In this document: positions 1 through 64,000 of the stretch, one piece after another | Numbering within the stretch: the first letter of the stretch is position 1 | Layout: every line of letters starts with the position of its first letter | Assembly: GCA_965238175.1 (NCBI GenBank) | Contig: CBDEGZ010000003.1 | Location: 96,001-160,000, forward strand | DNA: 64,000 nucleotides | Reading direction: 5' to 3' | Source of the DNA: Gammaproteobacteria bacterium | GTDB taxonomy: Bacteria > Pseudomonadota > Gammaproteobacteria > CAJXQU01 | Notes under the pieces: generated by a model | What the model saw: the letters and a program-made list of their open reading frames with translations, nothing else | Databases searched by the model: none | Told to the model about the DNA's origin: nothing | Made by a program: the position numbers and the translations under genes

Positions 1-983
1 ATAGAATACAATGGGCGAATAAGGCAGCCGGAAATTTTCTTAATATCCATTGGCCGCAAGACCAAAGACAGCGAATCACTAATTTGATCCGTTCGCCCGA
101 GTTAGAACGATTTCTAAACAGTATCCAACATGATAAACACAATACTATCGATATAAAATCACCTCTTGATTTTGAAGTTTATCTAAGTATTAGAGTTGTT
201 CCTTATGGCAAAAACCAACGATTATTCGTTGCAAGAGATATTACGCGCTTACAAAAATTGATCGAAGTACGTAAAGATTTTGTGGCTAATGTTTCACATG
301 AGTTAAGGACTCCTCTGACTATATTACGAGGTTACCTCGAAACATTAATGCAAAATAAGACGCTTGATAAACAACAATTAGATATATCATTTTCGACCAT
401 GAACGATCAAAGTCTTCGAATGGAAAGTGTAATAAATGATCTACTGACTATTTCCAGGTTAGAAGAAGGTCGATTTGTTGCAGATCCGGAAGAGGTAGTG
501 GTTCCAGAAATGATCAAAAAAATCCATGCAGAAGCCGTTGTACTAAGTGGCGATAAACAACATCTCTTCAAAATTAGTGTGCAAGCAGATTTATGGATTA
601 AAGGTAACTCAATTGAAATTTATAGTGCTTTTTCAAACCTGGTGTTTAATGCTGTTCGATATACGCCTTCTGGTGGCGTCATTGGTCTGAGTTGGTTTAG
701 TGATGAGAATGGCGCACATATGGAAATCACTGATAATGGTGCGGGCATCCCTCCACAATCGATTCCACGTTTGACAGAACGTTTTTACAGAGTAGAACAA
801 AGCCGTGACCGTGATAAAGGTGGTAGTGGTTTAGGATTATCCATCGTCAAACATGTACTTGCACGGCACAATGCAATTTTAGATATTGAAAGTACGTTAG
901 GAAAAGGCAGTGTTTTTCGATGCAATTTTCCTGAAAAAATGATCATTAAAAATTCTACAAAAGGTTTTGATCAGCAAGCATAA
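1..983 (+). CDS. phoR: Phosphate regulon sensor histidine kinase PhoR (5' end outside window)
   Basis: Frame is open from base 3 (RIQWANKAAGNFLNIHWPQD, PAS region); H-box DFVANVSHELRTPLT; N, G1 and G2 boxes (NLVFNAVRYT, DNGAGIP, GGSGLGLSIVKH); adjacent to phn/pst genes. Confidence 0.93.
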   Translation, partial: RIQWANKAAGNFLNIHWPQDQRQRITNLIRSPELERFLNSIQHDKHNTIDIKSPLDFEVYLSIRVVPYGKNQRLFVARDITRLQKLIEVRKDFVANVSHELRTPLTILRGYLETLMQNKTLDKQQLDISFSTMNDQSLRMESVINDLLTISRLEEGRFVADPEEVVVPEMIKKIHAEAVVLSGDKQHLFKISVQADLWIKGNSIEIYSAFSNLVFNAVRYTPSGGVIGLSWFSDENGAHMEITDNGAGIPPQSIPRLTERFYRVEQSRDRDKGGSGLGLSIVKHVLARHNAILDIESTLGKGSVFRCNFPEKMIIKNSTKGFDQQA

Positions 984-1108
984 CTACACTTACACTTTCC
1001 ATCAAAAGATCAGTTTTACAAAGCGCAAGACTATCAAGCATTAATTAAGTGAGTTTGATGCAGTCTAGAAATACTCACATGGAACCTTAACTAAACCCTT
1101 TCTTTAAA

Positions 1109-1153
1109 GTGTCATAAAAAAATCATATTTATGTAACTTTCTATCTATAGGAT
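1109..1153 (+). promoter_or_regulatory. Pho-box array and -10 element of the phn operon
   Basis: GTGTCAT (1109), AAATCAT (1120), ATGTAAC (1131) at 11-bp period; TAGGAT -10 at 1148, 10 bp after the last repeat, as in PhoB-activated promoters. Confidence 0.75.
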
Positions 1154-1184
1154 GCATAGTCATGTTAGCTATAGAGATGTCTAG

Positions 1185-1913
1185 ATGACAACGAATATGC
1201 TTTGGCGTCAAACTGGTAAAACGCTGTATCTCCAGATAGCGCAGATCCTTGAAAAGGAAATCAGTCATATCTACGTACCGGGTGAAAATTTGCCCTCCGA
1301 AGTAGATCTTGCAACTCGTTTTTCGGTTAATCGCCACACTGTCCGGCACGCCATTGATGAACTGGTAGACAAAGGCCTGATAGAACGTCGCCATGGCAAA
1401 GGAATGTTTGTTCTTGATTTACGGATGGAATATTTAGTTGGTCAGGAAACTCGCTTTACAGAACAGCTTGAAGCTACAGGGAAAACCACCAATAGTCGCG
1501 TTTTACGTAAGCTCCCTTTACCTGCCCAAGGAGGAGTTGCAAAGCGACTCTCCATCAATGAAGGGCAAAAAATTATGTGGCTCGAAATTTTGCGATTGGT
1601 TGAAGATCGCCCTTTTTGTCTTGTTTCTCACTTTTTAACCCCTTCATTGATTGAGCCTATTTTAGATGGGTATAAAGAAGGTTCTCTACATAACTTCATT
1701 GCTAAAGAAACGGGATTGAAATTAGTACGTAGCAGTAGTGAGATCAGCGCCGTTTTGCCAATGTCAGATGATGCAACTCTACTTGCAATGCCTGCTCGTC
1801 AGCCCGTCTTACGGGTCAAAAGTTTGAATGTGGAAACAAAAAACAAAACGCCTGTTGAATATGCAGTTACCCGCTTCAGAGGTTCCCGCGCTCAATTATT
1901 AGTTAATCCTTAA
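1185..1913 (+). CDS. phnF: GntR/HutC-family phosphonate regulator PhnF
   Basis: N-terminal GntR wHTH (LPSEVDLATRFSVNRHTVRHAI) plus UTRA domain; first gene of phn operon. Confidence 0.9.
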   Translation: MTTNMLWRQTGKTLYLQIAQILEKEISHIYVPGENLPSEVDLATRFSVNRHTVRHAIDELVDKGLIERRHGKGMFVLDLRMEYLVGQETRFTEQLEATGKTTNSRVLRKLPLPAQGGVAKRLSINEGQKIMWLEILRLVEDRPFCLVSHFLTPSLIEPILDGYKEGSLHNFIAKETGLKLVRSSSEISAVLPMSDDATLLAMPARQPVLRVKSLNVETKNKTPVEYAVTRFRGSRAQLLVNP

Positions 1914-1949
1914 ATAAACCAAACAGTAAGTTTAATAGAGGAACTCAAA

Positions 1950-2885
1950 ATGAAACTGAAACAATTATTCGTTGCCGGATTAACCGGTATGACTATGCTG
2001 TCAACGGTCTATGCTTCTGATCTGCCTAAAGGCACAGCAGATGTTCCTTTACGCGTCATGATGGTACCGGCTGATACGGGCGGCGCTGACATAGCAGAAG
2101 ACTACAAACCTGTTTTCGATGCAATCGCAAAGCAGTATGACATCCATTTTAAAGTCATGTCTGGAAATAGTTATGCCGCGGTTGTTAAAGGCCTGTGTTC
2201 TGATCAAGCAGATATTGCCTGGTATGGGCCAGTGACCTTTGGTGAGGCCAAAGACATGTGTGGTGCGGAATTACTCGCTGTAGATGTGAAGAAAGGTGAT
2301 TCTGTTTACTACTCAGGTATCTATTCACGTAAAGACAGTGGTATTAACAAATTGGCTGATCTAAAAGGTAAAAGCCTGGCCGTAGGATCAACTCATTCTA
2401 CTTCATCTTTCAATTTTCCAATTGCAATGATCATTGATGCAGGCGTAGATCCTGTGAAAGACATTGCTACTATCGTTGTTGCTGGCAGTCATACTAACTC
2501 GATCGCAGCTTTAAAAGAAGGTCGTGTTGATGCGGCAGCTGCTTCTTTTAATTCTTGGGAAAAAGCGGTCAACAAAGGCATTATTGATCCGGCCAACTTC
2601 AAGGTACTCGCCAAGTCTGAGCCAATTCCAAATCCACCTTTGGCGATGAACCCAAAGTTAGATCCCACGCTTAAAACAAAATTACGTAAAGCCTTCAATA
2701 ACATTCACCAACATGTTGCTGTGGGAAAAATTCGTGGTTATGGCGGAAAACAAGTTGACCGTTATGACGCAGATTATCCTGAAGAGAAAATGCTCGCAGT
2801 GTTGAAAAAACTTTCTAAAGTGACTGATACATTGAAGTCTGAAATTGTCGATAAAGCAGGTGAACGTACTGCAAGCGCAAAATAA
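1950..2885 (+). CDS. phnD: Phosphonate/phosphite ABC transporter substrate-binding protein
   Basis: Signal peptide; YYSGI...DLKGK..AVGSTHSTSS motif; GSH and PIPNPP motifs of PhnD/PtxB family. Confidence 0.88.
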   Translation: MKLKQLFVAGLTGMTMLSTVYASDLPKGTADVPLRVMMVPADTGGADIAEDYKPVFDAIAKQYDIHFKVMSGNSYAAVVKGLCSDQADIAWYGPVTFGEAKDMCGAELLAVDVKKGDSVYYSGIYSRKDSGINKLADLKGKSLAVGSTHSTSSFNFPIAMIIDAGVDPVKDIATIVVAGSHTNSIAALKEGRVDAAAASFNSWEKAVNKGIIDPANFKVLAKSEPIPNPPLAMNPKLDPTLKTKLRKAFNNIHQHVAVGKIRGYGGKQVDRYDADYPEEKMLAVLKKLSKVTDTLKSEIVDKAGERTASAK

Positions 2886-2907
2886 TAAATCTGATTATCG
2901 GTTGGTA

Positions 2908-2937
2908 CCCTGGAGAGAAAATCTCTTCAGGGTTTTA
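2908..2937 (+). terminator. Stem-loop between phnD and phnC (partial terminator or mRNA stabiliser)
   Basis: ACCCTGGAGAGA-AAA-TCTCTTCAGGGT followed by TTT. Confidence 0.55.
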
Positions 2938-2978
2938 TTATTGAAAACCACATGTGCAATAATTTAAAGAGAAAAATA

Positions 2979-3776
2979 ATGCTTGAATTCAAATCTGTGT
3001 CGCGCATATATCCAGATGGTACCAAAGCTACAGACAACCTGGATCTTTCAATTAATCGAGGTGAATTTTGTGTATTGCTTGGACCCTCTGGAGCAGGTAA
3101 GTCAACCTTGATGGGAATGATTAACGGCCTGGTAATACCTTCCAGTGGCAAGATCAGATTTGGTGATGTCTTCATAAATGCGAATAACCTGAAATGCTGT
3201 CAGCAACGTATTAGTATGATCCATCAACAATTGCACCTTGTACCGCGCCTTAACGTTTTGCATAACGTTATTACTGGAAAGCTATTCAAATTATCGACTT
3301 TCCACAGTTTGTTGAAGCTGTTTAATATTCCTGATCAACGTCTTGCCTGTAAATTACTAGAACAGGTTGGCTTAGAAGAAAAACATCTCTACCGACGCGC
3401 CTCAGAACTATCGGGAGGCCAGCAACAACGAGTAGCTATTGCGCGTGCTTTTATATCCAACCCCGAAGTTGTACTTGCTGACGAACCCGTCGCTAGCCTT
3501 GATCCAGCGGTTAGTCGTAGTGTTCTTGCCAGCCTGAAAACTGCTTCACGTAATCATAATGCTACTGTCATATGTAGTTTGCATCAGATTGAATTTGCCA
3601 TTGAATTTGCCGATCGAATTTTAGGTCTACGCGACGGAAAGTTAATATTTGATGGCTGCCCTGAGGAGTTAACCTCAGATGTAATAAGAAAGATCTACGA
3701 TCAGAAACAACCTCATCCATTAAAAACTGACGTATATAGACCTGCAACGTTATTACAACAATCGGCGGTCGCTTGA
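2979..3776 (+). CDS. phnC: Phosphonate ABC transporter ATPase PhnC
   Basis: Walker [35 protein letters not shown]; start placed at MLEFK. Confidence 0.92.
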
Positions 3777-3783
3777 GAAAATA

Positions 3784-4797
3784 ATGTCAGCAAATCAAGA
3801 GACAAATGTAGTAACAAAGCGACCATACGATCAATGGGATCTGCATCGTGCTATCACACCAAAATTGATTGGCTTATTATTATTGATCACTATCTGCTTA
3901 GGGATCTCAGCACACAACACGGAAATAGATAGAGCCACCTATGAAACGGGCAAGGCCATCGTTGCCATGACCGGTATGACCGATTCCAAAGTTCTTGATG
4001 GTGCAACAAGCTTTATCAAAGAGGCATTCCCTTTTACAATTTCTTCACGTAAAGCAACTAATCGCATTGATAATTTTGATCAAGAAAACCTGCCTCTGTT
4101 CAGTAGAATCGAAACCATTGAAGAGCGCAGTTACGATGCCTTGAGTGAAACTTACAGTGTCGAGAAAACCGAATATCTGATCCAACCCACAGGCTATCTG
4201 AAAAAAGTTCTGATAAAAATGTTCGAAACCATAGAAATGGGTTTCTGGGGAACATTTTTGTCTGTGTTGATCTCATTACCTCTCGGCATCCTAGCAGCGC
4301 AAAATTATAGTCCAAATCTATTCACCTACAATATTGCACGGCTATGGCTTGGCTTTAATCGCTCTATGCCTGAACTCATTATCGCACTATTTTTTGTCTT
4401 GATGTACGGTTTTGGACCCATTGCAGGCGTATTAGCGCTAGCCGTACATACGAGTGGTGTACTGGGTAAATTCTTTGCTGATGAAATAGAAAATTCGCCA
4501 TCTGGTCCACAAACCGCATTGAAATCTTCTGGTGCAAATCGCATCAAAGTACTTCGTTTTGCTGTGCTACCAGCAGTATTTCCAGCCTTCGTCGGCTTTG
4601 TGCAGTACATATTCGAGCGAAACATCCGTACCGCCACAGTGCTTGGATTGGTTGGTGCCGGTGGTATCGGCATGGAACTCAAAGGTCGCTGGGATAGTTT
4701 TGCTTATTCCCATGTTTCTACCATTTTGTTAGTAATTTTTATCACCGTTATGTTGCTAGAACTTGCAAGCCAAAGAATTCGTAGCAAGAGCCTTTAA
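3784..4797 (+). CDS. phnE: Phosphonate ABC transporter permease PhnE
   Basis: FERNIRTATVLGLVGAGGIG PhnE signature; several TM segments. Confidence 0.92.
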   Translation: MSANQETNVVTKRPYDQWDLHRAITPKLIGLLLLITICLGISAHNTEIDRATYETGKAIVAMTGMTDSKVLDGATSFIKEAFPFTISSRKATNRIDNFDQENLPLFSRIETIEERSYDALSETYSVEKTEYLIQPTGYLKKVLIKMFETIEMGFWGTFLSVLISLPLGILAAQNYSPNLFTYNIARLWLGFNRSMPELIIALFFVLMYGFGPIAGVLALAVHTSGVLGKFFADEIENSPSGPQTALKSSGANRIKVLRFAVLPAVFPAFVGFVQYIFERNIRTATVLGLVGAGGIGMELKGRWDSFAYSHVSTILLVIFITVMLLELASQRIRSKSL

Positions 4798-4830
4798 GCC
4801 AGGGTATTAAAAAGGAATTAATTAACAAAC

Positions 4831-5316
4831 ATGTTATCTAGACAACCAGACAAGGTAAACCGATCCCAGTGGGTAAAAGCACTTAGTGCACTTCCTATTG
4901 AACGCATTATTACGACCGGTGAAAGACTTGGCAGAACTTGGACGATTAAAGATAAATCATTGCCACAATCTGGTTTAGGCATGCTCAAATTACGGGATGG
5001 CGCACTCCATGAACCTTTTTATCTAGGTGAGTTTCCGATTGCTACTGCCTGGCTCGTTATCACAACGGACGATGGTCAAACGGTGGAAGGTGCAGCTCAA
5101 GTGATGGATGACACCATAGAGCTCGCAAAAATGCTTGCTTTGTTTGATGCGATTCTTGCCAACCAACTTAATGGTTGGGAACAGGCTATAGAAATGGTTA
5201 ATGAGGGTATGGAGATTATCCATGCAATCAAAATAAAACGCCATGCGATGTTAACTAAAACACATGTTGATTTTTCGTTGTTGGATTCTATGGGGGACGG
5301 AGATGAAGATGTATGA
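4831..5316 (+). CDS. phnG: C-P lyase subunit PhnG
   Basis: PQSGLGMLKLRDG..EPFYLGE motif, ALFDAIL; position in operon. Confidence 0.85.
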   Translation: MLSRQPDKVNRSQWVKALSALPIERIITTGERLGRTWTIKDKSLPQSGLGMLKLRDGALHEPFYLGEFPIATAWLVITTDDGQTVEGAAQVMDDTIELAKMLALFDAILANQLNGWEQAIEMVNEGMEIIHAIKIKRHAMLTKTHVDFSLLDSMGDGDEDV

Positions 5317-5863
5317 ATCAATCTGGGAACCAGTAAATCAGCAGCGCATTTTTCGTAAATTGATGGACATAATGACACGACCTGGTGAGATCAAAGACCT
5401 TGCAGAATTTGTCTTGGACTCAACAGCAGCAAGAGGGGTACTTGCAACACTACTTGATGCTGAAGTTAGTTTAAGTGATCACGATCAACAGCTACCGGTA
5501 TCTGATTGGCCACTATTGCAGGCCAATAGTAACAACTCAGAAAATGCCGATTATATTTTCTGTTCTGGTTCAAGTACACCTGATTTTGAACCTCGTCTTG
5601 GAACATTACCAAGCCCTGACCTTTCTGCAACTATAATCATTAATATAAAAAATTTAAGCCGTGGTTCAGACCCTGGCTGCCTGCAACTTTCTGGTCCTGG
5701 AATCAAAACAAAATCCATGATCAACATCGAAGGTTTAAGCCCGGTATGGTTAGAAAAACGTGAGAGTTGGATCTGCAACTTTCCACTTGGTGTTGACATG
5801 ATCCTTGTCGATCAAACACAAATCGTGGCAATACCACGTACCACAAAAGTGGAGCTATGCTAA
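5303..5863 (+). CDS. phnH: C-P lyase subunit PhnH
   Basis: QQRIFRKLMDIMTRPG, GTLPSPDLSAT, LSGPGI, FPLGVD, IPRTT motifs; start moved to ATG 5303 overlapping phnG end. Confidence 0.88.
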   Translation: MKMYESIWEPVNQQRIFRKLMDIMTRPGEIKDLAEFVLDSTAARGVLATLLDAEVSLSDHDQQLPVSDWPLLQANSNNSENADYIFCSGSSTPDFEPRLGTLPSPDLSATIIINIKNLSRGSDPGCLQLSGPGIKTKSMINIEGLSPVWLEKRESWICNFPLGVDMILVDQTQIVAIPRTTKVELC

Positions 5864-6978
5864 TGGGTTATGTTGCGATAAAAGGTGGCGGAAAAGCTAT
5901 AAAGGGTGCTGAAGATCTGCTGGATTATTTGCGCTGCGAACAGGGCGATAATGGACAGCCACTTGATACAGAAACTATTGAAACCCAACTTCGTCTGCTT
6001 CATAGTCGGGTTATATCTGAAGGTGGCCTTTATCATCCAAAGCTGGCATCACTCGCCATTAAACAAAGTTTAGGTGACACCCTTGAAGCTTCATTTGCAC
6101 TACGCGCTTATCGTTCTACCCAGCCACGTTTACTAGAAACCCCATTGTTAGACAGCAGTAACATGCGCATGATCCGTCGCATCTCTGCCGCTTTTAAAGA
6201 TATTCCCGGCGGGCAAATATTAGGCTCTACCAGTGACTACGCATTACGTCTGCTGCGTATGGAATTACTGAATGAATCAGAAACAGACTTCCGTAAAATC
6301 TCACGTGACTGGCTGACGGATATACCTGAATCAGATCTTCCTGACAATTTCCCAAAAGTATTGGACAGTCTTCGTGAAGAAGGGCTATTACCTGCCGTCA
6401 ATCTAATTGCAGATAAAGAGCCTTTTGATATCACCCGTGAGCCACTGATCTTTCCCGTACCCCGCTCTGCTGCACTGGCGACTATGGCGCGTGGCGAAAC
6501 AGGATCATTACTAGCTATTGCTTACTCTAACATGCGTGGTTATGGCGATGTTCATCCGACAGTCGCCGAACTACGTATTGGTTATTTACCTATTATGTTG
6601 CCGCACCCGATCAGCGGTGAATTGATTGAGGCTGGCGAGGTTTTAATGACCGAATGTGAAGTGATCGCAATGTACGAAGATGAGAACGAGGCTAACAGTA
6701 AGCCAGTATTTACTCTAGGGTATGGCGCCTGTTTTGGACATAATGAAACCAAAGCTATAGCGATGGCGATTCTGGATCGATCATTACAAAAAGGGATGCA
6801 GGGTACGCCAGGTAATCCCTCTGAAGATCCGGAATTTGTGCTATTACATGTAGATGGAATCGACTCCATGGGATTTTGCACACATTACAAAATGCCACAC
6901 TACGTGACCTTCCAGTCAGATATGGATCGATTACGCCAGACGCAACAAAATGTTAGCAAAGAAGACCATGCATCATGA
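5863..6978 (+). CDS. phnI: C-P lyase subunit PhnI
   Basis: MGYVAIKGG start, RRISAAFKDIPGGQILG, HPTVAELR, HVDGIDSMGFCTHYKMPHYVTFQS. Confidence 0.93.
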   Translation: MGYVAIKGGGKAIKGAEDLLDYLRCEQGDNGQPLDTETIETQLRLLHSRVISEGGLYHPKLASLAIKQSLGDTLEASFALRAYRSTQPRLLETPLLDSSNMRMIRRISAAFKDIPGGQILGSTSDYALRLLRMELLNESETDFRKISRDWLTDIPESDLPDNFPKVLDSLREEGLLPAVNLIADKEPFDITREPLIFPVPRSAALATMARGETGSLLAIAYSNMRGYGDVHPTVAELRIGYLPIMLPHPISGELIEAGEVLMTECEVIAMYEDENEANSKPVFTLGYGACFGHNETKAIAMAILDRSLQKGMQGTPGNPSEDPEFVLLHVDGIDSMGFCTHYKMPHYVTFQSDMDRLRQTQQNVSKEDHAS

Positions 6979-7856
6979 GTAATTTCAGACAAGTTACTAG
7001 TCGTTATCCATTTGGTTTTCTTGATGAATATGCGAAAAAAGAGGTACGCCGCACTGTATTGAAAGCGATCGCAATCCCAGGTTATCAAGTCCCTTACTCC
7101 TCCCGCGAAATGCCCATGGGTCGAGGTTTTGGAACCGGCGGTCTTCAACTCACGCTTGGTATTATTGGAACTGATGATACTTTAAAAGTAATTGATCAAG
7201 GCTCTGATGATTCCGTTAACGCCGTTAACCTGCGTAGCTTTATCGAAATGACCTGTCCCGGAATCAATACTACCAATAAAACTGAGGAGGCAGATCTGAT
7301 CCAATCACGTCACCGTATCCCGGAAAAGATATTACGTGAAGATCAAATAATTGTATTACAGGTACCATACCCAGATGCATTGGTTGTTGTTGAACCTTCC
7401 GAAGTTCAACGCAAAATCATGCACGGTGAAGCTGATTATTCACGGCTACTGGTTAAGCTTTATGAAGATATTGTGCAGTTTGGTGAGATCACTATCTCAC
7501 ACCGATACCCAACGCGCATAAATAATCATTACATTATCGATTCATCTCCGATACCACGCTGGGATGTGCCTAAGTTGCACCAATCTAAAGCACTGATCTT
7601 ATTCGGCGCTGGTCGTGAGAAAAAGATTTATGCTGTACCACCCTATACTGATGCAGAACCCCTTGCGTTTGAAGATGTGAAATTTCGAGTAGAAGATTTT
7701 ACTAATACTCAGGGACAGCGCCTAGCTTGTACGCAGTGCGGTTGTACGGACAGTTTTCTTGATGAGTTTATGATTGAACAAAATAAAAAAGTTTATCAGT
7801 GTTCTGATGCTGACTGGTGCAATAGTCAACAAAATGTAAGTGAGACTTTGCAATGA
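6975..7856 (+). CDS. phnJ: Radical-SAM C-P bond cleaving enzyme PhnJ
   Basis: AIPGYQVP (glycyl-radical Gly equivalent), LKVIDQG.DDSVNA, IQSRHRIPE, GAGREKKIYAVPPYT, C-terminal CX2C-X20-C-X5-C. Confidence 0.95.
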   Translation: MSNFRQVTSRYPFGFLDEYAKKEVRRTVLKAIAIPGYQVPYSSREMPMGRGFGTGGLQLTLGIIGTDDTLKVIDQGSDDSVNAVNLRSFIEMTCPGINTTNKTEEADLIQSRHRIPEKILREDQIIVLQVPYPDALVVVEPSEVQRKIMHGEADYSRLLVKLYEDIVQFGEITISHRYPTRINNHYIIDSSPIPRWDVPKLHQSKALILFGAGREKKIYAVPPYTDAEPLAFEDVKFRVEDFTNTQGQRLACTQCGCTDSFLDEFMIEQNKKVYQCSDADWCNSQQNVSETLQ

Positions 7857-8683
7857 ATAAAGTACTTGAGGTTCGAAATTTGACCAAAGTTTATGGTGAG
7901 GCTTGTGCTCAATGTTATACCCGTACTGGTCCTGAGTTCGACACTAATATCTGTTCACACTGCGGTAGTGTCATTGCTATTCACAATCTCTCTTTTGATC
8001 TGCATAAAGGCGAGATCCTTGGCATTATGGGCGAGTCCGGGAGTGGTAAATCGACGGTTGTGAAAAATCTATTTTTCGATCAAAAACCTACTACTGGGAA
8101 GGCTATTTTTTATAATGAAGATCATGAATATGATCTGTTTAATCTCAATGCCGCACAACAGCGCCACTTAAGAAATCATCACCTAGGAATGGTTTATCAA
8201 AACCCACACCTTGGACTTAATTTCGACATCTCTGCGGGTGGAAATATAGCAGAAAGATTGTTGATGAATGATTTGTACAATTACTCTGAGATTAGAACCC
8301 GTGCACGAGAATTGTTACTTCGCACTGAAGTTTTAACAGAACGTATGGATGAACTACCGAAGAATTTTTCTGGAGGCATGCAACAACGTGTTCAAATCGC
8401 AAAAGCATTAGCCACTAACCCACCTATGCTTTTCCTTGATGAGGTTACTACCGGACTGGATCTGTCAGTTCAGGCCAGAATTCTTGATCTGATTCTTGAG
8501 ATCCAACAGGAAATGCAAACGGCCATGCTTGTTGTAACGCATGACCTGGGTGTTGTGCGCCTGCTTACCGGACGAACAATCGTCATGAAATACGGACGAA
8601 TTATTGAGTCTGGTTTAACGGATCAGATCCTTGAAGATCCTCAACATGAATATTCACAACGACTAGTTGCCTCAGCACTATAA
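7853..8683 (+). CDS. phnK: C-P lyase ABC-type ATPase PhnK
   Basis: GESGSGKST, ISAGGNIAERL, FSGGMQQRVQIAKAL, GLDLSVQARILD, GLTDQILEDPQH. Confidence 0.93.
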   Translation: MNKVLEVRNLTKVYGEACAQCYTRTGPEFDTNICSHCGSVIAIHNLSFDLHKGEILGIMGESGSGKSTVVKNLFFDQKPTTGKAIFYNEDHEYDLFNLNAAQQRHLRNHHLGMVYQNPHLGLNFDISAGGNIAERLLMNDLYNYSEIRTRARELLLRTEVLTERMDELPKNFSGGMQQRVQIAKALATNPPMLFLDEVTTGLDLSVQARILDLILEIQQEMQTAMLVVTHDLGVVRLLTGRTIVMKYGRIIESGLTDQILEDPQHEYSQRLVASAL

Positions 8684-8695
8684 TCAGGAGAGAGT

Positions 8696-9463
8696 GTGAA
8701 TCCCAAACAAATATTACGCGTTGAAAATTTTTCCAAAACCTTCACGCTGCACGAGCAAGGTAAGGTCATTCCCTCTTCTAAGCAGATCAACTTTTCTGTA
8801 TTCAGCGGAAAGCTTACGGCGATAGTTGGCCCAACCGGGGTTGGAAAATCTTCTGTACTCAAAGGAATTTTTCGTACGTATCTACCGTCTAGCGGTCGAC
8901 TGCTTTATCAGACACAAAACGGCAATGAAATTGATCTGGCCCAAGCTGATGAGCATCAAATCCTTGAACTACGTCAGAATGAAATCAGCTTCGTCACACA
9001 GTTTTTACACGTACTACCACGCAAATCCACATTGGATGTCGTCGCCCAACCATTGTATAGAAAAGGGATCAAAGTTGAAGAAGCTCATCATCTTGCCAGG
9101 GAAATGTTGAATATCCTAAACATTCCAGAACCTCTATGGTCAGTACCGCCAGCAACCTTTTCCGGTGGCGAGAAACAACGTGTCAATCTTGCCCGTGGCC
9201 TCATCTCGAAGCCAAGATTGTTACTACTGGATGAACCAACGGCCAGTCTTGATCCAAAAACGACAGAAAAAGTCATCGAATTGATCGCCTGCATGAAAGA
9301 TAAAGGAATCGCCATATTAGCGATTTTTCATCAGCCGGAGTTAGTCGAACGTTTAGCTGACTCTACGATTGAGCTTGAAGCACCCACTACTAATCCAGCT
9401 ATAGAAATTAACTCTCAGGAGAATGCATATGAACCCGCTAGTTATGCCACAGGTACACAATAA
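8696..9463 (+). CDS. phnL: C-P lyase ABC-type ATPase PhnL
   Basis: KTFTLHEQG, GPTGVGKSS, PATFSGGEKQRVNLAR, LDEPTASLD. Confidence 0.93.
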   Translation: MNPKQILRVENFSKTFTLHEQGKVIPSSKQINFSVFSGKLTAIVGPTGVGKSSVLKGIFRTYLPSSGRLLYQTQNGNEIDLAQADEHQILELRQNEISFVTQFLHVLPRKSTLDVVAQPLYRKGIKVEEAHHLAREMLNILNIPEPLWSVPPATFSGGEKQRVNLARGLISKPRLLLLDEPTASLDPKTTEKVIELIACMKDKGIAILAIFHQPELVERLADSTIELEAPTTNPAIEINSQENAYEPASYATGTQ

Positions 9464-10628
9464 ACAAGCCAATTGTTATCTGACTGGTGCAAAAATTGTT
9501 TTGCGCGAAGAAGTACTTGAGGATGCCTCGCTACTGATCGAGGATGGTTTGATCAGCGCGATCAATCCTGAGTCTGTTCGTGGGATAGACGAAATTAATT
9601 TGCGTGGTAAATATTTGCTACCTGGACTTATTGATCTTCACTGTGATGCACTGGAGAAAGAAATTGAACCACGTGCTGGTGTGTTTTTTCCTTTACCATT
9701 TGCTATTGCTCAGGCAGATAAACGCAACGCAATGGCCGGAATTACAACCCCCTTTCATGCCCTTTCATTTGCAGATGAAGAACTGGGTGTTCGCAATAAT
9801 AATATTGCTGCTGAGATTGCCCGCATGGTTCATACACTTCATGAAAACACCTTAGTCGATAATCGTGTTCACTGTCGTTATGAAATTACTGATCCCACTG
9901 GATTAGAGATCTTGCTTCAATTAATGGATAAAGGCTTCATTAATTTATTATCACTAATGGATCACACTCCAGGTCAGGGTCAGTTTAAAGATCTGGCTGC
10001 ATATCAAGATTTCTTTGCGAGCAATTACAGTAGAAGTGCTGAAGAAGTTATGAAAATAGCAGAGCAAAAGTTGGCCAATGGCGATCAGGCTCAATATAGA
10101 ATTGAAGCGCTGGCAACAAAGGCCAGAAACCATGCTATTCCATTGGCCAGTCATGATGATGACTGTATCTCACGTGTCGAAATCATGAATGCGGTTGGTG
10201 TCACTCTTAGCGAATTTCCGATCAACCTTGAAACGGCACAAGCAGCACAACACGTTGGTATGCATACCATTTTTGGTGCGCCGAACTTATTGCGTGGAAA
10301 AAGTCAAAGTGGATCAATGAAAGCATTGGAAGCAATTGAAGCTAATGTAGCCACCTGTTTATGTGGAGACTACTCGCCAGGAAGTTTACTCCCAGCAATT
10401 TTCAAATTACCCGAAATTTCTGATTTGAATCTTTGGGAGGCTACCAGACTGGTAACAGACAACCCGGCACAGGCAATAGGTCTGGATGATAGAGGTACAA
10501 TCACAACGGGTAAACGCGCAGATCTTGTCATTGTAACAATGGTTGGTAATCTACCACAGGCAAGTTGCACATTCGCTGCAGGTAAGCCCGTCTTTCAAGC
10601 CGGCTTTCTGGAGAATAGCAATGTCTAA
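9429..10628 (+). CDS. phnM: Alpha-D-ribose 1-methylphosphonate 5-triphosphate diphosphatase PhnM
   Basis: PGLIDLHCD, SLMDHTPGQGQF, ASHDD, GAPN.LRG.SQSG amidohydrolase motifs. Confidence 0.93.
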   Translation: MNPLVMPQVHNKQANCYLTGAKIVLREEVLEDASLLIEDGLISAINPESVRGIDEINLRGKYLLPGLIDLHCDALEKEIEPRAGVFFPLPFAIAQADKRNAMAGITTPFHALSFADEELGVRNNNIAAEIARMVHTLHENTLVDNRVHCRYEITDPTGLEILLQLMDKGFINLLSLMDHTPGQGQFKDLAAYQDFFASNYSRSAEEVMKIAEQKLANGDQAQYRIEALATKARNHAIPLASHDDDCISRVEIMNAVGVTLSEFPINLETAQAAQHVGMHTIFGAPNLLRGKSQSGSMKALEAIEANVATCLCGDYSPGSLLPAIFKLPEISDLNLWEATRLVTDNPAQAIGLDDRGTITTGKRADLVIVTMVGNLPQASCTFAAGKPVFQAGFLENSNV

Positions 10629-11199
10629 GATGTCTCACGGATACCTTTTTTATCTGGTTGGACCTTCTGGTGCTGGAAAAGATAGCCTAATCAATTATGC
10701 CAGAGAACATATTTCTGAAGGCAATAAAAAAGTCGTTTTTGCACACCGATATATTACCCGAGCACCCGTGCTACAAGGTGAAAATCATGTCTATTTGAGT
10801 GAACGAGAATATGATAAACGGCTTCAAGATGGCTTATTTGCGATGCATTGGAAAAGCCATGATTATGCATATGCTATTGGTATCGAAATCAATGCCTGGT
10901 TAGCAAAAGGTATGAATGTTGTAGTCAATGGGTCACGTGCCTATCTGCACACAGCCTTGACACTTTACCAACAGATGAGGATTATTGAAGTCAGTGTCTC
11001 AAATGATGTACTTCGACAGCGTCTGACTCTGAGAAATCGTGAAACACCTGAACAAATCGTACAACGCCTCAATCGTCAGATTCTCATTACTGAATGCCCG
11101 AACAAATTTGTGATTGAAAATAACGGTTTATTAGAAGAGGCTGGTAATCGATTGCTCGATTTCATCATTGATAACAATGCCTCCACTCAATGCGCCTAA
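10621..11199 (+). CDS. phnN: Ribose 1,5-bisphosphokinase PhnN
   Basis: VGPSGAGKDS, FAHRYITR, VVNGSR. Confidence 0.92.
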   Translation: MSKMSHGYLFYLVGPSGAGKDSLINYAREHISEGNKKVVFAHRYITRAPVLQGENHVYLSEREYDKRLQDGLFAMHWKSHDYAYAIGIEINAWLAKGMNVVVNGSRAYLHTALTLYQQMRIIEVSVSNDVLRQRLTLRNRETPEQIVQRLNRQILITECPNKFVIENNGLLEEAGNRLLDFIIDNNASTQCA

Positions 11200-11945
11200 C
11201 TTTTCTTGGAACAGGAAGTGCTGGTGGTGTACCTCTTTACGGCTGCCATTGTTCGGCTTGTGCACGGGCATTAGTACTTAAAGATCACATTCGTAAACCC
11301 TGCTCGGTATTAGTAGAAACTGAAAATACCCGCATTCTAATTGATGCAGGCTTAACAGATTTGCATGAGCGATTTCTACCAGAAAGCCTGGATGCAATCC
11401 TGCTAACTCATTTCCATGTAGATCATGTACAGGGATTGTTTCATTTACGCTGGGGTGTAGGGCATCAAATCCCTGTTTATACATCTGATGATGAGGAAGG
11501 TTGTGCGGATCTCTACAAATATCCCGGAATACTCGAATTTCATAAAGTCCCCATTTTCAAGCCATTTATGATCGAAGATATTCAGATTGTCCCTGTTCCG
11601 CTAATGCACTCAAAACCAACCAACGGTTATGTCATTTCTAAGAGTGGTATAAACACCGCTTACCTTACCGATACAAAAGGACTACAAACTGAAACGACAG
11701 ATTATCTGCAACAACATCCAGTGAAGACATTAATTCTTGATTGTACATACTCACCTAAACATACTGTGCCTAGTAATCACAATAACCTGGCCACTGCACT
11801 AGACACAATACAATCAGTATCTCCTATCGAAACTTATCTGACACATATTAGCCACGAATTTGATAACTGGTTGATAGAAGATCACGCAAAGACAATACCT
11901 GATAATGTAACAATAGCTCGTGATGAAACTTCAATCAGTCTATAA
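11190..11945 (+). CDS. phnP: Cyclic phosphodiesterase PhnP (MBL fold)
   Basis: GVPLYGCHCSAC, THFHVDHVQGLF, LRWG, HSK, YLTDT, NHN, THISH. Confidence 0.93.
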   Translation: MRLTFLGTGSAGGVPLYGCHCSACARALVLKDHIRKPCSVLVETENTRILIDAGLTDLHERFLPESLDAILLTHFHVDHVQGLFHLRWGVGHQIPVYTSDDEEGCADLYKYPGILEFHKVPIFKPFMIEDIQIVPVPLMHSKPTNGYVISKSGINTAYLTDTKGLQTETTDYLQQHPVKTLILDCTYSPKHTVPSNHNNLATALDTIQSVSPIETYLTHISHEFDNWLIEDHAKTIPDNVTIARDETSISL

Positions 11946-11997
11946 AAACTAATAGTTTGAAATGAGTTGTTTAGTAATTTTTATTTAATGATCGTTT

Positions 11998-13254
11998 TTA
12001 GCCGCCAAAGATCAATTTCAGAATATAAAAGAAGATCACAGACAAGAAACCACCTACGGGTAAAGTGACAATCCAGGAAAGAAAAATATTCCGTACCACG
12101 GCAAGATCCAGTGCACCAATACCCCTAGCAATCCCAACACCTAATACTGCGCCAACGAGAGTGTGAGTTGTTGAGATTGGGATACCTGTTGCAGAAGCAA
12201 TTACGACAGTTGTCGCTGCTGCAAGTTCGCAACAAAATCCCCTGCTTGGAGTCAATTCTGTAATATTTTTACCCACTGTTGCAATAACTTTTCTGCCAAG
12301 CATGGCAAGACCAAGAACAATCCCTGCCGCACCGAGTAATAAGACCCATACAGGCAAGTTTGATTTTTGGCCAATTTCACCACCGCTATTAACAATACTA
12401 ACAACAGCAGCAACTGGACCAATGGCATTTGCTACATCATTTGAACCATGGGCAAAAGCCATGGCGCAGGCAGTGAAGATCATTAAAACAGCAAAAACAC
12501 GTTCTACATTAGCAAAATGGGATTTTTGATTTGCCGCTGGATCAATTTTGATTTTACGAACAAAGTAAGTACCAATTGCCATCGTGATAATACCAAAACA
12601 AATAGCAGCAAATATAGCCTGGAAGGATGTTATTTCGAGGCCAACATGTTTCAAACCTTTCAGTAAAGTGACAAGTGCAATTATAAAACCAACAAAGAAG
12701 ATGTATCCTGGGACATAGCGTTTGGCATTCTCGAAAGGTGTATCTGTTCCTAATACTAACTTTTGAACGCTCATAAAAAATCCAAATGCAATAGCACCTG
12801 ATAGTACCGGAGATACGACCCAACTAGCTGCTATTTTTCCAACTTTGCTCCATTGAACAGCATCCACACCAATGCCAACAATGGCAAAACCAACAAGGGC
12901 GCCTACAATGGAGTGGGTCGTTGAAACTGGCCAACCTCGACGAGAAGCGATTAGTAGCCAGGTACCTGCGGCAAGTAATGAAGCTAACATGCCATAGACA
13001 AGTAGTTCGGGGGTGCTCGCTAATAAATCGGCATCAATGATACCTTTGCGAATTGTGCGTGTGACTTGTCCTCCGGCAAGGAATGCACCTGCAAATTCGA
13101 AAATCGCTGCAATAATAATCGCTTTTTTGATTGTAAGTGCACCTGAACCAACAGATGTCGCCATCGCATTTGCAACATCGTTTGCACCAATTCCCCAAGC
13201 CATGAAAAGTCCAAAGACCCCTGCCAGGATCAATAAGATCATTGCATATTCCAT
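11998..13254 (-). CDS. pitA: PiT-family inorganic phosphate transporter
   Basis: GANDVANAM and HGSNDVANA PHO4 repeats, PVSTTH/PISTTH. Confidence 0.92.
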   Translation of the reverse strand: MEYAMILLILAGVFGLFMAWGIGANDVANAMATSVGSGALTIKKAIIIAAIFEFAGAFLAGGQVTRTIRKGIIDADLLASTPELLVYGMLASLLAAGTWLLIASRRGWPVSTTHSIVGALVGFAIVGIGVDAVQWSKVGKIAASWVVSPVLSGAIAFGFFMSVQKLVLGTDTPFENAKRYVPGYIFFVGFIIALVTLLKGLKHVGLEITSFQAIFAAICFGIITMAIGTYFVRKIKIDPAANQKSHFANVERVFAVLMIFTACAMAFAHGSNDVANAIGPVAAVVSIVNSGGEIGQKSNLPVWVLLLGAAGIVLGLAMLGRKVIATVGKNITELTPSRGFCCELAAATTVVIASATGIPISTTHTLVGAVLGVGIARGIGALDLAVVRNIFLSWIVTLPVGGFLSVIFFYILKLIFGG

Positions 13255-13273
13255 TGTATTCTCCTTATCCTTA

Positions 13274-13951
13274 TTATTGTCCGAGCATTAGTTGAAGGCG
13301 GTTTCCAACACGTTCCGCCCCATCAGCAACGTCTCCTGTTAAATCGATTATTTTGTATAGGAAAATTACATCAATGGGATTAAGATTTTTTTCAATATCA
13401 TAGAGTTTTGCCCTAATTTTGATCTGCATGAGATCGGTTTCATGTTCAATATCATCAATTTCACTCAGCATATCTTCGACGACATTGATAACGCCTTGAA
13501 CAAATCCACTCCCAACTAATTGATCTAGCTCGTTGATTGCAGTACATGCTTGCGTGCAGCAATCAATATTCCGTTTTACAAATAAGAGAAAGTCATCAGC
13601 TATGAGTTCGGGAATTTGCATTTGGCGGCCAAGCATCAAACCTGCAATATCTTTGGCCTTACCCGCTATTTTGTCTTGAATTTGTAAGACGTTGAGTAAA
13701 TCTGATCGAGATACTGGCATAAACATACGATTTGGCATCTGCGCGCGCAATTCGTTTTTTAAATCATCAGCTTCTCGTTCTAATGTTGCAATGGTCTCAT
13801 ACTGCTCTTCTAAGACAATAAGATCTTTTGCAAGTACAGCTTCGATACAAGGAACGAGTTCTTTAACACATGCATGCACCTTCTCCATGTGCTGCTGAAG
13901 AGGTTTTACTGGGGAACCACCAAAGATCCCACTGAGATAACTACTAGCCAC
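13274..13951 (-). CDS. DUF47/TIGR00153 PhoU-like Pit accessory protein
   Basis: IFGGSPVKPLQQH, LEREAD, MPVSRSDLL..QDKIA, IEHETD, DVADGAE; directly upstream of pit. Confidence 0.88.
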   Translation of the reverse strand: MASSYLSGIFGGSPVKPLQQHMEKVHACVKELVPCIEAVLAKDLIVLEEQYETIATLEREADDLKNELRAQMPNRMFMPVSRSDLLNVLQIQDKIAGKAKDIAGLMLGRQMQIPELIADDFLLFVKRNIDCCTQACTAINELDQLVGSGFVQGVINVVEDMLSEIDDIEHETDLMQIKIRAKLYDIEKNLNPIDVIFLYKIIDLTGDVADGAERVGNRLQLMLGQ

Positions 13952-13985
13952 AATTCACTCCATATTGAGTCCAACATAGGGAATT

Positions 13986-14014
13986 ATGACAGAAATATGA
14001 TGATTACATTACAA
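13986..14014 (-). promoter_or_regulatory. Pho-box-like array upstream of DUF47-pit
   Basis: Minus strand TTGTAAT-N4-TCATCAT-N4-CTGTCAT, 11-bp period. Confidence 0.6.
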
Positions 14015-14020
14015 CTTTAA

Positions 14021-14737
14021 CTATTCGTGAGAGATCTCTTTTCGCATATCTTCAATACTCGTGTGACGAACATCTTTTCCTTCAACAAGATAGATTACAT
14101 TTTCACAAATATTGTGTGCATGATCACCGATGCGTTCCAAAGCTCTGACTGCCCAAACTGCATCAAGTACGTGTGTGATACTACGAGGATCTTCCATCAT
14201 GTAGGTGATCAGCTGTCGTAATATGGCGCCGTACTCTTCATCTATTTTTTTATCTTGCGCTGCCACTTCAACGGCTTTGTGTGAATCCATTCGGGCAAAA
14301 ACATCAAGTGAATCATGCAACATTTTTTGCACGTTCTTGCCCATCGAAAGTATACTGACATAATAAGATTTTGGGCTTTCCTGTTCATTCATATGGATAA
14401 CCATCTTACCGATTTTCTCTATCTCGTCGCCGATGCGTTCAAGATCAGAAATAGTCTTGATAACCGCGAGAACCAGTCGGAGATCACCCGCTGCTGGCTG
14501 ACGTCTTGCCAGTACTTGCGTACATTCTTCATCGATGTCGACCTCCATTGAATTAACCAGATAATCACTGGCGGAGACACCTTCGGCCAGTTCAATATCA
14601 CGACGATCTAGTGCATCAAGTGATTTGGTTAATTGATCTTCAACAAGCCCTCCCATACTCATGACACGGGCTCTTAAATCTTCAAGTTCTTGATCAAATT
14701 GTTTTGAAATATGTTGAGGTAGTGATCGAGTTGCCAT
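14021..14737 (-). CDS. phoU: Phosphate signalling protein PhoU (copy 1)
   Basis: HISKQFDQELE, RRQPAAGDLR, DLERIGD, ALERIGDHAHNI. Confidence 0.95.
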   Translation of the reverse strand: MATRSLPQHISKQFDQELEDLRARVMSMGGLVEDQLTKSLDALDRRDIELAEGVSASDYLVNSMEVDIDEECTQVLARRQPAAGDLRLVLAVIKTISDLERIGDEIEKIGKMVIHMNEQESPKSYYVSILSMGKNVQKMLHDSLDVFARMDSHKAVEVAAQDKKIDEEYGAILRQLITYMMEDPRSITHVLDAVWAVRALERIGDHAHNICENVIYLVEGKDVRHTSIEDMRKEISHE

Positions 14738-14750
14738 ATATGAATTCCCC

Positions 14751-15590
14751 TTAACCGTAACGACCGGTTATGTAATCTTCGGTTTGTTTCTTTTGTGGGT
14801 TTGTGAAAACACCGCTGGTATCACCAAATTCAACCACATCACCAAGATACATAAAAGCCGTGTAGTCAGAAACACGCGCAGCCTGCTGCATGTTATGCGT
14901 GACAATAACAATGGTGTATTCATCTTTTAATTGATAGATCAGTTCTTCAATTTTTAAAGTCGATATAGGATCGAGTGCAGATGCAGGTTCATCAAGTAGA
15001 AGAACTTCAGGCTCTATGGCAATCGCTCTTGCGATAACCAGCCGTTGTTGCTGACCACCAGACAGACCAAGTGCATTATCATCTAATCGGTCTTTAACCT
15101 CCTCCCAGAGTGCGGCAGATTTTAATGATCGTTCAACGACTTGATCGAGGGTACGACGACTTTTCACACCTTGTAATCTTAAGCCATAGGCAACATTTTC
15201 ATAAATTGATTTTGGAAAAGGATTTGGTTTCTGAAACACCATGCCCACTCGACGACGAAGTTCAGCAACATTAACTCCCTTGTCATATATGTTGTCATCG
15301 TGCAGCAATATTTTTCCTTCTATTCTGGCAATGTCGATCAAATCATTCATTCGATTGAAACAGCGCAGTAATGTCGATTTTCCGCAACCACTTGGCCCGA
15401 TAAAAGCCGTTACTTTCTTTTCCGGGATCACCATGTCTATATCTTTCAGTGCAAGTTTATCGCCATAATACAAATTAAGCTTTTCTACACGCAGACATTC
15501 TTTTTCTTCATCCATAGACATGGTTTCATTTTTTGATCTCAGTGATGAAACGTCGACAGTATGGGTTAGTGGTTCATTTTGATTTTGCAT
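14751..15590 (-). CDS. pstB: Phosphate ABC ATPase PstB (copy 1)
   Basis: [34 protein letters not shown]. Confidence 0.96.
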
Positions 15591-15611
15591 AATTTTGATT
15601 TTACGTATTTC

Positions 15612-17288
15612 TTATTGCGCCGAAGAAATATACTTTTCTCTTAAGTGATTACGGATTTTAATCGCTGCGAAATTTAACGTGATAATTAGAACAACAAGTG
15701 CCAACGCTGTTGCATAAACTAGTGGTCTGGCAGCTTCAACATTAGGGCTTTGGAAACCTACATCGTAGATATGAAAACCCAAATGCATAAATTTACGATC
15801 AAGGTGTAAGAAAGGATAATTTGCATCTAATGCTAATGAAGGTGCTAGCTTTACAACCCCTACCATCATCAGTGGAGCAACTTCCCCTGCCGCACGCGCA
15901 ACTGCCAGGATCAAGCCAGTCATCATGGCGGGTGTTGCCATCGGTAAGACTGTTCGCCATAAAGTTTCAGCTTTAGTCGCACCAAGTGCAAGGCTACCTT
16001 CTCGAATTGCTCTTGGGATCCGTGATAAACCCTCTTCAGTCGCTACGATCACAACCGGCACTGTGAGTATTGCTAAGGTTAAAGACGACCACATTAAACC
16101 AGGTGTACCAAAGGTTGGTGAAGGAAGCGCTTCAGGGAAAAATAATTGATCAATATTCCCCCCTAGAAAGTAAACAAAAAAACCCAATCCAAATACACCA
16201 TAAACAACAGAGGGTACACCAGCAAGATTATTAACAGCAATACGAATAACGCGTGTGAGTGGGCCTTTGCTTGCATATTCATGTAAATAAATTGCAGCAA
16301 CAACGCCAAAAGGTGTGACAAGCACAGCCATAATCATAACCATTAATACGGTACCGAAAATTGCAGGGAAAATTCCACCCTCCGTATTAGCTTCTCTTGG
16401 ATCGTCAAAAATAAACTCACCCATTTTAGTAAAATAGAATTTTACTTTTTCCAACGTACCCATCTTGTTAGGTTTATAAATGCGCCGAACTTTTGAAATC
16501 GGTATTTCGACTTTTTTTCCATCGCTGGTTGACACTTGAATCGTGTCGCGATTAATTTCTTTGTAAAGATCTACAAGTTGATCTTGAAAGACTTTGTATT
16601 CTTTATCTAACTCAGTTCGTTTTTGATCGAGTAATTCATAAAGTCTTTTATCTTTTATTTCATCAAGTTCTAGACGGCGTTTGTCTAGACGTAATTGTTC
16701 AACTTTATGGTTGATACTGCCAATGAGATCTTTCTCAATGTGTTTGATCTGCTCAGAAATTTTTTGCTTATATTTGATGCTGGCTTGGACAGTTTCCCAA
16801 ATTGATTCCGGTTTTGAATTTGCATCAATAGAAGAACTATCAGAAAAGGAATTGAGGTATCCATAAAAATTCCCCCATTCTTCACGCTCAATAACAATGA
16901 CTTCAGAAGGGATGTTTTTTTTAGTTATTCCAGGATCAAGTATCCACTGAAAATCTAGACTACCCAGATCTCTATTACCACTTTTGATCAAATAGCGGTC
17001 AACCAGATCTGTGCCCTCGGGAATTTCCAAACCTTGATCACGCAACCGAACTGCTTGAACTGTTTCATGCTCAACAACTTCACCAACAATATTAATACTC
17101 TCGTTTCTATTTTGGTACTCAAACGAAACAATTTCACCCGGCCAAAACTGACCCAAACCTCTCGCTGCGATGAGTAACAAAAGGCCAGCAACCATGACCA
17201 GTGAAATACTCACTGCTCCTGCCGTTAGCCAAATCCAGGGCGTGCCACCTTTTATCCAATCAGTTAGTGATGAGAATGATAATTTCAT
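15612..17288 (-). CDS. pstA: Phosphate ABC permease PstA, long form (copy 1)
   Basis: PREANTEGGIFPAIFGT, NNLAGVPS, ARAAGEVAP; large periplasmic insertion. Confidence 0.93.
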   Translation of the reverse strand: MKLSFSSLTDWIKGGTPWIWLTAGAVSISLVMVAGLLLLIAARGLGQFWPGEIVSFEYQNRNESINIVGEVVEHETVQAVRLRDQGLEIPEGTDLVDRYLIKSGNRDLGSLDFQWILDPGITKKNIPSEVIVIEREEWGNFYGYLNSFSDSSSIDANSKPESIWETVQASIKYKQKISEQIKHIEKDLIGSINHKVEQLRLDKRRLELDEIKDKRLYELLDQKRTELDKEYKVFQDQLVDLYKEINRDTIQVSTSDGKKVEIPISKVRRIYKPNKMGTLEKVKFYFTKMGEFIFDDPREANTEGGIFPAIFGTVLMVMIMAVLVTPFGVVAAIYLHEYASKGPLTRVIRIAVNNLAGVPSVVYGVFGLGFFVYFLGGNIDQLFFPEALPSPTFGTPGLMWSSLTLAILTVPVVIVATEEGLSRIPRAIREGSLALGATKAETLWRTVLPMATPAMMTGLILAVARAAGEVAPLMMVGVVKLAPSLALDANYPFLHLDRKFMHLGFHIYDVGFQSPNVEAARPLVYATALALVVLIITLNFAAIKIRNHLREKYISSAQ

Positions 17289-17291
17289 ATC

Positions 17292-19574
17292 TTAAAGGCT
17301 ACTGTATTTTTCTCTTAATCGCTGACGAACAAGTTCAGCGATAGTGTTAAACATAAATGTTGCCATAAACAAGACTAATGCTGCCAGGAACAAGATTCGA
17401 TAGTGTGTACTGTCAACTTCCGACTCAGGCATTTCCACGGCAATATTTGCAGATAATGCTCGAAAACCTTGAAAGATATTGACGTCCATAATGGGCGTAT
17501 TACCTGTGGCCATTAAGACGATCATTGTCTCGCCAACTGCACGACCAAAACCGATCATTAATGCAGAGAAAATGCCCGGGCTGGCGGTTAACAAAACCAC
17601 ACGAATTAAGGTCTGCCAGCGCGTAGCACCTAGTGCTAATGAACCAACAGTAAGATGTTTCGGCACACTGAAAATCGCATCTTCACTGATAGAAAAAATA
17701 GTTGGAATTACTGCAAACCCCATAGCAATACCAACAACTAAGGAATTCCGTTGATCAAAATCTAGCCCGAGCGTATTAGCAACCCAGGCAGGCATGTCAT
17801 TATTGAAAAAGGTTGCTTCAATTGGGTGACTTAGGCTCATGGCAATTAAGCTGGAAATAATGACAACGGGTATCAATAAAGCAGCTTCCCAGCCATCGGA
17901 TATATTGTGGCGTATACGTGTTGGTAATTTTGTCCAGAAAAATGCAGCTAATAACACCGATGACGGGACTAATATGAAGATCAAAAACACACCGGGAAGA
18001 TTCTTTTCTACCAGTGGTGCTAACCATAAACCAGCAAGGAAGCCTAAAATGACAGTGGGTAATGCCTCCATGATCTCAATGCTAGGTTTGACCACATTAC
18101 GCATTTTTGGCGTCATAAAATAAGCGGTAAAGATCGCGCCAAAAATTGCTAAAGGAACCGCAAATAACATTGCATAAAAAGCAGCTTTTAAGGTACCGAA
18201 GGTAAGTGGAGTTAAGCTAAATTTCGGTTCAAAGTCATTACTTGCAGAAGAAGACTGCCAGATATATTCGGGCTGTTGTCTACTTTCATACCAAACTTTG
18301 CCCCAAAGTGAATTCCAGGATACCTCAGGATGTTCATTGTCGATATGCATGAAATGCATATCACCTGTAGTTGTCGTTGCCAGCAAAGCATTCGCTCTGG
18401 GAGAAACTGTCAGCAGGCGAATGTTTTGATCAAAAATTGATTTCACCAACAGTTTTCGATGAGCTGTTGTATGGAAAAGCCCGATGTTTCCACCCTCATC
18501 TGCCACAGCAAAACCTTTGCGAGAATGTTCTGGTGCAATTATTGAAATTGGTTTGTTACTTAATTTGAAGTCACGAACTTTTTTTATTTTGTACTTGTTA
18601 TTGTTATCTCTGACCGGAAACCATTGGCTTATTTTACCGTTAGAATCTCCGATTAAGATTGAAATTCCACCGGCCAGAAACTCAATTGCAGTTACTTTTT
18701 CATTTTCACTTACGACACCAATACGATCTATTAAGACTGGTTTATCTATATCTGATATTGAGAAGTAGATTAGATCGTTTTTGTCGGTAATGATGTATAG
18801 CTCATCTTGATCAACATCTAGTCTAAGCCACGTTATGTTTTCCCCCGGCAAATCAATCTCAGTTTGTTCTTTTTCGACCTCAACATCATTACCCAACATA
18901 GATTCTTCGGTGGTAAAACGCGTAAGTAATAGCCGATTATCTGCTGTGACTGCTACCACCGTGGTTTGGTCTTCACTATTTTGTGCAGATAATTTGACGA
19001 TAGATCGACCTTTCTCATCTAGCTCGACAGGATCTTCACCTAACGGAAATTCCAATTCTGGGGATATCTTACGCACATCGTTCGGAAAACTGATCTGGTA
19101 GACGTGTTTTGCGAGCAGCATAGAACCATTTTCTAGTCCTAACGCGATGATAGCTTGTGAAGGATCACCTTTGCTGACGGAGGTAATTTTTTGGGTTGCT
19201 TCTTGCAACGCAAGAAGGTTTTTTTGATTAAGAACAGTACCTTCTTTTAATGTAAAAAATGTAGCTTTACCCTGTAGATCAACACTCAAACCAATTTCAG
19301 CGTATTCCTCCGTCGTAATCAGTTCTGGCACATTGCCGAGAATTTCTGATGTATTGAGTTGGGATTTGGTTTCTATTTCTGCGCCTTTAAATAGAGGGAC
19401 GACAACATAGAACAAATAAAAGAAGATCAAGAGTATTGCGATAATAACGCTGATACCACCAAAGCCCATGGCCTGCCTAAACAAACGGTCTTTGAGATCT
19501 CGCCAACGTTGGCGTCGCAGGGTCGCAGGGTCATTACGTTTAGGCAAAATATGATCGGTGGAAGTATCAGTCAT
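17292..19574 (-). CDS. pstC: Phosphate ABC permease PstC, long form (copy 1)
   Basis: C-terminal permease (EIMEALPTV, GRAVGETMIV) preceded by a ~400-aa extracytoplasmic domain. Confidence 0.92.
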   Translation of the reverse strand: MTDTSTDHILPKRNDPATLRRQRWRDLKDRLFRQAMGFGGISVIIAILLIFFYLFYVVVPLFKGAEIETKSQLNTSEILGNVPELITTEEYAEIGLSVDLQGKATFFTLKEGTVLNQKNLLALQEATQKITSVSKGDPSQAIIALGLENGSMLLAKHVYQISFPNDVRKISPELEFPLGEDPVELDEKGRSIVKLSAQNSEDQTTVVAVTADNRLLLTRFTTEESMLGNDVEVEKEQTEIDLPGENITWLRLDVDQDELYIITDKNDLIYFSISDIDKPVLIDRIGVVSENEKVTAIEFLAGGISILIGDSNGKISQWFPVRDNNNKYKIKKVRDFKLSNKPISIIAPEHSRKGFAVADEGGNIGLFHTTAHRKLLVKSIFDQNIRLLTVSPRANALLATTTTGDMHFMHIDNEHPEVSWNSLWGKVWYESRQQPEYIWQSSSASNDFEPKFSLTPLTFGTLKAAFYAMLFAVPLAIFGAIFTAYFMTPKMRNVVKPSIEIMEALPTVILGFLAGLWLAPLVEKNLPGVFLIFILVPSSVLLAAFFWTKLPTRIRHNISDGWEAALLIPVVIISSLIAMSLSHPIEATFFNNDMPAWVANTLGLDFDQRNSLVVGIAMGFAVIPTIFSISEDAIFSVPKHLTVGSLALGATRWQTLIRVVLLTASPGIFSALMIGFGRAVGETMIVLMATGNTPIMDVNIFQGFRALSANIAVEMPESEVDSTHYRILFLAALVLFMATFMFNTIAELVRQRLREKYSSL

Positions 19575-19609
19575 AATATTTACTGGATGTTACACGAACT
19601 CTCACTTTT

Positions 19610-19634
19610 AAAAAAAGCCCCGCAAAAGCGGGGC
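19610..19634 (-). terminator. Rho-independent terminator/attenuator after pstS1
   Basis: GCCCCGC-TTTT-GCGGGGC followed by a T7 run on the minus strand. Confidence 0.85.
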
Positions 19635-19669
19635 AGATACTAAATTACACTAATTAACTAGAACTGCTT

Positions 19670-20644
19670 TTACTGACTTAATTCAAACAACGCTTCTTCT
19701 GCCACGACTGCAGGTAGAGGAATATATCCATCTTTGACAACCACTTCCTGACCTACTTTTGACAATATCATTTTAACAAATTCAAGCTCCAATGGTGAAA
19801 GTGATTTATTAGGATGTTTGTTTACGTAAACATATAAAAAACGACCTAAAGGATACTTACCCGTTACGGCATTTTCTGGCGTAGCATCGATAAATTCCCC
19901 ATCTGGTTTTTTAGTCAAAGGAACTGCACGCACACCCGAAGTTTTATAACCAATACCAGAATAACCGATACCGTTGACCGATTTAGTAATGCCTTGTACG
20001 ACAGAAGCAGAACCTGGTTGCTCATTCACAGAATCTTTATAGTCACCTTTGCAGAGTGCTTTCTTTTTGAAGTAACCATAAGTACCAGAAACGGAATTTC
20101 GTCCATATAGTTGGATAGGACGGTTAGCCCATTCACCCGTTAAACCTACGTCACCCCAGTTTGTAATGTCTGCATCGTGTTTACATTTTCGAGTTGCAGA
20201 AAAGATCGCATCCACTTGTGGAATAGATAAGCCTTTTACAGGGTTATCTTTGTTAACATAGACTGCAAGAGCATCGATTGCGACTGGAACAGCGGTAGCT
20301 TTATAGCCATGTTTTGCTTCAAAAGCCGCTGCTTCTTTGTCTTTCATTTTACGACTCATAGGGCCGAAATTTGAAGTACCTTCTGTTAGTGCAGGTGGTG
20401 CTGTTGAAGAACCAGCCGCTTGAATTTGGATATTAACGTTAGGGTATAAACGTTTAAATTCTTCACCCCAGAGCGTCATTAAGTTTGCTAGCGTATCAGA
20501 ACCGACACTAGAAACATTGCCCGATACACCACTCGCTTTTTGGTAATCCGGAAGTCCCGAATCCGCTTCAGCATAAGATCCCACCGGGATCATGAACGCA
20601 GCGGCAATTGCACTTGCTCTAAAGAAATTTTTATTGAAAAACAT
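19670..20644 (-). CDS. pstS: Phosphate-binding protein PstS (copy 1)
   Basis: Signal peptide, [35 protein letters not shown]. Confidence 0.95.
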
Positions 20645-20685
20645 TTTATTACCTTCCTCAGGATGACTGTTAATGAATCACCGAC

Positions 20686-20741
20686 AGTATGATCAGGACA
20701 GGTAACAAGTTTGTTACAGAAATATTACAGCTTGATGACAA
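20686..20741 (-). promoter_or_regulatory. Four-repeat Pho-box array and -10 of pstS1
   Basis: Minus strand TTGTCAT-N4-CTGTAAT-N4-CTGTAAC-N4-TTGTTAC, then CATACT 10 bp downstream. Confidence 0.85.
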
Positions 20742-20882
20742 GCTGTGTTTTTATAATTAAAGGAAATTATTTAGGCCTATAGAACAGTTAGTTAACCTGA
20801 TGTGATGGTCTCCTCCCCCTAACGGCATCTAGGTGCCATGATTGAACTGACATACACACAATCAAAAGAGGAGAAGACCAAA

Positions 20883-21896
20883 ATGAAGACTACAACAATC
20901 GGGTTAGACATAGCAAAAAACGTATTTCATGCTGTCTGCTGTAATCAACAAGGGCGTATAATCAAAAAGAAAATGTTAAAGCGAGCGCAGGTACTCTCCT
21001 TTTTTCAATCTCAACCTCCTTGTTTAGTCGCAATAGAATCTTGTGCAACGTCACAGTATTGGGCCCGAGCGATACAACAACAGGGACATCAGGTGAAATT
21101 ACTACCACCTCAGCATGTTAACGCATTTCTAATCGGCAATAAGAATGATTATAACGATGCCTTGGCCATCGCCGTTGCTGCGAAACAACCTCATTTAAAA
21201 AGTGTGGGCATTAAATCAGTTGAGCAACAAGACAACCAGGCACAACATAAAGCAAGAGACTTAGCGGTCAGACAAAGAACCGCATTATGTAACCAAATGA
21301 GAGCGCTTGTTGCAGAATATGGCATTAGCCTTCGTCCCGGCCTAAATACCCTACGTCAATCTATCCCGTTGCTATTAAGTGATGAGAACGAACGGTTGTC
21401 CGTTACTTTCAAAAGGATACTGCGCCAGCTAAAGGAACAATGGCAATCACTTGATGCCTGTATTGCGACATTTGACCAATTGATCATTCAATCGGCAAAA
21501 AACAATGCGATTTGCCAACGCTTACAAACTATTCCAGGGTTTGGGCCGATGGTCTCGAGCGCGTATTTTAATGAAGTGGGAAACGGCGCTCATTATCACA
21601 AAGGGCGCGATGTGTCCGCCTCATTAGGACTTGTTCCACGACAGTACAGTAGTGGTGGTAAAGAGGTGCTACTGGGGATCAGTAAACGCGGCAATAAATA
21701 CCTTCGTTGTTTGTTAATTCTAGGCGCGAAGGCCGTGGTATCAAGAGCCAAAACGAAAGGCGATAAACTGAGTCAATGGATTAATCGTTTAGTTGAGACG
21801 CGGGGGCATAATCGAGCGTGTGTGGCGTATGCCAACAAAATGGCAAGAATGGCCTGGGCTATAACGGTTTCTGGTGATGACTACTCACCGGCCTAA
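20883..21896 (+). CDS. IS110-family DEDD recombinase/transposase
   Basis: IGLDIAK, IES, KNDYNDA (RuvC-like DEDD) and PRQYSSGG (catalytic Ser region); start at MKTTT after GAGGAG. Confidence 0.95.
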   Translation: MKTTTIGLDIAKNVFHAVCCNQQGRIIKKKMLKRAQVLSFFQSQPPCLVAIESCATSQYWARAIQQQGHQVKLLPPQHVNAFLIGNKNDYNDALAIAVAAKQPHLKSVGIKSVEQQDNQAQHKARDLAVRQRTALCNQMRALVAEYGISLRPGLNTLRQSIPLLLSDENERLSVTFKRILRQLKEQWQSLDACIATFDQLIIQSAKNNAICQRLQTIPGFGPMVSSAYFNEVGNGAHYHKGRDVSASLGLVPRQYSSGGKEVLLGISKRGNKYLRCLLILGAKAVVSRAKTKGDKLSQWINRLVETRGHNRACVAYANKMARMAWAITVSGDDYSPA

Positions 21897-22142
21897 ATAG
21901 AGAGAACAAATCATTTCAACGAATTGCGAAGGTAAAACTAAAGATGGCATAACAGGTCAAACCAGCCTATTGAAAACCTGTCGAGCTCAGGGGTAACTAA
22001 TACCGATAACCTGATAAGGAAAATAGGCGCGTAATACATCCAGGTCAGAAGTTGAAAACTTCATTGAAGGCCGTATATATGACAGCAATCCTGTCCCTGT
22101 TATCTGAATGTTTTATCTTGCAATACGGGAGGAGACCATATA
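21897..22142 (+). ncRNA. Predicted bridge/seekRNA of IS1111-type element, copy 1
   Basis: Outer stem ATAACAGG/CCTGTTAT; stem GCCTATT/AATAGGC enclosing target-matching CGAGCTCAGG and TAACCTGA; donor-matching ACATC and ATATATGA flank hairpin GAAGTT/AACTTC. RNA ends are not determined. Confidence 0.75.
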
Positions 22143-22152
22143 TGAGATCGGT

Positions 22153-23052
22153 TTAAGCCACGGTTGCTAATGCCCGTTTTAAGTAATTAAATTCATCGCC
22201 AGACAAGTTCAAAGACGGCTTATTCTCTTTCAGACAATAAGCGATCAATCCACCGATAAGATTAAGCATAAAACCATGTACAGAGCGGTGTCTGGAATGT
22301 TCTATCTGAGTAATGTTCTTCAACTGGTCATTAATGGTTTCAATAATAAAACGTCTGCTCAGCATGGCTCTGTCCCAGAGCGATGTAGCTTTTGCCTTCA
22401 TGTTTTTTCGAACATTTGTCACCAACTCCACGCCTTTATCAAACAATTCGCTCGATAAGGCTTGGCTGATATAGCCCTTATCCCCGTAAAGTTTGCCACT
22501 CATCGCCTTGCACAGCTCGGGAACAGGCTGACGGTCATCGATATTTCCCGGGGTGATTTTGGCTGCCAGGATATCCCCCTGATGATTGGTGATAAGGTGT
22601 AACTTGAAACCATAAAACCAACCCATTGTGCCTCGACCTCGCTGGGCGATGTCTTTGAAAACACGGTGGCGTGGAATACGGAGGTTGTGGCACACTTTTA
22701 AGGCGGTTGAATCAACAAACGCAACACCTGTGGGTTTCCCTTTAAGATAAGAAAAGTAGCTACATAAAGGAACGAGCACTGTCGGCATCACCTCCAGAAA
22801 CCGCGTGTAGCTTAGCATCTGTGGAAAATCCTCGGCATAGAATTGAGCGATAAACCCTTTGTAGTAGTTCTTGAAATCGCGATGGTTGGAGTGATGAAAC
22901 AGGATGATGATAGTCATGATTTCGCTGGCTTGCATTCGCCCAACTCGACGGCGTTTGCGTTGCCCATCGGTCAGTAATTGTTGTTCCCACAACGGTATGA
23001 AGTGCTGACAGAAGTCATCGACATCACAAAAGATTTCAACTAGTTTATCCAT
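22153..23052 (-). CDS. IS982-family DDE transposase
   Basis: EIFCDVDDF start, FVDST, GWFYGFKLH, GDKGYIS, RFIIETINDQLKN, IEHSRHRS. Confidence 0.93.
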   Translation of the reverse strand: MDKLVEIFCDVDDFCQHFIPLWEQQLLTDGQRKRRRVGRMQASEIMTIIILFHHSNHRDFKNYYKGFIAQFYAEDFPQMLSYTRFLEVMPTVLVPLCSYFSYLKGKPTGVAFVDSTALKVCHNLRIPRHRVFKDIAQRGRGTMGWFYGFKLHLITNHQGDILAAKITPGNIDDRQPVPELCKAMSGKLYGDKGYISQALSSELFDKGVELVTNVRKNMKAKATSLWDRAMLSRRFIIETINDQLKNITQIEHSRHRSVHGFMLNLIGGLIAYCLKENKPSLNLSGDEFNYLKRALATVA

Positions 23053-23143
23053 TGGCTTGTTCTCCTTTTTTTTCAATTGTTTGGTCACAATTGATCTGAT
23101 CGGGGGACAAGCCGTTAGTTCATTTCCTTAAGCCGAGTTGGGG

Positions 23144-23863
23144 TTAGTTACGATATTTTTCTTTGTCTTCCAGTCTTCTTTGGTGTCGCAGATTAACTCC
23201 GTGGATAAGATAGATCACATATTCGGCGATATTTCCTGCATGTGCTCCTAGCCTTTCAAGTGATTTCAACATTAACGTGATGTTGATCGAATGTCCGAGG
23301 TTTCTCGCATCTTCAAGTACAAAGGTTGTTAAATGCCTTAAAGATGATTGAAATTCAGCATCAAGCTCCTGATCAGCATTGAGTAAAGATTTTGCTAATT
23401 TTGAATCTAATTGATCAAAAGCAGTTAGTGCGGTTTCTAATAATTCCAATGACAATCTGCCCATTACAGAAATATCACGCAATTGGTTTTTTGCAGGCTT
23501 CGGTTGATTAGCATCTGAAAGTGACTCAATAATGTGTGCGATTCGAGCTGCTTCGTCACCAATTCTTTCAAGATCGACAACGATCCTGGAGAATGCCATC
23601 GTAATCCGCAGATCTTTGGAGACTGGACCACGTTTGTTAATGAGATCAATTATCTTATTATCAATAGCAACTTCCATGGAATCGACTTCCGGCTCTCTTT
23701 CCAAAACCAGTTTGGCCGCTTTTTCATCCTGTTCGAGCAATGCTTGAAGCGCGAGTCGACTTTGATCTAAAGCCAAGCCGCCCATTTCAAGTATTTGTAA
23801 GTGCAGATTATTCAAGTCACCATCAAAGCGCTGATCGGCATGTCCTTCTAGTGGTTGATTCAT
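23144..23863 (-). CDS. phoU: PhoU (copy 2)
   Basis: MGGLALDQ, DLERIGDEA, LERLGAHAGNIAE; last gene of pst2 operon. Confidence 0.9.
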   Translation of the reverse strand: MNQPLEGHADQRFDGDLNNLHLQILEMGGLALDQSRLALQALLEQDEKAAKLVLEREPEVDSMEVAIDNKIIDLINKRGPVSKDLRITMAFSRIVVDLERIGDEAARIAHIIESLSDANQPKPAKNQLRDISVMGRLSLELLETALTAFDQLDSKLAKSLLNADQELDAEFQSSLRHLTTFVLEDARNLGHSINITLMLKSLERLGAHAGNIAEYVIYLIHGVNLRHQRRLEDKEKYRN

Positions 23864-23881
23864 CGTATTTCTCCGTCACAG

Positions 23882-24775
23882 TTAGCCGAATCGGCCGGTA
23901 ATATAATCTTCCGTCAGTTGATGTATTGGTGCATTGAAAATTTGATTAGTTTCACCTACCTCAATCAGGTCACCCAAATGGAAGTAAGCGGTTCGATCCG
24001 AAACTCGCGCAGCTTGTTGCATAGAGTGTGTGACAATACAGATTGAGTAATTTTGGCGTAATTCAAGCATCAGCTCTTCAATAGCTGCAGTTGAAATTGG
24101 ATCTAAGGCTGAACAAGGCTCGTCCATTAAAATTACTTCTGGCTCAACAGAGATAGTCCGTGCAATGCACAGGCGCTGCTGTTGGCCGCCGGACAATCCG
24201 GTGCCAGGTTGATCCAGTCGATCTTTAACCTCTTCCCAAAGACCCGCTTTTTTTAAACTCGTTTCGACTATTTCATCAAGATCATCTTTGTGGCTGGCAA
24301 GACCGTGGATTTTTGGACCAAAAGTGATGTTCTCGCGGATTGATTTGGGAAATGGATTTGGTTTTTGAAAGACCATGCCCACCGTTGCACGTAAAGGAAC
24401 AACATCAATCTCATCACCATTAATATCTAGTCCGTCCATTTCTATCTTGCCGGTAACTCGACAGATATTAATGGTGTCATTCATTCGATTAAGACAGCGG
24501 AGGAAGGTTGATTTACCACAACCAGAAGGTCCAATCATCGCAAGAATCTCGGATTTTCCTACATCGAGATTCAGGTTTTTGATCGCCTGTTTTTCCCCGT
24601 AATAGACATTGATATCTGTACATATCATTCGTGGATCGTATACACGAATCTCACCGACAGTACGTCGGTCTTCTCGGCTTATTTTTGGTTGATTAGAATT
24701 GATCTCGACTGAAGTTCTAACGTGTTGCTCAATCACATCACTTGTTTGTTCATTTGTTAATGTTCCTAATTTCAT
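23882..24775 (-). CDS. pstB: PstB (copy 2)
   Basis: [34 protein letters not shown]; start after GAGGA RBS. Confidence 0.94.
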
Positions 24776-24803
24776 AACGGTATTCCTCAATAAATTATTT
24801 TGT

Positions 24804-26126
24804 CTACCAGCGACGTTCAAATTTTCTTCTTAGAAGTACGGCCAAAGCATTCATTAAGATCAGAAATCCTAATAAAACCATAATCGCGGCGGATGTTTTT
24901 TCAGTAAAAGCGCGTTCTGGACTGTCAGCCCATAGATAAATTTGAACTGGCAAAACGGTTGATGGATCAAAAGCGCCGCCTGGAATATCAACAATAAACG
25001 CAACCATACCGATCATCAAAAGTGGTGCAGATTCTCCTAAAGCTTGCGCCATACCAATGATAGTGCCTGTCAACATGCCCGGCATTGCTAATGGTAAAAC
25101 ATGATAGAAAATGGCTTGCAAAGGCGAGGCACCAACACCCAAAGCTGCTTCTTTGATTGAAGGTGGAACTGATTTCAGTGCTGCACGGCTGGAAATAATA
25201 ATGGTGGGTAGTGTCATTAATGTCAGTACTAATCCACCAACAAAAGGAGCCGATCTTGGAAGACCGAAGAAATTGATAAATACAGCCAGCCCTAACAAAC
25301 CGAAAACAATAGAAGGCACCGCTGCCAGGTTGTTTATGTTGACCTCTATAATGTCGGTTAGTCGGTTTTTGGCTGCAAACTCTTCTAAATAAATCGCCGC
25401 TGCAACGCCAATCGGAAACGACAAAAGCAATGTCACTAACAAGGTATAAATAGAGCCAACAATAGCTCCTCGAATACCTGCAAGTTCCGGATTGCGTGAA
25501 TCTCCATTAGTAAAAAAGATCGTATTAAAACGCTTTTCTATTCGATCTTGTTCTACCAATTTATCGACCCAGCCAATCTGATTGTCTTTGACGCGCCGAT
25601 CATCTTCGGGTAATAAGCGATCAATATGCCCTTTAATCAACATATCGATCTCATCATCAGCAGGTACCCAGAGATCAAATTTCTGATCAATTAAACCAGA
25701 ATCATTTTTGATCATTCTCTCAAGTTGAAAGGCAGCGTCTTGACTAACCAGACCATTCAATTTCCGTTTGTCACGGCGCCCATTAACATTAGGAAACATT
25801 TTACGCAAACTGGATTTTACAATACCTGCGTAGTTTGCTGAGGCGATTGCTTCTGCTGTTCGATTAGAGTTGGCCAATTCAGACTCCGTAAGATCAATTT
25901 CAATGCTGATGTAAGTCTGCTGAAAAGCACCATAGCCTTTACTAATAATACTGGTGAAAAGTAACACCAGAAAAAGTACACCTAAGAAAATTGCAGACTT
26001 CCCGAGAAACTGGAATCGTTTTTCAGCACGTTTTCGTTTCTTCATACCAGCATTCACCACCTCCATGGGGGTTTTTCTTGTGGGTACGTCGTTATCTTCT
26101 ATCGAAGAATTAATTTGATTATTCAT
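24804..26126 (-). CDS. pstA: PstA (copy 2, DUF3333-type N-terminus)
   Basis: [35 protein letters not shown]. Confidence 0.93.
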
Positions 26127-27489
26127 ATTGTTCCCGGTATTTACGCACGATGTGTAGTGCTATAACGTTGAGAATGAGTGTGATCACAAAAAGTGCTAAA
26201 CCCAATGCGAATGCCGCGAGAGTCTTAGCGCTATCGAATTCTTGATCACCCGTTAATAAGGTCACGATTTGAACGGTTACCGTTGTAACAGCGTCGAGTG
26301 GATTAGCCGTCAGGTTTGCAGCAAGCCCGGCTGCCATAACCACGATCATCGTTTCACCAATGGCTCGTGATACAGCAAGTAAAATGCCCCCAACAATTCC
26401 TGGCAATGCGGCTGGGAAAATGACCTTGCGAATGGTTTCAGACTTAGTAGCACCTAATCCATACGCACCATCTCGCATGGCTTGAGGAACTGCGTTTATC
26501 ACATCATCTGATAAGGATGAAACTAATGGGATAATCATAATACCCATCACTAAACCTGCAGCTAATGCACTTTCTGAGGCGACATCAAAACCTATATTTG
26601 TACCCAAGTTCCGAATGAAAGGTGCTACGACCAGTGCTGCAAAAAAACCATATACAACAGTTGGTATGCCTGCCAGAATTTCAAGCAATGGTTTTGTAAT
26701 TGTTCGAACTCTTTCTGATGCATATTCGGAAAGATAAATCGCAGACATTAAGCCAATAGGAACGGCAACGAACATTGCAATGAACGAGATCAAAAGCGTG
26801 CCGGTAAAAAGAGGTATCGCGCCGAAGCTACCACTTGAACCAACCTGATCTTCACGTATTGCCGTTTGAGGACTCCACTCTAGACCAAAGAGAAAGTCAC
26901 TGGCAGGGATCATGTTAAAAAAACGTAAAGACTCAAATAAAACCGAAAGTACGATTCCTAACGTAGTTAAAATGGCAATGCTGGAACAAAGGATCAAAAA
27001 TGCTTTTACTAACCATTCGACAACATTCCTTGCTCGAAATTGCGGGTGTATTTTTCTTAGTGCAACAAGACTTAACACTATTGCACCAGAAAGTGCTAGT
27101 ACGGTAAGAATAACGTGACTGGTACTTTGTAGACTCTTATAACGGTCTGCAGCTACCTGTAAGCTTGTATTAACCTCACCGGAAGTGACATTTCCCGCCA
27201 CAAGATTTTTAATATCGTTCACAACAAGGTTAAGATTTTCTGAATTGGCCGTTGGTAATTCTGAAACAACAATATTGGTGATAATGCCAGGCTCAAATAT
27301 CATCCATCCCGCAGCTAGTAAGAGTGCCGGCAAACCGCACCACACTGCGGTGAAAAAACCGTAGTAATTGGGTAAAGAGTGTAAATTGCGAACCTTTCCT
27401 TGCACCACGCTTAGGGCACGACTACGACCTAGAAAAAAGGCACAGGAACTCAGTAGTAATAGAATGATCGCAAGAATTGAAACTTGCAT
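26119..27489 (-). CDS. pstC: PstC (copy 2, DUF3708-type N-terminus)
   Basis: LHSLPNYYG, EILAGIPTVVYG, SRAIGETMIV. Confidence 0.93.
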   Translation of the reverse strand: MQVSILAIILLLLSSCAFFLGRSRALSVVQGKVRNLHSLPNYYGFFTAVWCGLPALLLAAGWMIFEPGIITNIVVSELPTANSENLNLVVNDIKNLVAGNVTSGEVNTSLQVAADRYKSLQSTSHVILTVLALSGAIVLSLVALRKIHPQFRARNVVEWLVKAFLILCSSIAILTTLGIVLSVLFESLRFFNMIPASDFLFGLEWSPQTAIREDQVGSSGSFGAIPLFTGTLLISFIAMFVAVPIGLMSAIYLSEYASERVRTITKPLLEILAGIPTVVYGFFAALVVAPFIRNLGTNIGFDVASESALAAGLVMGIMIIPLVSSLSDDVINAVPQAMRDGAYGLGATKSETIRKVIFPAALPGIVGGILLAVSRAIGETMIVVMAAGLAANLTANPLDAVTTVTVQIVTLLTGDQEFDSAKTLAAFALGLALFVITLILNVIALHIVRKYREQYE

Positions 27490-27770
27490 TTGTGTCTCCT
27501 CCCGAATGGGAATTTGCAGCTTTTAATTTCGTTCATAAGCTACTTAAAATTATGTTGTTTTACTTAACCTGAACTCGGGATAAGAAATATCCATCCAGCC
27601 GATTTCTTTTAGCGCCTCTGTGCGTTGGAGTTGTTTCCAATAGCCCGCTATTGCTACGCAACTCCGCCTTAATAGCCACTAAAAGAAGTCCACTGGACAA
27701 AGCAGTCACAGCGATTTCATCTAACTCATTGTCTTTTAATGTTTTTATGGCCATTCTTATCCCGAGTTCA

Positions 27771-28016
27771 TATATGGTCTCCTCCCGTATTGCAAGATAA
27801 AACATTCAGATAACAGGGACAGGATTGCTGTCATATATACGGCCTTCAATGAAGTTTTCAACTTCTGACCTGGATGTATTACGCGCCTATTTTCCTTATC
27901 AGGTTATCGGTATTAGTTACCCCTGAGCTCGACAGGTTTTCAATAGGCTGGTTTGACCTGTTATGCCATCTTTAGTTTTACCTTCGCAATTCGTTGAAAT
28001 GATTTGTTCTCTCTAT
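27771..28016 (-). ncRNA. Predicted bridge/seekRNA, copy 2
   Basis: Reverse complement of 21897-22142. Confidence 0.75.
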
Positions 28017-29030
28017 TTAGGCCGGTGAGTAGTCATCACCAGAAACCGTTATAGCCCAGGCCATTCTTGCCATTTTGTTGGCATACGCCACACACGCTCG
28101 ATTATGCCCCCGCGTCTCAACTAAACGATTAATCCATTGACTCAGTTTATCGCCTTTCGTTTTGGCTCTTGATACCACGGCCTTCGCGCCTAGAATTAAC
28201 AAACAACGAAGGTATTTATTGCCGCGTTTACTGATCCCCAGTAGCACCTCTTTACCACCACTACTGTACTGTCGTGGAACAAGTCCTAATGAGGCGGACA
28301 CATCGCGCCCTTTGTGATAATGAGCGCCGTTTCCCACTTCATTAAAATACGCGCTCGAGACCATCGGCCCAAACCCTGGAATAGTTTGTAAGCGTTGGCA
28401 AATCGCATTGTTTTTTGCCGATTGAATGATCAATTGGTCAAATGTCGCAATACAGGCATCAAGTGATTGCCATTGTTCCTTTAGCTGGCGCAGTATCCTT
28501 TTGAAAGTAACGGACAACCGTTCGTTCTCATCACTTAATAGCAACGGGATAGATTGACGTAGGGTATTTAGGCCGGGACGAAGGCTAATGCCATATTCTG
28601 CAACAAGCGCTCTCATTTGGTTACATAATGCGGTTCTTTGTCTGACCGCTAAGTCTCTTGCTTTATGTTGTGCCTGGTTGTCTTGTTGCTCAACTGATTT
28701 AATGCCCACACTTTTTAAATGAGGTTGTTTCGCAGCAACGGCGATGGCCAAGGCATCGTTATAATCATTCTTATTGCCGATTAGAAATGCGTTAACATGC
28801 TGAGGTGGTAGTAATTTCACCTGATGTCCCTGTTGTTGTATCGCTCGGGCCCAATACTGTGACGTTGCACAAGATTCTATTGCGACTAAACAAGGAGGTT
28901 GAGATTGAAAAAAGGAGAGTACCTGCGCTCGCTTTAACATTTTCTTTTTGATTATACGCCCTTGTTGATTACAGCAGACAGCATGAAATACGTTTTTTGC
29001 TATGTCTAACCCGATTGTTGTAGTCTTCAT
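28017..29030 (-). CDS. IS110-family DEDD recombinase/transposase
   Basis: Translation identical to 20883..21896. Confidence 0.95.
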   Translation of the reverse strand: MKTTTIGLDIAKNVFHAVCCNQQGRIIKKKMLKRAQVLSFFQSQPPCLVAIESCATSQYWARAIQQQGHQVKLLPPQHVNAFLIGNKNDYNDALAIAVAAKQPHLKSVGIKSVEQQDNQAQHKARDLAVRQRTALCNQMRALVAEYGISLRPGLNTLRQSIPLLLSDENERLSVTFKRILRQLKEQWQSLDACIATFDQLIIQSAKNNAICQRLQTIPGFGPMVSSAYFNEVGNGAHYHKGRDVSASLGLVPRQYSSGGKEVLLGISKRGNKYLRCLLILGAKAVVSRAKTKGDKLSQWINRLVETRGHNRACVAYANKMARMAWAITVSGDDYSPA

Positions 29031-29127
29031 TTTGGTCTTCTCCTCTTTTGATTGTGTGTATGTCAGTTCAATCATGGCACCTAGATGCCGTTAGGGGGAG
29101 GAGACCATCACATCAGGTTACTTAGAG

Positions 29128-29160
29128 AAAAAAGGGGGGAAATAAAATTCTTTCACCCCC
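29128..29160 (-). terminator. Terminator-like hairpin after pstS2
   Basis: Minus strand GGGGGTGAAA...TTTCCCCCC followed by T6. Confidence 0.6.
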
Positions 29161-29225
29161 AAGACCGTTTCTCAATAAGAGGGAGTTATCTCCCTTCTTC
29201 AAACATCCTTGTTTTCTATTTCTAC

Positions 29226-30320
29226 TTAAAGAGATAAGGGTTTTAGCTCTTTTGCATCAGATGTGAACTGTGCACGCTCTGTTTGCGGCATGGGGATAAG
29301 GCCACGATCAGAAAGATATCCATCGTCGCCATAAGCCTTATCGCTTGTGAACTCAGAGAGATACTCATCCATACCTGGAATTACGCCAACATGTGCTTTT
29401 TTTACATAGAAGAAAAGAGGACGTGAAATTGGATAAGTGCCGTCAGAAATAGTTTCGAACTTAGGTTCAATGCCGTTGACGACTGAGCCACGAACTTTGT
29501 CGAGATTTTCATCAAGGAAACTAAATCCAAAGACACCTAATGCTTTTGGATTTGAATCCAATTTTTGCACGATCAGGTTATCGTTCTCGCCGGCTTCTAC
29601 ATATGCACCATCTTCACGAATTGTATGGCAAATACTTTTGTATTTAGATTTCAATTTTTTAGCAAGTACCCTGTCGCCGCCTTTTTTCGCAGCTTTTGAA
29701 GCCTTTTTGATCTGTTTTATCCAGTCAAACGTTTTACAACCACCTTCCATTGCTAGTTCAGCAAAGGCATCACGAGTGCCTGATGTAGGTGGAGGACCTA
29801 ACACTTCGATATCAATTGCTGGCAATTTCGAATTTACTTCATTCCATTTCTTATAAGGATTTACAACTAATTTTTCACCACCTGCAGGTTCAGGAATTTC
29901 TTTTGCCAGAGCCAGGAAAATATCACGAGTGGTTAGTTCCATTGGAACGCCTTTCTTTGAATTAGCAACTGCGATTCCGTCATAACCAATCTTAACTTCG
30001 ATAATGTCTTTTACACCGTTTTTTTGACACATATCGAATTCAGATTTTTTAATCCTGCGTGATGCATTTGTGATATCAGGATGTTCAACACCAACACCAG
30101 CACAAAATAATTTCAAACCACCACCAGAACCTGTTGATTCAACTTTTGGTGTTTTGAAATTGGTGCTTTTTCCAAATTGTTCAGCAACAACTGTTGCAAA
30201 AGGGTAGACCGTTGAAGAGCCAACGATACTAATATAATCACGAGCAGCGATAGCATAGGCTGCACCTGCAACAACGGCTGTTGCCAGTACACTGCTTAGT
30301 AAAACACTTTTTTTAAACAT
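29226..30320 (-). CDS. pstS: PstS (copy 2)
   Basis: RDYISIVGSSTVYPF, ESTGSGGG, GPPPTSGTRDAF, EAGENDNLIV, YPISRPLFFY; start at MFKKS after GAGGAG. Confidence 0.94.
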   Translation of the reverse strand: MFKKSVLLSSVLATAVVAGAAYAIAARDYISIVGSSTVYPFATVVAEQFGKSTNFKTPKVESTGSGGGLKLFCAGVGVEHPDITNASRRIKKSEFDMCQKNGVKDIIEVKIGYDGIAVANSKKGVPMELTTRDIFLALAKEIPEPAGGEKLVVNPYKKWNEVNSKLPAIDIEVLGPPPTSGTRDAFAELAMEGGCKTFDWIKQIKKASKAAKKGGDRVLAKKLKSKYKSICHTIREDGAYVEAGENDNLIVQKLDSNPKALGVFGFSFLDENLDKVRGSVVNGIEPKFETISDGTYPISRPLFFYVKKAHVGVIPGMDEYLSEFTSDKAYGDDGYLSDRGLIPMPQTERAQFTSDAKELKPLSL

Positions 30321-30441
30321 GTCATACTCCTCTGTCAGGGGCAATAAAAATTTTTAGATAGAGGAGACGTCAATAAGTAGTTATTGTTTATATCACAGTA
30401 GCAATTGTGTTCGTCTCCTACACACACCCTCGCACATGGGC

Positions 30442-30481
30442 ATTTCAGTTATATAAAAGAAATGTTTCAGTTTTATTACAA
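30442..30481 (-). promoter_or_regulatory. Degenerate Pho-box array upstream of pstS2
   Basis: Minus strand TTGTAAT-N4-CTGAAAC-N4-CTTTTAT-N4-CTGAAAT at 11-bp period; TATAAC lies 10 bp after the second repeat. Confidence 0.55.
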
Positions 30482-30629
30482 AAACAAGAGTGTTTTTTTA
30501 AGTGACAGCAAGGATCAAGCTTTTTGATATGATTGTTTGCATTAGAATTGTTTAAGAATTGGCGTACTTTTTCTTTGCTCATATATCGAGAAAAAACTTT
30601 CTGATCTGCCCAGGTAAGATCGACTATGA

Positions 30630-30764
30630 TCAAACCATTAAGCACATTTCTAAAAAGTTAATAAAGCGGTTTGCGGTAAGGAACATATCCGTCAGACCAT
30701 GTATTGCAGTTAGTTGTGCACCGGGGTAGTTAGCAATAGTGACATGCAGATAAGGTTTTTCCAC
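30630..30764 (-). pseudogene. Truncated N-terminus of a GlxA-like (DJ-1/AraC) regulator
   Basis: Translates VEKPYLHVTIANYPGAQLTAIHGLTDMFLTANRF..., resembling the YPGAQ..A.HGL.D.F..AN start of GlxA-family proteins; stops after 44 codons. Confidence 0.55.
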
Positions 30765-30765
30765 T

Positions 30766-30797
30766 TGGCAATTATGAACCATAACATGGCAATTATG
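30766..30797 (+). promoter_or_regulatory. Direct repeat TGGCAATTATG x2, 21-bp period (AraC-type operator candidate)
   Basis: Identical 11-mers at 30766 and 30787 between the divergent regulator remnant and the MBL gene. Confidence 0.55.
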
Positions 30798-30875
30798 CCA
30801 ATCGTGTACAAATCACTACTTACCTAAAATAACCTCCATCACAGCACTTATTTAAAAACAACAGGAGATTAGATT

Positions 30876-31958
30876 ATGAAAAAATTCTTAATAACAGCCC
30901 TTACCCTATATTTGTTAGGTAACAATATTGTTACCCAAGCTGATAATTCCGATAGCACGATGAATAACCGTGTTGTTGTTCTCAACGCAGGATATGTTCA
31001 GCCAATTGAAGGACGTGAGTTTTTGCCTGGTGTAAAAGATAATGGTGCACGCAAAGTGGCGAGTACCATTTCATTGGTGAAAGCCAAAGATCTGGTGCTA
31101 ATTACAGATCCTGGCATGGCGGCGGCAGAAGAATGGGATAACATTCTTAACAAGCTTAAAGAACAGGGGGTGAAACCTGAAGATGTGACTCATGTTTTTA
31201 TAAGTCATCATCATCCTGATCACACAACACAACTTGGATTATTTACGAATGCAACGCTTGTCGATTTTTGGGCAACATATAAAAATGATCTTTGGGAAGA
31301 TCATCCTGACAACTTCAAACTTGCTCCAGGAGTCACTGTAGTTCAGACACCGGGTCATACAGATCAGGATGCCAGTTTAATTGTTGATACAGCAGAAGGA
31401 ACCTACGCATTAACACATCTATGGTGGAGCCCTGATTTTCAACCGGCAGAGGATCCTTTGGCCGAAAATCATGAGGGTATTGAAAAATCCAGAGCGCTTA
31501 TATTGCCAAAAGCAGACTGGATAGTACCTGGACATGGAGAGATATTTAAAAATCCAAAACGCGACATGAAAAAACTATCAAAACAGCAACAAGATATAGT
31601 TATTAATGCGGTTAAAAAAGCGAGTAAGCACTGGGTTGATTCATTTAATAACGGAGATGCTGCGGGTTGTGCATCGGCTTATGAAGATAAATCAGTTATG
31701 TCGGCAAAACCTTTTGGAATATTCCATGGTGTAAACGATATACAGACATTTTGGGAAAATCTGATTGCTCAGGGTTACGACGATGTTCGCTACATTGAGC
31801 CCGTTATTGAAGTGATTAACGAACATACTGCTGTTATCTCATCAAAATGGGAAATGAATAAAGCCCATGGCATAATCACTAAAGAGTTATGGGTGTTACA
31901 AGACAATGGTGAAGCTAAGCTCAGGATTGATAACTTTGAAGTTTTAGGTAGTAAATAA
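30876..31958 (+). CDS. Secreted MBL-fold hydrolase fused to a C-terminal SnoaL/NTF2-like domain
   Basis: Signal peptide; SHHHPDH, TPGHT, PGHG motifs; C-terminal WVDSFNNGDAAGCASAY...IQTFW domain. Confidence 0.75.
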   Translation: MKKFLITALTLYLLGNNIVTQADNSDSTMNNRVVVLNAGYVQPIEGREFLPGVKDNGARKVASTISLVKAKDLVLITDPGMAAAEEWDNILNKLKEQGVKPEDVTHVFISHHHPDHTTQLGLFTNATLVDFWATYKNDLWEDHPDNFKLAPGVTVVQTPGHTDQDASLIVDTAEGTYALTHLWWSPDFQPAEDPLAENHEGIEKSRALILPKADWIVPGHGEIFKNPKRDMKKLSKQQQDIVINAVKKASKHWVDSFNNGDAAGCASAYEDKSVMSAKPFGIFHGVNDIQTFWENLIAQGYDDVRYIEPVIEVINEHTAVISSKWEMNKAHGIITKELWVLQDNGEAKLRIDNFEVLGSK

Positions 31959-32013
31959 GTCAAGTATTTACTAAAGAGTACTTGCTTAATTTAGGGCTTT
32001 AACTGTGTAAATA

Positions 32014-32033
32014 ATCTAAGTTCGGGATAAGGA
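32014..32033 (+). repeat. Isolated degenerate IS982-type terminal IR
   Basis: ATCTAAGTTCGGGATAAGGA versus MITE TIR ACCTGAACTCGGGATAAGAA. Confidence 0.55.
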
Positions 32034-32090
32034 AAGACAATGATTCCTTATGATTCAATAGATTCTCTGGTTATTACTGGGTTCTAGTCA

Positions 32091-32271
32091 GAAAATACTA
32101 ATGGGTTATTTTGTCAGTATTTCCCCAAAAAAACCTGCCTTAAAAAATATTCATAAGAACAGCTCAATATCGTATCAAAGCAGTTGAATAACTGGCCAAG
32201 GAAAGTACTTGGTTATAACTCACCAGAAAAGACTATTTTATATGATGTTGCGTTGACAGGTTGAATCTACA
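32091..32271 (+). pseudogene. IS30-family 3' remnant with right IR
   Basis: ENTNGLFCQYFPKKT...QLNNWPRKVLGYNSPE with an internal stop; ends GTTGCGTTGACAGGTTGAATCTACA. Confidence 0.8.
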
Positions 32272-32295
32272 CTCGTCAATATTATCTTCATAAAC

Positions 32296-33521
32296 TGTAG
32301 AAGTTTAGACCCAATCTGACACATCACTAAATCAAGCGGAGCGTAGCGACGCTTGATTTAGTGAGAGTTACCCGCTTTGATGTAACTGCAACGTAAACAT
32401 CAAAACACAAAGAGGTAACTCTCATGATTCATACTAATGACAAAGTTATAAAACATAAAGTTGGTCTACTCAATCTCGCTGAAGAACTCGGCAATGTCTC
32501 AAAAGCCTGCAAGATGATGGGTTTGTCCAGAGATACATTTTATCGCTACAAAGAAGCGGCTGATGAAGGCGGTGTAGAAGCCTTGTTTGATCGTAATCGG
32601 CGTACCCCAAATCTTAAAAACAGAATCGACCCGGCTATTGAAACCGTTGTGCTCGAGTATGCACTGGAAGAGCCCGCACATGGTCAAACGCGCACCAGTA
32701 ACGAGCTGCGCAAACGGGGAACATTTGTCTCACCCAGTGGCGTTCGTTGTATCTGGCTTCGTCATGGTCTTGCTTGCTTTAAAGATCGCCTGAAGGCATT
32801 GTCTGATAAGGTAGCTGGTGAAGGCTTGATCCTCACTGAGTCTCAAGTCGCGGCGATGGAACGCAAGAAAGACGACGATGAGGCTTGTGGCGAGATAGAG
32901 ACGGCACACCCTGGTTATCTTGGCTCGCAAGATACTTACTATGTCGGTACTTTCAAAGGCATTGGTCGGGTTTATCAACAAACGTTTGTTGATACTTACA
33001 GCAAGGTCGCTCACGCGAAACTGTACCCGACTAAAACACCGATTACGGCAGCTGACATGCTCAATGACCGCGTCCTCCCATTCTACGAACAACAACGTTT
33101 GCCTATGTTGCGCATTTTGACAGATAGAGGGACGGAGTATTGTGGGCGAGCTGACCAGCATGATTATCAGCTTTATATGGCGTTGAACAATATCGAACAC
33201 ACCAAAACCAAGGTCAAATCACCTCAGACGAATGGTATTTGTGAGCGATTCCATAAGACGATCCTCAATGAGTTTTATCAAGTCGCTTTGCGTAAGAAAA
33301 TTTACCAATCGATTGATGAACTGCAACTCGACCTTGACGAATGGTTGCTCAAATACAATACTCAACGAACTCACCAAGGCAAAATGTGCTGCGGGAGGAC
33401 GCCGATGGAAACACTCATCGACGGACAAGCTATCTGGAAGGAAAAGTTTGTGAATTAAACTTAACCTGACAGTCGGTTACTGATAATTGGGTAACTGTCA
33501 GATCAAATCTGAATTTCTACA
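32296..33521 (+). mobile_element. IS481-family element, copy 1 (1226 bp)
   Basis: TGTAGAA...TTCTACA termini shared with copy 2; flanks are not duplicated. Confidence 0.9.
32424..33458 (+). CDS. IS481-family transposase
   Basis: N-terminal HTH (NVSKACKMMGLSRDTFYR); rve DDE core (SQDT, LTDRGTEY, PQTNGICERFH). Confidence 0.93.
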   Translation: MIHTNDKVIKHKVGLLNLAEELGNVSKACKMMGLSRDTFYRYKEAADEGGVEALFDRNRRTPNLKNRIDPAIETVVLEYALEEPAHGQTRTSNELRKRGTFVSPSGVRCIWLRHGLACFKDRLKALSDKVAGEGLILTESQVAAMERKKDDDEACGEIETAHPGYLGSQDTYYVGTFKGIGRVYQQTFVDTYSKVAHAKLYPTKTPITAADMLNDRVLPFYEQQRLPMLRILTDRGTEYCGRADQHDYQLYMALNNIEHTKTKVKSPQTNGICERFHKTILNEFYQVALRKKIYQSIDELQLDLDEWLLKYNTQRTHQGKMCCGRTPMETLIDGQAIWKEKFVN

Positions 33522-33678
33522 GGTTAATTTATAGCACGCTTTCCATTTACGATAAAAATGACCCGCTATAACTGCCGTTAGTCTTTTTCAAATTGTGTAC
33601 TTATAAGATCCGAAACTGCCACAATTTATGATGTCTGTTTACTCTCCTTTAACTTATAACTCGTTTAAACTAAAAAGT

Positions 33679-34818
33679 ATGGATAAAAATTACAATTATC
33701 GAGAACGTAAAGTTGAGTTAGATAGAGAGAAACAATTCCGTCTGGGAGAGGGAAAGATCAGTGGTTATAGTTCTATTTTTCTAGGCGCATTAAGCTTGCT
33801 TGGGGTGCTTGCTTATTTGTTTCCTGCCTATCTTACTACGATTGAATTGCGTCAAACCTATGATGCTGTTTTTCTACAAAAGGTACTCAAGTACGGAATG
33901 TACTTTTCGTTATTTTTTGGCGTACTGACTCTGATCCTGAATAGATATAAGCTACTCGGTATTACAGGTATCACCCTTACGTTGATCGCCTTTGCCTTAG
34001 GCGGTTACAAAATTCCAGTTGATCATGTAGAACCCTTGCGACTCTCTTTGGGGTTAGATTGGTTGATTCTTGCTTTTTTAGGTTCAGCTTTTATTTTTAT
34101 GTCGTTAGAGAAGTTATTCCCAAAATATAAAGATCAGGTGATCCTTCGTCATGAATGGGGGTTGGATTTATTTTATTTTTGTTTTAACCATCTGATGATA
34201 TCGGCAATTCTGATTTATGCGAATTATCATGTAAGTCATTTTGATTGGGTGGTGAGCGCATCTGTGCAATCTGCAATTCAATCAACTCCCGTTTTTCTAC
34301 AGGTGATAATAATCTTAGCGGCAGACTTTGTGCTTTACTGGGAACATCGTTTATACCACATGACCCCGGTTTTATGGCCAATACATGCTGTTCATCATTC
34401 GGTAAAAAATTTAGATTGGCTGGCGGGTTCAAGAGGACATTTTTTTCAGGTGTTTACTGAACGAGCAATGGTAATGTTGCCTTTATATTTACTCGGTGCA
34501 GATAAAGCGGCCTTAAATATTTACGTTACTTTCGCCGCGTTACAAGCTGTTTTGATCCATAGTAATCTTGGAATTCCATTTGGTTTTTTAAAATATATCT
34601 TTGTTACACCACAATTTCATCATTGGCATCACAGCTCAGAAAAACCGGCGATCGACACTAATTTTTCAGCTCACACAGTAATATTTGATCGATTATTTAA
34701 AACTTATCATATGCCTAATGAGCATTGGCCAGCGCACTATGGAGTGAATGATAAAATGCCAGGCAGTTATTTAGGCCAGTTAATTTATCCACTCTCTAAC
34801 TTTTTCAAGCGAAATTAG
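33679..34818 (+). CDS. Sterol desaturase / fatty acid hydroxylase family membrane protein
   Basis: His boxes HRLYH, HAVHH, FHHWHH; start uncertain (33628 or 33679). Confidence 0.85.
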   Translation: MDKNYNYRERKVELDREKQFRLGEGKISGYSSIFLGALSLLGVLAYLFPAYLTTIELRQTYDAVFLQKVLKYGMYFSLFFGVLTLILNRYKLLGITGITLTLIAFALGGYKIPVDHVEPLRLSLGLDWLILAFLGSAFIFMSLEKLFPKYKDQVILRHEWGLDLFYFCFNHLMISAILIYANYHVSHFDWVVSASVQSAIQSTPVFLQVIIILAADFVLYWEHRLYHMTPVLWPIHAVHHSVKNLDWLAGSRGHFFQVFTERAMVMLPLYLLGADKAALNIYVTFAALQAVLIHSNLGIPFGFLKYIFVTPQFHHWHHSSEKPAIDTNFSAHTVIFDRLFKTYHMPNEHWPAHYGVNDKMPGSYLGQLIYPLSNFFKRN

Positions 34819-34941
34819 TCGATTAGGTTAGTTGAAAACAAGTAGACATTTATATTCACCCATTGAGTGATACGCATTGCTCAATCAAGTGCGCTACTTT
34901 TCATAAAAACACATGTTTTTTTAACCTTTAAGGTTTATAAA

Positions 34942-35385
34942 TTAATACCTGAATCGTCTTAACCTACCCTTGCTCCTAAACCCAGCCATAATCCCTTCGA
35001 CTTTTATTTTGATCAGTTCAAGTTCTTTCACTTCATATTTGATTGCATTACCGAATCCCCAGATCGGTGCTGGCCATGCGGGATCCTTTTTGTATCGAAC
35101 GACATGATGGATATGTAATTGCGGAACAACATTCCCAAGTGACGCGATGTTCATTTTGTCTGCGGAAAAAACATCAGCCATTTTCTTTGACAAGTAGGTC
35201 GACTCTTTTGCAAGCTGAATTTGATCTAGCTCGTTTAGTTGAAAAATTTCGGTGAGTTTGTCTCTCTGTGGCACCAGAATGACCCAGGAATAGCGGCTGT
35301 CATTCATTAGTAATAAACGACAGAGATCAAATTCACCTAGATCGAAACAGTCGGCAGCGAGTTGTGAATGAAGTTTAAATGCCAT
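34942..35385 (-). CDS. HIT-family protein
   Basis: FKLHSQLAAD start, LGNVVPQLHIHHV histidine triad. Confidence 0.9.
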   Translation of the reverse strand: MAFKLHSQLAADCFDLGEFDLCRLLLMNDSRYSWVILVPQRDKLTEIFQLNELDQIQLAKESTYLSKKMADVFSADKMNIASLGNVVPQLHIHHVVRYKKDPAWPAPIWGFGNAIKYEVKELELIKIKVEGIMAGFRSKGRLRRFRY

Positions 35386-35393
35386 ATTTACAT

Positions 35394-35530
35394 TATACCC
35401 CCGTGATACTTGGAAATGCGTGTTTTAGACGACTCCAGGGTGGAGTCGTGCTCACGCCCTTACCTAAACGCTGCCATGGATGCGCAAGAGCGGTCTATAA
35501 AGAGGCATTTCCAAATATCATGGGGAGATA
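35394..35530. repeat. ERIC-like miniature inverted-repeat element (~137 bp)
   Basis: TATACCCCCGTGATACTTGGAAATGC ... GCATTTCCAAATATCATGGGGAGATA terminal IRs with TA ends; internal ACGACTCC/GGAGTCGT hairpin. Confidence 0.7.
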
Positions 35531-35622
35531 CCTTCTGACTATAAAGGATGGATGGTTTTAAGCGAACAGCAATGTCATAATTCTGCTTATAACAAAAAAG
35601 TAGTAATTAAGGAGATTGTTTG

Positions 35623-36018
35623 ATGAGTGATATACCTGAAGATTTACGATATTCAGAAAGTCATCAATGGTTGTGTTTGCAGGAAGATGGTTCTGTTCGC
35701 GTTGGCATTACGGATTATGCTCAATCAGCTTTGGGAGATTTGGTATTTGTTGAATTACCAGAATTGGGAGCAACCTACGCCGCAGAGTCAGAGTGTGCGC
35801 TAGTGGAATCGGTCAAGTCGGCATCTGATCTGGTTAGCCCTGTTTCTGGTGAAATTACAGAAGTGAATGAAGAATTAGGTGACACCCCAGAAATGATTAA
35901 TTCGGTTCCTTACGATGCAGGTTGGATTTTTGCGATTATGCCTGAAGATGAAAATGAGTTAGATGCCTTGATGGACGCGGATGGTTATCGATCATTTGTA
36001 GAATCAATCGAAGAGTAA
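35623..36018 (+). CDS. gcvH: Glycine cleavage system H protein
   Basis: RYSESHQW, GITDYAQSALGD, VESVKSASD lipoyl-Lys motif. Confidence 0.93.
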   Translation: MSDIPEDLRYSESHQWLCLQEDGSVRVGITDYAQSALGDLVFVELPELGATYAAESECALVESVKSASDLVSPVSGEITEVNEELGDTPEMINSVPYDAGWIFAIMPEDENELDALMDADGYRSFVESIEE

Positions 36019-36036
36019 TTCAGGGAACACGTTGAA

Positions 36037-38211
36037 ATGGATGTCTCGCATATTCTTGACCCCTTAAATGATGCCCAGCGCGAAGCAGTTGCAGCCGATG
36101 CTGGCAATATTTTGGTTCTTGCTGGGGCTGGAAGTGGGAAAACGCGCGTACTGATCCACCGTATCGCCTGGTATATACAAACGGGACAAGGCACTGCTGG
36201 GAATATTCTAGCGGTGACGTTTACCAATAAAGCCGCGGGTGAAATGCGTGGTCGTTTAGAGAAAATCCTCGGGCATTCTGTGGGTGCAATGTGGGTGGGC
36301 ACGTTTCATGGAATTGCCCACCGTGTCTTAAGAGCGCATTGGCGAGATGCAAATCTCGATCAGAACTTTCAGATCATGGACAGTGATGATCAGTATCGTA
36401 TGATCCGTCGGTTAATGCGCAGTATGGAAATTGATGAGTCAAAATGGCCCCCGCGTGAGGTTCAATGGTTCATCAATGGTAGCAAAGATGAAGGTCTGCG
36501 ACCGCAGCATTTAGATAGCGGTGGTGATTTCCACCAAGAACAGATGATCCATATATATCGAGCTTACGAAGAGGTTTGTACTCGATCTGGTTTGGTGGAT
36601 TTTGCTGAGCTATTACTCCGTACCTTTGAAATATTCCGCGACAACGAAACTCTTCGGCGACATTATCAAGAACGATTCCGTCATGTGTTGGTGGATGAAT
36701 TTCAGGATACAAATACGATTCAGTATAGCTGGCTAAAATTATTGGTCGGCAACCAAAACAGTATGTTTGTTGTCGGCGATGATGATCAATCTATCTACAG
36801 TTGGCGTGGCGCGCAGATCGAAAACATGCAGCGTTTTCAGAGCGAATTTACAGACACGACCCTGGTGAGGTTGGAACAAAACTATCGATCGACTGCGACT
36901 ATTCTTGCTGCATCGAATGCCTTGATCGGAAACAATACTGGGCGAATAGGAAAAGAGCTTTGGACGGAGGGTGACGAAGGCGATCCAATTCCAATTTACA
37001 CAGCCTACAACGAGCAAGAAGAAGCGCGCTATATTATTGAACAAGTGATGGACTGGCAGCGACAGGGACACCGTTACGATCAATCTGCAGTGTTGTATAG
37101 AACCAGTGCCCAATCACGGGTTTTTGAGGATCATTTAAGACGTAATGGAATACCTTACCGGGTTCATGGCGGCTTCCGCTTTTATGAAAGAGCCGAAGTT
37201 AAAGATGCGCTGGCTTACATGCGACTGGCGGCATTTCGAAATGATGACACCGCATTTGAACGGATCATAAATACACCGACACGCGGGATAGGCAATCGCA
37301 GCGTTGAAACAGTTCGCGAACAAGCGCGTCGTGAGAACACCTCTTTATGGCAAGCAATGGCGGATATTGTTCTGCATAAAACCATGAGCGGTCGTGCGAT
37401 AAATGCGTTTAGTGGTTTTATAAACCTGATCGAAGCAATGGCACAAGAGATCGAAGGCCAAGACTTAGACTACAATCTACATGAAGTTCTCGATAACGTA
37501 ATCAAAATGAGTGGTTTGATTGCGCACTATAAAAAGGACACGTCGGGTAAAGCCGAAGATCGGATCGAAAATCTGGAAGAACTCGTCACAGCGGCACAAG
37601 AGTTTGAAGCGCCACAAACCGATGATGACGAACCGCAACTTGATCCATTATCAGAATTTCTAGCGCATGCTGCGCTTGAAGCCGGTGAAGGACAAGCCGA
37701 TGTTTATGAAGACAGCTTGCAGCTGATGACATTGCATGCGGCGAAAGGATTGGAATATCCATTGATCTTTCTGACCGGAATGGAAGAAGGTTTATTTCCG
37801 CATCAGCGAAGCCGACAAGACATTAGTCAGCTCGAAGAAGAACGTCGACTTTGTTATGTTGGTATGACACGGGCAATGGAAAAGTTGGTACTCACTCATG
37901 CAGAAGTTAGACGATTACATGGGCAAGAAACCTATCCGCAACCATCACGATTTATTCGTGAAATTCCCGGTGAATTAATTTCATCAGTTCGATTTGGAAA
38001 TAATGAGTCTCCAGAAACTTCAGACTTTTTTGATGAAGAACCACACGAAGATGGCCTGGGCCTTGGACGTCGTGTTTATCATGATACATTCGGAGAAGGT
38101 GTGATCTTAAATCTGGAAGGCCAGGGTAGTCACACGCGAGTACAAGTGAATTTTGAACAAACAGGACCAAAATGGTTGGTCGCGGCTTACGCCAATTTGC
38201 AAACGGTTTAG
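36037..38211 (+). CDS. uvrD: DNA helicase II
   Basis: AGAGSGKT, VDEFQDTN, LEQNYRS, TLHAAKGLE, EERRLCYV, C-terminal RVQVNF...KWLV. Confidence 0.96.
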   Translation: MDVSHILDPLNDAQREAVAADAGNILVLAGAGSGKTRVLIHRIAWYIQTGQGTAGNILAVTFTNKAAGEMRGRLEKILGHSVGAMWVGTFHGIAHRVLRAHWRDANLDQNFQIMDSDDQYRMIRRLMRSMEIDESKWPPREVQWFINGSKDEGLRPQHLDSGGDFHQEQMIHIYRAYEEVCTRSGLVDFAELLLRTFEIFRDNETLRRHYQERFRHVLVDEFQDTNTIQYSWLKLLVGNQNSMFVVGDDDQSIYSWRGAQIENMQRFQSEFTDTTLVRLEQNYRSTATILAASNALIGNNTGRIGKELWTEGDEGDPIPIYTAYNEQEEARYIIEQVMDWQRQGHRYDQSAVLYRTSAQSRVFEDHLRRNGIPYRVHGGFRFYERAEVKDALAYMRLAAFRNDDTAFERIINTPTRGIGNRSVETVREQARRENTSLWQAMADIVLHKTMSGRAINAFSGFINLIEAMAQEIEGQDLDYNLHEVLDNVIKMSGLIAHYKKDTSGKAEDRIENLEELVTAAQEFEAPQTDDDEPQLDPLSEFLAHAALEAGEGQADVYEDSLQLMTLHAAKGLEYPLIFLTGMEEGLFPHQRSRQDISQLEEERRLCYVGMTRAMEKLVLTHAEVRRLHGQETYPQPSRFIREIPGELISSVRFGNNESPETSDFFDEEPHEDGLGLGRRVYHDTFGEGVILNLEGQGSHTRVQVNFEQTGPKWLVAAYANLQTV

Positions 38212-38258
38212 AAGCAATCTAAACGCAATTCATTTAAGAGTAATTCACTGAGAAAAAT

Positions 38259-39365
38259 ATGAACAAAAACAAACAAATTCTTTCGACATTCTTTATAACA
38301 TTTTTGACCCTGATAACAGGTTGTAGTGATCAAAAAGCGGCAAGTGTCGAAGTGACGAGTACTGAAACTACGAAAACTTATAAGTGGAAATTAGTGACCA
38401 CATGGCCGGCAAATTTTCCTGTTTTTCAAGAAGGCGTTGAGCGTTTTGCCGAAGATGTAAAAACCATGAGTAATGGCCGTTTGAATATTCAGGTTTTTGC
38501 TGGAGGACAATTGATCCCACCTCTCGGTGTGTTTGATGCCGTGACGCAAGGTAGTGCAGAAATGGGCCACGGTGCTGCATATTATTGGTCAGGCAAAATA
38601 CCTGCTGCACAGTTTATGACGACAGTTCCTTTTGGTATGACGGCCACCGGTGTGAATGCATGGATGTATGGGGGTGATGGACAGAAATTATGGGACGAGA
38701 TTTATGCACCATTTAATTTAAAAGCATTTCCAATGGCCAATACCAGTGCGCAAATGGGTGGTTGGTTTAATAAAAAAATCAATTCTACGGCGGACTTGAA
38801 AGGCTTGAAAATGCGTATCCCAGGTTTGGGTGGGAAGGTGTTATCGAAAGCTGGTGGTAACCCTGTTCTGATGGCCGGTGGAGAAATTTATACCGCGTTG
38901 GAACGCAACACGATCGATGCGACAGAATGGGTTGGGCCATATCATGATCTACGACTTGGTCTACAACGTGCAGCTAAATATTATTATTTTCCAGGTTGGC
39001 ATGAGCCGGGGCCTACTTTGGAATTATTAATCAATTTGGACGCATGGAATTCGCTTCCAGCTGATCTGCAAAAACTTATCGAGGTTTCAGCCGCAGCTAA
39101 TAATGTCTGGATGCATGCAGAGTTTGACGTACTCAACCAACAAGCTCTACAGGAACTAAAAGAGAAACATACGCATGTTGAAATTCTCGAATTTCCAAAA
39201 GAAGTGATGGGCGAGTTTAAACGCTTAACCAATGAGGTTTTGGAAGAACAATCTGCAAATGATCCAGTATTTAAAAAAGTTTATGAAAATTACAAGACCT
39301 TCCGTGAACAAAACGATGATTGGGATGCGCTTTCTGACGGTGCCTACCGAAATGCAACCAAATAA
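38259..39365 (+). CDS. TRAP transporter substrate-binding lipoprotein (DctP/TakP-like)
   Basis: Lipobox ITGC; WKLVTTWP, QMGGWF, LKMRIPGLG, IDATEWVGPYHD, PGWHEPG. Confidence 0.88.
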   Translation: MNKNKQILSTFFITFLTLITGCSDQKAASVEVTSTETTKTYKWKLVTTWPANFPVFQEGVERFAEDVKTMSNGRLNIQVFAGGQLIPPLGVFDAVTQGSAEMGHGAAYYWSGKIPAAQFMTTVPFGMTATGVNAWMYGGDGQKLWDEIYAPFNLKAFPMANTSAQMGGWFNKKINSTADLKGLKMRIPGLGGKVLSKAGGNPVLMAGGEIYTALERNTIDATEWVGPYHDLRLGLQRAAKYYYFPGWHEPGPTLELLINLDAWNSLPADLQKLIEVSAAANNVWMHAEFDVLNQQALQELKEKHTHVEILEFPKEVMGEFKRLTNEVLEEQSANDPVFKKVYENYKTFREQNDDWDALSDGAYRNATK

Positions 39366-39494
39366 GGGTTAGTTGAATTGTTATTAAACTAGGAGCATGA
39401 TGTTTGTCGAGCCGTAAGAGCTCACAAAAATAAGCTGAAAATCAGCAAATAACTACAACTATAAATAATAATAAACCCGTGAGGAGGTTATGAT

Positions 39495-40019
39495 ATGAAA
39501 AGCCTAACAGCTTTATCTTTAAGTATCGGTGTACTTGGTGGTGCTGCAACATGGCTGGCACTTGGTCCACTGGCAGGAATAATTTTGATCTGGGCGGTCT
39601 TTGTAGCCTGGGCAACATTTTTTGCTGTTGGTGGCGATAATAACGCGTTGGTGAATACTATCGTTTGTGGAATCTTTGGTGCAATTTGTGCCTGGATCGC
39701 TGCATTTATCATCTTGAAAGTACCAATGGCAGAAAGTTTAGGTTTGCCTGTTTGGGCTTCCATTGTCGTTGCTATTACAGTGTTCGTTATGTGCTTGGCT
39801 GCTAATATTCCCGCTTTAGCAACGATTCCTGCCAGTGTATTAGGTTATGCGGGTACTTTTGCTTTCTTATTACAAACCCCCGATAAATTAAGTGTAGAAA
39901 ACTTAATGAGTTCAGTTCCAGCCAATAATGCTTTGATCACGATTGCAGCTTCACTGGTGATTGGCGCGATCTTTGGTATGGTTTCAGGCAAGCTTGCTGG
40001 AGCATTAACAAGTGATTAA
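39495..40019 (+). CDS. DUF1097-family membrane protein
   Basis: Hydrophobic 174 aa; WAVFVAWATFFAVGG, IPASVLGYA. Confidence 0.75.
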   Translation: MKSLTALSLSIGVLGGAATWLALGPLAGIILIWAVFVAWATFFAVGGDNNALVNTIVCGIFGAICAWIAAFIILKVPMAESLGLPVWASIVVAITVFVMCLAANIPALATIPASVLGYAGTFAFLLQTPDKLSVENLMSSVPANNALITIAASLVIGAIFGMVSGKLAGALTSD

Positions 40020-40050
40020 TTCGATTTGATAATTAAGTCGTAATCACATC

Positions 40051-40084
40051 AAAAAAAACCCAGTTTTAAAGCTAGGTTTTTTTT
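40051..40084. terminator. Bidirectional Rho-independent terminator
   Basis: A8-CCCAGT-loop-GCTAGG-T8. Confidence 0.7.
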
Positions 40085-40279
40085 GAGCAAAATTCCTACA
40101 AAAATGAGCTAAAAAAACCAAGATCTGTGATGTAACGATCAGAAAATTAAGCTTGCTCAGAATGAGATGGGCAAACGGATAATTCGTATTAATAGACATA
40201 CAATTTTGGTAGCGGAGGGAAAATTAAAATTCCTGATTAGTTTCAAATCTAATCAATCATCTTCGACATCAAATTTAGG

Positions 40280-41014
40280 ATGTTTCGTGATAAAGTTTCA
40301 TCTATGAAACTCAATAATAAAAAATTTATCCTTTGTACAATTTTATTAACACTTACCGCTTGCAGTCAGTCGGATGTCGAATATTTCCCATTGGCGGCGG
40401 GTAAAACCTGGCAATATCAGGTGGTAATGCACGATATGGATCTTGAAAAAAAGTACAAACAATTTTATACAAATCAGTCGCCAGTCGAGATCGACGGAAA
40501 TAAAATTTTTCCTAGAAAGGTCAACGATGGCACCCAATATTATTATGAACATTCTGATCAAGGTATTCGTCGAGTTGGTGCAAAAAGAAAGTTAGATATC
40601 AATACAACGCTAGAGAAACAAGATCATTTTGCGATCAAATTTCCAATAGAAATTGGCACCAGTTGGGAGCAAGAGTCGGTTACTGCAATACTTGAAGTGG
40701 TTATCGCACCATTTCGACGACACTATGCTCTGCATACACCGGTGAAAATGAAATACACCATAGACAGCCTCGAACAAAAAGTGAAGGTTGCGGCGGGCCA
40801 ATTTGAGAATTGTCTGAAAGTGGTTGGCCATGGTACGGCGCTGAGTGTGGAGGCAGAAAAGACCATTGGAACAGTCGATGTCACCGTCGAATCGTCTGAT
40901 TGGTATTGTCCAAATATCGGCTTGGTAAAGAGTCAACGCGAAGAACGAACCACGAGTACGGTGCTTGTGAAAGGTGATTTTTTAATGGAGTTAGAAAGCT
41001 TTTCAGAAGGTTAA
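40280..41014 (+). CDS. Hypothetical lipoprotein
   Basis: LTAC lipobox; YFPLAAGKTWQY, VAAGQFENC, WYCPNIGLVK motifs of beta-rich exported proteins. Confidence 0.75.
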   Translation: MFRDKVSSMKLNNKKFILCTILLTLTACSQSDVEYFPLAAGKTWQYQVVMHDMDLEKKYKQFYTNQSPVEIDGNKIFPRKVNDGTQYYYEHSDQGIRRVGAKRKLDINTTLEKQDHFAIKFPIEIGTSWEQESVTAILEVVIAPFRRHYALHTPVKMKYTIDSLEQKVKVAAGQFENCLKVVGHGTALSVEAEKTIGTVDVTVESSDWYCPNIGLVKSQREERTTSTVLVKGDFLMELESFSEG

Positions 41015-41023
41015 ATCGTAGAC

Positions 41024-41227
41024 TTATCGATCAAACTTCAACTCACGGATTTTTCGTCGTTTTTCAGTATTCTCCAAAATTTTCCTACGTTGTTGATCAT
41101 TCACCATTCCCCAGGCGGTAATTTCTGATAATGATCGAAAACAACCCATACAAACATCGTTCTCATCAAGACAACAATTTTGTACACAAGGAGATTCAAC
41201 GGTTGGTATTTCAAGCTCCATGTGCAT
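41024..41227 (-). CDS. DUF1289 small Cys-rich protein
   Basis: SPCVQNCCLD..DVCMGCFRSLSEITAW. Confidence 0.85.
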   Translation of the reverse strand: MHMELEIPTVESPCVQNCCLDENDVCMGCFRSLSEITAWGMVNDQQRRKILENTEKRRKIRELKFDR

Positions 41228-41269
41228 ATGTAAGCATTTTTGCTGGAAATGATCTATGCTTTATAGACG

Positions 41270-41719
41270 ATGGATGTTGAAACAAATCACAAACTTATCC
41301 ATAGATTAAAATCTGATATTGCAGGTTTTGAGGCCAGTTTGTTACTTGAAGAAACCAATCGGCAATATGCATTGCAGATCAACATTTTTAATCAAAATCG
41401 CAAGCTTATCGATGAAAAAGACATACTCGTTTATCTGACCGAGTTATTTAACTACTATCAGCGTCTCATCACTCCGCCGATTATTGCAGCACCACAGGTA
41501 GAGTTCGTTGATCGGTTTTCTGATCTGCAAATTAAGCGAAGTGCTCCCGGTATGGGGAAAATCAATGGTCGAACTCGATTAAAAATAATCGCATATAATC
41601 AAGCAAAGTCAGTCGGGCAGCTTTTTCGTCAACTCTATCTCAATGAAACATATGGTTTGTCTAACTATCCGCAAGGAGGTGATCTTAGTAAACTCGTCGG
41701 AAAATTATTCAAACTCTGA
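41270..41719 (+). CDS. Hypothetical protein
   Basis: 149-aa ORF filling the gap before argS; no recognised motif. Confidence 0.55.
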   Translation: MDVETNHKLIHRLKSDIAGFEASLLLEETNRQYALQINIFNQNRKLIDEKDILVYLTELFNYYQRLITPPIIAAPQVEFVDRFSDLQIKRSAPGMGKINGRTRLKIIAYNQAKSVGQLFRQLYLNETYGLSNYPQGGDLSKLVGKLFKL

Positions 41720-41778
41720 ACCACATCATTCGAAGTAACGTATAATCTTCTGCTTCAAAAATCGAACAAGATCTATTA

Positions 41779-43572
41779 ATGAGCATAGTAAATTATCTAA
41801 ACGCGCGCGCGGTTAAAGCTTTCAAAACCGAGGACATTCCTGTTGAACTAGCTGTTTTTGGTGCTAGTGATAGACCTGATCTAGCCGACTTTCAATGTAA
41901 CGGCGCATTTCAAGCTGCAAAAGCACTGCGAAAAAACCCACGTGAAATTGCTGCTGCAGTTCAGCAACACTTGGAAAGTGATCCCGCATTTGAAGAAGTC
42001 ACCGTCGCCGGTCCTGGTTTTATTAATGTTCGGCTGACCAATGAATTTATCAGTGAAAATCTCGAAAGTTTGGATTTTGAAAATGTGATCAACGAAGGCG
42101 AAACACCAGAAACGATGATCTTTGATTATGGCGGCCCAAATATCGCCAAGCCTTTGCATGTTGGTCATTTAAGATCGGCTGTCATCGGTGATGCGGTAAA
42201 GCGTATCGCACGATCATTAGGACATACAGTGATCGCCGATATTCATCTCGGAGATTGGGGTACGCCGATGGGAATGTTAATCGCGGAATTGGAACAGCGA
42301 CATCCTGATTGGCCATATTTTTCCTCAAAATTTTCAGAGACTGAAACTTCATTCCCAGAAGAATCGCCGATCAATGTTGATGATCTCAACAGCCTCTATC
42401 CTGAAGCGGCAACCCATTTTAAAGAAGATTCAGAATTTGCTGATAAAGCACGTGTAACAACGGCAGAGCTGCAAGCAGGACGAGCAGGTTATCGCGCCTT
42501 ATGGCAACACTTTGTGAACACATCTTTGAGCTCGGTGAAAAAAGATTTCACCGCTTTAGATATCAATTTTGATCTATGGCTGGGTGAGTCTCACGCCGAT
42601 GTTGCCATGCCAGAAATGATCGCAGATCTAAAACAAAAAGGGCTTGCAGTTGAAAGTGATGGAGCAACAGTTATACACGTCGCACGAGAAGATGATGATT
42701 CAGAATTCCCACCACTAATCCTCGAAAAAACCGGTGGTGGTGTTACTTATGGAGCCACCGATCTGGCGACGATTTATCAACGTGTGAATCAGCATAAAAC
42801 GGAGCAAAAAGAAAAAATTGATCGTATTGTCTACATTGTTGATCAGCGACAATCGTTACATTTCAAACAAGTTTTTCGAGCAGCTGCACTGGCCGGATAT
42901 ATTGAAGAAGATCGCTTGGAGCATCTTGGTTTCGGAACCGTAAATGGGCCAGATGGAAAACCCTTCAAAACCCGCGAAGGTGGTGTTATGCGTCTTTCCG
43001 ATCTGTTACAAATGGCGCGCGATGAAGTCGCAAAAAAAATGGGTATAGTTGGTAAGAATGACGAAAATCTAACCAATATGGCGGAATCAATCGCCATGGC
43101 GGCGGTGAAGTATGGTGACCTCTCAACGCAAAGATTGGCTGATTATATTTTTGATACTTCAGCCTTCGTAAAACTTGACGGTAAAACCGGACCTTATATT
43201 CAGTATGCAGCCGTCCGAGTACAATCTTTGTTAGATAAAGCCGCTGAGAATGATCTAACGCCCGGATCAAAAATTACCTTAGAAGCACCCGAAGAAAGAG
43301 CACTGGCTTTATTATTATTAGAGTATCCCATAGTGCTACAACGCGCTCATGCTCGACGTATGCCGAGCGACTTATGCGAACATGTTTACAACATTGCACA
43401 AGCCTATAGTCGCTTCTATCAAAACTGCCCGGTCATGACCGCAGATTCAAAACAGCAAAGCGAATCACGACTCGCACTTAGCCAACTTTGTCGTCAAGAT
43501 ATTGTGGCGTGCATGGATAAGTTAGGGATAGTTATTCCTGATCGGATGGTGACGTTTGATCAAGAGGAATGA
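41779..43572 (+). CDS. argS: Arginine--tRNA ligase
   Basis: DFQCN, VAGPGFIN, PNIAKPLHVGHLRS, GDWGT, FKTREG, PYIQYA. Confidence 0.96.
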   Translation: MSIVNYLNARAVKAFKTEDIPVELAVFGASDRPDLADFQCNGAFQAAKALRKNPREIAAAVQQHLESDPAFEEVTVAGPGFINVRLTNEFISENLESLDFENVINEGETPETMIFDYGGPNIAKPLHVGHLRSAVIGDAVKRIARSLGHTVIADIHLGDWGTPMGMLIAELEQRHPDWPYFSSKFSETETSFPEESPINVDDLNSLYPEAATHFKEDSEFADKARVTTAELQAGRAGYRALWQHFVNTSLSSVKKDFTALDINFDLWLGESHADVAMPEMIADLKQKGLAVESDGATVIHVAREDDDSEFPPLILEKTGGGVTYGATDLATIYQRVNQHKTEQKEKIDRIVYIVDQRQSLHFKQVFRAAALAGYIEEDRLEHLGFGTVNGPDGKPFKTREGGVMRLSDLLQMARDEVAKKMGIVGKNDENLTNMAESIAMAAVKYGDLSTQRLADYIFDTSAFVKLDGKTGPYIQYAAVRVQSLLDKAAENDLTPGSKITLEAPEERALALLLLEYPIVLQRAHARRMPSDLCEHVYNIAQAYSRFYQNCPVMTADSKQQSESRLALSQLCRQDIVACMDKLGIVIPDRMVTFDQEE

Positions 43573-43624
43573 AGAAATATCACTCTTTTGTCATTAATAT
43601 TTTTGTATCTCTTGATCAAATAAT

Positions 43625-44359
43625 ATGACTGAAGAACATACAATTAGAGAGCTTGAAATTTACTTTGAATTTATAAAAGTCAGGAAATGGGATCCTGAGA
43701 ATGTGCATTATCAAAAAAAAAGAACCTCCCGAACCAGATCTTCTAGTCCATGACCAAAGTGGAAATATATTTTCAGTGGAACTGGTAGAAATTTTAGGTC
43801 AAGACTATATGGGGCCACTTGGAAAGACTTTTAAAATCAAAAGTTATCTCAACGATTATTTTGAAAGTTTAGAACAAAAAGAAAAGTCCTATTTTTTAGA
43901 AAAATACGGTAATGTGCAATTTTATTTGAGCTTTGAAGCAAGCTCCTCTTACAAACAAAGGTGCTCGGTTGTACCACAGCTTTTTGAGTATCTTTCCAAA
44001 CTGGATGATAACTTCGCTGAAGAACATTCTTTGCATACTATGAAAGAGTTTCCGTTTTTAAATTCAATTAAAATTTATAGACTTAATATTAATGGACCTC
44101 TTTTTGATATCGAATGTACTTCTTCTATATCTGATCCAACTGTACTCGTTCTAAAAAAGAAGTTTGGTAAATCATACCAATCTCAGTATCCTATTGAATT
44201 ACTTGCATACATTAAGAACCAGCCAATGGTACCACCAGAAATATGGAAGCATAATCTCAAAATATTTCTCCAAAAGAAAAAAACGGGCCATTTGATAGGA
44301 TATGGGTTTTTGATGTAAATAGAAAATCAATTGAAGCTGTATATTCCAAACTTGATTGA
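43625..44359 (+). pseudogene. Hypothetical protein (PD-(D/E)xK-like motif) split by two poly-A frameshifts
   Basis: MTEEHTIRELEIY...YQKK joins KEPPEPDLL..ELVE if A9 (43713-43721) is read as A8; C-terminal GPFDRIWVFD...* joins if A7 (44277-44283) is read as A8. Confidence 0.55.
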
Positions 44360-44428
44360 TTTAGTTTAGGTCGGATTGTTCTACGCTATTCCGGCGTACA
44401 TTTTGTTCGTATTAATTACCATTAGGCG

Positions 44429-44831
44429 TTATTTTTTCATTGTCACTGTTCGTAGCCACAAGTGTTCAACAAAAGGAAGAAAATCTCGATCAGAAAATAA
44501 CAACGGGAGTTTATTTCTAATGCAAAAAGTTGCGATGATCACGTCCGCTGTTTTTCTTATTGTGATCCCTTTCTTTCTTAGTTTCCGGTAGTTTTCAGCA
44601 GACTTTATTGCATTTTCGTGACCAAGTATTTCATATTGATGTAACGAGGCCAGGTGTTTTTTGGCGGCAGAATAATCTTTGTCGGATTGAAAATCCTTGT
44701 AGGATCTCAACGAGAATCAAATCACCAATAGCGACTACTTCAGATCCCAGAGCCTGATCAAGTGTTGCAGTTTCGAGTGTATCTTGACCATTGAAATAGT
44801 CGATCCAAACGCTCGTGTCGACTATGATCAT
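44429..44831 (-). pseudogene. vapC: VapC PIN-domain toxin with +1 frameshift
   Basis: MIIVDTSVWIDY...EILQGF in one frame and QSDKD...KTADVIIATFC...SDRDF in another; removing one T from the T4 at 44690-44693 restores a single ORF. Confidence 0.85.
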
Positions 44832-45022
44832 TTAGTGGATCTCATGTCTTTCAGATCACCTTCCCATTTGATATTACCGCGTAAGGTTTTTATGTCGGAT
44901 TGCTTGCGTAGCTTTACTAATAGCTTTAAACCTTCTTCTACAACTTCCTTCTTGGTTTGTGATCCACTGGCTTTGAGAGCATCGGCCATGAGTTTATCGT
45001 CTATAACAATGTTAGTTCGCAT
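44828..45022 (-). CDS. vapB: VapB antitoxin (DUF2191-type)
   Basis: MRTNIVIDDKLM...TKKEVVEEGL...WEGDLKDMR; 4-nt overlap with vapC start. Confidence 0.88.
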   Translation of the reverse strand: MRTNIVIDDKLMADALKASGSQTKKEVVEEGLKLLVKLRKQSDIKTLRGNIKWEGDLKDMRSTK

Positions 45023-45381
45023 TTTGCACCTATATGTATAAATTATTTATTAATACACATTTTAGTTTGGTTTGAAAATATAACAAGTCGATCTTATTAA
45101 GAACTATTTCTAGTTTAATGTTTGGGGAAACTGCCCAGACCTGTTTTTGCTCCTCGTTAGCTGTCTACATCGACAATCAGAGTACCTTCGATTGGGCAAA
45201 TATGAACCGCGCTTAAATAAACATTGACGAGATCTAATTCACTTTTATCAGGAATCAAAGCTGTCCTGATTATACTTCATCAAAACGTTAGTTCAGTAAT
45301 CAATTCTTTTATGATCTTTTGTATACTATCTTTTAAAATAACGTTTTCTATCACTAACTAAAATAATAAAAGGAGTCATAG

Positions 45382-46323
45382 ATGGCCGGTAGTAGTTTGT
45401 TTGCTTTAATAGATGATATTGCAACAATTCTTGATGATGTTGCTTTGATGACAAAGGTTGCGGCGAAAAAAACCGCAGGTGTTTTAGGTGATGATCTGGC
45501 GCTTAATGCGGAACAGGTTTCGGGTGTAAAAGCCGATCGTGAATTACCGGTAGTTTGGGCAGTTGCGAAAGGTTCGTTCGTTAACAAGTTGATTCTGGTA
45601 CCGGCAGCACTTGCGATAAGTGCGTTTATTCCCTGGCTGATTACACCTTTGCTAATGGTCGGTGGTGCTTATTTATGTTTTGAAGGTGTTGAAAAACTGG
45701 CGCATAAGTTTGGACATCACGAGGAAGAGGATCAAGCACATCATGATGAAATTGCCCAAGCATTGGTTGATCAAAATGTTGATATGGTGGCCTTTGAAGA
45801 AGAAAAAATAAAAGGTGCGATCCGTACCGATTTTGTACTTTCTGCCGAGATAATCGTTATCGCTTTAGGGACGGTTAAAGAAGCAGCCTTTTCTTCTCAA
45901 GTCGCCGTTGTTTGTGCAATCGCTATGATCATGACAATTGGTGTTTATGGACTTGTTGCAGGAATTGTTAAGCTCGATGATGGTGGATTATTATTGATCA
46001 AATCCACTGCACAAAATGCCTGGGGTGGTTTCAAACGCTGGTTGGGTAAAACGATTTTATGGTTTGCTCCTTTTTTGATGAAAACTCTTTCTGTGGTTGG
46101 AACGGCGGCAATGTTTTTAGTTGGCGGTGGTATTCTGGTGCATGGAATCCCAGAGAGTTACGCACACTACTTACATGTAGAAGAAGCGGCTAAACAATTA
46201 CCGATGATTGGTAGCCTTGCCGCCGCTATTGGACCGATGTTGGTAAATGCAATTGTTGGTATTATTGCCGGTGCAATAGTTTTAGTTATTGTCAGTTTAA
46301 TCCAAAAGATTATGGACAAATAA
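45382..46323 (+). CDS. DUF808 (YedI-like) inner membrane protein
   Basis: MAGSSLFALIDDIA, KKTAGVLGDDLALNAEQV, RELPVVW, IRTDFVLSAEI. Confidence 0.9.
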   Translation: MAGSSLFALIDDIATILDDVALMTKVAAKKTAGVLGDDLALNAEQVSGVKADRELPVVWAVAKGSFVNKLILVPAALAISAFIPWLITPLLMVGGAYLCFEGVEKLAHKFGHHEEEDQAHHDEIAQALVDQNVDMVAFEEEKIKGAIRTDFVLSAEIIVIALGTVKEAAFSSQVAVVCAIAMIMTIGVYGLVAGIVKLDDGGLLLIKSTAQNAWGGFKRWLGKTILWFAPFLMKTLSVVGTAAMFLVGGGILVHGIPESYAHYLHVEEAAKQLPMIGSLAAAIGPMLVNAIVGIIAGAIVLVIVSLIQKIMDK

Positions 46324-47047
46324 CCGGAATAGACTTCACTAGTTCAATTTCCACAGGTGAAATTTTTGCAGAATAAGCAATCGCTTCAACACCAGAATTG
46401 ATCGCTGTTCGTAATAGTTGGCCATATTCTGGATCGATTTTATCAGCCGGTCGCACTTCTTCAACATCATTACGTTGCACGCAATAAAAAATGATCGCTC
46501 GTTTACCTTGTTCGACCATTGTTTGTAGTTCACGCAAATGTTTGCTGCCGCGTTTGGTTACGGCATCTGGAAAGTAGGCAATGTTATCTTCAACGAGGGT
46601 GACATTTTTTACTTCAACGTAACAATCTTGTTTTTCTTCACCTTCAGGCTGTTGATCAATTAACATCAGATCTATTCGACTATTTTCTATGCCATATTTC
46701 ACTTCATGCCGGATTTGATCATAGCCCTGTAACTCGGTAATGATTTCATTTTTGATCGCTTCTTCTACTAAAAAATTGCTGAGATGTGTGTTGATTCCGA
46801 CAAGCACGTTTGGTTTTGTTTCAACCATTTCCCACGAGTATGGATATTTTCGATCAGGATTTTTTGTGTCCCTTAACCAAACTGTAGAACCCTGTTCACT
46901 ACAACCTCGCATCGAACCTGTATTAGGAGTGTGTGCAGTAATTTGGTCACCATTTTCAAGAATAATATCCGCCAGGAAGCGTTTGTAACGTTTGATCAAG
47001 GTTCCTTTGATCAATGGTGATTTAAATTCCATAACTTTATTTCTCAC
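46310..47047 (-). CDS. sfsA: DNA/RNA nuclease SfsA
   Basis: RYKRFLAD, HTPNTGSM, SRID, YVEVKNVTL, FPDAVTKRGSKHL. Confidence 0.94.
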   Translation of the reverse strand: MRNKVMEFKSPLIKGTLIKRYKRFLADIILENGDQITAHTPNTGSMRGCSEQGSTVWLRDTKNPDRKYPYSWEMVETKPNVLVGINTHLSNFLVEEAIKNEIITELQGYDQIRHEVKYGIENSRIDLMLIDQQPEGEEKQDCYVEVKNVTLVEDNIAYFPDAVTKRGSKHLRELQTMVEQGKRAIIFYCVQRNDVEEVRPADKIDPEYGQLLRTAINSGVEAIAYSAKISPVEIELVKSIPVICP

Positions 47048-47101
47048 TTTTTTATTTTATGAAAGATAACATAGGTTGTTTTATGGATAATCGATCTTTA
47101 T

Positions 47102-47139
47102 AAAAAAATGGCCAGAGAGATAGTTCTCTCTGGCCAAAT
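47102..47139 (-). terminator. Rho-independent terminator after the pspA-like operon
   Basis: TGGCCAGAGAGA/TCTCTCTGGCCA 12-bp stem followed by a T7 run on the minus strand. Confidence 0.85.
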
Positions 47140-47171
47140 TGATAACAATACAGATTAAAAAAAGATCTGTA

Positions 47172-48566
47172 TTACTCTTGTGATACCGCTTGTTTCCAAT
47201 TGGTAAGTTTCAATTTGATAGTCGCGCCGTGACGTTCAAGTATGGATGCGATCACAATGGCAGATGCACCAGTAATTGCAAAACCCAGCCAACCACTGTT
47301 CATAAATATTTCAAATATCTCTTGTAGACCATAATAGATGCTCATCAAAGTAGTAGAAATACCCAATAAGCTCAGTAGTTTTATTTGTGATCGTAAACCA
47401 AAATAAACCAAACCAAGACCAGACGCGAAACCAAGAATTACACTCGCCGCTGTGTCATAACTCAACAGGTTTATTGTCACTATTGTCGCGATCAAAAATG
47501 ATGCAATTATTGTATTCAGTGTTCCAATATTCTTTCTACTGGTACGTTGTGAGAAGTCATATATAAAGACAGCAAGAATAATAACCGCTAGGGTTGCCAC
47601 TAGATCATGTTGTACAAAATTTTCAAAAAAGTTAAATGCAGAAAACATAAACGAATAAGCAACAGGTATAGACAAGATCTCAAGACCCGCACGAAGTACT
47701 GAAACTTCTTTCAACATCATAGAGATCTGGCGTAAAGTGATAAAAGCACATGCACTTAAAGTTAGTTCTAATACTATGTCGAACTCATACAGGAACAGAC
47801 TACGGACAATTAATAATATTGCTGGCACAATCAGCAGTGCAAGAGAAAACTTACCTTCAAACGTTGTCAGTGTAGAGTCTTGTTTGTATAGTTGTTGAAT
47901 AATATATGCCGCATAAAATGTTGCCACAATGATCAGTACACCTGTGGCAAGTGAGCCACGTAATGGCAGTAACAAAAGACTGTTTAAAGCAAGAAAGTTG
48001 ATAGTCAACATCTTTGCCGAGCGTCTTGCCATAATCGTAAAACTAAACAGGGTAACGATACTCAATAGTAATAATGCACCGCCTGCGACAAAGCTAACCA
48101 TACTTGGGTTGATTATTTTCCAGCTTGCAAATTCAGGATAGTTAATCAATGAACCATCCCATTGTGTAACGGAATAAATCAGTGCGCCTAAAATAGTAAA
48201 GTTAGCGGGGATGGAAACCAGTGATAACCCAAAAAATAGCCGCGCACCTTTGTTCTCTTTGAGCAAATAGCTCATTAAAAAACCACCGCCTGCCAGCAGG
48301 CCCGTCTGGGTTAATAATTTCAAGTATCGTTGAATATCATTTCCATCACTCCATCCTTGCAAGAGAAACATCGACATAGATGCAATCATGATCATTGCAC
48401 CAAGAATTCTTAGAATCTCTGAGATGGTCGCAAACTCTTTAATGATTGCGATCACTTTTGTCATCTTTGATGGTTGTTGTTCGTGATCAATTTCTTGTCT
48501 TTCGTAAATATGATTTTCTGTCACTGCAGGTATATCCTGCGGTGCGAATTCAATTTGAGTGGTCAT
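47172..48566 (-). CDS. Polytopic membrane protein of unknown function
   Basis: 464 aa, many hydrophobic segments; starts 3 nt after the PspA-like gene. Confidence 0.75.
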   Translation of the reverse strand: MTTQIEFAPQDIPAVTENHIYERQEIDHEQQPSKMTKVIAIIKEFATISEILRILGAMIMIASMSMFLLQGWSDGNDIQRYLKLLTQTGLLAGGGFLMSYLLKENKGARLFFGLSLVSIPANFTILGALIYSVTQWDGSLINYPEFASWKIINPSMVSFVAGGALLLLSIVTLFSFTIMARRSAKMLTINFLALNSLLLLPLRGSLATGVLIIVATFYAAYIIQQLYKQDSTLTTFEGKFSLALLIVPAILLIVRSLFLYEFDIVLELTLSACAFITLRQISMMLKEVSVLRAGLEILSIPVAYSFMFSAFNFFENFVQHDLVATLAVIILAVFIYDFSQRTSRKNIGTLNTIIASFLIATIVTINLLSYDTAASVILGFASGLGLVYFGLRSQIKLLSLLGISTTLMSIYYGLQEIFEIFMNSGWLGFAITGASAIVIASILERHGATIKLKLTNWKQAVSQE

Positions 48567-48569
48567 TTT

Positions 48570-49217
48570 TTACTGCTCCTTATTGTGCAATAAAGCCTCA
48601 AGTTCCATCTTAAGACTGTCTTTTTCTTCCTGTTGGAGAAACTCGTATTCAAGAACATTGGTTGTTGAAGCCTGCTCCACTGTGATCTCTGTTTCAGCCA
48701 GGCTAATTTCCCAACGATCAAAAGTATCTTCGATCTCTGATTGCGCACCACCTTCCAGATGACTGATCACTCGCATCGCTTCAGCGGCTGATTGACGTGA
48801 GCGCATGGCATTGCGTTGCTGACTCATGTCTGTGATACGGCTTTCTATTTTGGTGAGATTTTCGCGCACATTTTTTTCAACTTCTTCGTACTTACGAAAG
48901 GACTGTTGCAAATTGTCGAGAGTGGTTTCGCAATGTTTTTTTTGTTTTAAACATTGCAATGCCTTTTCTTGATCAGATTCTGCGACTGACATAGCACGAT
49001 CAGTCCAAAGGGTAATATCCTGCTTTGTTTTTTCCCGTTTTTGCTGAAGGTTCTCACCATCACGCTGGACTCTCGTTAAATGTACTCGTGTGCGCGCTGC
49101 GGCCTGCCGGGTTTCTTTGATCGAAGCTTCAATGATCGCATCATGGTTTTCTACCCGTGAGACAGCCTGGTCTACAGATGCAGAAACAGTGGCAGAAATT
49201 CTTTTAAATAAGCTCAT
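48570..49217 (-). CDS. PspA/IM30-family protein
   Basis: MSLFKRISATVSASVDQAVSRVEN amphipathic start, long coiled coil, FDRWE; start after GAGGA. Confidence 0.82.
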   Translation of the reverse strand: MSLFKRISATVSASVDQAVSRVENHDAIIEASIKETRQAAARTRVHLTRVQRDGENLQQKREKTKQDITLWTDRAMSVAESDQEKALQCLKQKKHCETTLDNLQQSFRKYEEVEKNVRENLTKIESRITDMSQQRNAMRSRQSAAEAMRVISHLEGGAQSEIEDTFDRWEISLAETEITVEQASTTNVLEYEFLQQEEKDSLKMELEALLHNKEQ

Positions 49218-49293
49218 AACAGATTCCTCTTTTATTAATGAATGGAAGTATGAGTTTGGCAGCAAAGCATTAAATATAAAACTAAAATAATAA

Positions 49294-49336
49294 AAGTACG
49301 CTATAATTTACTATAAAGTATAGATATACAGTACTT
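49294..49336. promoter_or_regulatory. Inverted-repeat operator candidate between the PspA-like gene and the divergent regulator
   Basis: AAGTAC...GTACTT outer repeat enclosing TACT-ATAA-AGTA; overlaps a TATAAT. Confidence 0.45.
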
Positions 49337-49355
49337 AATGATAAGTCAGGAGCCT

Positions 49356-50111
49356 ATGACACGCGCTATAAACTTGATTGATGCTTTGAAATGTCAGTTA
49401 AAACAAACGGGTATCACCTACCGACAACTGGCGCGGCGTCTTGAACTATCTGAGTCTGCCATCAAACAAATGTTTGCTTCAGGTAACTTCTCGCTCAAAC
49501 GGCTCGACAAGATTTGTGATGTTATTGATTTGGATATTGGCGAATTGGTTGAACTGGCAATCAGTGGTCAGGATCGTATTCTAGAACTCGGGTTAGATCG
49601 CGAGCGAGAATTGGTTGCTGATATTCATCTATTGTTAGTCGCCTATTGTCTGGTTAATAACTGGACCGTTGCCGAGATCCTTGATCGTTACATTATTGAA
49701 GAACATGAGGCCACGCTACTTCTGAGTAAACTTGATCGTATGGGAATGATTGAGCTTCTTCCAGCTAATCGCGTAAGGCTATTGATCTCTCGCAGCTTTA
49801 GATGGTTAGAAAATGGACCGATTGAAAGGTTTTTTCGTACCCAGGTACAGGGTGAGTTTTTCAAAAGTAACTTCAGTAGAGATGGGGCATTAAGGCTCGT
49901 TAAAAATGGTGATATTACCAAACGTGGTCTACGACAACTCACTGAAAGAATACAAGCCACAGGTAACCTCTTCGATGAGATTTGCCACGAAGAACGTAAA
50001 CTGTTTGCAGAAGAGCGGGAAGGAACGACAATGATTCTGGCCATCCGACATTGGGAGTTTACGGCCTTTGTTGATCTGGAAAGAGAACAGAAATCGAACC
50101 TAGGTTCGTAG
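49356..50111 (+). CDS. XRE/Cro-C1 HTH transcriptional regulator
   Basis: GITYRQLARRLELSESAIKQMF HTH, SLKRLDKIC; divergent from PspA-like gene. Confidence 0.85.
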   Translation: MTRAINLIDALKCQLKQTGITYRQLARRLELSESAIKQMFASGNFSLKRLDKICDVIDLDIGELVELAISGQDRILELGLDRERELVADIHLLLVAYCLVNNWTVAEILDRYIIEEHEATLLLSKLDRMGMIELLPANRVRLLISRSFRWLENGPIERFFRTQVQGEFFKSNFSRDGALRLVKNGDITKRGLRQLTERIQATGNLFDEICHEERKLFAEEREGTTMILAIRHWEFTAFVDLEREQKSNLGS

Positions 50112-50130
50112 TCAAACTAAGCTCTATTTC

Positions 50131-50418
50131 TTAGTTCTGTTTAGCTTGTTGGCGTAGGATATAAAATTCCATCACTTCGCCAGTTTCGATCAAATGGACT
50201 ATTTCGTGACCAGTACGGGCACAATAAGCTTTGAAGTCGACCACGGCATGTGGATCTGTTGCCATGACGTGCAAAATTTCGCCATCTTCCATACGCTGCA
50301 AAGCGAGTTTTGTTTTTAAGATCGGCAGGGGACAATTCAAGCCTTTTGCATCAAGGACTTGGTTTGGTTCTGGATATATAATGTTATCTTTCACAGGGTT
50401 AAAGATAACATACTGCAC
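50131..50418 (-). CDS. TusA-family sulfur carrier
   Basis: LDAKGLNCPLP, ATDP motifs; start uncertain. Confidence 0.85.
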   Translation of the reverse strand: MQYVIFNPVKDNIIYPEPNQVLDAKGLNCPLPILKTKLALQRMEDGEILHVMATDPHAVVDFKAYCARTGHEIVHLIETGEVMEFYILRQQAKQN

Positions 50419-50486
50419 GAAATATTTTGTAAGAAAAATGACTAGCTAAATAATTCATGTGAATAAAAATAGAAGAGCCAATCAAA

Positions 50487-51977
50487 TTGAATGAGAATAA
50501 TTCTCCAAATTTTGATAATTCTTATGTGTCGTTACCAGAGCGATTTTATACTCGGTTAGCGCCAACTGAAGTATCAAACCCTGAACTAATACGAGTAAAC
50601 CATTCATTGGCTGAAAAGCTGGGAATTAATGTGAGCTGGTTAGAATCTGAACAGGGGCTACAAACGATTGCCGGTAATTTTATTCCTGAAGGATCAGAAC
50701 CTATTGCAACGGTTTATGCAGGACATCAATTTGGTAATTGGAACTCACAATTGGGTGATGGGCGTGCGATCTTGTTAGGAGAAATTTTAGATCCTGAAGA
50801 TCGAAGATACGATCTTCAACTAAAGGGTTCTGGGCCGACGCCTTATTCTCGGGGCGGTGATGGTCGAGCGCCTCTTGGCCCTATCTTACGAGAATATATC
50901 GTAAGCGAAGCAATGGCTGCACTTGGTATTCCTACGACAAGAGCGCTGGCTTGTGTGACAACAGGCAATAATGTTTATCGTGGGATTCCATCACCAGGCG
51001 CTATTCTGGCCCGCGTCGCACAAAGCCATATCCGCATAGGTCATTTCCAATTTTTTGCATCGCGTGGCGATATTGAGGGACTACGTTTATTGGCCGATCA
51101 TGTTATTCAAAGACATTATCCTGATCTGGAAAAATCTGAGAATCCGTATAGAGACTTGTATAAAGCTGTCATCAAAAAACAAGCTGCGTTAGTTGCTCAA
51201 TGGCAGCTTATTGGCTTTATTCACGGAGTGATGAATACCGATAACATGTTGCTGTCTGGAGAAACGATTGATTATGGGCCTTGTGCATTTATGGATGTTT
51301 TTGATCCTGATGTAGTGTTTAGTTCGATTGATCAAGGCGGACGTTATGCCTATGGAAAACAACCAGATATAGCGCATTGGAATTTAATGTGCCTGGGACA
51401 GTCACTTTTTCCATTGTTTGAAGAAGATGAAAAACAAGCCTTGGAAATAGCTCAAGAAGCTCTTGATCAATTTCCTGATTATTATTCCAAAGCATACCAA
51501 CAAGGGATAAATAAAAAGTTAGGTTTGGAAGAAACTATTCATGGTGACGCTGGCCAAATTTTAGGCGAGGAGCTGTTGCAGTTAATGCATCGACAGGAGC
51601 TAGATTTCACACTCACATTTCGACGGCTGGCAGAACTTGTTCAGGAAGAAAATGATCAAGCGAGTATAAGTTCAATTATTGAATTTCCAGAAACACTACA
51701 GCCATGGCTAGAAAAATGGCAAGCAGAACTTGATAAAAATATCGTAGATCGATCATTCCTGCAGTCGCAAATGTTCTTAACAAACCCGGCTTATATTCCA
51801 AGAAACCACCTTGTTGAAGAAGCCATCACTAAAGCAATAGATCAAAAAGATTTTTCAGCATTTAATCATCTGTTGGATTTATTAAAAGATCCTTTCATAT
51901 TAGATCCTGAGTTGCTCTCTTATGCAAATACACCCACATCGGATCAAATTGTTATTGCGACATTTTGTGGAACCTGA
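50487..51977 (+). CDS. selO: Protein adenylyltransferase SelO (YdiU)
   Basis: YAGHQFG, LGDGRA, QLKGSGPTPYSRGGDGRA, HGVMNTDN, IDYGP, C-terminal TFCGT. Confidence 0.93.
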   Translation: MNENNSPNFDNSYVSLPERFYTRLAPTEVSNPELIRVNHSLAEKLGINVSWLESEQGLQTIAGNFIPEGSEPIATVYAGHQFGNWNSQLGDGRAILLGEILDPEDRRYDLQLKGSGPTPYSRGGDGRAPLGPILREYIVSEAMAALGIPTTRALACVTTGNNVYRGIPSPGAILARVAQSHIRIGHFQFFASRGDIEGLRLLADHVIQRHYPDLEKSENPYRDLYKAVIKKQAALVAQWQLIGFIHGVMNTDNMLLSGETIDYGPCAFMDVFDPDVVFSSIDQGGRYAYGKQPDIAHWNLMCLGQSLFPLFEEDEKQALEIAQEALDQFPDYYSKAYQQGINKKLGLEETIHGDAGQILGEELLQLMHRQELDFTLTFRRLAELVQEENDQASISSIIEFPETLQPWLEKWQAELDKNIVDRSFLQSQMFLTNPAYIPRNHLVEEAITKAIDQKDFSAFNHLLDLLKDPFILDPELLSYANTPTSDQIVIATFCGT

Positions 51978-52215
51978 ATGAAATTTATTATGACTTTCAG
52001 GTAACCTTTCCTTTTAAAACTTTTAATAATAACAATTAAATTGAGCTCAAAAAGAACAACCCAGTTTTCTTCAATTAATGAACAAGTGGACTCAAATTTA
52101 AATTGATTGTGATATGACTAACATCGAAGATCAAAACCGATTCGATATTACTACTCTTTGTTATTGTTCTTTAAGAACAATTATCTAGTTCACGTTGTAA
52201 CAAATCGATTAATTA

Positions 52216-52380
52216 ACCTCAGATCAATTTAAGAAACGGTCACTAATGTCTGCTTCAGGCAATCAAATCATCACCTGATAAGTTCAAAGAAGGTTTGTTT
52301 TCTTTCAAACAATAAGCAATTAATCCGTCAATGAGGTTGAGCATAAAGCCATGTACAGAGCGGTCTCTGGAGTGCTCTAT
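52216..52380 (-). pseudogene. Diverged IS982 3'-end remnant with uninterrupted right IR
   Basis: Aligns by eye with 22146-22305 (e.g. CCATGTACAGAGCGGT); begins ACCTCAGATCAATTTAAG. Confidence 0.8.
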
Positions 52381-52561
52381 TGCTTTTAAGCGGATAAAAC
52401 CACTCATAGGAGAGCTGTTGTATGTTTAAATATTTATACAATTTCGTGAGGTTTACTCAGGGGCTAACTTGATTCAGCCATTGTAGATTTTACACTAGAA
52501 ATTGGGTGTTCCAGTTTTTGAAATTTACCTACATTACAAATCGACTATGATAAAGTTAATT

Positions 52562-53787
52562 TGTAGAAGTTTAGACCCAATCTGACACATCACTAAATCA
52601 AGCGGAGCGTAGCGACGCTTGATTTAGTGAGAGTTACCCGCTTTGATGTAACTGCAACGTAAACATCAAAACACAAAGAGGTAACTCTCATGATTCATAC
52701 TAATGACAAAGTTATAAAACATAAAGTTGGTCTACTCAATCTCGCTGAAGAACTCGGCAATGTCTCAAAAGCCTGCAAGATGATGGGTTTGTCCAGAGAT
52801 ACATTTTATCGCTACAAAGAAGCGGCTGATGAAGGCGGTGTAGAAGCCTTGTTTGATCGTAATCGGCGTACCCCAAATCTTAAAAACAGAATCGACCCGG
52901 CTATTGAAACCGTTGTGCTCGAGTATGCACTGGAAGAGCCCGCACATGGTCAAACGCGCACCAGTAACGAGCTGCGCAAACGGGGAACATTTGTCTCACC
53001 CAGTGGCGTTCGTTGTATCTGGCTTCGTCATGGTCTTGCTTGCTTTAAAGATCGCCTGAAGGCATTGTCTGATAAGGTAGCTGGTGAAGGCTTGATCCTC
53101 ACTGAGTCTCAAGTCGCGGCGATGGAACGCAAGAAAGACGACGATGAGGCTTGTGGCGAGATAGAGACGGCACACCCTGGTTATCTTGGCTCGCAAGATA
53201 CTTACTATGTCGGTACTTTCAAAGGCATTGGTCGGGTTTATCAACAAACGTTTGTTGATACTTACAGCAAGGTCGCTCACGCGAAACTGTACCCGACTAA
53301 AACACCGATTACGGCAGCTGACATGCTCAATGACCGCGTCCTCCCATTCTACGAAGAACAACGTTTGCCTATGTTGCGCATTTTGACAGATAGAGGGACG
53401 GAGTATTGTGGGCGAGCTGACCAGCATGATTATCAGCTTTATATGGCGTTGAACAATATCGAACACACCAAAACCAAGGTCAAATCACCTCAGACGAATG
53501 GTATTTGTGAGCGATTCCATAAGACGATCCTCAATGAGTTTTATCAAGTCGCTTTGCGTAAGAAAATTTACCAATCGATTGATGAACTGCAACTCGACCT
53601 TGACGAATGGTTGCTCAAATACAATACTCAACGAACTCACCAAGGCAAAATGTGCTGCGGGAGGACGCCGATGGAAACACTCATCGACGGACAAGCTATC
53701 TGGAAGGAAAAGTTTGTGAACTAAACTTAACCTGACAGTCAGTTACAGAAAAAGGGGTAACTGTCAGATCAAGTCTGAATTTCTACA
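52562..53787 (+). mobile_element. IS481-family element, copy 2 (1226 bp)
   Basis: TGTAGAA...TTCTACA termini; direct repeat GTTAATT at 52555-52561 and 53788-53794. Confidence 0.92.
52690..53724 (+). CDS. IS481-family transposase
   Basis: Same protein as 32424..33458 except YEEQ versus YEQQ. Confidence 0.93.
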   Translation: MIHTNDKVIKHKVGLLNLAEELGNVSKACKMMGLSRDTFYRYKEAADEGGVEALFDRNRRTPNLKNRIDPAIETVVLEYALEEPAHGQTRTSNELRKRGTFVSPSGVRCIWLRHGLACFKDRLKALSDKVAGEGLILTESQVAAMERKKDDDEACGEIETAHPGYLGSQDTYYVGTFKGIGRVYQQTFVDTYSKVAHAKLYPTKTPITAADMLNDRVLPFYEEQRLPMLRILTDRGTEYCGRADQHDYQLYMALNNIEHTKTKVKSPQTNGICERFHKTILNEFYQVALRKKIYQSIDELQLDLDEWLLKYNTQRTHQGKMCCGRTPMETLIDGQAIWKEKFVN

Positions 53788-53855
53788 GTTAATTTGTAAT
53801 GCAGGTTGTTGTAGTACTCTTGTTCTGCTTTTACAGCATTATTACTGCTACTTTT

Positions 53856-55862
53856 TTAAATAATGAAACGCTTCATCATTTGTTCCATAGCTTCGGCTTC
53901 CTGAGAAAGCTGTTCAGCTGCCGATGCGCCCTCCAAGGATGCGCTAACGGTTGATTGTATAATTTCACCAATATTTGCAACACCGTTATTTATTTCTTCA
54001 ACACCTTGAGCTTGTGCTCCACTCGCATCAGCAATTTGTTTAACCAAATCTGAAGTTTTGTGAATGCTGGTGAAAATTTCTTTTAGTCCTTCTGCCGTTT
54101 TGTCAGCAATAGCATTACCATTTCGGGTTTTCTCAGCAGACAGCTTGATGAGTTTGTTTGTTTCTTCAGCAGCAGCTGTACTTCGTGCTGCTAATACTCG
54201 CACTTCATCCGCAACAACCGCAAAACCACGTCCCTGTTCGCCTGCTCGAGCTGCTTCGATTGCAGCATTAAGCGCCAATAAGTTAGTCTGAGCTGCAATT
54301 TCATCAATCGTACTAATAAACACCGAAATACTCTGCCCTGCTTCCTGGATTTCTTCCATTGCCCGCATCATCTCATTCATACGTTCTTGACCAGATGTTG
54401 CTGCGTTTTGTGCGGTACTCACCAAGATATTTGCTTCATTCGCACTTTGTGCATTTTCCGACGTTTGTGACGATAGGTTGCTGAGCGATATAGATATCGA
54501 CTCAATATTTGCAGCTTGTTGGTTTGCTCCAGCTGATAATGAATTACTAGTATTAAAAAGTTGAGTGCTGCCACCAGCAATTTGCTTACCGGAATTTTGA
54601 ACTCGACCAAGAACATCATTTAAGTTCTCATTCATTGTCGCAAGTGCTTTTCCTAATACATCGTGTTCTGAAGCAAGTAAAACGTTCTGGGACAAATCAC
54701 CATCTGCAATTTGTTGCGCAAGAACAGCTTTTTCTTTGAGGTTATTTACCATTACACGCATTGTTGCGTATAAACTAGAACTTGATTCTCCTCGCTCTGG
54801 CATTTCAACAAAAAGATCGCCTTCTGACACAAATTTTGCAATCTTGGCTACTTCTGAAGGATCGCCTCCCATTTGTTCAATTGTTGAACGAGTAATGAAG
54901 TAAGCTATAAACACACCAAATACCATCGCAATGATCACACATAAACCTATAATAATAGTTGCTTGAGCATTACTGTTTTGCAAGGTAGGGCCTAGTTCAT
55001 CCTGAATCCCCTTGATTTCGAGCTTAATAGATTCAATGTCTTTGGCAATCATTGGACCCAAACGATCAAGCTTAGTAGTTTTAATCTCATTACGTGTATT
55101 GATCGCATCAACAACGTTTTCAAAGGCTTTTGCATACACCTTTTTATCTTCAATAACACTTGCAAGCAAAGCTCGGCGTTGCGGATTCTGCAACGATTTA
55201 TCGAGGACTTCCAAATGTTTATCCATTTCTTTAAACTCTGTTCGTACTCGATCAACAGCTGCTTGTTTATTTGAATCGAGGAATTTTCCTGAATAGAGAC
55301 GCGCTAACAATAAACTTCTTGTCGTTATAGCTGCTTCGTAGGCTGCCTCCATATCTTCGTCTTCTTTTGCAGATATCAGGATCTTAGTCAGATTTTTTTC
55401 TATCGCCGGACCTTTTTTATTGAGTACTTCATTAACAAGTTTGTTACGAGTTGCAATCAGTTCGACAACTTGTTCAAAGCTGAATTTATATTCTCCTAGA
55501 AATTCATCGACTTTGTCTATCACCTTAGCTCGTTTCGGATCGTTAATTTGTTCATGTGCATCAACCATGAATTTATTGGTTTTTCCCCAATATTCTTCAA
55601 ATTCCGCTTTGTCCTTGTCACTTGCGGTTAAGATATAGTCCTTTACATTCATTCGTACCATGAGCATATTCGCTTGCACTCGGCCAGAAAGATTGGTTTC
55701 TCTAGCCATCTCACGATAGGAGGAGAATCCGTCAGAAGCTCCTTGGATTGCCTGGTAAGCGATAATACCCGTCAATAGAAGTAATCCTAATACTACTGAA
55801 AAGGCTGTATATAGTTTTTTTTTCAAACTCAGATTTGAAAACATGGTTAAATTCGTATCCAT
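53856..55862 (-). CDS. Methyl-accepting chemotaxis protein
   Basis: Two TM segments, periplasmic helical sensor, [34 protein letters not shown]. Confidence 0.95.
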
Positions 55863-56194
55863 TACATTTCTCTTAAAAAATTTAGCTAACGGCTTTTCAC
55901 ATTAAATTGTGTACTTCAGATATAACGACCGATCTAAACAGTTCTGAAATTTAATTTCTTAACTAGAGAGATGTCAGATTGCTGAGATCCAATATTGATA
56001 TTTTTTTAACTTTTCTGTGAATCTAAAAAAATACAGGATATGCTGAGTAGCAAACAGGCAGAGGTTTGGGAACTGTTAGGCTAGAAAAACAAAATGGAAG
56101 AATGAATCATGTAAAGATCAAAACTACTTTGATCCTCATATTAAGGCAGATAACTCGACTAACTATGATTGAAGAGAACCTCGGAGCCTCTTTG

Positions 56195-57229
56195 TTATTT
56201 ATTACTTGTCGCAGCAAATTCAAATGCGTCAGAAAAAAGCCTTTCTTGTTGCAGCCCATACTCGCTAAATGATTTATGGATCGATTCGACCATAATTGGA
56301 GGCCCACTAGCATAGACGTCCATTTCTGAGAAATCCGTAATATCTTCGAGAATCGCATCATGAACAAAACCGGTTTTTCCCTGCCAATCGTCATCTAATG
56401 GGTCTGATAAGACTGGAAAATATTCTATATGATCATGTTTTTCTGCCCAGTGACTGGCAAGTTCATCTAAATACAGATCTCGTTTTGATCTGACACCCCA
56501 GTAAAGTGAAACGGGTCTCTGGTCTCCTTTCGCGATCATATGTTCTATGATTCCTTTTATTGGGGCAAAACCGGTTCCACCAGCAACAAAAATAATCGGT
56601 CGGTTACTATCTTCTCTTAAAAAGAAATTACCGTAAGGACCTTTGATACGAAGTAATGTTTTTTCTTTCATTTCATTAAAGACAATTTCAGAAAAAATAC
56701 CACCATCATAATATCGAACCTGGAGTTCTAAATACTCATCATCATGCGGAGCATTAGCAAGTGAGAAAGAGCGTTCTTTCCCATCCTTCATGAGAATATC
56801 GATATATTGGCCGGCTAGAAACTGTAATCTTTCAGTAGAAGGCAACTTTAACCAAAGCCCCATAACATCATGTGAAAGCTGTTCTAATTTCATTACCCTA
56901 GAAGGTAATGCTTTAATTGTAATTTCCTTTGTTTCAGTGATTTCTGAAGCTCTTAATACCAGATCTGTTTTAGCTCTGGCCTGACAACATAAAATCCAGC
57001 CCTGCTCGGTTTCTGTTTCAGTCAACGCTTCTGGCGTAGTTTTCCCATATTCGATTTTACCTTCAATCAAACGTGTTTTACATGCACCACAACTACCTCC
57101 TCTACATCCATAGGGGAGCTGAATTCCTTCTCTTAGGGCAGCATCCAGAATTGCCTCGTCAGTCGAGCAATTAAATTCTGTATCACTGGGGGTTAATACA
57201 ATCTTTCGTAAATCTTTATCTTTGGTCAT
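56195..57229 (-). CDS. 2Fe-2S/FAD/NAD(P)H oxidoreductase (CDP-6-deoxy-delta-3,4-glucoseen reductase family)
   Basis: PYGCRGGSCGAC, FLAGQYIDI, RSFSLAN, AGGTGFAP, LYWG. Confidence 0.88.
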   Translation of the reverse strand: MTKDKDLRKIVLTPSDTEFNCSTDEAILDAALREGIQLPYGCRGGSCGACKTRLIEGKIEYGKTTPEALTETETEQGWILCCQARAKTDLVLRASEITETKEITIKALPSRVMKLEQLSHDVMGLWLKLPSTERLQFLAGQYIDILMKDGKERSFSLANAPHDDEYLELQVRYYDGGIFSEIVFNEMKEKTLLRIKGPYGNFFLREDSNRPIIFVAGGTGFAPIKGIIEHMIAKGDQRPVSLYWGVRSKRDLYLDELASHWAEKHDHIEYFPVLSDPLDDDWQGKTGFVHDAILEDITDFSEMDVYASGPPIMVESIHKSFSEYGLQQERLFSDAFEFAATSNK

Positions 57230-57271
57230 TATTTACTCATGTGATTTTTCTGATCTCGTTTAATCCGAATT

Positions 57272-57925
57272 TTAAGGTCGACTTCTAGCACTACCCAACC
57301 AGCGAAGTAAAGGTTTCCACTGCTGCCTATCAGTTTCTGTGGTTGAAGGAGCAAGCTCAAATATTGATAGACCTTGCTCCGCAGCACGTATGTAATTTTG
57401 ACTAGCTCTGAGTACTGTCACAAAAGGAAACTTTTTTCCATCCGGTAATTTTTGTTTGGAAAGATAATCAGAAAGATCGTATCCAGCAATAGTTTTTTCA
57501 CGTACACGATTTGCAACTGTTGCTAATTTCACATCCGCCTTGACCACTTTATTAGCCCGTTTCAGATCTTCTATAAAACGTGTTGCAGCTCGCACATCTA
57601 ATGGTGAAGGCAAAATTGGTATGACGATAGTTTCTGTTCTTCTCAAAAGATCAGTTAATTGTTTACCATGGATCCCAACAGGTGCATCCATGATTAGAAC
57701 GTCTGTGTTCTTATTTGCGCGGAATTTCTCTTTACATGCCGCAACACCCTGTATTTCTGGCAGTTGATCAGATCTCACTGCCAGCCAGTCTATACTTGAT
57801 AATTGCGGATCATAATCTGCCAGCAACACAGATTTACCTTGTGTAGCATAAAAGCCAGCCAAATTTGTAGCTAATGTTGTTTTACCACAACCGCCTTTCG
57901 GATTCATGACCAAAATAGATCGCAT
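57272..57925 (-). CDS. Short ParA-family ATPase
   Basis: NPKGGCGKTT deviant Walker A, DYDPQ.S, IPILPSPLD. Confidence 0.88.
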   Translation of the reverse strand: MRSILVMNPKGGCGKTTLATNLAGFYATQGKSVLLADYDPQLSSIDWLAVRSDQLPEIQGVAACKEKFRANKNTDVLIMDAPVGIHGKQLTDLLRRTETIVIPILPSPLDVRAATRFIEDLKRANKVVKADVKLATVANRVREKTIAGYDLSDYLSKQKLPDGKKFPFVTVLRASQNYIRAAEQGLSIFELAPSTTETDRQQWKPLLRWLGSARSRP

Positions 57926-57988
57926 CGTTAAATTCGCTCCTGTTTTTCTTATTATTTTGCAGTATACCGTGTTCGCTTTGTTAAAAAA

Positions 57989-58867
57989 CTATCGAGTTCC
58001 TCGCCGTTCTAACATCAACTTTTCTGCTATTGGTGTGAAGATTAACTCCATTGCTAACGTTTTTTTACCGGCAGGGACAACAATCGTATCGGGTGTTGAC
58101 ATGAAAGACCCATCAAGCATATTCAATAAATAAGGAAAATCCACATCTAGCTTTTTATGGTTTCGTACATGAACAACCGAAAAACTTTGATCGTTGGAAG
58201 GCACTTCTCGTTCCGCAAAAGGATCAGAAGTATCGACCGTAGGGACACGTTGAAAATTAATATCTGTTCTTGAAAATTGCGGGACAATATAGTGAACATA
58301 ATCGTGCATACGACCAAGTATAGCCTGAGTCGCAGCTTCAACCGAGTGCCCACGCTCTACTCGGTCGCGCTGAATTTTTTGGATCCACTCAAGATTTATG
58401 ATCGGCACAACACCAACCAGAAGATCCACATATTTAGCGACATTGACTTTGTCCGATATCAACCCTCCGTGAAGCCCTTCGTAGAAAAGTACATCAGAAT
58501 CCTTCGGCAAGGGTTCCCAATCCGAAATTGAACCTGGTGGCAATTTGTGAAGGAAGGCTTCTTCTTCATTATGTACATACCAACGACGTCGGCCGCTACC
58601 CTTTTCTGAATATTCGCGAAAAACCGCTTCTAATTCCTCAAACAAATTTCCTTCAGGGCCAAAATGGGTAATTGTTTTTCCTTCTTCCTTAGCCGCTAAA
58701 ACCATTGATTGCATTTCAGAGCGATCATAGCGATGAAAACTATCACCTTCGATAATCGCGGACTTCATTCCTTCTCGATAGCATATATGTTCAAATGCTA
58801 TCTTAACATTCGTTGTTCCAGCTCCAGAGGAACCAGTAACTGCAATAATCGGGTGCTCGTGAGACAT
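57989..58867 (-). CDS. prkB: Phosphoribulokinase (PrkB/CbbP family)
   Basis: HPIIAVTGSSGAGT, EGDSFHRYDR, FYEGLHG, INLEWIQKI, FQRVPTVDTS. Confidence 0.9.
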   Translation of the reverse strand: MSHEHPIIAVTGSSGAGTTNVKIAFEHICYREGMKSAIIEGDSFHRYDRSEMQSMVLAAKEEGKTITHFGPEGNLFEELEAVFREYSEKGSGRRRWYVHNEEEAFLHKLPPGSISDWEPLPKDSDVLFYEGLHGGLISDKVNVAKYVDLLVGVVPIINLEWIQKIQRDRVERGHSVEAATQAILGRMHDYVHYIVPQFSRTDINFQRVPTVDTSDPFAEREVPSNDQSFSVVHVRNHKKLDVDFPYLLNMLDGSFMSTPDTIVVPAGKKTLAMELIFTPIAEKLMLERRGTR

Positions 58868-58981
58868 ACCGGATCTCTCCTTCCTATACAGATGCGATAC
58901 GTTACCTCATGTATAATTGCTTCGCAAAATTTTAGAAAAATGATGAGCTAAGAAAATGAATTTTTGTGTTGTATCAAAACT

Positions 58982-60727
58982 ATGAATGAAAGTGATCGAA
59001 AGTTATATCTACGCTTACTCCGATATGTAAAACCCTATTGGAAGCGTTTCGCTCTTTCCATACTTGGAATGGCCTTATTAGGTGCAATGGAGCCTGCTTT
59101 ACCCGCATTATTGAAACCCCTTCTTGATGGTAGTTTTGTTGATGAACCTGTTGGTGAAATATGGCTAATCCCAATTCTGCTTGTTTTGCTATTCCTGATC
59201 CGGGGTATTCTTATGTTTGCCAGCCAGATACTTTCTAAATGGGTCGCTCAACGTGTTGTGATGGATTTGAGAACGGACATCTTCAACAAATTACTTACCT
59301 TACCAACTTCTTTTTATAATGATAACTCCACAGGTTCATTAATCTCAAAAATCACCTTTGACACTGTTCAAGTTAGACAATCGACTACACGAGTTTTTGC
59401 TGTGCTAGTGAGGGACAGTTTAGCTGTCATCGGTTTAGTTCTGTATATGATCTATCTGAATTGGAAATTGAGTTTAATCGTGTTTTTGCTCGTTCCGATG
59501 ATTGGTTTCATTGTCAATATAGTTAGCAAACGTATGCGAACGATGAGCAGTTTGGTACAAGAATCGATGGGCGATATTACTCATGTTGCGCAAGAGGTCA
59601 TTGATTCACAAAAGGCTGTCAAAATTTACTCTGGCCAGGAATATGAAAAAAAACGCTTTACCAGAGCGATTAATAAAACCCGCCAATACAATATGAAAAT
59701 AGTTGTTACATCAGCGGCAAACAGCCCGATAATCCAATTTATTATGTCAATTGGACTGGCAATCGTTATTTATTATTCAACTTTTTTAGCACATAAAGGG
59801 CTGATGACCGCTGGTGAATTTGTTGCTTATTTTACCGCTATGATGATGTTGCTCGCTCCCATCAGAAGACTCGCCAAAGCGAATGAACCCTTACAAAACG
59901 GTTTGGCTGCAGCCACCAGTTTGTTTAATTTATTGGATGAAACCACAGAAACTGATCACGGCACGATGACGATTAATCGAGCCGAAGGTGCACTTCGCTT
60001 CGATCAAGTTTCAATGACCTACCAGTATGCAAAGACATCCGCCTTATCTAATATTTCCGTTGAGATCGCGCCAGGAGAGACTGTTGCGTTAGTCGGCGCA
60101 TCTGGGAGCGGTAAATCAACTTTCGCGAATTTGATCCCTCGCTTTTATTCAACCGAAAATGGAGCGATCTTTCTTGATGATCAAAATATAGAAACCATCA
60201 CTCTCGAGTCTCTGCGCCAGAACATTGCGCTAGTCAGCCAGGAAATTATGTTATTTAACGACACGATCAAAAATAATATTGCTTATGGTGCACTGCGGAA
60301 TATAACGGATGAAGAGATTACCAAAGCAGCAGCTTCAGCACATGCACTGGAATTTATCGAGAAATTACCCGATGGAATGGATACATTGATTGGTGAAAAA
60401 GGCGCGCGACTCTCTGGTGGACAACGCCAACGTCTTTCGATTGCACGTGCATTATTGAAAAATGCCCCCGTATTAATTCTTGATGAAGCAACTTCCGCAT
60501 TGGATACGGCTTCAGAAAAATACATTCAGGAAGCACTTGAACAACTACGAAAAGGACGTACTTGCATTATCATTGCTCACCGCCTATCCACCATAGAAAA
60601 TGCAGATCGAATCCTGGTGATGGAAGGGGGGCAGATTGTTGAATCTGGTACGCATATAGAGTTGATCAGAAAACAAGGCACTTACGCGCGATTACACCAG
60701 TTGAGATCTTCTGAAGAAATATCTTAG
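58982..60727 (+). CDS. msbA: Lipid A export ABC transporter MsbA
   Basis: LYLRLLRYVKPY start, TM domain, GASGSGKST, LSGGQRQR, LDEATSALD. Confidence 0.88.
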   Translation: MNESDRKLYLRLLRYVKPYWKRFALSILGMALLGAMEPALPALLKPLLDGSFVDEPVGEIWLIPILLVLLFLIRGILMFASQILSKWVAQRVVMDLRTDIFNKLLTLPTSFYNDNSTGSLISKITFDTVQVRQSTTRVFAVLVRDSLAVIGLVLYMIYLNWKLSLIVFLLVPMIGFIVNIVSKRMRTMSSLVQESMGDITHVAQEVIDSQKAVKIYSGQEYEKKRFTRAINKTRQYNMKIVVTSAANSPIIQFIMSIGLAIVIYYSTFLAHKGLMTAGEFVAYFTAMMMLLAPIRRLAKANEPLQNGLAAATSLFNLLDETTETDHGTMTINRAEGALRFDQVSMTYQYAKTSALSNISVEIAPGETVALVGASGSGKSTFANLIPRFYSTENGAIFLDDQNIETITLESLRQNIALVSQEIMLFNDTIKNNIAYGALRNITDEEITKAAASAHALEFIEKLPDGMDTLIGEKGARLSGGQRQRLSIARALLKNAPVLILDEATSALDTASEKYIQEALEQLRKGRTCIIIAHRLSTIENADRILVMEGGQIVESGTHIELIRKQGTYARLHQLRSSEEIS

Positions 60728-60747
60728 TATTCGAAAAATTTACCTAA

Positions 60748-61773
60748 CTACTCGCTCACCTGGTTACGACCACCATGTTTAGCTCTATAGAGAGCCTTAT
60801 CCGCAAAACCAATTAAACTTTCCTGATCATCATTAGTTTGCAATTCTGCAATACCTAACGAGAGCGTCAAGGGTGGTAACAGCTCTCCTTCAACTGCAAA
60901 TAGGTCAGTCTCCTCAACAGCCGCACGCAGACGCTCAGCAACTTGAGCTGCCTCTTGTATATCTGAACCGGGTAGCACGGCGAGGAATTCTTCCCCTCCA
61001 TAACGTGTGATCGTATCTTCAGGCCTCAAATGTTCGGTCAGTGACTGTGCAATAGAATTCAAGGCCCGATCACCAGCTAAATGTCCGTATGTATCATTAA
61101 AATTTTTAAAATGATCGATATCCATCATAATCATTGAAAGTGGTCTCCCATCTTCTTCGCTCTGACAACGATGAACAAGCCGTTCTAACATTTTGTTCAA
61201 CCAACGTCGATTATAAAACCCCGTCAGTGGATCAACGGTTGCATCATACTCAAACTCCTTCAACAAGTTCTGGATTTTATGCATCACAGAATTGCCAAAC
61301 CGTAAACGAAATGCCAAAGTACGTAGCAGGTTTTGAGAGGCAGCATGAGAGGTATCAACAATTTTCCAAAGCGTATCCTCATCTACTCTAAGTACACGCG
61401 TGTCTTGAGCCGCTATCACATATCCAGAAGTCGGCTGTTGATCAAGAATCGAAATCTCACCAACGCTTTCACCTTCGGCAAGAATAGTAATCGGTTGATC
61501 ATCTTCTTCTTGTAAAAATATTTTCAATGCACCTGTAAGCACTAGATACATGAAATCTTCAGCTTGACCGGCTTTGACCAAGGTCTCGCCTTGTGAGAGG
61601 GATAAAATGGAGCAATTTTCTAGTAGTGGCGAGATTGAGGAAAGATTAACACCATGAAAGAGTTTAATTCTAGATAGCTGTTCTTCAGTTGGCTTATTGC
61701 TACTTTGATTGATTAGCTCAGAGTCCATCTTCAAACTGTGTTCCATTTTAGTTCTTCCCGAATACCGTAGCAC
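60748..61773 (-). CDS. Diguanylate cyclase with N-terminal cNMP-binding domain
   Basis: GESVGEIS cNMP fold; DPLTG, DIDHFK, RPED I-site, RYGGEEF; start uncertain. Confidence 0.9.
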   Translation of the reverse strand: MLRYSGRTKMEHSLKMDSELINQSSNKPTEEQLSRIKLFHGVNLSSISPLLENCSILSLSQGETLVKAGQAEDFMYLVLTGALKIFLQEEDDQPITILAEGESVGEISILDQQPTSGYVIAAQDTRVLRVDEDTLWKIVDTSHAASQNLLRTLAFRLRFGNSVMHKIQNLLKEFEYDATVDPLTGFYNRRWLNKMLERLVHRCQSEEDGRPLSMIMMDIDHFKNFNDTYGHLAGDRALNSIAQSLTEHLRPEDTITRYGGEEFLAVLPGSDIQEAAQVAERLRAAVEETDLFAVEGELLPPLTLSLGIAELQTNDDQESLIGFADKALYRAKHGGRNQVSE

Positions 61774-61911
61774 GATTCATATCTATATTAGGTTGATTTT
61801 TTCACCTCGTTCTCCCAAATGTTAGCACGGTCAAGTTATTGACACAAAAACTTTTATTTGCTTATGCCTGTCAGTGAACTATTCCTTGATTGTATCGAAG
61901 TCAGAGAAGAA

Positions 61912-62043
61912 CTAGCTACGTTCTTTATCGCAATTACAACTTCCGGATAATTTACCCTGTCGAAATTTGTTTATTTGACTAACAATGAATTTACCGACAA
62001 CAGCTACGACGATGAGCAGAGCTAGAACTGTTTGAAGATCCAT
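61912..62043 (-). CDS. FeoB-associated small Cys-containing membrane protein
   Basis: 43 aa, single TM then GSCNC; immediately after feoB. Confidence 0.65.
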   Translation of the reverse strand: MDLQTVLALLIVVAVVGKFIVSQINKFRQGKLSGSCNCDKERS

Positions 62044-62048
62044 CTTAA

Positions 62049-64000
62049 TCAGGATCCCAGTTGAAAAATTAATAATGCACCGAAATAACCAATACTGGTC
62101 ATGTAAAACCAGGACATAATCGGATAACTCCATGTGCCTGTTTCGCGTCTAATCGTTGCAACTGTAGCAACACACTGTAAACAGAAAGCATAAAAAATCA
62201 TTAAACCAACCGCCATTGGAGTTGTAAAAACTATACTTCCATCAGGCCAGATAGAGGATTTTATTCGGTTGATCAAACTTGTATCTTCCTCATCAACATC
62301 ACCACCCACGGCATAAATTGTGCCTAAAACGGCTATCACGACTTCTCTTGCTGGGAAAGATGCAACAACTGCGGCGGAGACTTTCCAGTCCCAACCTAAA
62401 GGTTGAAAAGCTGGCACGATAAATTTACCTATACGTCCCAGGTAACTTTGTTCAAGATACGCTGCCGCTTCTTGATTATTTAGATCTGAAATGCGGGCCA
62501 TTTCTTGCTGCTCATCTTCTAACGGATTGATAAGTCGCTGGGCCTCAAATTGTTGGTGAACCGATTCTGGATGTGGAAAATATGCCAGCGCCCAGATCAA
62601 TACTGCCACAGTGAAAATTATCGTCCCTGCTCGTCTTAAAAATATCTTGCCGCGTTCCCATAGTTTGATCAAAACAGACGTAAAACTTGGCCATCGATAA
62701 GGAGGCATTTCCATTAAAAAGGTAGGCGCAGGTCCCCGTAACAAGGTTCTTTTAAGCAGCAAAGCGGTAATAACACCGCCCAGAATTCCAAGCAAATATA
62801 AACCAAGTAATACTAATCCCTGGAGATTGATCAGTCCTCCAAGCCAGACTTGCTTTGGTACAAATGCCGCGATTAACAATGCATAAACCGGTAATCGCGC
62901 AGAACAAGTCATAAAGGGCGCGGCCATCATCGTAGCGAGACGATCGCGTTTATCCGATATTGTCCTTGTCGCCATTACACCAGGTACTGCACAGGCGAAA
63001 CTTGATAACATTGGAATAAATGATCGCCCCGAAAGACCCGCGCTGCGCATCACACGATCGGCCATAAATGCAGCCCTTGCCATATAACCGCTATCTTCTA
63101 AAAAAATGATGAAAGCAAAAAGGATCAAAATCTGAGGTAGAAAAATGATCACACTTCCAACGCCTGCGATAATGCCATCAACCAACAAACTTCGAAGCGC
63201 ACCTTCAGGTAAATGAGATTCTAACCAACCACCAAGACCGGCTGTTGTAGCATCCATAAAATCCATCAGTGGGGCTGCCCATGCAAAAACAGATTGAAAA
63301 ACCACCGCCATCAATAGCAAAAATAAAATACTACCCATAATTGGATGACTAACTATTTGATCTATACGTTCTGTCGTACTTTTTTTATTTATTTCAGTAC
63401 TAGTTTTATCAATAGTTTCAACTTCTTCAAGCAGCGTATTGATCCATCCATATCGTGTACGTGCATCTTGCGTCGCCAGGCTTGGTCCATGAGCTAATGA
63501 AGATCGAACCTCTTTAATTTGATCCAGCACTTCTGTTCCAAACTGATCGAAAATTCTCTTTTCTGCATGGCCTTCTTGATCAATCAATGCACGCTCAACT
63601 TCATACATAGAAAGATCAAAACCCTGTACTTTAAACTTCTCTGTTAGCCTTAAGGCATTTTGACGAATTTCTGGTAAGAGATTAAGTGTAGGAATTGTTC
63701 TTACCTTCATAACATTTAATAATGCTTGTTTTAATGCATCTATTCCCTCTCCCGATGTCGCGACTATTGACAAAACTGGAACTTGGAGCTTCTCGCTCAA
63801 TGCGTCAACATCGATATGAATCCCATTCTCATGGGCAAGATCAATCATATTAAGCGCTAAAACGGCAGGTAAGCTTAACTCTAGAAGTTGACTGACAAGA
63901 TAAAGATTCCGTCGCAGGTTAGATGCGTCGGTGATTATTAAGATCATATCTGGCGATCCAACTTCAGCCACTTCACCACGTAGAACATCTAAAACCACCA
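62049..64000 (-). CDS. feoB: Ferrous iron transporter FeoB (5' end outside window)
   Basis: DASNLRRNLYL, LNMID, EDSGYMARAAF, PFMTCSARLP, FLMEMPPY, AREV. Confidence 0.95.
   Translation of the reverse strand, partial: VVLDVLRGEVAEVGSPDMILIITDASNLRRNLYLVSQLLELSLPAVLALNMIDLAHENGIHIDVDALSEKLQVPVLSIVATSGEGIDALKQALLNVMKVRTIPTLNLLPEIRQNALRLTEKFKVQGFDLSMYEVERALIDQEGHAEKRIFDQFGTEVLDQIKEVRSSLAHGPSLATQDARTRYGWINTLLEEVETIDKTSTEINKKSTTERIDQIVSHPIMGSILFLLLMAVVFQSVFAWAAPLMDFMDATTAGLGGWLESHLPEGALRSLLVDGIIAGVGSVIIFLPQILILFAFIIFLEDSGYMARAAFMADRVMRSAGLSGRSFIPMLSSFACAVPGVMATRTISDKRDRLATMMAAPFMTCSARLPVYALLIAAFVPKQVWLGGLINLQGLVLLGLYLLGILGGVITALLLKRTLLRGPAPTFLMEMPPYRWPSFTSVLIKLWERGKIFLRRAGTIIFTVAVLIWALAYFPHPESVHQQFEAQRLINPLEDEQQEMARISDLNNQEAAAYLEQSYLGRIGKFIVPAFQPLGWDWKVSAAVVASFPAREVVIAVLGTIYAVGGDVDEEDTSLINRIKSSIWPDGSIVFTTPMAVGLMIFYAFCLQCVATVATIRRETGTWSYPIMSWFYMTSIGYFGALLIFQLGS

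Follow-up and report, generated by a model that had tools for sequence, protein, structure and literature searches.

The region between phoU and pstS in the window (the whole stretch of 64,000 nucleotides of gammaproteobacterial DNA that was analysed) raises the question of how a complete insertion sequence came to lie within the terminal repeat of another one. The inner element, of 1345 bp (20798..22142), interrupts at ACC^TGA one terminal repeat of an IS982-family element that is intact in every other respect, a nesting already proposed in a first-pass annotation of the sequence. Along the window, the left copy of TAGTTA is followed by ACC, by the insert, by the remainder of the host, which begins with TGAGATCGGTTTAAG and ends with CTTAAGCCGAGTTGGGGT, and by the right copy of TAGTTA (Table 1); the perfect duplication reported earlier was recovered on both sides. 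The boundaries of the insert were set by the extension rule of the IS1111 family, i.e., 7 bp on the left and 3 bp on the right (PMC11187229), and with them the rejoined flanks give the uninterrupted form present at free sites. By this convention the insertion point remains inside the IS982 repeat, as annotated at first pass, at a depth of 3 bp and not 6. The target can be written as TAACC^TGAGATCGG, or as TAGTTAACC^TGAGATCGGTTTAAG, the final TA of the left duplication copy forming its bases 1-2. Our reading, to which a probability of about 0.88 was assigned, is that the insert is an RNA-guided IS1111-family element, with a DEDD transposase and a 3' guide of seekRNA or bridge type, that inserted at this point.

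IS982-family elements measure about 1 kb, carry inverted repeats at their termini and duplicate a short stretch of the target (ranges as in ISfinder). The host fits this description, with 1005 bp without the insert, TAGTTA on both sides and, once the insert is taken out, an end reading ACC^TGAGATCGGTTTAAG that pairs with the opposite end, as had been expected, at 13 of 18 positions (5 mismatches). Its transposase scored 279.4 bits against NF033520 (cut-off 130) and matched PF13612 with an E value of 5.5e-78. In intact relatives from the same genome TAACC runs directly into the repeat, from which ACC is cut off here by the insert. The opposite repeat has no TGA and is therefore no target. A second copy of the IS982 remainder, 100% identical, is located at C3:1172074-1173075 with the duplication TAACTTA. 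The diverged remnant at window position 52216 (C3:148219-148380; 79% identical to IS982 positions 3-163), previously taken to represent the uninterrupted form of the interrupted end, does exist, and shows this form for the variant end ACCTCA only, not for ACCTGA.

On sequence evidence, the insert is a member of the IS1111 family, a group within IS110 in ISfinder. This is illustrated by its transposase, in which PF01548 (E 3e-16; DEDD/RuvC-like N-terminal domain) and PF02371 (E 6e-20; C-terminal domain) were found, and which scored 302.9 bits against NF033542 (cut-off 140) over positions 1-341 of 343. It contains GLVPRQYSSG, corresponding to the family motif GL-P----S(t)G, and its 337 aa fall within the family range of 330-350 aa, an alternative upstream ATG at 20838 giving 352 aa. 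Besides, the subterminal repeats ATGGTCTCCTCCC (20805-20817) and GGGAGGAGACCAT (22127-22139) pair at 13 of 13 positions, and the longer non-coding region follows the transposase gene (246 bp, 21897-22142) as compared to 85 bp upstream of ATG 20883. These features, together with the guide order described below, are in line with the family description in the cited passages of PMC11187229, which give a downstream non-coding region, a length of 330-350 aa and the motif GL-P----S(t)G for the transposase, subterminal repeats of 11-13 bp and extensions of 7 bp and 3 bp. The IS621 transposase structure 8wt6 gave a weak sequence match, in the C-terminal domain only (E 2e-4). A homologue search with the insert transposase returned no named IS, the closest protein outside its own genome being 83% identical, and a megablast of the insert against plasmids gave no match. 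In a promoter and terminator scan, counts were not above those of shuffled controls.

Table 1. Coordinates of the features of the nested locus (window positions).
Feature	Position	Strand	Description
IS982 target-site duplication, left copy	20789..20794	.	TAGTTA; same 6 bases beyond the other IS982 end
IS982 repeat tip	20795..20797	-	ACC; outermost 3 bases of the terminal repeat, on the side downstream of the IS982 transposase gene
Insert left end	20798..20817	+	7-bp extension TGATGTG and 13-bp subterminal inverted repeat ATGGTCTCCTCCC
DEDD (IS110/IS1111 family) transposase	20883..21896	+	337 aa from ATG 20883
Conserved structured part of the 3' non-coding region	21952..22100	+	putative seekRNA or bridge-like RNA; alignment fold
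Right target guide	21982..21989	+	CGAGCTCA (reverse complement TGAGCTCG); complements top strand right of the insertion point
Left target guide	22007..22014	+	TAACCTGA; same as top strand left of the insertion point, so complements bottom strand
Putative donor guide	22036..22040	+	ACATC; complements GATGT of the left end; invariant in 11/11 aligned elements; assigned by eye
Putative donor guide	22074..22082	+	TATATATGA; matches the right end (CATATA and TGA); assigned by eye
Insert right end	22127..22142	+	13-bp subterminal repeat GGGAGGAGACCAT and 3-bp extension ATA
Remainder of IS982-family element	22143..23144	-	1005 bp with ACC
IS982-family DDE transposase ORF	22153..23088	-	uninterrupted; 311 aa from GTG
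Opposite IS982 terminal repeat	23127..23144	-	ACCCCAACTCGGCTTAAG, from outside inwards
IS982 target-site duplication, right copy	23145..23150	.	TAGTTA; overlaps the phoU stop codon

A census of the genome gave 24 complete copies of the insert, 99.9-100% identical, and 28 left junctions, namely those of the complete copies, of one copy cut by a contig start, of two solo left ends and of one 80-bp fragment. The left junction reads TAACCTGA in 27 of these 28 cases; therefore, the position of the insert is not due to chance. The majority of complete copies (16 of 24), as the first-pass reading would have it, lie inside IS982-type terminal repeats: 13 are in MITE-like derivatives and three in full IS982-family elements, of which two are the exact variant of the locus and one is a relative (83% nt, 87% aa) entered at its opposite end. 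All 16 are at ACC^TGA in one orientation, the right end of the insert facing the host interior. Among ends of full IS982-family copies, 10 of 10 are preceded by TA, those reading ACCTGA are occupied in 3 of 3 cases and those reading ACCTCA, ACCCCA or ACTCCA in 0 of 7, and IS982-type ends reading (T/A)AACC^TGA are occupied in 16 of 22 cases. Four further copies are at sites without a recognisable IS982-type repeat (three unclassified, one inside another IS), and there also TA precedes ACCTGA. The same nesting was observed in two other marine genera: in Pseudoalteromonas, with a host transposase 61% identical to that of the locus and TACATA on both sides, and in Paraglaciecola, with a MITE-like host of ~240 bp and TAAATA on both sides (L067 and L047, respectively). 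The insert is a specialist of IS982-type ends, in full elements as well as in MITE derivatives, and this holds for the genome studied and for marine gammaproteobacteria related to it.

Part of this distribution could also arise if the IS982::IS1111 composite (2350 bp) transposed as one unit through the IS982 transposase, both composites stemming from one insertion event. Hitchhiking of this kind would be expected to leave the insert at the same point in both 100%-identical copies of the locus variant, within unlike duplications (TAGTTA at C3:116795 and TAACTTA at C3:1170724), and the genome holds no empty copy of this variant. However, site-specific insertion accounts for the same pattern, and both the occupancy of 16 of the 22 (T/A)AACC^TGA ends and the strike at the opposite end of a different IS982 variant, which brings the ACCTGA ends to 3/3, count against hitchhiking; besides, the repeat tip is set 1345 bp away from the remaining repeat. 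Composite movement was looked for by following the right flanks common to several copies outwards (groups of three, three and two copies), and no evidence for hitchhiking was obtained: identity ended after ~1225-1257 bp in both groups of three, where a third IS, present in high copy number, stops, and not at a composite boundary, and at 197 bp in the pair, inside the MITE. Joint transposition is considered improbable and site-specific insertion is preferred; from the sequence, the insert may either immobilise the IS982 or ride on it, the two outcomes put forward at first pass.

An assembly artefact, in which the insert between pstS and IS982 would be a repeat copy that was collapsed or misplaced, appears very improbable. 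It is true that 25 near-identical 1.3-kb copies are the kind of repeat where assemblies fail, and one of them is cut by a contig start. Nevertheless, both junctions are entered by contigs built from public reads, one from the unique flank into the insert (20500-20819) and one from the insert into IS982 (22116-22510); their overlaps into the repeat, of 22 and 27 bases, are under the 31-base bridging rule and were not counted as bridging, and they do not constitute independent support because the runs probably come from the sample used for the genome assembly. Depth on these contigs was 139 for the insert, 6.7 for the flank and 10.2 for IS982, ratios that fit ~21 insert copies and ~1.5 IS982 copies. 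Furthermore, the junction sequence is identical at 23 other complete copies, and the same architecture is found in two other genera. The junction is therefore not an evident misassembly, a possibility raised along with the original observation.

The determinant of the site would lie in the 3' non-coding region. The alignment fold of its conserved part (Table 1) comprises 35 pairs, with 95.8% of cells paired as against 33-44% in slid controls and compensatory changes at 9 pairs; a single-sequence fold of 21925-22115 showed nothing remarkable (z = -1.36). An Rfam scan of 20700-23200 with E up to 1 returned no bridge or seekRNA family and only a chance snoRNA match at E 0.99. In the consensus structure the two target guides stand on opposite sides of one internal loop, with CGAGCTCA placed 5' of TAACCTGA, and their matches overlap on TGA in the target. 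This is the arrangement given for seekRNA in the cited passages of PMC11187229, where the match to the top strand lies on the 5' side of that to the bottom strand, with an overlap between them in the target. Bridge RNA of the IS110 group is encoded in the left end, ahead of the recombinase gene, whereas the conserved structured RNA region is here in the right end; judging from sequence, the insert would work like a bridge RNA system yet belongs to the IS1111 group. ACATC and TATATATGA may act as donor guides, one position beside ACATC varying in relatives while their left end shows no corresponding change.

The left guide matches 27 of the 28 left junctions of the genome, and the right guide matches its own IS982 end at 7 of 8 positions rather than 8. 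In 11 related elements from other genomes, guides and targets covary. The left guide becomes TAGGTTGA, TAACTTGA or CGATCTGA in relatives whose left flanks differ correspondingly, and the right guide covaries with the right flanks, the match being exact (8/8) in G003, L042, L041, L045 and L046. Thus, G031 has the target TAGGT^TGGGC with guides TAGGTTGA and TATGCCCA, L041 has AGATC^TGAGGTTA with CGATCTGA and TAACCTCA, and L044 has TAACT^TG with TAACTTGA; on the right side, ^TGGGTATA goes with TATACCCA in L045 and L046, ^TGAGATCG with CGATCTCA in L042, and ^TGAATTCG with CGAATTCA in G003. The sequences addressed by the right guide are TGAGCTCG here and TGAGATCG, TGAACTCG, TGAATTCG and TGAACTCT in relatives.

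Within the genome, TAACCTGA sites were graded by how many of the 5 bases that follow fit the right guide, and occupancy was counted in each grade; the 80-bp left-end fragment at C3:1154711 was not taken as an occupied site and the AAACCTGA copy was allowed for. Occupancy rose with a better match to this second guide: 106 sites were free and 1 occupied at 0/5, 55 and 1 at 1/5, 18 and 5 at 2/5, 9 and 7 at 3/5, and 3 and 9 at 4/5, while the sole site perfect for both guides (5/5; C3:393937) was empty, with 192 unoccupied half-sites in total. Recognition of TAACCTGA by the transposase itself, the matches in the 3' region being incidental, would agree with the overlap between the left target half and the insert's own left end (TGA) and is nonetheless very unlikely, given that both 8-nt segments change with the flanks in relatives with transposases 53-78% identical, and that passages of PMC11187229 report the RNA as essential and reprogrammable in four IS1111-family members.

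Guidance by RNA, which draws on the directly observed anatomy, copy census, guide-target covariation and occupancy rise, could operate as follows. The guide RNA would be made and bound by the insert transposase; CGAGCTCA would pair with the top strand right of the cut and TAACCTGA with the bottom strand left of it. The left guide would span the TA that closes the host duplication and the outermost six bases of the host repeat, in agreement with the earlier proposal that the target guide starts with the TA lying in the IS982 duplication. Because duplications of the form TAnnTA are typical of this IS982 lineage, the guide would pair with the host duplication through its first two bases and would work at nearly every host end. 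The insert may move via a circle, whose junction would assemble a TTGCAA-17-TATGAT promoter. With ACC set 1345 bp from the remaining repeat, this IS982 end would be disabled.

A broader and rather doubtful extension is that this IS1111 lineage is a dedicated parasite, or brake, of IS982-family elements and MITEs, with a left guide settled on the point where the TAnnTA duplication meets the repeat tip, a right guide drifting with the host repeat variants, and host repeats escaping at positions 4-6 (ACCTGA to ACCTCA or ACCCCA). If so, an arms race between two insertion sequences would be fought in guide and repeat sequence, and the spread of IS982 and MITEs in the genome would be capped as a side effect. 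Since the guide reads a duplication made by the host, the parasite would depend on the host's own target preference. Whatever the fate of this extension, the locus indicates that the reading of a guide can extend past the edge of a host element into the duplication made by that host, and whether one mobile element limits another or is carried by it can be tested on this example. The 24 identical copies, the 192 unoccupied half-sites and the graded relation between guide match and occupancy also provide clean data from nature on how an RNA-guided element of the IS1111 type chooses its targets.

Two of the closest known systems are likewise IS110/IS1111-family elements residing in terminal repeats. 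IS1383 targets the inverted repeats of IS1384 in Pseudomonas putida H (Muller, Lauf and Hermann, 2001, Mol Genet Genomics 265:1004; cited in PMC11208160, PMC11208158 and PMC11187229); judging from the title of that report, neither the host IS nor the target sequence nor the bacteria are those described here. IS4321 and IS5075, the analogy drawn at the outset, are also IS1111-family members with subterminal repeats and, according to the account in PMC11187229, have a single position and orientation of entry into the 38-bp terminal repeats of Tn21-family transposons (Partridge and Hall, 2003, J Bacteriol 185:6371). The analogy is borne out by 16 of 24 copies, which agree in position and orientation within terminal repeats that belong to other elements. 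In contrast, the host of IS4321 and IS5075 is a Tn3-family transposon, instead of an IS982-family IS and its MITE derivatives, and the target described here also reaches 2 bp into the host's target duplication. ISEc11, ISKpn4, ISPa11 and ISPst6 share with the insert the non-coding region, the transposase motif, the repeats and extensions and the guide order, in the cited passages of Siddiquee et al. (2024; PMC11187229), where ISEc11 was retargeted by changing only RNA segments and donor flanks and where its target, GTGAAAATACTG, is unlike the present one. The insert transposase is only distantly related to those of these four elements. ISKpn4, ISPa11 and ISPst6 target attC or REP sites. As proposed for the insert, the IS621 bridge RNA is a two-loop RNA pairing with both target and donor strands around a short common core (Durrant et al., 2024, PMC11208160; Hiraizumi et al., 2024, PMC11208158), while IS621 belongs to the IS110 group, with the RNA in the left end and the guide order reversed. 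Taken with IS1383 in IS1384, IS4321 and IS5075 in Tn21 repeats and the seekRNA and bridge-RNA mechanism, the insert is of a kind already known, and constitutes a fresh example of it rather than a new mechanism.

The first-pass annotation described an IS1111-type element nested in one end of an IS982-family element that is itself flanked by a perfect 6-bp TAGTTA duplication, and the window sequence shows this description to be correct. Without the insert, the IS982 host is 1005 bp long with terminal repeats agreeing at 13 of 18 positions, and in profile searches its ORF scored 279.4 bits against NF033520 (cut-off 130) and E 5.5e-78 against PF13612. It entered exactly at the phoU stop codon (window 23144-23150), which now consists of the terminal base of IS982 plus two bases of the duplication; TAA is also predicted for the pre-insertion sequence. 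The resulting 2.35-kb composite parts phoU from pstS. At the corresponding locus of a same-genus relative (L121, pstB 83% identical), the phoU-pstS gap is 184 bp and IS-free.

Features of the nested insertion and its neighbours (window positions)
Feature	Position	Strand	Remark
pstS	19670-20644	minus	
Spacer beyond pstS			~145 bp
Left target duplication	20789-20794		TAGTTA
Outer tip of IS982 repeat	20795-20797		ACC
Insert	20798-22142		1345 bp
Subterminal repeats of insert	20805-20817 and 22127-22139		13 bp, perfect
Right guide	21982-21989		CGAGCTCA, reverse complement TGAGCTCG
Left guide	22007-22014		TAACCTGA
IS982 resumes	from 22143		TGAGATCGGTTTAAG...
IS982-family DDE transposase ORF	22153-23088	minus	311 aa, uninterrupted; NF033520, PF13612
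Other IS982 end	23127-23144		...CTTAAGCCGAGTTGGGGT
Right target duplication	23145-23150		TAGTTA
phoU	23144-23863	minus	

The 337-aa protein of the insert, within the 330-350 aa range, carries PF01548, PF02371 and GLVPRQYSSG, and scored 302.9 bits against NF033542 "IS110 family RNA-guided transposase" (cut-off 140). A 246-bp non-coding stretch lies downstream of tnp, and extensions of 7 bp (TGATGTG, left) and 3 bp (ATA, right) adjoin the subterminal repeats. Of the IS1111-family features listed by Siddiquee et al. (2024; PMC11187229), the insert has every one that can be judged from sequence. The boundaries defined by the extensions place the insertion point (^) at ACC^TGA, 3 bp within the IS982 repeat. 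Among contigs assembled from one sample's public reads, one extends from unique flank as far as 20819 and another spans 22116 to 22510, with depths of 139 for the insert, 6.7 for the flank and 10.2 for IS982. These contigs enter the repeat by fewer bases than the 31-base bridging rule requires, and the genome was probably assembled from the same runs; the contigs agree with the junctions while falling short of independent proof.

The genome under study (G000; 3.35 Mb, 3 contigs) holds 24 complete copies of the element, 99.9-100% identical. Incomplete copies comprise one truncated at a contig start, a pair of solo left ends of 37 bp each and a left-end fragment of 80 bp. The left junction is TAACCTGA in 27 of 28 cases and AAACCTGA in the other. 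Counting both strands, G000 contains 244 instances of this octamer where base composition predicts ~130; they are the 27 junctions, 25 guide copies inside the element and 192 free sites. Most copies outside IS982-type repeats was the outcome that the first-pass annotation had named as speaking against its reading; in G000, 16 of the 24 complete copies lie inside such repeats, defined as right flanks with at most 3 mismatches to an IS982-type repeat. Two of these are in the window's IS982 variant (the second at contig position C3:1170724, duplication TAACTTA), one is at the opposite end of a variant with 83% DNA and 87% protein identity, and 13 are in MITE-like elements whose repeat, ACC^TGAACTCGGGATAAG, is the left repeat of that 83% variant. 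Four MITE-like hosts are delimited by matching 6-bp duplications, three of ~204 bp (TAAGTA, TATTTA, TAACTA) and one of ~1.4 kb (TAAATA). Among the remaining eight copies, three follow ACC^TGAAC directly abutting the repeat of a high-copy IS, one is in a 27-bp mini-palindrome built from two repeat tips, one is inside the high-copy IS and three are at sites without a class.

Several further traces of the element were observed. A second identical copy in the window (27771-29112, minus) sits inside a ~204-bp MITE with IS982-type repeats and duplication TACTTA, the other end of which is a free TAACC^TGAACTCGG site at ~27565. At C3:1393269-1393344, the two solo left ends (L029, L030) stand head to head with a 14-bp overlap, each after TAACCTGA and without body or right end; the pair may have been left behind when two copies recombined aberrantly. 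Diverged or truncated relatives at C3:2357906-2358383 (79% over 387 bp) and C3:1154711-1154798 (90% over 80 bp) likewise have TAACCTGA immediately before them, suggesting that they stem from earlier insertions by this lineage.

The left guide is complementary to the bottom strand left of the cut and the right guide to the top strand right of it. Both overlap on TGA, with the top-strand match first, the same order as in the IS1111-family seekRNAs described in PMC11187229. When the non-coding regions were aligned with those of relatives (G003, same genus; G031, another family, three copies; L041-L047 and L067, public genomes with transposases 68-78% identical), both guide segments covaried with the flanks.

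Insertion sites and guides of related elements
Element	Site	Guide(s)
G031	TAGGT^TGGGCTGA	TAGGTTGA + TATGCCCA
L041	AGATC^TGAGGTTA	CGATCTGA + TAACCTCA
L044	TAACT^TG	TAACTTGA
L045, L046	^TGGGTATA	TATACCCA
L042	TAACC^TGAGATCG	TAACCTGA + CGATCTCA
G003	^TGAATTCG	CGAATTCA

In the consensus fold of 11 elements, the target guides face each other across one internal loop closed by conserved stems. On this structure 95.8% of cells were paired, against 33-44% with slid partners; compensatory changes occurred in nine pairs against 1-5 in slid controls, and the covariation score was reached by none of 500 shuffles. A second loop contains ACATC and TATATATGA, assigned by eye as putative donor guides from their matches to the element's left and right ends, respectively. 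The Halioglobus MAG element (L041, 1417-2755), with a transposase 77% identical and both guides altered together with its site, is a case of natural retargeting.

Occupancy depends on the target sequence. The five full IS982-family copies offer ten ends, all preceded by TA: the three ACCTGA ends are occupied and the seven ACCTCA, ACCCCA or ACTCCA ends are free. MITE ends with TAATC instead of TAACC are also free, and IS982-type ends with (T/A)AACC^TGA are occupied in 16 of 22 cases. At window 52216-52380, 160 bp remain of an IS982-family end (79% identical, TAACCTCAGATCAATTTAAG); its TCA variant is common to two full IS982 copies, every end of which is unoccupied. Across the TAACCTGA sites of G000, occupancy varied with the match of the next five bases to GCTCG.

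Occupancy of TAACCTGA sites in G000 by match of the following five bases to GCTCG
Match	Occupied	Free
5/5	0	1
4/5	9	3
3/5	7	9
2/5	5	18
1/5	1	55
0/5	1	106

No copy occupies the sole site perfect for both guides, TAACC^TGAGCTCGGGG (C3:393937-393970). This site forms the far arm of a 27-bp mini-palindrome; the near arm, 27 bp away, does hold a copy, and interference from this partner is a possible cause. The high-copy IS, whose repeats start TGTAGAA, carries TAACCTGACAGTC in ~70 copies with one occupied (C3:589233), which fits its poor match to the right guide; at ~70 places in C3 (e.g., window 33462 and 53728), a hairpin immediately downstream of the ORF of this IS contains TAACCTGACAGTCGG.

The TA that opens the left guide had been placed within the host duplication, and this is borne out by the window sequence. 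The match holds at almost all host ends, since the duplications generated by this IS982 lineage have the form TAnnTA. This pattern is found in the window copy, in the MITE-type hosts with known limits and at each of the ten ends of full copies. TA also precedes four insertions without a recognisable IS982-type repeat, which argues that the guide reads TA rather than merely meeting it. One copy has A instead of the first-base T, so this base is not strictly required.

Elements with the left guide TAACCTGA were at TGA-type sites in six of six cases, and three of the six hosts are IS982-type as confirmed by sequence: the window IS982, the L067 IS982 and the L047 MITE. In Pseudoalteromonas (L067, protein 78% identical), the site is TACATA followed by ACC^TGAGATCTGG of an IS982-family element whose transposase is 61% identical to that of the window IS982, with a second TACATA beyond the partner repeat. 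The Paraglaciecola MITE (L047) is ~240 bp long with TAAATA on both sides. The Colwellia MAG (L042) and Shewanella frigidimarina (L043) elements lie at TAACC^TGA with repeat-like right flanks, and IS982 transposase was absent within ~1.25 kb of either; the right flank in G003 is TGAATTCGGGATAAG. These cases in other genomes indicate that the association belongs to a lineage, not to one genome.

By analogy with ISEc11, for which circle formation requires intact target-derived flanks on both sides (PMC11187229), the element would be copied out as a circle. The circle junction would place TTGCAA and TATGAT 17 bp apart; in the integrated element, TATGAG or TATGAA stands in place of TATGAT. Loaded with its RNA, the transposase would next base-pair with the two strands of TAACC^TGAxxTCG, inserting the element in a single orientation. 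As for the host, ACC is parted from the remaining IS982 repeat by 1345 bp, and this separation most likely disables that IS982 end (probability about 0.6). According to PMC11187229, the uninterrupted target went undetected after ISEc11 circle formation; a disabled host end may therefore not be easy to restore. Alternatively, the insert may ride with IS982, as both copies of the window's variant bear it with different duplications. However, high occupancy of all good sites accounts equally well for this, and no composite boundary was seen when the shared flanks of the G000 copies were traced outward.

Among the papers returned by a library search, none treats an IS1111-IS982 association in its title or abstract, and protein homologues included no named IS. 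Targeting of another element's terminal repeats has direct precedents: the reported specific target of IS1383 is the inverted repeats of IS1384, and that of IS4321 and IS5075 is the Tn21-family repeats. Mechanistically, the element most likely works by the published seekRNA or bridge RNA route. What is new here, beside these systems, is a host family consisting of IS982 and its MITEs, a target that takes in part of the host duplication, occupancy data graded by guide match, and right-guide variants that follow host-repeat variants across genera.

What the first reader, a model, noticed from the sequence alone, without database searches (positions are those of the whole stretch)
21897..22145. 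Readable bridge/seekRNA in an IS1111-type element, with guides matching IS982 transposon ends
Seen: the ~250 nt after the recombinase stop has an outer stem (ATAACAGG 21949 / CCTGTTAT 22096). A stem GCCTATT (21965) / AATAGGC (22022) encloses CGAGCTCAGG (21982-21991), a GGTA/TACC hairpin, and TAACCTGA (22007-22014). TAACCTGA equals the left half plus core of both reconstructed insertion sites. CGAGCTCAGG differs by one base from the bottom strand of each site (CGATCTCAGG, CGAGTTCAGG), so it is intermediate between them. A second loop has ACATC (22036), hairpin GAAGTT/AACTTC, and ATATATGA (22075), matching the two strands of the predicted circle junction ATATATGA-TGTG. Known: IS110/IS1111 recombinases use such bispecific RNAs, encoded downstream of the gene in IS1111-type elements. 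Inference: this RNA is programmed to recognise IS982 terminal IRs, a target class I do not recall being described.
Basis: partly seen in the sequence, partly recalled or inferred. Interest (0 to 1): 0.93.

Follow-up and report, generated by a model that had tools for sequence, protein, structure and literature searches.

The report
Bridge-RNA insertion sequence targeting IS982 ends
A 1.3-kb jumping gene of the IS1111 type carries its own guide RNA, whose guide segments match the end repeats of another transposon family (IS982 and its miniature derivatives); this is a well-documented new example of a mechanism described in 2024.

Summary

- **The element.** It is a 1345-bp IS1111-type insertion sequence with an IS110-family DEDD recombinase, 13-bp subterminal inverted repeats and a 246-nt 3' non-coding region. 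The host genome holds 25 near-identical copies.
- **Insertion sites.** All 25 copies have AACCTGA directly on their left. 16 of the 24 readable right flanks continue into the inner half of an IS982-type terminal repeat. Three of these belong to full IS982-family elements. Most of the rest are a ~210-bp MITE or solo repeats.
- **Guides co-vary with targets.** Across 46 related elements the RNA scaffold is conserved and the two target-loop segments follow each element's own flanks. The 7-nt left guide matches perfectly in 33 of 46 own pairs against 0 of 2010 mismatched pairs. The 8-nt right guide matches perfectly in 24 of 46 against 6 of 2010.
- **Structure.** 18 of the 34 predicted base pairs show compensatory changes.
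- **Crossover core.** It is the dinucleotide TG, not TGA.
- **Close relatives.** Relatives at 60-77% recombinase identity aim at the same repeat family, two of them in the opposite orientation.

No RNA data exist, and no occupied site pairs perfectly with the right guide. Targeting of transposon end repeats has a precedent in IS4321/IS5075 on Tn21. I rate this a new member of a known kind, of moderate interest.

The parts
20798..22142 (+). IS1111-type insertion sequence, copy 1 (1345 bp). The boundaries follow the 7-bp left / 3-bp right extension convention. Because TGA stands at both junctions, 20801-22145 is an equivalent statement.
   Evidence: 25 copies at 99.9% identity or more in the own genome. 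Boundaries come from the flanks and from the convention in PMC11187229.
20805..20817 (+). Left subterminal inverted repeat, ATGGTCTCCTCCC.
   Evidence: 13 of 13 complementary to 22127-22139. The same repeat is present in relatives.
20883..21896 (+). Recombinase gene, 337 aa, DEDD/RuvC-like domain plus Tnp domain.
   Evidence: NCBIfam NF033542 'IS110 family RNA-guided transposase', E 2.9e-90. Pfam PF01548 and PF02371. D9, E52, D89 and D92 are invariant in alignment A1. The motif GLVPRQYSSG is read.
21945..22105 (+). Predicted bridge/seekRNA core: outer stem 21949-21956 / 22096-22103, target loop closed by 21965-21971 / 22022-22028, then the donor loop.
   Evidence: Folds. Consensus structure over 44 sequences with 18 of 34 pairs compensated. 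RNA ends and expression are not known.
21982..21991 (+). Right target guide, CGAGCUCA(GG). It pairs with the top strand (CC)TGAGCTCG of the target.
   Evidence: The aligned segment in relatives equals the reverse complement of core plus right flank: 8 of 8 in 24 of 46 elements against 6 of 2010 mismatched pairs.
22007..22013 (+). Left target guide, UAACCUG. It has the same sense as TAACC plus the TG core, so it pairs with the bottom strand.
   Evidence: Identical to the left flank of 24 of 25 copies. In relatives it matches 7 of 7 in 33 of 46 elements against 0 of 2010 mismatched pairs.
22036..22040 (+). Right donor guide, ACAUC. It pairs with GATGT of the left end (20799-20803).
   Evidence: Only 5 nt. 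The A/U at its second position follows the left-end base in 4 of 6 elements whose left-end extension ends in GTG, and in all elements with GAA or GAG ends (my reading of the table). This is the weaker of the guide assignments.
22075..22081 (+). Left donor guide, AUAUAUG. It has the same sense as the right end ATATA plus the TG core.
   Evidence: Its core dinucleotide equals the core of the target guide in 44 of 46 elements (20 TG, 24 CG).
22118..22123 (+). TTGCAA, a -35-like hexamer. After circularisation it would lie 17 nt upstream of TA|TGAT, forming a junction promoter. In the integrated copy the last T of the -10 is missing.
   Evidence: Read. CTTGCAA is invariant in 12 of 12 aligned relatives. 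Function is inferred. Junction promoters in this family are stated in PMC11187229.
22127..22139 (+). Right subterminal inverted repeat, GGGAGGAGACCAT.
20793..20799 (+). Left half of target 1: TAACC plus the TG core. These are the outermost bases of the IS982 left terminal repeat.
   Evidence: Uninterrupted repeats elsewhere read TAACCTGAACTCGGGATAAG.
22143..23146 (-). IS982-family element whose left terminal repeat is split by copy 1. Transposase gene at 22153-23088 (-). The other terminal repeat is at about 23127-23146.
   Evidence: NCBIfam NF033520, E 2.5e-83. Pfam PF13612. The imperfect repeat is read.
27768..29112 (-). IS1111-type element, copy 2 (coordinates from the BLAST match; same 3-nt ambiguity).
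   Evidence: 100% identity. Junctions read.
27565..27767 (+). MITE of about 210 bp carrying IS982-type terminal repeats. Its right repeat is split by copy 2; the severed tip is at 29113-29120. Its left repeat, 27565-27584, is an intact unoccupied target.
   Evidence: (second repeat 183 nt away).

Best explanation
The region is the guide-RNA gene of an active IS1111-type insertion sequence.

**Proposed cycle (steps 1, 2 and 5 are inferred from the published family mechanism; steps 3 and 4 rest on sequence evidence gathered here).**
1. The element excises as a circle. This abuts ...ACCATATA to TGATGTG... and completes a junction promoter (TTGCAA, 17 nt, TATGAT).
2. Transcription through the recombinase gene and the 3' non-coding region yields an RNA of about 160 nt (about 21945-22105) with two internal loops.
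3. [quoted passage not shown] Together they specify TAACC-TG-AGCTCG.
4. In the donor loop, ACAUC and AUAUAUG pair with the two strands of the circle junction ATATA-TG-ATGT.
5. The DEDD/serine recombinase exchanges strands at the shared TG core. The element is inserted in one orientation, without a target duplication.

**What the target is.** The specified sequence is the tip of the terminal inverted repeat of IS982-family elements and of a ~210-bp MITE that shares that repeat. Insertion separates the outermost 5-7 bp of the repeat from the rest. This probably disables the host element, but that was not tested.
For: **Family features**
- The recombinase matches NF033542 (E 2.9e-90), PF01548 and PF02371.
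- The element has 13-bp subterminal repeats with 7-bp and 3-bp extensions and a 246-nt non-coding region after the gene.

**Natural insertions in the own genome**
- There are 25 copies at 99.9% identity or more.
- 25 of 25 have AACCTGA on the left, and 24 of 25 have TAACCTGA.
- 16 of 24 right flanks carry the inner half of the repeat, within two mismatches of TCGGGATAAG.
- 3 of 24 are followed by a full IS982-family transposase gene and 1 by a fragment. 5 have the second MITE repeat 183-185 nt away.
- Uninterrupted repeats show that the left and right halves are contiguous.

**Dependence on guide match**
- Among repeat-type sites, those with a perfect 7-mer are 15 occupied and 6 empty. Those with one mismatch are 1 occupied and 13 empty (Fisher p = 3.3e-4).
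- An IS481-family element carries TTAACCTGACAGTC. This matches the left guide perfectly and matches 0 of the 5 counted right-guide positions. Only 1 of its 59 copies is occupied.

**Covariation across relatives**
- Over 46 elements, the left guide matches its own flank 7 of 7 in 33, against 0 of 2010 non-own pairs. The right guide matches 8 of 8 in 24, against 6 of 2010.
- The core dinucleotide is the same in the donor guide and the target guide in 44 of 46.

**Structure**
- Over 44 sequences, 97.9% of cells are paired. 18 of 34 pairs have a change on both sides. 0 of 500 shuffles reach any of the observed measures, and structures slid by 1-3 columns pair in only 28-41% of cells.

**Agreement with the literature**
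- The top-strand complement lies 5' of the bottom-strand match, as reported for IS1111-type seekRNAs (PMC11187229, sections read).
- Pairing with the left bottom strand and the right top strand, with the core included in each, follows PMC11208160 (passage read).

**Close relatives**
- L139, L137, L140, L146 and L142 aim at TAAYC-TG-ARYTCGG repeats. L142 has an IS982 transposase fragment (76% identity) just downstream.
- L138 carries guides for the same repeat in the opposite orientation and sits in such a site. L068 carries the same guides, but its flanks are not available.
Against: - **No RNA shown.** Expression, RNA ends and processing are unknown.
- **No perfect right-guide match.** None of the 24 occupied sites is perfectly complementary to the right guide. 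I counted the 5 bases after TGA against GCTCG by hand: 4 of 5 match at 10 sites, 3 of 5 at 7, 2 of 5 at 5, 1 of 5 at 1 and 0 of 5 at 1.
- **A perfect site is empty.** The one perfectly matching site in the genome (G000:C3:393937) is unoccupied, although it lies 3 bp from an existing copy.
- **Unexplained right flanks.** 8 of 24 right flanks lack the inner half of the repeat. Three of these share one foreign sequence after ACT. Later insertions or recombination between the identical copies could explain this, but neither was shown.
- **Weak right donor guide.** It is only 5 nt, and its covariation is partial.
- **Related and filtered sample.** The 46 relatives are kin, not independent. They were also selected: of 161 sources examined, 63 passed my scaffold pattern plus inverted-repeat finder. 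46 of those kept a repeat starting ATGGTCTCC, an ATA right extension and long enough flanks.
- **No promoter in the integrated copy.** The simple scan found no + strand promoter-like site in the integrated element.
Confidence: 0.88

Rival explanations
1. The real target is the ~210-bp MITE family and solo repeats. Full IS982-family elements are hit only because they share the repeat, so 'programmed against IS982' overstates the case.
For: Only 3 of 24 sites are full IS982-family elements. 5 are clear MITEs, and about 8 more are repeat-type flanks with no nearby transposase gene. The other terminal repeat of each IS982 copy reads TAACCCC or TAACTCC, has no TG core and is never occupied. L138 sits in a MITE-like end and not in a full element.
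Against: The repeat is the same sequence in both. One IS982-family copy (C3:1090264) begins TAACCTGAACTCGGGATAAGAA, exactly like the MITE. L142, a relative from a metagenome, also sits directly beside an IS982 transposase fragment. The RNA can read only about 13 bp, so it cannot tell a MITE from its parent element.
Confidence: 0.3
2. The 3' non-coding RNA is mainly a regulator of the element, for example an attenuator, terminator or antisense partner. Target choice would then be made by the protein, and the guide-like matches would be relics of captured target sequence.
For: A terminator-like hairpin was flagged at 22081-22095. ISPpu9 carries a small-RNA gene downstream of its transposase gene, and a regulatory role was proposed for that RNA (PMC12288879, passage read).
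Against: Relics would not change in step with each element's flanks while the scaffold around them stays fixed. The core dinucleotide changes together in both loops. Guidance by such RNAs was shown experimentally for four IS1111 members (PMC11187229, abstract and sections read).
Confidence: 0.04
3. The matches between the non-coding region and the flanks are chance. The 25 shared left flanks exist because AACCTGA is part of the element.
For: The words are short (7-10 nt). The left flank is invariant, as an element end would be.
Against: Both words occur together in 15 of 20000 shuffles. Uninterrupted repeats carry TAACCTGA joined to ACTCGGG with no element between them. Sequence to the left of TAACCTGA differs at every copy.
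Confidence: 0.01

Closest known systems
[quoted passage not shown]
   Same: An IS1111-type element with subterminal repeats that inserts in one orientation at a fixed position inside another transposon's terminal inverted repeat. The theme is the same. I saw only the paper's title, in the reference lists returned.
   Different: The host transposon is a different family (IS982 and its MITE, not Tn3-family) and the target sequence is different. The best plasmid-borne relatives of this recombinase are only about 46% identical, and I did not establish which named IS they are. The paper itself was not held.
ISEc11, ISKpn4, ISPst6 and ISPa11 with their seekRNAs (Siddiquee et al. 2024, PMC11187229)
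   Same: The non-coding region lies downstream of the gene. The RNA has a top-strand complement 5' of a bottom-strand match, and the two overlap on the target. The transposase is 330-350 aa with the GL-P----S/TG motif. The extensions are 7 bp and 3 bp.
   Different: Those targets are a short linear site, attC sites and REP sequences. For this element RNA binding and function are untested. The published seekRNA is 70-100 nt, whereas the conserved structure here spans about 160 nt and includes a donor loop.
IS621 bridge RNA (Durrant et al. 2024, PMC11208160)
   Same: There are two internal loops, one for the target and one for the donor. Each has a left guide for the bottom strand and a right guide for the top strand, and all of them include a shared core dinucleotide.
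   Different: IS621 encodes the RNA upstream in its left end, has a CT core, has only 2-3-bp subterminal repeats and places the guides in the opposite order. Here the RNA is in the right end, the core is TG (YG in the clade) and the right guides come first.
Unnamed relatives from marine Gammaproteobacteria and metagenomes (L137-L146, L068; nearest proteins 83% identical from a metagenome and 79% from Shewanella psychromarinicola)
   Same: The scaffold, the subterminal repeat and the TGATGTG left end are the same. Seven of the nine compared carry guides for the same IS982-type repeat family.
   Different: The guides differ by single bases (CGAGUUCA, CGAAUUCA, AGAGCUCA; UAAUCUG) or are swapped so that the same repeat is hit in the opposite orientation (L138, L068). 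L057 and L141 have other targets.

Membership tests
IS1111 group of the IS110 family | DEDD (RuvC-like) N-terminal domain plus the C-terminal PF02371 domain | tested here: met
   PF01548 E 3.2e-16 and PF02371 E 6e-20. NF033542 scores 302.9 bits against a cutoff of 140. D9, E52, D89 and D92 are invariant in A1.
IS1111 group of the IS110 family | Subterminal inverted repeats of 11-13 bp with a 7-bp left and a 3-bp right extension | tested here: met
   13 of 13 complementary arms at 20805-20817 and 22127-22139. The extensions are TGATGTG and ATA, as in relatives. The criterion is from PMC11187229.
IS1111 group of the IS110 family | The longer non-coding region lies downstream of the transposase gene | tested here: met
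   246 nt after the stop codon against 85 nt before the start codon.
IS1111 group of the IS110 family | GL-P----S/TG motif in the C-terminal domain | tested here: met
   GLVPRQYSSG is read in the translation. G249, P252, S256 and G258 are invariant in A1.
IS1111 group of the IS110 family | Site-specific and orientation-specific insertion without target duplication | tested here: met
   25 of 25 copies have the same left flank and the same orientation relative to the repeat. Joining the flanks restores the uninterrupted repeat when one copy of the shared TG(A) is counted as part of the element.
IS1111 group of the IS110 family | Circular intermediate with a junction promoter | not testable with these tools
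   The sequence would allow TTGCAA, 17 nt, TA|TGAT, and CTTGCAA is invariant in 12 of 12 relatives. The DNA contigs showed no joint.
Bridge RNA / seekRNA | Conserved structured RNA with two internal loops in the non-coding end | tested here: met
   34 pairs in 7 helices, 97.9% of cells paired, 18 pairs compensated, and 0 of 500 shuffles as high.
Bridge RNA / seekRNA | Target-loop arms complementary to both strands of the natural target, overlapping at the core | tested here: met
   The right guide has one mismatch or more to every occupied site in this genome (hand count).
Bridge RNA / seekRNA | Donor-loop arms complementary to the joined element ends | tested here: inconclusive
   AUAUAUG matches the right end plus core 7 of 7, and its core tracks the target core in 44 of 46 elements. 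ACAUC matches only 5 nt, with partial covariation.
Bridge RNA / seekRNA | The RNA is made, binds the recombinase and is needed for transposition | not testable with these tools
   No test was possible with these tools.
Bridge RNA / seekRNA | Match to a curated RNA family | tested here: not met
   No Rfam 15 family matched 20000-23500 at E up to 1. This shows only that none of the library's families matched.
IS982 family (the host element) | IS982-type DDE transposase flanked by terminal inverted repeats | tested here: met
   NF033520 scores 279.4 bits against a cutoff of 130. PF13612 E 5.5e-78. The imperfect repeats TTAACCTGAGATCGGTTTAAG and CTAACCCCAACTCGGCTTAAG are read.

The most novel reading that the evidence does not exclude
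A subclade of RNA-guided IS1111-type elements in marine Gammaproteobacteria may be specialised as hyperparasites of IS982-family transposons and their MITEs.

- Their guide RNAs follow sequence variants of the host repeat through single-base changes (AGCTCG, AACTCG, AATTCG; TAACC, TAATC).
- They have twice arrived at the same repeat from opposite orientations.
- Each insertion cuts off the repeat tip and so silences the host transposon.

If so, this would be a natural RNA-guided conflict between two transposon families and not merely the use of a convenient repeated landing site.
Probability: 0.3. Interest if true: 0.6.

Novelty: new member of a known kind. Interest (0 to 1): 0.42.

Why it matters
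The element gives a natural, internally controlled data set for RNA-guided recombination.

- **One guide RNA and many natural sites.** There are 25 insertions and dozens of near-miss sites in one genome. They show which mismatches are tolerated. One mismatch just after the core is common among occupied sites. Mismatches in the 7-nt left guide, or loss of the TG core, go with empty sites.
- **A new target.** It adds an IS/MITE terminal repeat to the known natural targets of this family (REP sequences, attC sites, Tn21 repeats).
- **Small evolutionary steps.** Close relatives keep the scaffold while changing guides by single bases, or swap the two guides to flip orientation. This shows how retargeting happens in nature.

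The mechanism is not new. The value lies in documentation and in material for studying specificity.

Tried and rejected
- **RNA evidence.** The look-up of sequencing runs listed no RNA holder. The three DNA contig sets, all from one sample, gave no joints or circle junction when laid on 20600-22400. They showed only higher depth over the element than over its flanks. They may be the sample the genome came from.
- **Rfam.** No family matched.
- **Plasmid collection.** There was no near-identical DNA. The protein search gave only relatives at about 46% identity. One was inspected. It is a different IS110-family element, and the matching right repeat was not found before the adjacent IS5 element, so it may be truncated. 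I did not pursue it.
- **Relatives in the same order.** Only 6 other genomes are held, all of one genus. None has this element, and one has a 40% relative.
- **Promoter scan.** No + strand promoter-like site was found in the integrated element. I rely instead on reading the junction by eye.
- **Literature on IS982 or MITE ends as IS110/IS1111 targets.** Searches gave nothing relevant. PMC3205602 was checked by passages and does not bear on the question. Partridge & Hall 2003 is not held. Supplementary tables of PMC11187229 and PMC11208160, which list targets and predicted RNAs for ISfinder entries, could not be seen and may already list a similar target.
- **A 3-nt TGA core.** Rejected: relatives show a YG dinucleotide.
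- **Organism.** Not determined. The nearest named PhoU relative is a Cycloclasticus MAG at 74%.
Full report
**1. What is there**

Window 20798-22142 is a 1345-bp insertion sequence. Because TGA stands at both junctions, 20801-22145 describes it equally well.

- **Recombinase.** The gene at 20883-21896 encodes a 337-aa protein. It matches NCBIfam NF033542, 'IS110 family RNA-guided transposase', at E 2.9e-90, and Pfam PF01548 and PF02371.
- **Repeats.** Perfect 13-bp subterminal inverted repeats lie at 20805-20817 and 22127-22139. A 7-bp extension (TGATGTG) lies to the left and a 3-bp extension (ATA) to the right.
- **Non-coding region.** A 246-nt non-coding region follows the gene.

These are the features that define the IS1111 group according to PMC11187229 (sections read).

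**2.

Every motif is at the stated coordinate, and the single-sequence fold forms the same stems. The two sites in the window are TAACCTGA|GATCGG (copy 1) and TAACCTGA|ACTCGGG (copy 2, at 27768-29112 on the minus strand). The RNA segment CGAGCTCAGG differs from each bottom strand by one base, as stated. In 20000 dinucleotide shuffles of the non-coding region, both guide words occurred together 15 times.

**3. Natural insertions in the own genome**

The assembly is 3.35 Mb in 3 contigs. It holds 25 copies: 22 are identical to the query over their whole length, 2 are 99.93% identical, and 1 is cut off by the start of a contig.

- **Left flank.** All 25 copies have AACCTGA immediately to the left, and 24 have TAACCTGA. 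Sequence further left differs at every copy.
- **Right flank.** Of the 24 readable right flanks, 16 carry the inner half of one repeat, within two mismatches of TCGGGATAAG.
- **Intact repeats.** Uninterrupted copies of that repeat read TAACCTGAACTCGGGATAAG (window 27565-27584). TAACCTGA is therefore target sequence and not part of the element.
- **What the repeat belongs to.**
  - It is the terminal inverted repeat of IS982-family elements. Three full transposase genes lie directly to the right of a copy, at C3:118156, 1172087 and 1090264. A fragment lies beside a fourth copy. The window copy matches NF033520 at E 2.5e-83.
  - It is also the terminal repeat of a ~210-bp MITE. The second repeat lies 183-185 nt away at 5 sites.
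- **Remaining flanks.** The other 8 right flanks are of four kinds. Three share one foreign sequence after ACT. One lies inside an IS481-family element. One is an inverted copy of the repeat 3 bp away. Three are unrelated or only partly similar. Later insertions or recombination between the 25 identical copies could have produced these, but I did not show it.

**4. Does occupancy follow the guides?**

- **Left guide.** Among repeat-type sites, those with an intact TAACCTG are 15 occupied and 6 empty. Those with one mismatch in these 7 bases are 1 occupied and 13 empty (Fisher p = 3.3e-4). The sites are related to one another, and a few of the empty ones may not be true repeats. The other end of each IS982 copy reads TAACCCC or TAACTCC, lacks the TG core and is never occupied.
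- **Left guide alone is not enough.** An IS481-family element carries TTAACCTGACAGTC near its end in 59 copies. This matches the left guide perfectly and matches 0 of the 5 counted right-guide positions. Only 1 of the 59 copies is occupied.
- **Evidence against a simple picture.**
  - No occupied site is perfectly complementary to the right guide. I counted the 5 bases after TGA against GCTCG by hand: 4 match at 10 sites, 3 at 7, 2 at 5, 1 at 1 and 0 at 1.
  - The single perfect site (C3:393937) is empty.
  - That site lies 3 bp from an existing copy. Filling it would create a long inverted duplication, which may explain why it is empty. This explanation is my inference.

**5. Covariation in relatives**

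Protein relatives range from 83% identity downward. They come mostly from marine Gammaproteobacteria and metagenomes. I fetched 80 loci from the genome collection and 80 from metagenomes.

- **Selection of the sample.** Of 161 sources (the window plus 160 loci), 63 passed a scaffold pattern plus an inverted-repeat finder. Of those, 46 kept a repeat starting ATGGTCTCC, an ATA right extension and long enough flanks.
- **Scaffold.** The alignment shows fixed elements (UUGAAAACCUG, AUAAGGA, CAUCGAGGCC, GGCCGGAUAUAYG, CCUGUCCCUGU) around variable segments.
- **Left guide.** The 7 nt before AUAAGGA equal the element's own left flank (5 nt) plus core. The match is 7 of 7 in 33 of 46 elements, 6 of 7 in 7, 5 of 7 in 4 and 4 of 7 in 2. 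None of the 2010 non-own pairings reaches 7.
- **Right guide.** The segment after AACCUG equals the reverse complement of core plus right flank. The match is 8 of 8 in 24 of 46 elements and 7 of 8 in 10. Among non-own pairings, 6 of 2010 reach 8 of 8.
- **Core.** The core is YG. It is the same in the donor guide and the target guide in 44 of 46 elements.
- **Right donor guide.** This segment (ACAUC here) is short and co-varies only partly.
- **Structure.** The consensus structure of 44 sequences has 34 pairs. 18 show changes on both sides, and 97.9% of cells are paired. 0 of 500 shuffles reach any measure, and slid controls pair in 28-41% of cells.

The relatives are kin, so these counts overstate independence.

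**6. The close subclade**

An alignment of the RNA region of nine relatives with the window, together with their flanks, gives the table below.

| Locus | Recombinase identity | Right guide / left guide | Site found |
|---|---|---|---|
| L139 | 76% | CGAGUUCA / UAACCUG | Perfectly matching TAACC-TG-AACTCGGTTTAAG |
| L137 | 77% | Same guides as L139 | TAACC-TG-AGCTCAGGATAAG |
| L140 | 74% | CGAAUUCA / UAAUCUG | TG-AATTCGGG repeat |
| L146 | 71% | CGAAUUCA / UAAUCUG | TG-AATTCGGG repeat |
| L142 | 69% | AGAGCUCA / UAACCUG | Beside an IS982 transposase fragment, 76% identical |
| L138 | 76% | UAACCUCA / CGAGCUG | CCCGAGC-TG-AGGTTA: the same repeat family read from the other strand |
| L068 | 60% | UAACCUCA / CGAGCUG | Flanks not available |

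L057 and L141 have other targets. Aiming at this repeat family is therefore a trait of the subclade, with small natural retargeting steps.

**7. Mechanism**

The segments map onto the published nomenclature (PMC11208160, passage read) as follows.

| Guide | Window position | Pairs with |
|---|---|---|
| Right target guide | 21982-21989 | Top strand TGAGCTCG |
| Left target guide | 22007-22013 | Bottom strand of TAACCTG |
| Right donor guide | 22036-22040 | GATGT of the left end |
| Left donor guide | 22075-22081 | Bottom strand of ATATA plus TG |

The order, with the top-strand complement first, is the one reported for IS1111-type seekRNAs.

Circle formation, a junction promoter (TTGCAA at 22118-22123, then 17 nt, then TA|TGAT), RNA production and strand exchange at TG are inferred from the family literature and from conservation of CTTGCAA (12 of 12). 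None of these was observed here.

Insertion leaves the outermost 5-7 bp of the host repeat on the far side of the element. This probably immobilises the IS982 element or MITE. That too is an inference.

**8. Comparison and novelty**

The system works like, and passes the sequence-level membership tests of, an IS1111-type element with a bridge/seekRNA. The nearest thematic precedent is IS4321/IS5075 in Tn21-family terminal repeats. I saw only the title of that paper, because the paper is not held.

I found no published mention of IS982 or MITE ends as a target in searches. ISfinder and the supplementary tables of the two 2024 papers could not be consulted. No Rfam family matched.

I rate it a new member of a known kind. 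Its interest lies in the natural specificity data and in the subclade-wide association with one transposon family, not in a new mechanism.

**9. Limits**

- There is no RNA evidence.
- The host organism was not identified. Its nearest named PhoU relative is a Cycloclasticus MAG at 74%.

Noticed in passing
window 32424-33458 (+), and about 59 places in G000:C3: An abundant IS481-family element (NF033577, E 6.9e-83) carries TTAACCTGACAGTCGGTTACT near one end. This matches the left guide perfectly and the right guide poorly. Only one copy (C3:589241) holds the IS1111-type element.
   Followed up: partly
G000:C3:393937-393959: The only site perfectly complementary to both target guides (TAACCTGAGCTCGGGG) is unoccupied. 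It lies 3 bp from the right end of an inverted copy of the element. Filling it would give a long inverted duplication.
   Followed up: partly
G000:C3:945279, 1052806 and 2865993 (right flanks): Three copies with different left flanks share the identical right flank ACTGTAGAAGTTTAGACCCAATCTGACAC. It looks like the end of another insertion sequence that has replaced the inner part of the repeat after ACT.
   Followed up: no
L064, L065, L067, L178, L189, L194, L195, L211: In 8 of 46 relatives the left junction reads TG, while both RNA loops and the right junction read CG. One core base therefore differs between the two junctions of an integrated copy. No explanation was tested.
   Followed up: no
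G000:C3:2357914-2358291: A partial, diverged second IS1111-type left end (79% identity over 387 nt). Short fragments of the left end also lie at C3:1154719, 2897434 and 1393277-1393336.
   Followed up: no
L130 522-1397 and L136 797-1177: In a Rickettsia endosymbiont genome, distant IS110-family relatives (41% identity) also lie next to IS982-like transposase genes (41-46% identity to the window's). Chance adjacency in a genome rich in insertion sequences was not excluded.
   Followed up: no
L217 2420-3800 (plasmid NZ_CP058173.1): An IS110-family element with the subterminal repeat ATGGTCGCCTCCC and a similar RNA scaffold. No matching right repeat was found before the adjacent IS5 element, so its right end may have been cut off by that insertion.
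   Followed up: partly
window 19670-23863: The IS982 element and the IS1111-type element sit between phoU (23144-23863, -) and a pstS-family gene (19670-20644, -). They therefore interrupt a phosphate-uptake gene neighbourhood.
   Followed up: no

Follow-up and report, generated by a model that had tools for sequence, protein, structure and literature searches.

The spacer between a pstS-like and a pstC-like gene in the window, i.e., the whole stretch of 64,000 nucleotides of gammaproteobacterial DNA analysed here (contig CBDEGZ010000003.1), very probably records two stacked transposition events (probability of about 0.88), namely the insertion of an IS982-type MITE and the later insertion into this MITE of an RNA-guided element of the IS1111 type. 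This nested structure explains 1.56 kb of the spacer. It constitutes a clear new example of a known behaviour, and the mechanism itself is not new.

An IS982-type MITE split by a second element

Positions 27561 to 29124 of the window read as TACTTA, a 207-bp MITE with perfect 20-bp ends, the right one of which is split, and a second TACTTA (Table 1). Excision of 27771–29115 (1345 bp) yields a 207-bp element with terminal repeats that are perfect over 20 bp, the exact reverse complement of the left repeat being made up of 27754–27770 and 29116–29118. The right end is interrupted by the IS1111-type element between ...GAGTTCA and GGT, 3 nt from the tip. Since TCA is present on both sides, the boundary of the inserted element can slide by 3 nt, and the placement chosen is the one that gives the terminal extensions typical of IS1111, of 7 nt and 3 nt. 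The length of the MITE, its perfect repeats and its TACTTA duplication, as described in an earlier note on this DNA, were all confirmed. The element is also non-coding, as that note had claimed, the sole open reading frame over the MITE (27560–27805, 81 aa) starting within the inserted element and giving no Pfam match. A scan of the region for promoters and terminators gave counts near those of shuffled sequence.

Table 1. Features of the nested insertion and its surroundings (positions in the window)
Feature	Position	Strand	Remarks
Companion full-length IS982-family element, 1005 bp minus insert, with TAGTTA duplication	20795–23144		Same IS (20798–22142) 3 nt from the ACCTGAGATCGG... tip
pstC-like permease gene, downstream of the insertion	26119–27489	−	PF12501, PF00528
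Left 6-bp target-site duplication (TACTTA) of the MITE	27561–27566		
Left 20-bp terminal inverted repeat of the MITE, ACCTGAACTCGGGATAAGAA	27567–27586	+	Matches the left repeat of IS982-family element B at 21/21 nt
Initial 204 nt of the 207-bp IS982-type MITE	27567–27770	+	
Conserved long hairpin inside the MITE	27594–27697		Fold z of −6.26 and compensatory changes
Leading 17 nt of the split right terminal repeat, TTCTTATCCCGAGTTCA	27754–27770	+	
IS1111-type (IS110 family) insertion sequence, 1345 bp	27771–29115	−	1 of 25 genome copies
IS right end: 3-nt extension ATA and 13-bp subterminal inverted repeat GGGAGGAGACCAT (minus-strand reading)	27771–27786	−	
Part of the 3′ non-coding region with a predicted structured guide RNA (seekRNA / bridge RNA)	27819–27961	−	31 pairs, 19 compensatory, 35 sequences
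Donor-matching segment AUAUAUGA	27831–27838	−	Equals right end ATATA plus core TGA of the joined IS ends
Predicted guide segment B, UAACCUGA	27899–27906	−	Identical to target top strand TA+ACC+TGA and would thus pair with the bottom strand
Predicted guide segment T, CGAGCUCAGG	27922–27931	−	Complementary to target top strand CCTGAACTCG at 9/10 positions
DEDD transposase gene, ORF of 352 aa	28017–29075	−	Family match from residue 20; GLVPRQYSSG at residue 264
IS left end: 7-nt extension TGATGTG and 13-bp subterminal inverted repeat (minus-strand reading)	29096–29115	−	
Final 3 nt (GGT) of the MITE right terminal repeat, severed by the IS	29116–29118	+	Repeat contiguous in IS-free copies
Right TACTTA duplication	29119–29124		Leading TA belongs to the sequence matched by guide segment B
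pstS-like phosphate-binding protein gene, upstream of the insertion	29226–30344	−	PF12849

Counting copies as a check showed the MITE to be multi-copy: the genome contains 9 near-full copies at 84–100% identity, plus fragments, and a congener (a sister species) has at least 13, among them 9 complete copies that are free of the IS and end in a contiguous ...GAGTTCAGGT tip. Perfect 6-bp duplications flank five of the seven complete copies of the genome, a matching duplication being absent from the other two, and four of the nine complete copies of the congener. The pattern TAnTTA that had been proposed for these duplications holds only in part: among the five perfect ones found here (TACTTA, TAGTTA, TAGTTA, TAAATA and TAGTAA) it fits TACTTA and TAGTTA but not TAAATA and TAGTAA. 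The three arms of the nested hairpin that had been named are all present, with 24-nt arms at 27594–27617 and 27674–27697. As DNA, the hairpin folds at −34.9 kcal/mol (z = −6.26), none of 200 shuffled sequences folding as well, and 12 of its 60 predicted pairs carry compensatory changes across 12 MITE copies from two species.

The repeats of the IS982 family begin with AC, and its duplications are short. The transposase of the full-length IS982 copy in the window, which is likewise flanked by a 6-bp duplication (TAGTTA), matches NF033520 with 279 bits (cut-off 130), and the genome contains an intact element of this family (B), the 337-codon open frame of which is 87% identical to that transposase. 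The end of the MITE equals the left repeat of element B at 21 of 21 nt, which, together with the 6-bp duplication at a full-length IS982 copy, upholds the assignment of the MITE to the IS982 type. It is very unlikely that the 207-bp repeat instead belongs to the REP-like structured repeats or to another MITE family, its ends merely resembling IS982 repeats. Such an origin would agree with the conserved internal hairpin and with the interior of the MITE, which lacks homology to any IS982 copy, the MITE and the autonomous element having only the 21-nt end in common. However, the 21/21 match involves an intact element in the same genome, the 6-bp TA...A duplications resemble those of full-length IS982 copies, and a 240-bp MITE and a 1014-bp IS982 with like ends and duplications host related insertion sequences in Paraglaciecola and Pseudoalteromonas. 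The IS982-type MITE was presumably mobilised in trans by an IS982-family transposase acting on the same end sequence.

The IS1111-type element and its predicted guide RNA

The transposase of the inserted element scores 302.6 bits on NF033542 (cut-off 140) and matches both PF01548 and PF02371. Members of the IS1111 group are described as having subterminal inverted repeats of 11–13 bp, with extensions of 7 nt on the left and 3 nt on the right, and a GL-P----S(T)G motif in the C-terminal domain (PMC11187229). The element displays this set of traits, i.e., a DEDD (RuvC-like) recombinase with a PF02371 C-terminal domain and the motif GL-P----SG, 13-bp subterminal repeats (27774–27786 and 29096–29108) with the extensions TGATGTG and ATA, and a long downstream non-coding region, which spans 246 nt vs. 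40 nt upstream of the transposase gene. A circular intermediate with abutted ends and an RNA that co-purifies with the recombinase are further traits of the group. The genome has 25 copies of the element, comprising 22 full ones at 100% identity, two at 99.9% and one cut by a contig start. GGTT lies to the right of all 25 copies and TCA to the left of all 24 copies that have a left flank. The element thus has one target and one orientation, with no duplication beyond the shared TCA core (TCA/IS/GGTT in 24/24 copies with both flanks). While the MITE copies diverge by up to 16%, the 22 IS copies are identical, and therefore the burst of the IS is younger than the spread of the MITE.

Two segments of the downstream non-coding region match the target, T (27931–27922) lying 5′ of B (27906–27899) and their target matches overlapping, which is the arrangement described for the seekRNAs of IS1111-type elements (Siddiquee et al., PMC11187229). 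T is mismatched to the commonest target at one position, the fourth base on the left side of the joint, where C faces A. A scan of genome contigs confirmed 472 relatives of the IS, of which the best 80 were used for comparison. Within these best 80 of 472, segment T matches the right flank at a mean of 6.65 of 8 positions (48 relatives with distinct guide pairs), shuffled pairings giving a mean of 3.29 and a maximum of 4.06 in 2000 shuffles, and segment B matches the left flank at a mean of 4.56 of 5 positions (36 relatives with distinct guide pairs), with a mean of 1.58 and a maximum of 2.44 for shuffled pairings. The first core base is the same in the flank, the B segment and the donor segment in 57 of 59 distinct sequences from this set. 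A second donor segment complementary to the left end of the IS was also sought, and just a 5-nt match was found.

The covariation of T and B with the flanks across 48 and 36 relatives, respectively, points to RNA-guided targeting, as the earlier note had supposed of the inserted element. The IS would thus make and use a guide RNA. In the consensus fold, T and B stand on opposite sides of a hairpin, and 19 of 31 pairs show compensatory changes in 35 sequences. The guide loops were revealed by this alignment-based fold and not by a single MFE fold of the 3′ region. A scan of 27400–29300 against Rfam at E ≤ 1 gave no match, there being no curated family for the predicted guide RNA.

The closest relatives found, at 67–78% protein identity, occur in marine Gammaproteobacteria (Colwellia, Pseudoalteromonas, Paraglaciecola and Shewanella) at similar repeat tips of the ACCTGA type, and an IS982 or MITE host is shown for three of them. 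Guides and targets change together in about 60 relatives (best 80 of 472). The related IS of the congener, for instance, sits at a CCCGAATTCA joint, and its T segment is CCGAAUUCAG. In two relatives the orientation of insertion is reversed, both guide segments differ and a tip of the ACCTCAG type has been entered.

Occupancy of target sites and alternative explanations

Six of the seven complete MITE copies, and several fragments, are occupied by the IS at the same register, in line with the proposal that the MITE family supplies landing sites. The register is also that of the full-length IS982 copy in the window (Table 1), the repeat of which is, as previously pointed out, a different variant (ACCTGAGATCGG...). 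When the 220 TCA/GGTTA sites of the genome were graded by the number of T matches out of eight, occupancy climbed with this number, from 1 of 107 sites with three matches and 1 of 61 with four to 5 of 23 with five, 7 of 16 with six and 9 of 12 with seven. Good sites are thus close to saturated, three quarters of those with 7/8 guide matches being occupied. Sites with at least seven T matches that lack GGTTA are empty, save for one GGTTT site. The sole site of the genome with a perfect T match, CGAGCTCA/GGTTA, is empty as well (0/1), as are 3 of the 10 CGAGTTCA/GGTTA sites, one of which is the opposite end of the MITE at 27561–29124, i.e., its left repeat, a good target that is unoccupied. Moreover, no IS982-type repeat can be recognised at the site of 4 of 24 insertions, and at two of these four sites there are just three to four of eight T matches.

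The empty perfect site and the insertions with poor T matches could be taken to mean that the repeat tip, or the hairpin-forming MITE, is recognised by protein–DNA contacts of the recombinase and that the matches to the non-coding region are incidental. This explanation is nonetheless highly improbable: guides and flanks covary over 48 and 36 relatives with unrelated targets, the guide and the site of the congener change together, the RNA fold is maintained via compensatory changes, and the recombinase family has been experimentally shown to need a seekRNA in the work described in PMC11187229.

A constant register might also reflect a single insertion followed by amplification, the MITE and its IS (or an IS982 and its IS) being copied as a unit. 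Three groups of IS copies (of three, three and two) with an identical 45-nt left flank fit such block copying, and both of two identical IS982 copies are occupied. However, the right flanks differ in every IS copy, and the occupied MITE copies are 2–16% apart, yet 22 of 24 full IS copies are identical. The hosts are also diverse: besides MITEs, they include IS982 elements of two subtypes, the repeat variants of which differ, as well as truncated tips and unrelated sites. The occupied copies retain their own duplications. Furthermore, the IS982 transposase would probably not cut a repeat into which 1.3 kb has been inserted 3 nt from the tip. Block copying as the source of the constant register is thus extremely unlikely.

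The pst locus was also compared with other genomes and with the contigs of public sequencing runs. The pst operon, searched for at the DNA level with the start of pstC and at the protein level with pstS, was found in one of six congeners, where the spacer measures 185 bp, is free of the MITE and gives no alignment to the spacer of the window (178 bp minus the insert), only the start of pstC being shared. In the only public run found with the locus, which may be the source sample, the contigs contain no junction that lacks the IS or the MITE. It is hardly credible that the structure is an assembly artefact, with flanks misjoined among 25 repeats of 1.3 kb and the MITE a chimera of two loci: although the contigs of this one run stop at the edges of repeats, with no single contig covering the entire stretch, joining the two sides restores a perfect inverted repeat of 20 bp, TACTTA is present on both, the reconstructed MITE aligns end to end with IS-free copies, and the flanking pstS and pstC are adjacent in the congener.

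Proposed course of events and comparison with known systems

In the two-step history favoured here, a non-autonomous, gene-less IS982-type MITE of 207 bp would first have entered TACTTA, duplicating these six bases. Much later, the 1345-bp IS1111-type element, which encodes a DEDD recombinase and, in its 3′ non-coding region, a putative guide RNA, would have entered the end of the MITE without duplication, three bases from the tip. Segment T (CGAGCUCAGG) is predicted to pair with the top strand of the repeat tip and segment B (UAACCUGA) with the bottom strand across the tip, reaching the leading TA of the flanking duplication, so that the IS would recognise an IS982-type tip beginning with ACCTGA beside TA. 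Such a site would be offered alike by MITEs, full-length IS982 copies and remnants, and by carrying it the MITE family would multiply the landing sites. Splitting of the repeat would probably immobilise the host element.

In a broader and tentative reading, the IS1111-type lineage found here would have specialised in parasitising IS982-family transposons throughout the marine Gammaproteobacteria, perhaps as a brake as well as a passenger. Its guide would read the outermost bases of the IS982 repeat and the TA that the target preference of IS982 sets beside them, and changes of the guide would track repeat variants, as may be the case in the two relatives with both guide segments rewritten for an ACCTCAG-type tip and the opposite orientation. 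If so, severing the repeat tip may immobilise host copies and act as a brake on IS982 elements and MITEs. The nested structure explains why one IS has most of its 25 copies at the ends of another transposon family, and it illustrates an interplay in which one element exploits, and probably disables, another. It also provides clean, natural data on how RNA-guided targets are chosen: one guide can be set against 220 graded sites of known occupancy, and there are the roughly 60 relatives with jointly changing guides and targets, including the two with reversed insertion. These data could inform the off-target rules of bridge/seek-RNA recombinases.

A literature search, with ISfinder entries and tabulated targets of ISfinder elements lying outside it, found no paper describing an IS1111-type element that targets IS982-family repeats, and several known systems are comparable. 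In Coxiella burnetii, 20 of 21 IS1111 copies are located in QMITE2, and QMITE2 copies without IS1111 have been used as markers of insertion time (Wachter et al. 2018, PMC5896051). As in that case, a MITE family is the landing pad of an IS1111-type element, there the founding one; however, the MITE family, its parent IS and the host all differ. The QMITE2 target described there is a GTAG REP palindrome inside the MITE, whereas here it comprises the outermost 8–10 nt of an IS982-type terminal repeat and 2 nt of the duplication, so full-length IS982 copies are struck too.

Two further systems involve the terminal repeats of other transposons. In Pseudomonas putida H, the inverted repeats of IS1384 are the target of IS1383 (Muller et al. 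2001, cited in PMC11208160), likewise an IS110/IS1111-type element that enters the terminal repeat of another IS, although the target IS and the host are different. Tn21-family transposons receive IS4321 and IS5075 in their 38-bp terminal repeats (Partridge and Hall 2003, cited in PMC11187229 and PMC11208160), and these two elements share with the present one the IS1111 family, the subterminal repeats and the use of one position and one orientation in the terminal repeat of a transposon. In contrast, their target, as cited there, is the end of a Tn3-family transposon, with no MITE family, and not an IS982-family end.

Finally, RNA guidance has been described for ISEc11, ISKpn4 and ISPa11 by seekRNA (Siddiquee et al. 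2024, PMC11187229) and for IS621 by bridge RNA (Durrant et al. 2024, PMC11208160). As in the systems described there, the non-coding region downstream of the recombinase gene contains two segments that match the target, the first being complementary to its top strand and the second to its bottom strand, with overlapping matches, as well as a separate donor-matching segment, and natural reprogramming is visible among relatives. The present element belongs to a different lineage from these, and its guide RNA is predicted from sequence.

Nested insertion in the pstS-pstC spacer

The spacer between a pstS-like and a pstC-like gene is interrupted by a composite structure, whose components are collected in the table. 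The nested insertion at 27561-29124 had been described in an earlier note from the sequence alone, and its duplication, its 207-bp element and its insert are all confirmed. Moreover, the interpretation offered there, an IS982-type MITE struck by an RNA-guided IS1111-type element (here, the IS), is supported.

Features of the nested locus and its flanking genes (window positions)
Feature	Position	Strand	Remark
pstC-like gene	26119-27489	minus	flanks nested element
TACTTA, left duplication copy	27561-27566		
MITE piece, 204 nt	27567-27770		begins ACCTGAACTCGGGATAAGAA, finishes TTCTTATCCCGAGTTCA
Insert (the IS), 1345 bp	27771-29115		
GGT, remaining MITE tip	29116-29118		
TACTTA, second duplication copy	29119-29124		
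pstS-like gene	29226-30344	minus	flanks nested element

Once the insert is taken out, the MITE measures 207 bp, with perfect 20-bp terminal inverted repeats and a 6-bp direct repeat outside them. The nested insert and one duplication copy account for 1558 bp of the 1736-bp spacer, leaving 178 bp, and the corresponding spacer in the only one of six congeners with the operon is 185 bp long and contains no such element. The original spacer sequence at 29125-29225 includes two hairpins, one of them G/C-rich with a T run behind it (GGGGGTGAAAGAATTTTATTTCCCCCCTTTTTT, minus strand), immediately after which the MITE is inserted; a simple terminator scan did not list this hairpin and T run.

Its sequence identifies the 207-bp element as an IS982-type MITE. 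The window itself carries an IS982-family element of 1005 bp (20795-23144, TAGTTA duplication), whose 311-aa protein reaches 279 bits on NF033520 (cut-off 130). In a second IS982 subtype, located outside the window, 21 nt of the left repeat are identical to the MITE end and an open frame of 337 codons shows 87% identity to the 311-aa protein; no similarity was found between the MITE interior and either subtype. BLAST recovered nine near-full MITE copies in the genome (84-100% identity) together with fragments. Both ends are present in seven, five of which have perfect 6-bp duplications (TACTTA, TAGTTA, TAGTTA, TAAATA and TAGTAA) while the other two have no matching duplication, and in another two copies the right end is truncated. 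In the sister species G003, one of the six congeners, at least 13 copies are present, with an identity of about 82%. Nine of these are complete and IS-free, with the tip ...GAGTTCAGGT uninterrupted, and a perfect 6-bp duplication surrounds four of the nine, with a 5/6-base match in two more. The internal hairpin proposed in the earlier note is real and conserved, with a DNA fold z of -6.26 and compensatory changes in 12 of 60 predicted pairs among 12 MITE copies from the two species.

The insert, in turn, is classified from its features as an IS1111-type element of the IS110 family, and it shows the features by which PMC11187229 defines the group. Its 352-aa ORF matches NF033542 at 302.6 bits as well as PF01548 and PF02371, and the recombinase contains the motif GLVPRQYSSG. 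The ends carry 13-bp subterminal inverted repeats with extensions of 7 nt on the left and 3 nt on the right, and the non-coding DNA amounts to 246 nt downstream of the gene versus 40 nt upstream.

Distribution of the IS and occupancy of its sites

The genome contains 25 IS copies, namely 22 identical ones, two with one difference each and one cut by a contig start. MITE copies diverge by up to 16%, whereas IS copies are identical; the IS burst is therefore recent and the spread of the MITE old. All 24 copies with both flanks interrupt ...TCA/GGTT (the slash marks the insertion point), the fifth base being A in 23. Fourteen copies lie inside repeats with at most five mismatches from the MITE end, two in the two identical IS982 copies, within their ACCTGAGATCGG... 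repeat, and four in tips truncated to 7-8 nt, three of them each next to a copy of an IS481-family element of high copy number; the remaining four are elsewhere, including one within an IS481-family copy. Six of the seven complete MITE copies are occupied, always in the same register, and the sole empty one has a tip mutated to GAGTTTAGGT. The left MITE end in the window (27567-27586) is an unoccupied 7/8 guide match with GGTTA after it on the other strand. Both ends are occupied in none of the 207-bp copies, numbers too small to interpret single occupancy, and both are occupied in a MITE remnant that an IS481-family copy splits.

The IS481-family element (about 1226 bp, TGTAGAA... ends, a 344-aa protein with 278 bits on NF033577) has 59 copies genome-wide, one of them at 32296-33521. 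Each copy has an internal CTG/TCAGGTTAAG site, and the IS occupies only one of these roughly 59. Outside the window, three copies on contig C3 of this genome (at about 945276, 1052809 and 2865990) share an identical right junction, ...TTCTACA followed by GTTCAGGT, and are without the usual duplication; GTTCAGGT is an IS982 repeat tip of 8 nt, and the IS occupies it in all three.

Both target halves are needed for site choice. When the 220 TCA/GGTTA sites of the genome were scored by their matches to the first guide segment, T, occupancy rose with the number of matches out of eight: 1/107 sites at three, 1/61 at four, 5/23 at five, 7/16 at six, 9/12 at seven and 0/1 at eight. Sites with at least seven T matches and no GGTTA are empty, bar one GGTTT site. 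The guide has a mismatch to its own commonest target, and CGAGTTCA/GGTTA sites are empty in three of ten cases, the left end of the window MITE among them. The only perfect T match in the genome is unoccupied, with an occupied site 21 bp away. It is the left site of a small palindrome of 39 bp outside the window (C3:393933-393975), composed of TACTTA, a 20-nt IS982-type repeat, TTCAGGT and TAAGTA, with the IS in the short right tip.

Two other contigs of the assembly, C1 (10,967 bp, 55.8% GC) and C2 (8,481 bp, 43.9% GC), are unlike the 40.4% GC chromosome in composition, and C1 especially may be foreign DNA or a separate replicon.

Guide segments and their variation among relatives

Both guide segments are located in the 3' non-coding region of the IS, on the recombinase strand. 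T (CGAGCUCAGG, 27931 to 27922) complements the target top strand CCTGAACTCG at nine of ten positions, and B (UAACCUGA, 27906 to 27899), 15 bases beyond T, is identical to the target top strand TA-ACC-TGA. The TA read by B belongs to the flanking duplication, outside the IS982 repeat, and owes its constancy entirely to the insertion of IS982-type elements at TA...A sites here.

In named genomes, 472 relatives were confirmed by a scan and the best 80 of them kept; 63 of the 80 had a BLAST match to the IS right end, the other 17 being left out, and together with the window copy they gave 64 loci and 49 distinct guide pairs. T agreed with the reverse complement of the eight right-flank bases at a mean of 6.65/8 (n=48), against a mean of 3.29 and a maximum of 4.06 for shuffled pairings (2000 shuffles). 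In B, the five leading bases matched the five left-flank bases at a mean of 4.56/5 (n=36), against a shuffled mean of 1.58 and maximum of 2.44; a few low values reflect an alignment shifted by one base. Moreover, in 57 of 59 distinct sequences the crossover core starts with the same base (T or C) in the flank, in B and in a third segment, AUAUA(U/C)G, and this third segment also matches the joined IS ends. RNAalifold on 35 sequences predicted 31 pairs, 19 with compensatory changes, in a fold where T and B flank a small hairpin within a loop closed by CCU/AGG.

A related IS in G003, 84% identical in the guide region, is located at CCCGAATTCA/ and has CCGAAUUCAG as its T. At G003 loci L028-L036 and L012, this IS with its guide for the GAATTC variant is a single sighting at a contig end, and at least nine complete, IS-free MITE copies have perfect GAGTTCAGGTTA-type sites. 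The G003 assembly comprises 480 contigs, and occupied MITE copies may therefore be unassembled.

Among the best 80 of the 472 relatives, the closest recombinases (67-78% identical) come from Colwellia, Halioglobus, Shewanella frigidimarina, Pseudoalteromonas and Paraglaciecola. Four of their loci (L044, L046, L051 and L089) have both flanks alike, TAACC/TGA... followed by repeat-like sequence, the host being an IS982-family element in L089 (1014 bp, TACATA duplication, NF033520 267 bits) and a 240-bp MITE with a TAAATA duplication in L051. L042 shares the TAACC left flank, and its contig stops 3 nt beyond the IS. L043 and L045 differ in both guide segments, and their IS lies in reversed orientation in an ACCTCAG... 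tip, which in L045 adjoins an IS982-family gene (214 bits). The targets of L047, L048 and L049, of the same group, are unrelated sites. Thus, the targeting of IS982 tips is common to several genera and not universal in the clade. L048 and L049, from Colwellia and gammaproteobacterial MAGs, have 72-73% protein identity to the window IS, guides reading UAUACCCA and positions at .../TGGGTATA sites unrelated to IS982, and exemplify natural retargeting within the clade.

Comparison with known IS1111-type elements

A literature search, with ISfinder and supplementary target tables outside its scope, found no paper with IS982-family repeats as the target. The present case offers a guide-target relationship that is well resolved, together with a pattern across genera, which may merit a short note. 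The behaviour itself, an IS1111-type element in transposon ends or in MITEs, already has published precedents. IS1383 reportedly targets the inverted repeats of IS1384, and IS4321 and IS5075 are said to target Tn21-family repeats. In Coxiella burnetii, 20 of 21 IS1111 copies are found within QMITE2 (PMC5896051). RNA guidance was demonstrated for the family in 2024 (PMC11187229 and PMC11208160), and the order and overlap of T and B are those of the IS1111-type seekRNAs in the former.
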